Below, one piece after another: positions 1 through 64,000 of a DNA stretch of 64,000 bases. The DNA is from the human T2T-CHM13v2.0 reference genome, Homo sapiens. The notes below the pieces were generated by a model, which had not been told where the DNA came from, did no database searches, and saw only the letters and a list, made by a program, of their open reading frames with translations. Position 1 is the first letter of the stretch, and every line of letters starts with the position of its first letter. A program made the position numbers and the translations under genes. The stretch lies in the NCBI RefSeq assembly GCF_009914755.1, contig NC_060944.1. One strand, 5' to 3'.

Positions 1-1120
<1,120 letters not shown>

Positions 1121-1121
1121 C

Positions 1122-2277
<1,156 letters not shown>

Positions 2278-2507
2278 ATATATATATATATGCGTATATA
2301 TACGCATATATACACATATATGTATGCATATATATATGTGTATATATATGCATATGTATGTATATATATCTGTATATATATGCATATATACATGTGTATA
2401 TATATCTGTATATATATGTGTATATATATACAGATATATATATACATGCATATATATGTGTATATATATACAGATATATATATACACACACATATATACA
2501 TATATCT
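2278..2507. repeat. (TA)n/(TATG)n low-complexity microsatellite
   Basis: About 230 bp of alternating purine-pyrimidine TA/TG/CA repeats. Confidence 0.95.
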
Positions 2508-2789
2508 CAAATAAAGAGACATTCTTGGGCAAAGGGGATTTGTCCCAGTGGTCTTGACAGTGCCACAAATCATTTTAACACTTTTGGGTATAGCCAGAAC
2601 CATCCTAGTGGTCTGAAACACAAAAGTGAGGCCCAGACTACTTAGGGAGATCAGGCTGGGTGCCAGAAATTAAAAGGATAGGAGCCAGAGACAGGTAAGC
2701 AGAAAGTTTACAAGAAAAAAAAATGGAAGATGAACAAAGACCCTAGGCCTCTGCCAGGTGGGCTGTGAGAGAAGAGGTTTCAAAAGAGG

Positions 2790-2936
2790 AAGAACTTAAG
2801 ATGACATTCTTACAGACAGACCCCTGGCCATTGCAGAAGCATTTCTGGGCTCCTTGGCGCCCCCCAGTCCAGGAGGCACTGCAGGACACAGGAGGCCTTG
2901 GAGCTCATGGGCACCAGAGCCCAGGCTTCCATGTAG
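2790..2936 (-). pseudogene. Degenerate WAP (four-disulfide core) exon relic
   Basis: After a CTCAG acceptor, two frameshifts give TWKPGL(C)-VPMSSKASCVLQCLLDWG(R)QGAQKC(F)CNG(Q)GSVCKNV, which follows WAP cysteine spacing. Confidence 0.55.
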
Positions 2937-3197
2937 CTGAGATACGATCTGGCACTGCAGTCCTCAAGGTCTTGCAGGGGCCCTCTGACCCCCGGTTCCA
3001 GCCCTGGGACACAATTGCCCTGCTACATGCTTCCTTTCTATAATTAAAGAAGGAAACCCTCAGGGCACCCCACTCCACCACTCACCTCTCGCCAGGGACC
3101 AGGTACCAGGGTGGGTGTCCTCTTCCTGAAAAAGAAAGGCTTAGATGAAGCAGTCCCTTGTGAAACAGGCAGCCATTAGCACCAGGGCCCAGCCTAG

Positions 3198-3910
<713 letters not shown>

Positions 3911-4033
3911 CATTTTTTTTTAAGCATTAGGTTGGTGAAAAAATATTTTGATTTTTTTTAAAACAAGCAAGCATTACTTTTGTGATCTTTTAAAACTGAT
4001 TGGATGAAAAAATGGAAAATGTAACATAAGAAG

Positions 4034-4453
4034 TGTCAGACCTCTGAGCCCAAGCTAAGCCATCATATCCCCTGTGACCTGCACGTACACATCCAGATGG
4101 CCGGTTCCTGCCTTAACTGATGACATTCCACCATAAAAGAAGTGAAAATGGCCTGTTCCTGCCTTAACTGATGACATTGTCTTGTGAAATTCCTTTTCCT
4201 GGCTCATCCTGTCTCAAAAAGCTCCCCTACTGAGCACCTTGTGACCCACCCCCCCACTCTGCCCTCCAGAGAACAACTCCCCTTTGACTGTAATTTTCCT
4301 TTATCTATCCAAATCCCATAAAACGGCCCCACCCTTATCTCCCTTCACTGATTCTCTTTTCAGACTCAGCCCGCCTGCACCCAGGTGAAATAAACAGCCA
4401 CGTTGCTCACACAAAGCCTGTTTGGTGGTCTCTTCACACGGACGCGCATGAAA
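4034..4453 (+). mobile_element. HERV-H 5' LTR (LTR7)
   Basis: TGTCAG...CATGAAA; about 14 substitutions and one 6-bp indel relative to the 3' LTR (hand count). Confidence 0.95.
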
Positions 4454-4455
4454 TT

Positions 4456-4473
4456 TGGTGCCGTGACTCGGAT
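4456..4473 (+). other. Primer binding site for tRNA-His
   Basis: TGGTGCCGTGACTCGGAT directly after the 5' LTR. Confidence 0.93.
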
Positions 4474-5060
4474 TGGGGGACCTCCCTTGGGAGATCAATC
4501 CCCTGTCCTCCTGCTCTTTGCTCCGTGAGAAAGATCCACCTATGACCTCAGGTCCTCAGACCGACCAGCCCAAGAAACATCTCACCAATTTTAAATTGGG
4601 TAAGCAGCCTCTTTTTACTCTCTCCTCCAACCTCCCTCACTATCCCTCAACCTCTTTCTCCTTTCAATCTTGGTGCCACACTTCAATCTCTCCCTTCTCT
4701 TAATTTCAATTCCTTTCATTTTCTGGTAGAGACAAAGGAGACACGTTTTATCTGTGGACCCAAAACTCCGGCGCTGGTCACAGACTAGGGAAGGCAGCCT
4801 TCGCTTGGTGTTTAATCATTGCAGGGATGCCTCTCTGATTATTCACCCAGGTTTCAGAGGTGTCAGACCACGCAGGGACGCCTGCCTTGGTCCTTCACCC
4901 TTAGTGGCAAGTCCCGCTTTTCTGGGGAAGGGTAAGTACCCCAACCCATTCTCTCTGTGTCTCTACCTCTTCTTTGCCTTTCTGGGGGGCAAGAAACCCC
5001 CAACTCCTTCTCCTTCACCCTTAGCGGCAAGTCCTGCTTTTCTAGGGGAGGGGCAAGTAC

Positions 5061-5265
5061 CCCAACCCTTATATCTCTGCGCCCCAATCCCTTATTTCCA
5101 CGCCCCAACCCCTTATATCTCTGCTCCCCGATCCCTTATTTCCATACCCCAACCTCTTATATCTCTGCACCCCGATCCCTTATTTCCGCACCCCAACCTC
5201 TTATATCTCTGTGCCCTGATCCCTTATTTCCACACCCTGACCTCGTATCTCTGTGCCCCAACCCC
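5061..5265 (+). repeat. HERV-H leader tandem repeat (about 42-43 bp unit, about 5 copies)
   Basis: Repeated CCCCAACC(C/T)CTTATATCTCTG..CCCCGATCCCTTATTTCC. Confidence 0.85.
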
Positions 5266-6260
5266 TTTCCCACTTTTCTGGAGGGTAAGAACCCCCGAAC
5301 CCCTTCCCTCCGTGTCTCTACTCTCTCTTTTCTCTGGGCTTGCCTCCTTCACTATGGGCAACGTTCCACCCTCCATTCCTCCTCCTCCTTCTCCCTTCCT
5401 GTGTTCTTAAGAACTTAAAACCTCTTTAACTTTCACCTGACCTAAAATCTAAGCACCTTATTTTCTTCTGCAACACCACTTGGCCCCAATACAAACTTGA
5501 CAATGGCTCTAAATGGCCAGAAAACAGCACTTTCGATTTCTCCATCCTACAAGACCTAAATAATTTTTGTGGAAAAATGGGCATTTTTCACACTTCGTTC
5601 CCTCCCTAGTCTCTGTTCCCAATACGATTCCTCCCAAATCCTCCTTCTTTCCCTCCCGCCTGTCCCCTCAGTCCCAACCCCAAGCGTTGCTTAGTCTTTC
5701 CAGTCTTCCTTTTTTCTACAGACCCATCTGACCTTTCCCCTCCTCCCCAGGCTGCTCGTCGCCAGGCCGAGCTAAGTCCCAATTCTTCCTCAGCCTCCGC
5801 TCCTCCACACTATAATCCTTCTACCACCTCCCCTCCTCACACCCAGTCCAGCTTACAGTTTAGTTCTGCAACTAATTCTTCCCTACCTGCCCAGCAATTT
5901 CCTCTTAGAGAGGTGGCTGGAGCTGAAGGCATAGTCAGGGTACATGTACCTTTTTCTCTATCAGACCTCTCTCAGATCAGTCAGCATTTAGGCTCTTTCT
6001 CATCAGACCCCACTAAACATATACAGGAATTCCAATATCTAACTCTGTCCTACAATTTAACCTGAAGTGACTTAAATGTCATCCTGACTTCTACCCTCTC
6101 CCCAGATGAACAGGAAAGAGTTTTTTCTCTAGCCCAATTTCACACTGATAACCGCCGGCTTCATGAACCTGACCTCCAGGAAGGTGTTAGAGCAGTTCCC
6201 CGAGAGGACCCCCAATGGAACTATAAGGCAGATTCCCCAGGTACAGCTAGGCGAGATTAC

Positions 6261-6815
6261 ATGGTTTCCTGCCTAGTTGAAGGGCTTAAAAAGGCAGCTT
6301 ACAAAGCTGTTAATTATGACAAGCTTAAAGAAACTACCCGAGGTAAAGACGAAAACCCAGCCCAGGTCGTGGCCCGCTTAGCAGCAACCCTTACACACTT
6401 TACCGCCCTAGACCCAGAGGGGCCAGAAGGCCGCCTTATTCTTAATATGCATTTTATCACCCAATCCACTCCTGACATTAGGAAAAAACTTCAAAAATTA
6501 GAATCGGGCCCTCAAACCCCACAACAGGAATTAATCAACCTCGCCTTCAAGGTGTACAGTAATAGAGAGGAAGCAGCCAGACGGCAACGCATTTCTGAGT
6601 TACAATTACTTGCCTCTGCTGTGAGACAAAACCCAGCCACACCTCCAGCACACAAGAACTTCAAAATGCCTAAGCCGCAGCAGACAAGCATTCCTACAAG
6701 ACTTCCTCCATCAGGATCTTGCTTCAAGTGCCAGAAATCTGGCCACTGGGCCAAGGAATGCCCGCAGCCCAGGATTCCTCCCAAGCTATGTCCTATCTGT
6801 GCAGGGACCCACTAG
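6261..6815 (+). pseudogene. HERV-H gag remnant (capsid C-terminus and nucleocapsid)
   Basis: ORF containing FITQSTPDIRKKLQK and the CCHC knuckle CFKCQKSGHWAKEC; the second knuckle CPICAGTH*KADC is broken by TAG. Confidence 0.9.
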
Positions 6816-6965
6816 AAGGCAGACTGCCCAGCTCGCCCGGCAGCCACTCCTAGAGCCCCTAAAGCTCTAGCCCAAGGCTCTCTGACCGACTCCTTCTCAG
6901 ATCTGCTCGGCTTAGCGACTGAAGATTGACGCTGCCCGATCACCTCGGAAGCCCCCCGGACCATC

Positions 6966-7220
6966 ATGGACGCCAAGCTTCAGGTAACTCTCACAGTGGA
7001 GGGTAAGTCCATCCCCTGTTTAATCGATACGGGGGCTACCCACTCCACGTTACCTTCTTTTCAAGGGCCTGTTTCCCTCACCCCGATAACTGTTGTGGGT
7101 ATTGACGGCCAAGCTTCAAAACCCCTTAAAACTCCCCCACTCTGGTCCCAACTTGGACAACACTCTTTTATTCACTCTTTTTTAGTCATCCCCACCTGCC
7201 CAGTTCCCTTATTAGGCTGA
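6966..7220 (+). pseudogene. HERV-H protease remnant
   Basis: LIDTGATHS aspartic protease motif, VVGIDG flap; stop codon after PVPLLG. Confidence 0.9.
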
Positions 7221-7229
7221 GATATTTTA

Positions 7230-8960
7230 ACCAAATTATCTGCTTCCCTGACTATTCCTGGACTACAGCCACATCTCATTGCCACCCTTCTCCCCAACCC
7301 AAAGCCTCCTTCGCGTCTTCCTCTTGTATCCCACCTTAATCCACAAGTATGGGACATCTCTACTCCTTACCTGGCAACCAATCACATGCCCATTACCATC
7401 CCATTAAAACCTAATCACCCTTACCCTGCTCAATGCCAATATCCCATCCCACAGCACACTTTAAAAGGATTAAAGCCTGTTATCACTCGCCTGCTACAGC
7501 ATGGGCTTCTAAAACCTATAAACTCTCCTTACAATTCCCCATTTTACCTGTCCAAAAACCGGACAAGTCTTACAGATTAGTTCACTATTCCCCTGCACCC
7601 CTCGTCCCAGCCTCTCTTTGCTTTCACTTAGACTGACCCTGACACCCATTAGGCTCAGCAAATTACCTGGGCTATACTGCTGCAAGGCTTCACAGACAGC
7701 CCCCATTACTTCAGTCAAGCCCAAATTTCATCCTCATCTGTTACCTATCTCGGCATAATTCTCATAAAAACACATGTGCTTTCCCTGCTGATCATGTCCG
7801 ATTAATCTCCCAAACCTCAATCCCTTACAAAACAACTCCTTTCCTTCCTAGGCATGGTTAGTGCAGTCAGAATTCTTACACAAGAGCCAGGACCGCACCC
7901 TGTAGCCTTTCTGTGCAAACAACTTGACCTTACTGTTTTAGCCTGGCCCTCATGTCTGCGTGCAGCGGCTGCCGCTGCTTTAATACTTTTAGAGGCCCTA
8001 AAAATCACAAACTATGCTCAGCTCACTCTCTACACCTCTCATAACTTCCAGAATTATTTTCTTTCTCACACCTGACACATATACTTTCTGCTCCCCGGCT
8101 CCTTCAGCTGTACTCACTCTTTGTTAAGTCTCCCACAATTACCATTGTTCCTGGCCCGGACTCCAATCCGGCCTCCCACATTATTCCTGATACCACACAT
8201 GACCCCCATGACTGTATCTCTCTGATCCACCTGACATTCACCCCATTTCCCCATATTTCCTTCTTTCCTGTTCCTCACCCAATCATGCTTGATTTATTGA
8301 CTGGCGGTTCCACCAGGCCTAATCGCCACACACCAGCAAAGACAGGCTATGCTATAGTACAAGCCACTAGCCCACCTCTTAGTACCTCTCATTTCCTTTC
8401 CATCGTGGAAATCTATCCTCAAGGAAATAACTTCTCAGTGTTCCATCTGCTATTCTACTACTCCTCAGGGATTATTCAGGCCCCCTCCCTTCCCTACACA
8501 TCAAGCTCAAGGATTTGCCCCCACCCAGGACTGGCAAATTGGCTTTACTCAACATTCCCCGAGTCAGATAACTAAAATACCTCTTAGTCTAGGTAGACAC
8601 TTTCACTGGATAGGTACAGGCCTTTCCTACAGGGTCTGAGAAGGCCACCGCAGTCATTTCTTCCCTTCTGTCAGACATAATTCCTCAGTTTAGCTTTCCC
8701 ACCTCTATGCAGTCTGATAACAGACGAGCCTTTATTAGTCAAATCAGCCAAGCAGTTTTTCAGGCTCTTAGTAGTCAGTGACAGACTAATGGTCTATTAA
8801 AAACACACCTCACCAAGCTCAGCCACTAACTTAAAAAGGACTGGACAATACTTTTACCACTTTCGCTTCTCAGAATTCAGGCCTGTCCTCGGAATGCTAC
8901 AAGGTACAGCCCATTTAAGCTCCTGTATAGACGCTCCTTTTTATTAGGCCCCAGTCTCAT
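7230..8960 (+). pseudogene. HERV-H pol remnants (RT, RNaseH and IN fragments; deleted and frameshifted)
   Basis: QYPIP...SPYNSP, PVQKPDKSYRLV, PVAFLCKQLD, and integrase-like VDTFTG and QSDN fragments with many stops. Confidence 0.85.
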
Positions 8961-9489
8961 TCCAGATACCAGACCAACTCAGACTGTGCCCCAAAACACT
9001 TGTCATCCCTACTATCTTCTGTCTAGTCATACTCCTATTCACTGCTCTCAACTACTCATACATGCCCTGCTCTTGTTTACACTGCCAGTTTACACTGTTT
9101 CTCCAAACCATCACAGCTGATATCTCCTGGTACTATCCCCAATTAGATGTCCTAGGTCCTCCCAATTCTTAGTCCTTTAATACCTGTTTTTGTCCTTCTC
9201 TAATTCCGTTTATTTTTTAATTCATACAAAACTGTATCCAGGCCATCACTAATAATTCTAAATGACAAATGTTTCTTCTAACAACCCCACAATATCACCC
9301 CTTACCACAAAATCTTCCTTCAGCTTAATCTCTCCTACTCTAGGTTCCCACGCCGCCCCTAATCCTGCTCGAAGCAGCCCTGAGAAACATCGCCCATTCT
9401 CTCTCCATACCACCCCCAAAACTTTTCGCCGTCCCAACACTTTACCACTATTTCATTTTATTTTTCTTATTAATATAAGAAGACAGGAA

Positions 9490-9903
9490 TGTCAGGCCTC
9501 TGAGCCCAAGCTAAGCCATCATACCCCCTGTGACCTTCACATACACATCCAGATGGCCGGTTCCTGCCTTAACTGATGACATTCCACCACGAAAGAAGTG
9601 AAAATGGCCTGTTCCTGCCTTAATTGATGACATTGTCTTGTGAAATTCCTTTTCCTGGCTCATCCTGTCTCAAAAAGCTCCCCTACTGAGCACCTTGTGA
9701 CCCCCACTCTGCCCTCCAGAGAACAACTCCCCTTTGACTGTAATTTTCCTTTATCTACCCAAATCCTATAAAATGGCCCCACCCTGATCTCCCTTCGCTG
9801 ACTCTCTTTTCAGACTCAGCCCGCCTGCACCCAGGTGAAATAAACAGCCACGTTGCTCACACAAAGCCTGTTTGGTGGTCTCTTCACATGGACGCGCATG
9901 AAA
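9490..9903 (+). mobile_element. HERV-H 3' LTR (LTR7)
   Basis: Direct repeat of 4034-4453, preceded by the polypurine tract; TATAAAA at 9767-9773. Confidence 0.95.
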
Positions 9904-10342
9904 AGAAGAATACTTTAAAAAAAAAAAAAAAAGCAGCATCAGCACCACCTGGAAGCTTGTTATTTATACAGAATCTCAGACCCACCTGAAACCTACTGCA
10001 TTGGAATTTGCATTTTAACAACTCTGGTGATTTGTTTTCTCATTTCACAAGTTGTAGTCTGTGAAAAATCAGGAGCTATCAGGAAAGGAGATCTACTCCC
10101 CTGGCTACTGCGAATCAAGGTTTCTTCTGCATCTACGACTGCTACCCATAAAATGTGAAATACCCTTCAGGAATCTATACGGCTCTAAAGACTCATAGTG
10201 AGATGTTAAGTATCCCTTTCTCCTTCCTAATAGCAGCCTATTTCCTTTCAAGGAATTCTCTTCCCCTGTTCTATGTCTTGTTGTGAGGGTTAATTTCAGG
10301 TGCCTGCTAACCCAAACAAGCCAGAGAAGCAATTCTTTTCTC

Positions 10343-10557
10343 TAGGTTCTCAACCAGGGGTGATTTTGCCCCCCAGGGGACATTTTGGCAACATCTGGAA
10401 ACATATTTGTTTGTGACAAATGACAGGGAGAGATACTGGCATCTAGTGAAAAGCAGCCGGAGCTGCTGCTAAACATCATATAGTACCCAGGATGGCCCCT
10501 CACAGCAAATAATTATCCAGCCCAAAATATTAATAGGACCAAGGCTGCGAAACCCTG
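10343..10557. mobile_element. MER20-like hAT DNA transposon
   Basis: GGTTCTCAACCAGGGGTGATTTTGCCCCCCAGGGGACATTTTGGCAAC...GCGAAACCCTG. Confidence 0.75.
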
Positions 10558-11459
10558 AATGAGTAATTACATATATTCTCCCTCTTTCAGGAAGTCTCAA
10601 TCTTGAGAGAAGGGGGAAAGAGAAATAGAACATCGCTGTCACAGCAGCGTCACTGTGACCCAACTCTTCCTGCCTAGATGACCTGCTTCCTCCCTCTTGA
10701 CCCTCCAGAGTGCTGTCAATTCCCTACCATGGAGCCCTAGCTTTGCATAAATCATACGAGCCCCAATTTCCTTCCAGTTCACTGTCATTTGCCCAAGTCA
10801 GCCAGTATCTTTCTGTTGATGGTAACCAAGAACCCTTACGCCCAACCATCCAATTAGAGGAGGGCTCCATTCCAGGGCAGGGCAGGCTTACCCAGCTGCT
10901 AGGCTAAGCACACACTTCAAGCATCAGCAAGTAACTGACAAGTTCAGCTTGAATGAACTTAACCAGAATTTGCAGTCAAGAAAACTAGAAAGAAACTGTT
11001 TTAATTTCAGTATAAGTGTTTCATTTTGCATCAAGTGATTTAAACAGTTCATTATTTGGGACCCTGATGTTCTGGGCCATCAGGTGGGGCAGGTTTGCTC
11101 TGGTTTTGAGTTTCAGTGCTAAGAAGGAAGAGGAAAACGAGAGAGAAGAGATTGAGTTGTTTATATTATCTGGCCTCAGGTGAGAGAGTACTGGAATGAG
11201 AAGCCTATGTTTAAAGGAAAAAAATATTAAAACTGGGAAAGTATTGAACATGGAAAGATGTAACCTATACAATGAAGTACAGCACAATGGAAGAACCTAA
11301 AAATTAAAACCAAGAATACATATATATATTTCTTGATATATATATATCAAGAAATAGCAATCTATCTGCAAGCCGAAAAGTGTTGCAGAAGGAATGGAGG
11401 CTTTGTCATCGAATACACCTGCTGGTTTAACCAAACTAAGATTGAAAGTAAAAACCTTA

Positions 11460-11705
<246 letters not shown>

Positions 11706-11959
11706 TCATGGAAAACAGGGCAAGCAATAGCTACAGAGTTCCAGAGCCATGTTAAATTAATAAATAAGTAAATATTTAAACATTGAATACCTTAACAATT
11801 AAAAATCATATCTATCTATTATATTGTTGAATGACAAAAGCCTATTACAGGATGATTCTACCTATATCGACATTTGCATATATGCATAAAGCAAGTCTGG
11901 AAGGACCTTCACAAGCATGTTAACAATGGTCACCTATGGGTAGGGAGATCTTCTTTGAA

Positions 11960-12303
11960 TTTTTTTTTTTTTTTTTTTGGTGCATTAGCGATCTTGATGG
12001 TTTCAAATGTCATCACCAGGGAATGATAAACGCTGGGGCCTACTTAGGGTGGAGGGCAATAGGAGAGTGAAGATTGAAAAACTACCTATCTGATATTATG
12101 CTGATTACCTGGGTGACAAAATTTTCTGTACACCAAATCCCCAAGACACACAATTAGTGCGTGTAACAAACCTGCATATGAATCCCTTTAAAGTAAAATA
12201 CAAGTTGAAAGGAAAAAAATAAAACCTCTTCAATCATCTTTCAGATAGCAATTTTTTTCATTGCTTCTTCAGTGTACATAAATATTCTTTTACATCATTC
12301 ACA
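11960..12303 (-). pseudogene. SNORD24 (U24) C/D-box snoRNA retrocopy with poly(A), split by two insertions
   Basis: Minus strand reads TGATGTAAAAGAATATT / TGCTATCTGAAAGATG / GTGATGACATTTGAAACCATCAAGATCGCTAATGCACC-A19, matching the U24 sequence as recalled; TSD CTTCTTTGAA at 11950-11959 and 12304-12313. Confidence 0.85.
12019..12220 (+). mobile_element. L1PA (older primate) 3'-UTR fragment inserted into the SNORD24 copy
   Basis: GAAAAACTACCTATC...TACCTGGGTGACAAAAT..CTGTACACCAAA..GTAACAAACCTGCA followed by an A-rich tail. Confidence 0.85.
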
Positions 12304-12451
12304 CTTCTTTGAACTTTTCTGTACTGTTTAAATATCGCAATAATGTTTATGCATCCTATTTTAAAAACAACAACAACAAATTAAAAAATAAAAAGGAGAA
12401 GGAGGAAGGTGAGGAGGAGAAAAAGAATAACAAAAAAGACTTGTGATCCTA

Positions 12452-15512
<3,061 letters not shown>

Positions 15513-16129
15513 TGATAAGCAGCACAAGATTATAGATTCAGACCCAGGCCTTACTCCGAAACCTGAGCTCTTGGCACCCTGGTAGCCAATGCGAAGATGG
15601 AAACATCAGCTCTAGAAAGCCCCTACCACAGAGTCTGGAAAGACAGACGATGCCCAGTAAGTTATTTCCCTGCCCATTCTCACACTAACTCAGAGGGAGA
15701 AACTTTTTCTTGATCTTGAGCTCCACAGGGAATTTGACCCTGTGGCTTTGTACAAGAAACACTAATACGACATAGTGGGTAATGTCCCCCATATCAATGT
15801 TACCAGAAATGAAGCAGCATGCCACATCATATGAAAACAGAGGGCATAATGTTAGGTCTTAATTTATTAAGTGCAGTTCAGTCGGGATCCAGGAGCTTAG
15901 ACAGCTGATAGCAAGCTTTCACTTTATCTTTTAGAATGCCCTTTTGCCCTTTTGAGTCTCTTGCCTGGAAATGGTCTATGACAGACCTCTGCTGCCCTCT
16001 GGTGGGCAGAGCATGAAGCACCCAGCAAAGAATTCTTTCCAGTCACATGGCCTCTTCTTTGTTTATATTGCTGAATCTGTGGGAAGCTGGGCTTCTCCAC
16101 ACAATCCCTTGAGGAGAAGGCTTAACTTG

Positions 16130-17560
16130 TATATGAAAGGAAAGACACCTCTCCCAACTCAAGAGCAACCCACTGCCAGGATACGCTCTGGGCCTCCTGC
16201 CTTCCTCACCCCACTTACACGCCTTACCAATAACATCATGCCCCCACGGGAGCAGTGGAGGCTGCAGGGGCCCATGGTATTGCTGGGGCCAAGGGCACAT
16301 ATGGAGTCTGAGATTTCTACAACCAGATGGTCAAGAAGCAGGGTGGAGAAGGGAGGAGCTGCGTGGTTCTGGTCAAAGAACAAGTCTTTCTCAGCCTACA
16401 CTGGAGCCCCAGACATTCCTGCCCACGATGAGGAAGCTGAGGAGCAGGGCGGGGGAGAAGGGTGGCTTTTCAACCTGGTCAGAGGCTAATTTCGGGGTGC
16501 AAGGTGAGAGAGTAGGATCACGGTCCACTGAGACCTGCTCCTGGGTCATTTCCACCCCAGGACCAAGGCTGAAATGGACTTAAACCCTGAGGAAGGAAAG
16601 GTTCTAATGGCTTCTTTAGTTCAGGGTCCAACAGTAGAGAAAGCTGCCCAGAAAGACCTGGGGGTGGGAATTTGGCCCCAGCTCAGCCTTTAACCGCCAG
16701 CTTTCAAATTTAACCCTTCAGCACTCTCTCTCATCTCTATCTCTCTCTCATCTCCATCTCTATCTCTCTATACATCTATCTATCTCTCTATCTCTCTCGA
16801 CGTTGCTACCTGTAAGCAGGTCAGCAGCTCCCTCTGGAAAGGGTGAGCCTCCAGACGAGGAGGAAAGGTCTGCAAGGAGCAGCTCTCCCATTGCTCAGCC
16901 TGAGCTGTGCCTGGGGCTCACACCTGTCTCTCCAGTCCCACTCTCCACCCTGACAGAACATCATTCTGCAATATGAGAGGATTCCCAGACTGTTGTTTTT
17001 CATTGAAAGTTCTACCATACTGATGATTTTTTTTTTTTTTTTTGAGATGGAGTTTCGCTCTTGTCGCCCGGGCTGGAGTGCAATGGCAGGATCTCGGCTC
17101 ACTTGGAACTTCCACCTCCCAGGTTCAAGCAATTCTCCTGCCTCAGCCTCCTGAGTAGCTGGGATTACAGGCGTGCACCACCAAGCCTGGCTAATTTTTG
17201 TATTTTTAGTAGAGACGGGGTTTCACCATGTTGGTCAGGCTGGTCTTGAACTCCTGACCTCAAGTGATCTGCCTGCCTTGGCCTCCGAAAATGTTGGGAT
17301 TACAGGCGTGAGCCACTGCACCCGACCACTGCTGAGTGTCTGTGCCTTCTCCCCCTTGTTTTCATCCTGGCATGTGAAATTCTGGTTTCTACCTGGTTCA
17401 GAACATTTATCTCTTTTGAGTACAGTAGACATGTCAATGTTGCCTGATCTGAAAAAGAGTGGCTGGCATGAACCTCGCAGTGGCCAACCCAGAAACATCC
17501 ATGACTCCAGGATCATGTTGCAGGGAACTGGGAAGGGCCAGTGTCTGTGTGATGGGCTGC
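16130..17560 (-). pseudogene. Three putative degenerate Kunitz-domain exons
   Basis: P-C-x6-W-x8-C core seen three times: exact once, once after repairing a 1-nt deletion, once with 2 extra residues (details in findings). Confidence 0.45.
16724..16800. repeat. (TC)n/(TCTA)n microsatellite
   Basis: Visible simple repeat. Confidence 0.9.
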
Positions 17561-17644
17561 TGAACATTTTGGCAGATCCCTCTTCCACTGTTTTATCATT
17601 TTGTTGTTTATTTAAAAACTCGAATACATGCACATAGTTTTTTA

Positions 17645-17821
<177 letters not shown>

Positions 17822-18239
17822 CTAGGCGACAGAGCAAGATTTCGTCTCAAAAAAAAAAAAAGATAACTAGTTAAATAAATTACCCATTTCATAGAGTTCT
17901 ATTAAAAGAATATACGTGATGACATGAAAGATCTCCAAGATACACAATATAATCCATTTCATATAAATAAAAAACATAACTTTAAAAAATTATCTTGGTC
18001 CCAAGAACCTAGGGATATCCCCTCCCTAAAATAAAGCTACCTGGAGGGGACAAACTGCCTGTCTTGGAGCCAAGGGCTGGCCCTCAAGGAAGGAGGTCCA
18101 AGGTGGGAACATTCCAACATCTATAAGACACTAGCCACTCGGCTGGGCACAGTGGCTCACGCCTGTAATCCCAGCACTTTGGGAGGCCAAGGCAGGCAGA
18201 TCACCTGAGGTCAGGAGTTCAAGATAAGCCTGGCCATCA

Positions 18240-18443
<204 letters not shown>

Positions 18444-18756
18444 TCACCCTTGTTCCACCCTCAACCCACATTCTCCAATAAAAGAAAGAAGGTCAGCAGG
18501 TCTAAAAGAGACTGACCTCCACCCCCACCAGGGCTTGAGAAAGACATCTATGGCAAGTCACTCTCAGTTTAGTTTCCATCCATCTCTTCCCTAGCCACAC
18601 CCAACCAAAACCCATTTTCAGTGTCCTCACAAAGAATGGATTACCCATCTGTCCTAAATATGTAAATCGTACAATCCCACAGGCACACACATACCCTCTA
18701 GCTCTCCCATATCATCTGAGCCCTCAAATAGCACAAACAAGAGGTCAGCACCAGCC

Positions 18757-18762
18757 TTTATT
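18757..18762 (-). terminator. WFDC3: WFDC3 polyadenylation signal AATAAA
   Basis: TTTATT on + strand, about 200 nt past the stop codon. Confidence 0.8.
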
Positions 18763-18959
18763 GGGAAAGAGAAGCACCACACACCCACTACCCAATCCAG
18801 GGCTATTTCCCATGCTCTGGTCAGCGGCAGGAGGAGAAGCAGAGCAGAGAGGGCCATGAGTGCCCCTGGAAATGTCACAAGCCCCAGGATGTCACCCTCT
18901 CTTGACTGCCAGGAAAAGCTTCCAGAATTACCAAAGAAGCTCCAGACAAATCAGCACAG

Positions 18960-34533
<15,574 letters not shown>

Positions 34534-34909
34534 TCAGTTCAGGCTAGAGGTGTACACCTTGCCCAGAGTATCAGCTGAGGTATGAGCAGGACTAGGGATG
34601 GCCCCAAACCCAGTCCCAAAACCTTCCCTTTCACAATACTCCCCAAGAATATCTTCTCCTGACAAGAAGAAGAGGGATTGGCTGCTGGAGTGTGGGAAAA
34701 TTCCTGGCACTACCAAAGGGGACCTGTGATGGGAGGATCAAATTCTGTAAGCAATATACACAATATTCCTGGATGATGAGAAACCTAGTGGGTGGCTGGA
34801 AAAATGGAGGGGTGGCCATTGGAAAAAGAATCAAAGAAAGCCCTAAAGGGCATTGGAAGGACATGGCTTTAGCCCAAATAACAGAGGGAGGGATTCACGA
34901 CACTACTTA

Positions 34910-35293
<384 letters not shown>

Positions 35294-35662
35294 CTACAGA
35301 AAAGCAGTAGTTGAGTTTGTTAAGAACTAATGAAAAGCACCAAACACCTACATCTTTGTCCCTCTAACCCACACAGGCCATTCTTGGACTGTATGAAGTC
35401 TAGCTGGCAGAACCCAAGAGAAGTTGCTATGTATGACTCAAATAGTCTGCCCACATATACCTCCTTTATTTCTTTTTTCTCCATTTCTTTTTTTCTTTAT
35501 CTGTCCTGGTCATGCCTTTGGTTAGCTGTGATACCTAATGGTGTCCACTGGCACTGCTTAGTCCTATGGGCAGGTACAAGGTAAAACCTCCTTAATAGGA
35601 TCAAAAAGTTTGGAGCCAGGAAGTCGCCCTTATGGTTAGAAGGCTGATGTTGGCTCATGGAG

Positions 35663-36281
<619 letters not shown>

Positions 36282-36532
36282 TGAACCGCCACTGAACACC
36301 CACACTGCACAATCGAGGCGCAGCCCTCCCGAGAGGAAGCCCCAACGACCTCCACCTACAAGGCCTCTAAGTGTAACTGTCCTGGGCGAGGCGCGGCGGT
36401 TCGGTTCCCATGGTAACCCCGCAGCTCCAGCGTCGCGCTTCCGGGCGGACGAGCAGCGCGCTCCAGTGACGTCACGGCGCCACTTTCCGGCCGGTGACAG
36501 AGTCCAGCGGAGTTGTGGGGGCCGGAGGCGCC

Positions 36533-55692
<19,160 letters not shown>

Positions 55693-55891
55693 GGCCGGGT
55701 CCCCTGGCCACACTTGGCAGCCCTCCTCCAAAGCCCTCTTCCTCACGTGGCTGAGGCCACCGCTGGGACTGCTCCTAGATGGATCTCAGCGGCATTAAGC
55801 TGTGCCTGAGCGAGTTTGTAGTGACTCACTGCACAGCACCCCCAGACTAGCATGTGGTTCTATATTTGTAAAGTTATTGGGATAAGAAACA

Positions 55892-55897
55892 ATTAAA
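55892..55897 (+). terminator. DNTTIP1: DNTTIP1 polyadenylation signal ATTAAA
   Basis: Variant hexamer 200 nt after the stop, with TGTA elements upstream. Confidence 0.7.
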
Positions 55898-57192
55898 CAG
55901 TTTGTAGTAAACACAGATGGTGAACCTGCTGTGCCCTCTACCTTGTGGGAATTGACAGAACATCAAGGGCTCTAGAAGTGGGTGTAGGAAAAAAGGACGA
56001 GATAACCCTCACCCATAACAGTATAGAGCCAGGCTTGATAAGACCAACCTGGGAGCACCATGTACCCTGCCCGTCTTCCCTTTGCCCATTTGTAGTTTCC
56101 TTACCCAGCTAATGTAAGGACATGGCAGAATGCGATGGAGTTTGATGACAGATCATATGAAAAATAGAGTTGGCTTTTATTGCTCCCATTTTACAGGTTA
56201 AGATACTGAAGGACCCGCCCCAAGGTTACACACTACCCACTGGGGAGGTAGGATATACAGGATATGAACCTGTGTTGTTGGGGTTTTTGTTTGTTTGAAG
56301 ACAGTCTTGCTCTGTTGCCCAGGCTAGAGTGCAGCCTCTGGCTCAAGCGATTCTCCCGCCTCAGCCTCGCCAGTAGCTGGGACTACAGGCTCGTGCCACC
56401 TCACCAGCCTTTTTTTTTTTTCTTTTCTTTTTTTTTTTTTTTCTTTTAAGTAGAGACAGGTCTCCCTATCCTGTTGCTCAGGCTGGTCTCGAACTCCTGG
56501 GTTCAAGTGATCCTCCTGCCTGGGCCTTCCAAAGTGTTCGGGATTACAGACGTGAGCCACTGCGACCAGCCTGAACCAATGTTGCCTTTTTTTATTTCTG
56601 TCATCTCTGCGGAGATGTATGGACCTATGTTTTCTAATAGGGAGCCTGCTGCTCTGGCCATCAGCCTTTAGTTTTTCCCCTCGCTGGGATTTTCAGATAC
56701 TTAGGACGCAGCAAAGGTGCCCAGGCGATTATAATGGTGGGAGGGTACCAGTGCTGCAGGATTGGAGGCACTCCCTGCCCGAGGGAAATTGGATCAAGGC
56801 TGGGCGTGCCGAGTGTTCCCACGCGGAGTAAGACGTGTAGCCAGAAGGAGGGGTTCATCCCACGTGGACGTTTTCTTGGCCCTTTAATGGTTAGCGTTTT
56901 CCAACGGCCACCAATTCGCTACGGATTCGTTAGTTAATGGCAGCATCATCTACCAATCGGTTGTCAGAAGCGGGATTCTGCCGCCCAATAGCGGTGCGCC
57001 AGTGGGTAGGTCTAGCAGTGGCGCAGCAATAGAGCGCTCCGGAGCGTCTCATTGGCTGGATCAAACCCAAGCGAGCCATTGATTGGTCGACGCCCCCAGA
57101 GGGTTACAATTCAAACGCGGGCGGGCGGGCCCGCAGTCCTGCAGTTGCAGTCGTGTTCTCCGAGTTCCTGTCTCTCTGCCAACGCCGCCCGG

Positions 57193-61253
<4,061 letters not shown>

Positions 61254-61408
61254 CCCAGGCTGCCCAGCCTGTCCTTGTGTCGTCTTTTTAATTTTTCCTT
61301 AGATGGTCTGTCCTTTTTGTGATTTCTGTATAGGACTCTTTATCTTGAGCTGTGGTATTTTTGTTTTGTTTTTGTCTTTTAAATTAAGCCTCGGTTGAGC
61401 CCTTGTAT

Positions 61409-61418
61409 ATTAAATAAA
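61409..61418 (+). terminator. UBE2C: UBE2C polyadenylation signal (overlapping ATTAAA/AATAAA)
   Basis: ATTAAATAAA after a U-rich 3' UTR, with GU-rich sequence downstream. Confidence 0.85.
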
Positions 61419-62469
61419 TGCATTTTTGTCCTTTTTTAGACAAGTTGTTGCGTTGTAATTTCACTAGGGTTGGAGGTACTCAGGGTAGGCAGAGGTGGAA
61501 CTTAAGGATGTGGGGCCAAGCAGTGGGGTGACAAAGATTTATTCCCTTGTACCTTATTTTATGACTCTGCATCTGTTTCTTCATCTATAAAATGAGTGTC
61601 ACAATAATGCCTCCTGTCTATGGAGTCGGTGATGTGTACCAGCAATGTTAGTGAATGTTGGAGCTCCCTCAGCTGTGTTGCAGATGAGGCTGAGCCAGAC
61701 CTTAGGCTGAAACCTACTCCTATAGCTGTAGAAGGAACAAGCGTGTGTGTTGGGGGGGGGGGGATCCCAACACACAGCCACCCATGTTCTGTCCTGAAGA
61801 AGAATGCTTAGGTCACCCTAAGCAGGTCCAGGGCCTGGGGAGACAGCCAGGAAAAAAGCCCCTTCCCTGGCAGGACTCAGGTCTGAGCTCTGGTCTCCAG
61901 GCTCTAGCCCAGGTCCCCTGTGGAGCTCCACCTCCAAGGGGGCACAGTCACCTCCTGCTGCATATCCCCCAGGGAGCCCCCAGCCCCTTGGGCTGCCTCT
62001 TTCCCCTGGCCTGATGAAGGCTCCAGTCTTTGAGCCCCTAGGAGGAAACACCCCTGCTGACCAGCTGGGTCCCCACAAGGGTCGGCAGGTGGAAGAGTAG
62101 GTTGAAGTGATAGGGCCCCCACAAAGCCCTTCAGGAAGATCTCCAAGGTAGATAAGCAGCATCCAGATGTGCTCCAACCTTGCACCCAACTCCTTCAGGT
62201 CTGTTAGCAGCTGGTTGGTTGTGCAAGCCTGAAGCGGGAGGGGTTTGGGATTGGAAGTTGGGTCCCTTCATGTCTATAATTGTGCTCTTAGGTCTCTCCT
62301 CTTGGGTTTTTTCTTAATCTAACATTCATACAAATACACTTGGGATCTTGTTAAATTCTTTTCTGTAGGTGTGAAGTGGAGCCTAAGATCCAGTCTGTTT
62401 ATTTATTTTGGTTTCTAAATAGTTTCCAAGTGATGTCATTGCTGCGGTCTGCTTAAGAACAAAATTTAG

Positions 62470-63891
<1,422 letters not shown>

Positions 63892-64000
63892 GCTCAGACC
63901 AGGTAAGCAGAACTGTTTCAGGATCCTGGCTCCACCTCCATGTTGCCCGTAAACATGTAGGCAGTTACATTTAACCTCTCCGTAAAATGAAAATACTGGT

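What the first reader, a model, noticed from the sequence alone, without database searches (positions are those of the whole stretch)
11950..12313. Full-length SNORD24 (U24) retrocopy split into three pieces
Seen on the minus strand between 10-bp TSDs (CTTCTTTGAA): box C plus guide (TGATGTAAAAGAATATT, 12303-12281), a roughly 29-nt insert, TGCTATCTGAAAGATG with box D' (12250-12235), an antisense L1 3' end (12220-12019), then GTGATGACATTTGAAACCATCAAGATCGCTAATGCACC and A19. Joined, these reproduce U24 as I recall it, and both guides are complementary to the 28S segment GATCTTGGTGGTAGTAGCAAATATTC. Box D is mutated (CTAA), so it is probably non-functional. The host L1M sequence is continuous once the unit is removed. 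Fragmentation would likely hide it from standard ncRNA scans.
Basis: partly seen in the sequence, partly recalled or inferred. Interest (0 to 1): 0.72.

Follow-up and report, generated by a model that had tools for sequence, protein, structure and literature searches.

The report
Dead, split SNORD24 (U24) retrocopy
This is an old, dead, LINE-1-made DNA copy of the small nucleolar RNA U24 that two later insertions cut into three pieces; it is an ordinary kind of genomic fossil that standard RNA-gene scans miss.

Summary
On the minus strand of 11950-12313, three stretches tile the whole 75-nt SNORD24 gene of chromosome 9 colinearly and without gaps: 12303-12280, 12249-12235 and 12016-11981. Identity is 68 of 75. 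Two bases of the parental intron (CC) follow, then A19, and identical 10-bp target-site duplications bracket the unit. This is the anatomy of a Type-1 snoRNA retroposon (Weber 2006).

Two insertions split the copy:
- A 28-30-nt A-tailed insert of unknown origin.
- A 206-nt 5'-truncated LINE-1 3' end on the opposite strand, plus 10 unexplained bases.

Relatives of the LINE-1 piece all end in an A-tail and run upstream into ORF2 coding sequence.

The copy is dead. Box D reads CTAA, the D' guide is interrupted, and the RefSeq table supplied shows no host intron. Rfam scores the fragments at 24.0 and 20.6 bits against a cut-off of 41, and a genome-wide Rfam scan misses the locus.

Not confirmed: that the host sequence is an L1M, and that it is continuous across the site. 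The order of the two later insertions cannot be settled without other primate genomes.

It is a new member of a known kind, of low interest.

The parts
12304..12313 (-). 5' copy of the target-site duplication (TTCAAAGAAG read on the minus strand). It may extend 5 nt further upstream (AAAAG), giving 15 bp with one mismatch.
   Evidence: identity of the two 10-mers asserted; extended comparison
12280..12303 (-). Piece 1: SNORD24 nt 1-24, 21 of 24 identical. It holds the 5' terminal-stem bases, box C (ATGATGT) and the 5' half of the D' guide, and it starts directly after the TSD.
   Evidence: Rfam SNORD24 20.6 bits, 12273-12303
12250..12279 (-). Small insert of 28-30 nt ending in A7. Its boundary is ambiguous by a duplicated TT and its origin is unknown. 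It splits the D' guide.
   Evidence: only 2 near-matches (3 mismatches) genome-wide; no local duplicate, scores within the shuffle range
12235..12249 (-). Piece 2: SNORD24 nt 25-39, 14 of 15 identical. It holds the last 5 nt of the D' guide and box D' (CTGA).
12225..12234 (.). 10 bases of unknown origin between the L1 A-rich tail and piece 2 (filler).
   Evidence: 39 of the 39 genomic L1 matches other than the locus itself stop at query 198-211 of 216, 38 of them at 198-207; 11 of 11 relatives diverge after the A-tail
12019..12224 (+). 5'-truncated LINE-1 3' end of 206 nt (ORF2 C-terminal codons, a short 3' UTR and an A-rich tail), antisense to the U24 copy.
   Evidence: 2837 first-look candidates, of which 40 were scored: the locus itself plus 39 others at 78-83% identity; A-tail ends; upstream ORFs of relatives match LINE-1 ORF2p chains at E 5.9e-37 and 8.4e-53; ORF2 fragments hit 12043-12224 (+) at E 3e-21
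12017..12018 (-). TG that repeats the last two bases of piece 2. It is a possible 2-bp target duplication of the L1 insertion.
   Evidence: (Rfam aligns it to model positions 39-40)
11981..12016 (-). Piece 3: SNORD24 nt 40-75, 33 of 36 identical. It holds box C' (TGATGA), the D guide (12 bp to 28S with one G-U), the former box D now reading CTAA, and the 3' terminal-stem bases.
   Evidence: Rfam 24.0 bits; genome BLAST 92% over parent 38-75
11979..11980 (-). CC, identical to the first two intron bases downstream of the parent (the next two, AA, may also be templated).
11960..11978 (-). A19 tail
11950..11959 (-). 3' copy of the target-site duplication

Best explanation
The unit is a Type-1 snoRNA retroposon: a DNA copy of the U24/SNORD24 box C/D snoRNA encoded on chromosome 9.

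Inferred mechanism: a U24 RNA, matured at its 5' end and carrying 2-4 intron bases and an oligo(A) tail at its 3' end, was reverse-transcribed by the LINE-1 machinery at a nick in an A-rich target. This left a full-length 75-nt copy, CC, a poly(A) tract and a 10-bp (perhaps 15-bp) target-site duplication.

Shown by nesting: the copy was later hit twice.
- A 28-30-nt A-tailed fragment of unknown origin went in between U24 nt 24 and 25.
- A 206-nt 5'-truncated LINE-1 3' end went in, in the opposite orientation, between nt 39 and 40, together with 10 filler bases and only a 2-bp duplication.

Function: none. Box D is CTAA, the D' guide is cut in two, boxes C and D lie about 320 nt apart, and the RefSeq table supplied shows no host intron. 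It was probably never expressed as a snoRNA.
For: - Tiling: the three pieces tile the parent 1-75 without gaps, 68 of 75 identical. The unguided alignment scored 103 against a control maximum of 47 (n=990). Each piece is unique.
- Source gene: chr9 SNORD24 (Rfam 92.7 bits) fits far better than the only other family member, on chr1: 68 of 75 against 53 of 84 aligned columns.
- Ends: the copy starts right after the TSD at the parent's first base. It ends with CC(AA), as in the parental intron, then A19.
- TSD: identical 10-mers, extendable to 15 bp with one mismatch and then starting with AAAA.
- Class definition: these features match Weber's Type-1 snoRT definition. That definition is a 5' end fully matured, 0-9 extra bases, an A-rich tail and a TSD of 8-19 bp, with a ttAAAA insertion consensus (PMC1687206, passages seen).
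- L1 identity of the large insert.
- Guides and targets.
- Dead state: CTAA, split D' guide, Rfam 24.0 and 20.6 bits against a cut-off of 41.
Against: - No orthologous empty site could be examined, so neither the insertion itself nor the order of the two later insertions is shown by comparison.
- Continuity of the host sequence across the site was not demonstrated (0 of 7 HSPs span it; multiple alignment unresolved).
- The TSD as strictly read starts with TT rather than the A-run expected of a LINE-1 nick. Only the 15-bp reading, with one mismatch, fits.
- The L1 insertion is atypical: 2-bp duplication, 10 filler bases and no A-rich target. The small insert has no identified source.
- Infernal could not be run on the joined sequence, because the Rfam tool takes stored sources only and Infernal is not in the script box.
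Confidence: 0.95

Rival explanations
1. Only piece 3 (with the poly(A) tract and the 3' TSD copy) is a real, 5'-truncated U24 retrocopy. Pieces 1 and 2 and the upstream TSD copy are chance similarities.
For: BLAST of the parent against the genome reports only piece 3 (parent 38-75, 92%). Rfam's better hit is also piece 3 (24.0 bits).
Against: Piece 1 (21 of 24) and piece 2 (14 of 15) each occur once in the window. They occur 0 times in 146,572 background bases and 0 times in 20 shuffles. They lie in the right order and strand, they complete the parent exactly with no overlap or loss, and piece 1 abuts a perfect 10-bp repeat of the 3' flank.
Confidence: 0.01
2. The composite arose in one event: a chimeric retrotranscript formed by template switching of the LINE-1 reverse transcriptase between U24 RNA, L1 RNA and a third RNA, rather than by three separate insertions.
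For: The internal junctions are unusual for endonuclease-dependent L1 insertions. They show 2-bp duplications (TT, TG), 10 filler bases, no A-rich target, and a very short A-tailed insert of unknown source. snRNA/L1 chimeric retrocopies are known (recalled, not checked here).
Against: The L1 piece is antisense to U24 and carries its own A-rich tail internally. Template switching keeps all segments in the same sense and gives one terminal tail. U24 is complete on both sides of each insert with small duplications, as expected of insertions into an existing copy.
Confidence: 0.03
3. DNA-level duplication or gene conversion from the RPL7A intron rather than retroposition.
For: Two to four bases downstream of the snoRNA match the parental intron.
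Against: Similarity stops at the mature 5' end and 2-4 nt past the 3' end. Upstream bases differ. An A19 tract and a TSD flank the unit. BLAST finds no further RPL7A sequence here.
Confidence: 0.01

Closest known systems
Type-1 snoRNA retroposons (snoRTs), Weber 2006, PLoS Genet 2:e205 (PMC1687206; abstract and passages read)
   Same: The 5' end lies at the mature snoRNA 5' end. A few extra 3' bases come from the parental intron. There is an A-rich tail and a TSD in the 8-19-bp range, and LINE-1-mediated insertion is inferred.
   Different: The examples of Type-1 snoRTs in the passages I read are H/ACA snoRNAs, and U24/SNORD24 has 0 occurrences in that paper's main text. This copy is a box C/D snoRNA, is intergenic, and has been split by two later insertions.
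SNORD24 (U24), chr9, hosted with SNORD36 copies (RPL7A per PMC3511933 table)
   Same: 68 of 75 bases. Box C, box D', box C' and the D-guide complementarity to 28S are retained.
   Different: Box D is CTAA. The D' guide is interrupted by 28-30 nt, and the body by 216 nt of L1 plus filler. There is no host intron. Rfam scores are below the cut-off.
snRNA/L1 chimeric retrocopies such as U6-L1
   Same: A small nuclear or nucleolar RNA sequence lies adjacent to an L1 3' end within one TSD-flanked unit.
   Different: In those chimeras the small RNA is fused 5' of a sense L1 3' end with a single terminal poly(A). Here the L1 piece is antisense, internal, has its own tail, and interrupts a complete U24 copy.

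Membership tests
Type-1 snoRT (Weber 2006) | Sequence derived from a known snoRNA, full length | tested here: met
   68 of 75 identical to chr9 SNORD24, gapless, all 75 positions covered
Type-1 snoRT (Weber 2006) | 5' end coincides with the mature snoRNA 5' end | tested here: met
   Parent position 1 (Rfam model position 1) directly follows the TSD. The upstream bases differ from the parental intron.
Type-1 snoRT (Weber 2006) | 0-9 additional bases, then a short A-rich tail | tested here: met
   CC (perhaps CCAA) as in the parental intron, then A19
Type-1 snoRT (Weber 2006) | Bracketed by a TSD of 8-19 bp | tested here: met
   Identical 10-mers; 15 bp with one mismatch if extended
Type-1 snoRT (Weber 2006) | Empty site in a related species or paralogue that fixes the insertion point | tested here: inconclusive
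   No other eukaryotic genome is held. Both flanks are unique in the assembly. 0 of 7 HSPs to 30 old-repeat copies span the junction.
Functional SNORD24 gene (Rfam RF00069) | Score at or above the gathering cut-off of 41 bits | tested here: not met
   24.0 and 20.6 bits for two fragments. The locus is absent from the genome-wide scan, which found 2 loci. The joined sequence could not be scored.
Functional SNORD24 gene (Rfam RF00069) | Box C and box D (CUGA) next to a terminal stem | tested here: not met
   Box C is present, but box D reads CTAA (position 70, G to A). Three of the first five bases have changed.
Functional SNORD24 gene (Rfam RF00069) | Contiguous guides to 28S C2338 and C2352 | tested here: not met
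   The D guide is kept (12 bp, one G-U). The D' guide is split, so the stretch now upstream of D' gives only an 8-bp duplex with 4 G-U elsewhere.
Functional SNORD24 gene (Rfam RF00069) | Sense location in an intron of a transcribed host gene | not tested
   The supplied RefSeq table shows no gene over 11950-12313. WFDC3 ends at 18745. No expression data are available.
LINE-1 3' end fragment | High-copy repeat whose copies end in an A-rich tail and continue upstream into ORF2 | tested here: met
   2837 candidates. 11 of 11 relatives end in an A-tail. Of 6 upstream ORFs taken from 2 relatives, the 2 that were searched match LINE-1 ORF2p residues 808-945 and 1037-1130.
LINE-1 3' end fragment | Canonical endonuclease-type insertion (TSD of about 7-20 bp, A-rich target) | tested here: not met
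   Only a 2-bp TG duplication, 10 filler bases and no A-rich target in the U24 sequence

The most novel reading that the evidence does not exclude
The copy records the RNA that was captured: a U24 processing intermediate that was 5'-matured, 3'-extended by 2-4 intron bases and oligoadenylated. It appears to be the only SNORD24 retrocopy detectable in this assembly, since one search found the parent and this locus only. The two later inserts have 2-bp duplications, filler bases and no A-rich target. On this reading they are endonuclease-independent patches at DNA breaks, making the locus a small natural record of break repair by retro-insertion.
Probability: 0.3. Interest if true: 0.25.

Novelty: new member of a known kind. 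Interest (0 to 1): 0.15.

Why it matters
It matters little biologically. It is a non-functional retro-pseudogene of a class described in 2006.

It has modest value in three respects:
- It is an annotation gap. The RefSeq table supplied has no row for it, and Rfam at curated thresholds misses it.
- It shows that nested insertions hide small-RNA pseudogenes from covariance-model scans.
- It offers a three-layer nested marker (U24 copy, L1 piece, small insert) that could be used as presence/absence characters in primate or mammalian phylogeny once orthologous loci are compared.

Tried and rejected
- Pfam on 6 translated ORFs upstream of two L1 relatives gave 0 families. The PDB sequence search of two of them settled the L1 identity instead.
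- Left flank 11660-11949 and right flank 12314-12546 against the whole assembly gave only self-matches. Sensitive blastn of both flanks against the rest of the window and 11 L1 loci gave only 4 short hits, with E from 5e-4 to 8e-3.
- A motif pair from the flank is enriched genome-wide (90 against 13 in the reversed-pattern control). So the flank is an old dispersed repeat. But 0 of 7 HSPs from 30 fetched copies span the insertion point. A MAFFT alignment of 8 selected copies shows similarity only about 40 nt around the motif. I picked those 8 of 30 for 13-nt spacing and a shared start of the spacer. The name L1M rests on my recall only.
- tblastn with 74 ORF fragments from the L1 relatives against the window gave 387 HSPs. 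They were dominated by Alu sequence carried in those loci and said nothing about the host flanks.
- Small insert: 2 genome matches at 3 mismatches and 0 in the control. Local alignments to the neighbourhood scored within the shuffle range (68 to 293 of 300 shuffles reached the observed score). I rejected a tandem-duplication origin that I suspected by eye.
- The chr1 SNORD24-family member was rejected as parent (53 of 84 columns against 68 of 75).
- Literature: searches, and passages of PMC1687206, PMC2832892 and PMC3349704, showed no U24/SNORD24 retrocopy. So 'not in print' holds only for the main texts searched.
- Earlier findings of this scan were not open.
- Infernal on the joined fragments was not possible with the tools.

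Full report
**What is in the sequence**

Read on the minus strand, the unit runs in this order:
- TTCAAAGAAG (12313-12304).
- 24 nt beginning TGTGAATGATG (12303-12280).
- A 28-30-nt stretch ending in A7 (12279-12250/51).
- 15 nt, GCTATCTGAAAGATG (12249-12235).
- 10 unassigned bases (12234-12225).
- A T-rich start followed by about 200 nt (12224-12019).
- TG (12018-12017).
- 36 nt beginning GTGATGAC and ending GCTAATGCA (12016-11981).
- CC, then A19 (11978-11960).
- TTCAAAGAAG again (11959-11950).

The two 10-mers are identical (assert).

**Is it U24?**

A scan of the window's own assembly with Rfam RF00069 found the genuine SNORD24 on contig 9 (92.7 bits). It lies 625-1376 nt upstream of three SNORD36 copies. 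That fits the RPL7A host given in the table of PMC3511933.

Aligned by reference, the three pieces tile that 75-nt gene in order. Joined in a script, they align without any gap, 68 of 75 identical. There are six transitions and one transversion, at parent positions 3, 4, 5, 34, 52, 59 and 70.

An alignment of the whole 364-nt unit to the parent, with free gap extension and no prior knowledge of the pieces, found the same three blocks. It scored 103. The 990 random stretches of the window gave mean 27, sd 5.5 and max 47.

At the observed mismatch levels each piece occurs exactly once in the window. Each occurs 0 times in 146,572 bases of other human loci and 0 times in 20 shuffled windows.

The only other Rfam SNORD24-family member in the assembly lies on contig 1 between SNORD75 and SNORD77. 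It is a much poorer match, 53 of 84 aligned columns.

**Retroposition**

Four features point to retroposition:
- The copy begins at the parent's first base, right after the TSD. The bases upstream differ from the parental intron.
- After the last snoRNA base come CC (perhaps CCAA), exactly as in the parental intron, then the A-tract.
- The TSD is 10 bp as strictly read. With one G/A mismatch it extends to 15 bp and then starts with AAAA.
- Weber 2006 (PMC1687206, passages) defines Type-1 snoRTs by these same features. [quoted passage not shown]

All four sequence features are met. Capture of an oligoadenylated processing intermediate by the LINE-1 machinery is inferred, not shown.

**The large insert**

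The stretch 12019-12234 (+) has 2837 first-look candidates in the assembly. Forty were scored: the locus itself and 39 others at 78-83% identity. All 39 stop at query position 198-211 of 216, and 38 of them at 198-207, which is at the A-rich tail. So the last 10 bases (12225-12234) are not part of the repeat.

In 11 of 11 fetched relatives the similarity ends in an A-run, and the flanks then diverge. Pfam found nothing in six upstream ORFs from two relatives. The two of them that I searched against PDB chain sequences matched LINE-1 ORF2 protein. One matched residues 1037-1130 at E 5.9e-37. The other matched residues 808-945 at E 8.4e-53.

ORF2-derived fragments also hit 12043-12224 (+) directly.

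Its junctions are atypical: a 2-bp TG duplication, 10 filler bases and no A-rich target. The subfamily could not be named, because no repeat library is available. My impression of an L1PB/L1MA-like 3' end is recall only.

**The small insert**

It is 28-30 nt long, ends in A7, and has TT on both sides. It has no repeat-family relatives: 2 genome matches at 3 mismatches and 0 in the control. It is not a local duplicate, since scores fall within the shuffle range. Its origin is unknown.

**Function**

The quoted 28S segment occurs 220 times in arrays spaced about 45 kb apart on contigs 13, 14 and 15 and on other contigs not listed. It lies inside an Rfam LSU rRNA match of 1271 bits.

The parent's D' and D guides form 13-bp and 12-bp duplexes with it. 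The target bases opposite guide position 5 are two cytosines 14 nt apart. This agrees with the published C2338 and C2352. The position numbers come from that table, not from my calls.

In the copy:
- The D guide still pairs (12 bp, one G-U).
- Box D reads CTAA.
- The D' guide is cut in two.
- Three of the first five bases have changed.

The supplied RefSeq table shows no gene over the unit. I conclude that it is a dead pseudogene.

**Detectability**

Local Rfam scans give 24.0 bits (piece 3) and 20.6 bits (piece 1) against a cut-off of 41. The genome-wide Rfam scan lists only the two bona fide loci. BLAST of the parent finds only piece 3 here, and no other copy in the assembly. That count is a lower bound, by the tool's own caveat.

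**Age and order**

Nesting shows that the U24 copy predates both inserts. The relative order of the two inserts is open.

Divergence from the parent is 7 of 75, a Jukes-Cantor distance of 0.10 (95% interval 0.04-0.21). The L1 piece is 78-83% identical to its best relatives. Both figures suggest tens of millions of years. That estimate is an inference using recalled neutral rates, and it is poorly constrained.

**What was not confirmed**

The claim that the host is an L1M and is continuous once the unit is removed was not confirmed.
- Both flanks are unique at BLAST sensitivity.
- A motif pair just 3' of the site is enriched (90 against 13). So the flank is an old dispersed repeat.
- However, 0 of 7 HSPs to 30 copies span the junction.
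- An alignment of 8 selected copies is unresolved beyond about 40 nt.

Supplementary lists of known snoRTs could not be read. Four literature searches and the main texts read show no U24 retrocopy.

**Verdict**

The locus is a new member of a known kind, a Type-1 snoRT, with no sign of function. Interest is low.

Noticed in passing
window 11507-11656 (+), 12547-12663 (+), 12680-12827 (+): Sub-threshold Rfam Metazoa_SRP hits (68.5, 51.9 and 11.2 bits against a cut-off of 70), with overlapping mir-1268, mir-3135 and mir-1285 partial hits. This is the usual signature of Alu elements flanking the unit on both sides.
   Followed up: no
L002 1501-1582 (-) = G000:C1:173224753-173224834: The only other locus above the Rfam SNORD24 cut-off (55 bits). 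It lies in a snoRNA cluster between SNORD75 and SNORD77, with SNORD74, 44, 78 and 79 nearby. It is presumably SNORD76 in GAS5 (name recalled). It is not the parent of the copy.
   Followed up: partly
window 41783-42883 (+): Hit by 48 tblastn HSPs from LINE-1 ORF2 C-terminal fragments (best E 1e-61). This is a sizeable L1 ORF2 remnant in an intron of DNTTIP1.
   Followed up: no
L017 326-3026: cmscan reports LSU model positions 1-2362 starting at locus base 326. That would put the U24 target segment (locus 1501-1526) near rRNA position 1176 rather than the published 2338-2352. The 5' part of the alignment is probably forced through the expansion segments, so I took the numbering from the literature.
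   Followed up: no
window 12026-12142 (+): A 22.4-bit hit to C. elegans snoRNA ceN33 (cut-off 75) inside the L1 piece. It is a chance match.
   Followed up: no
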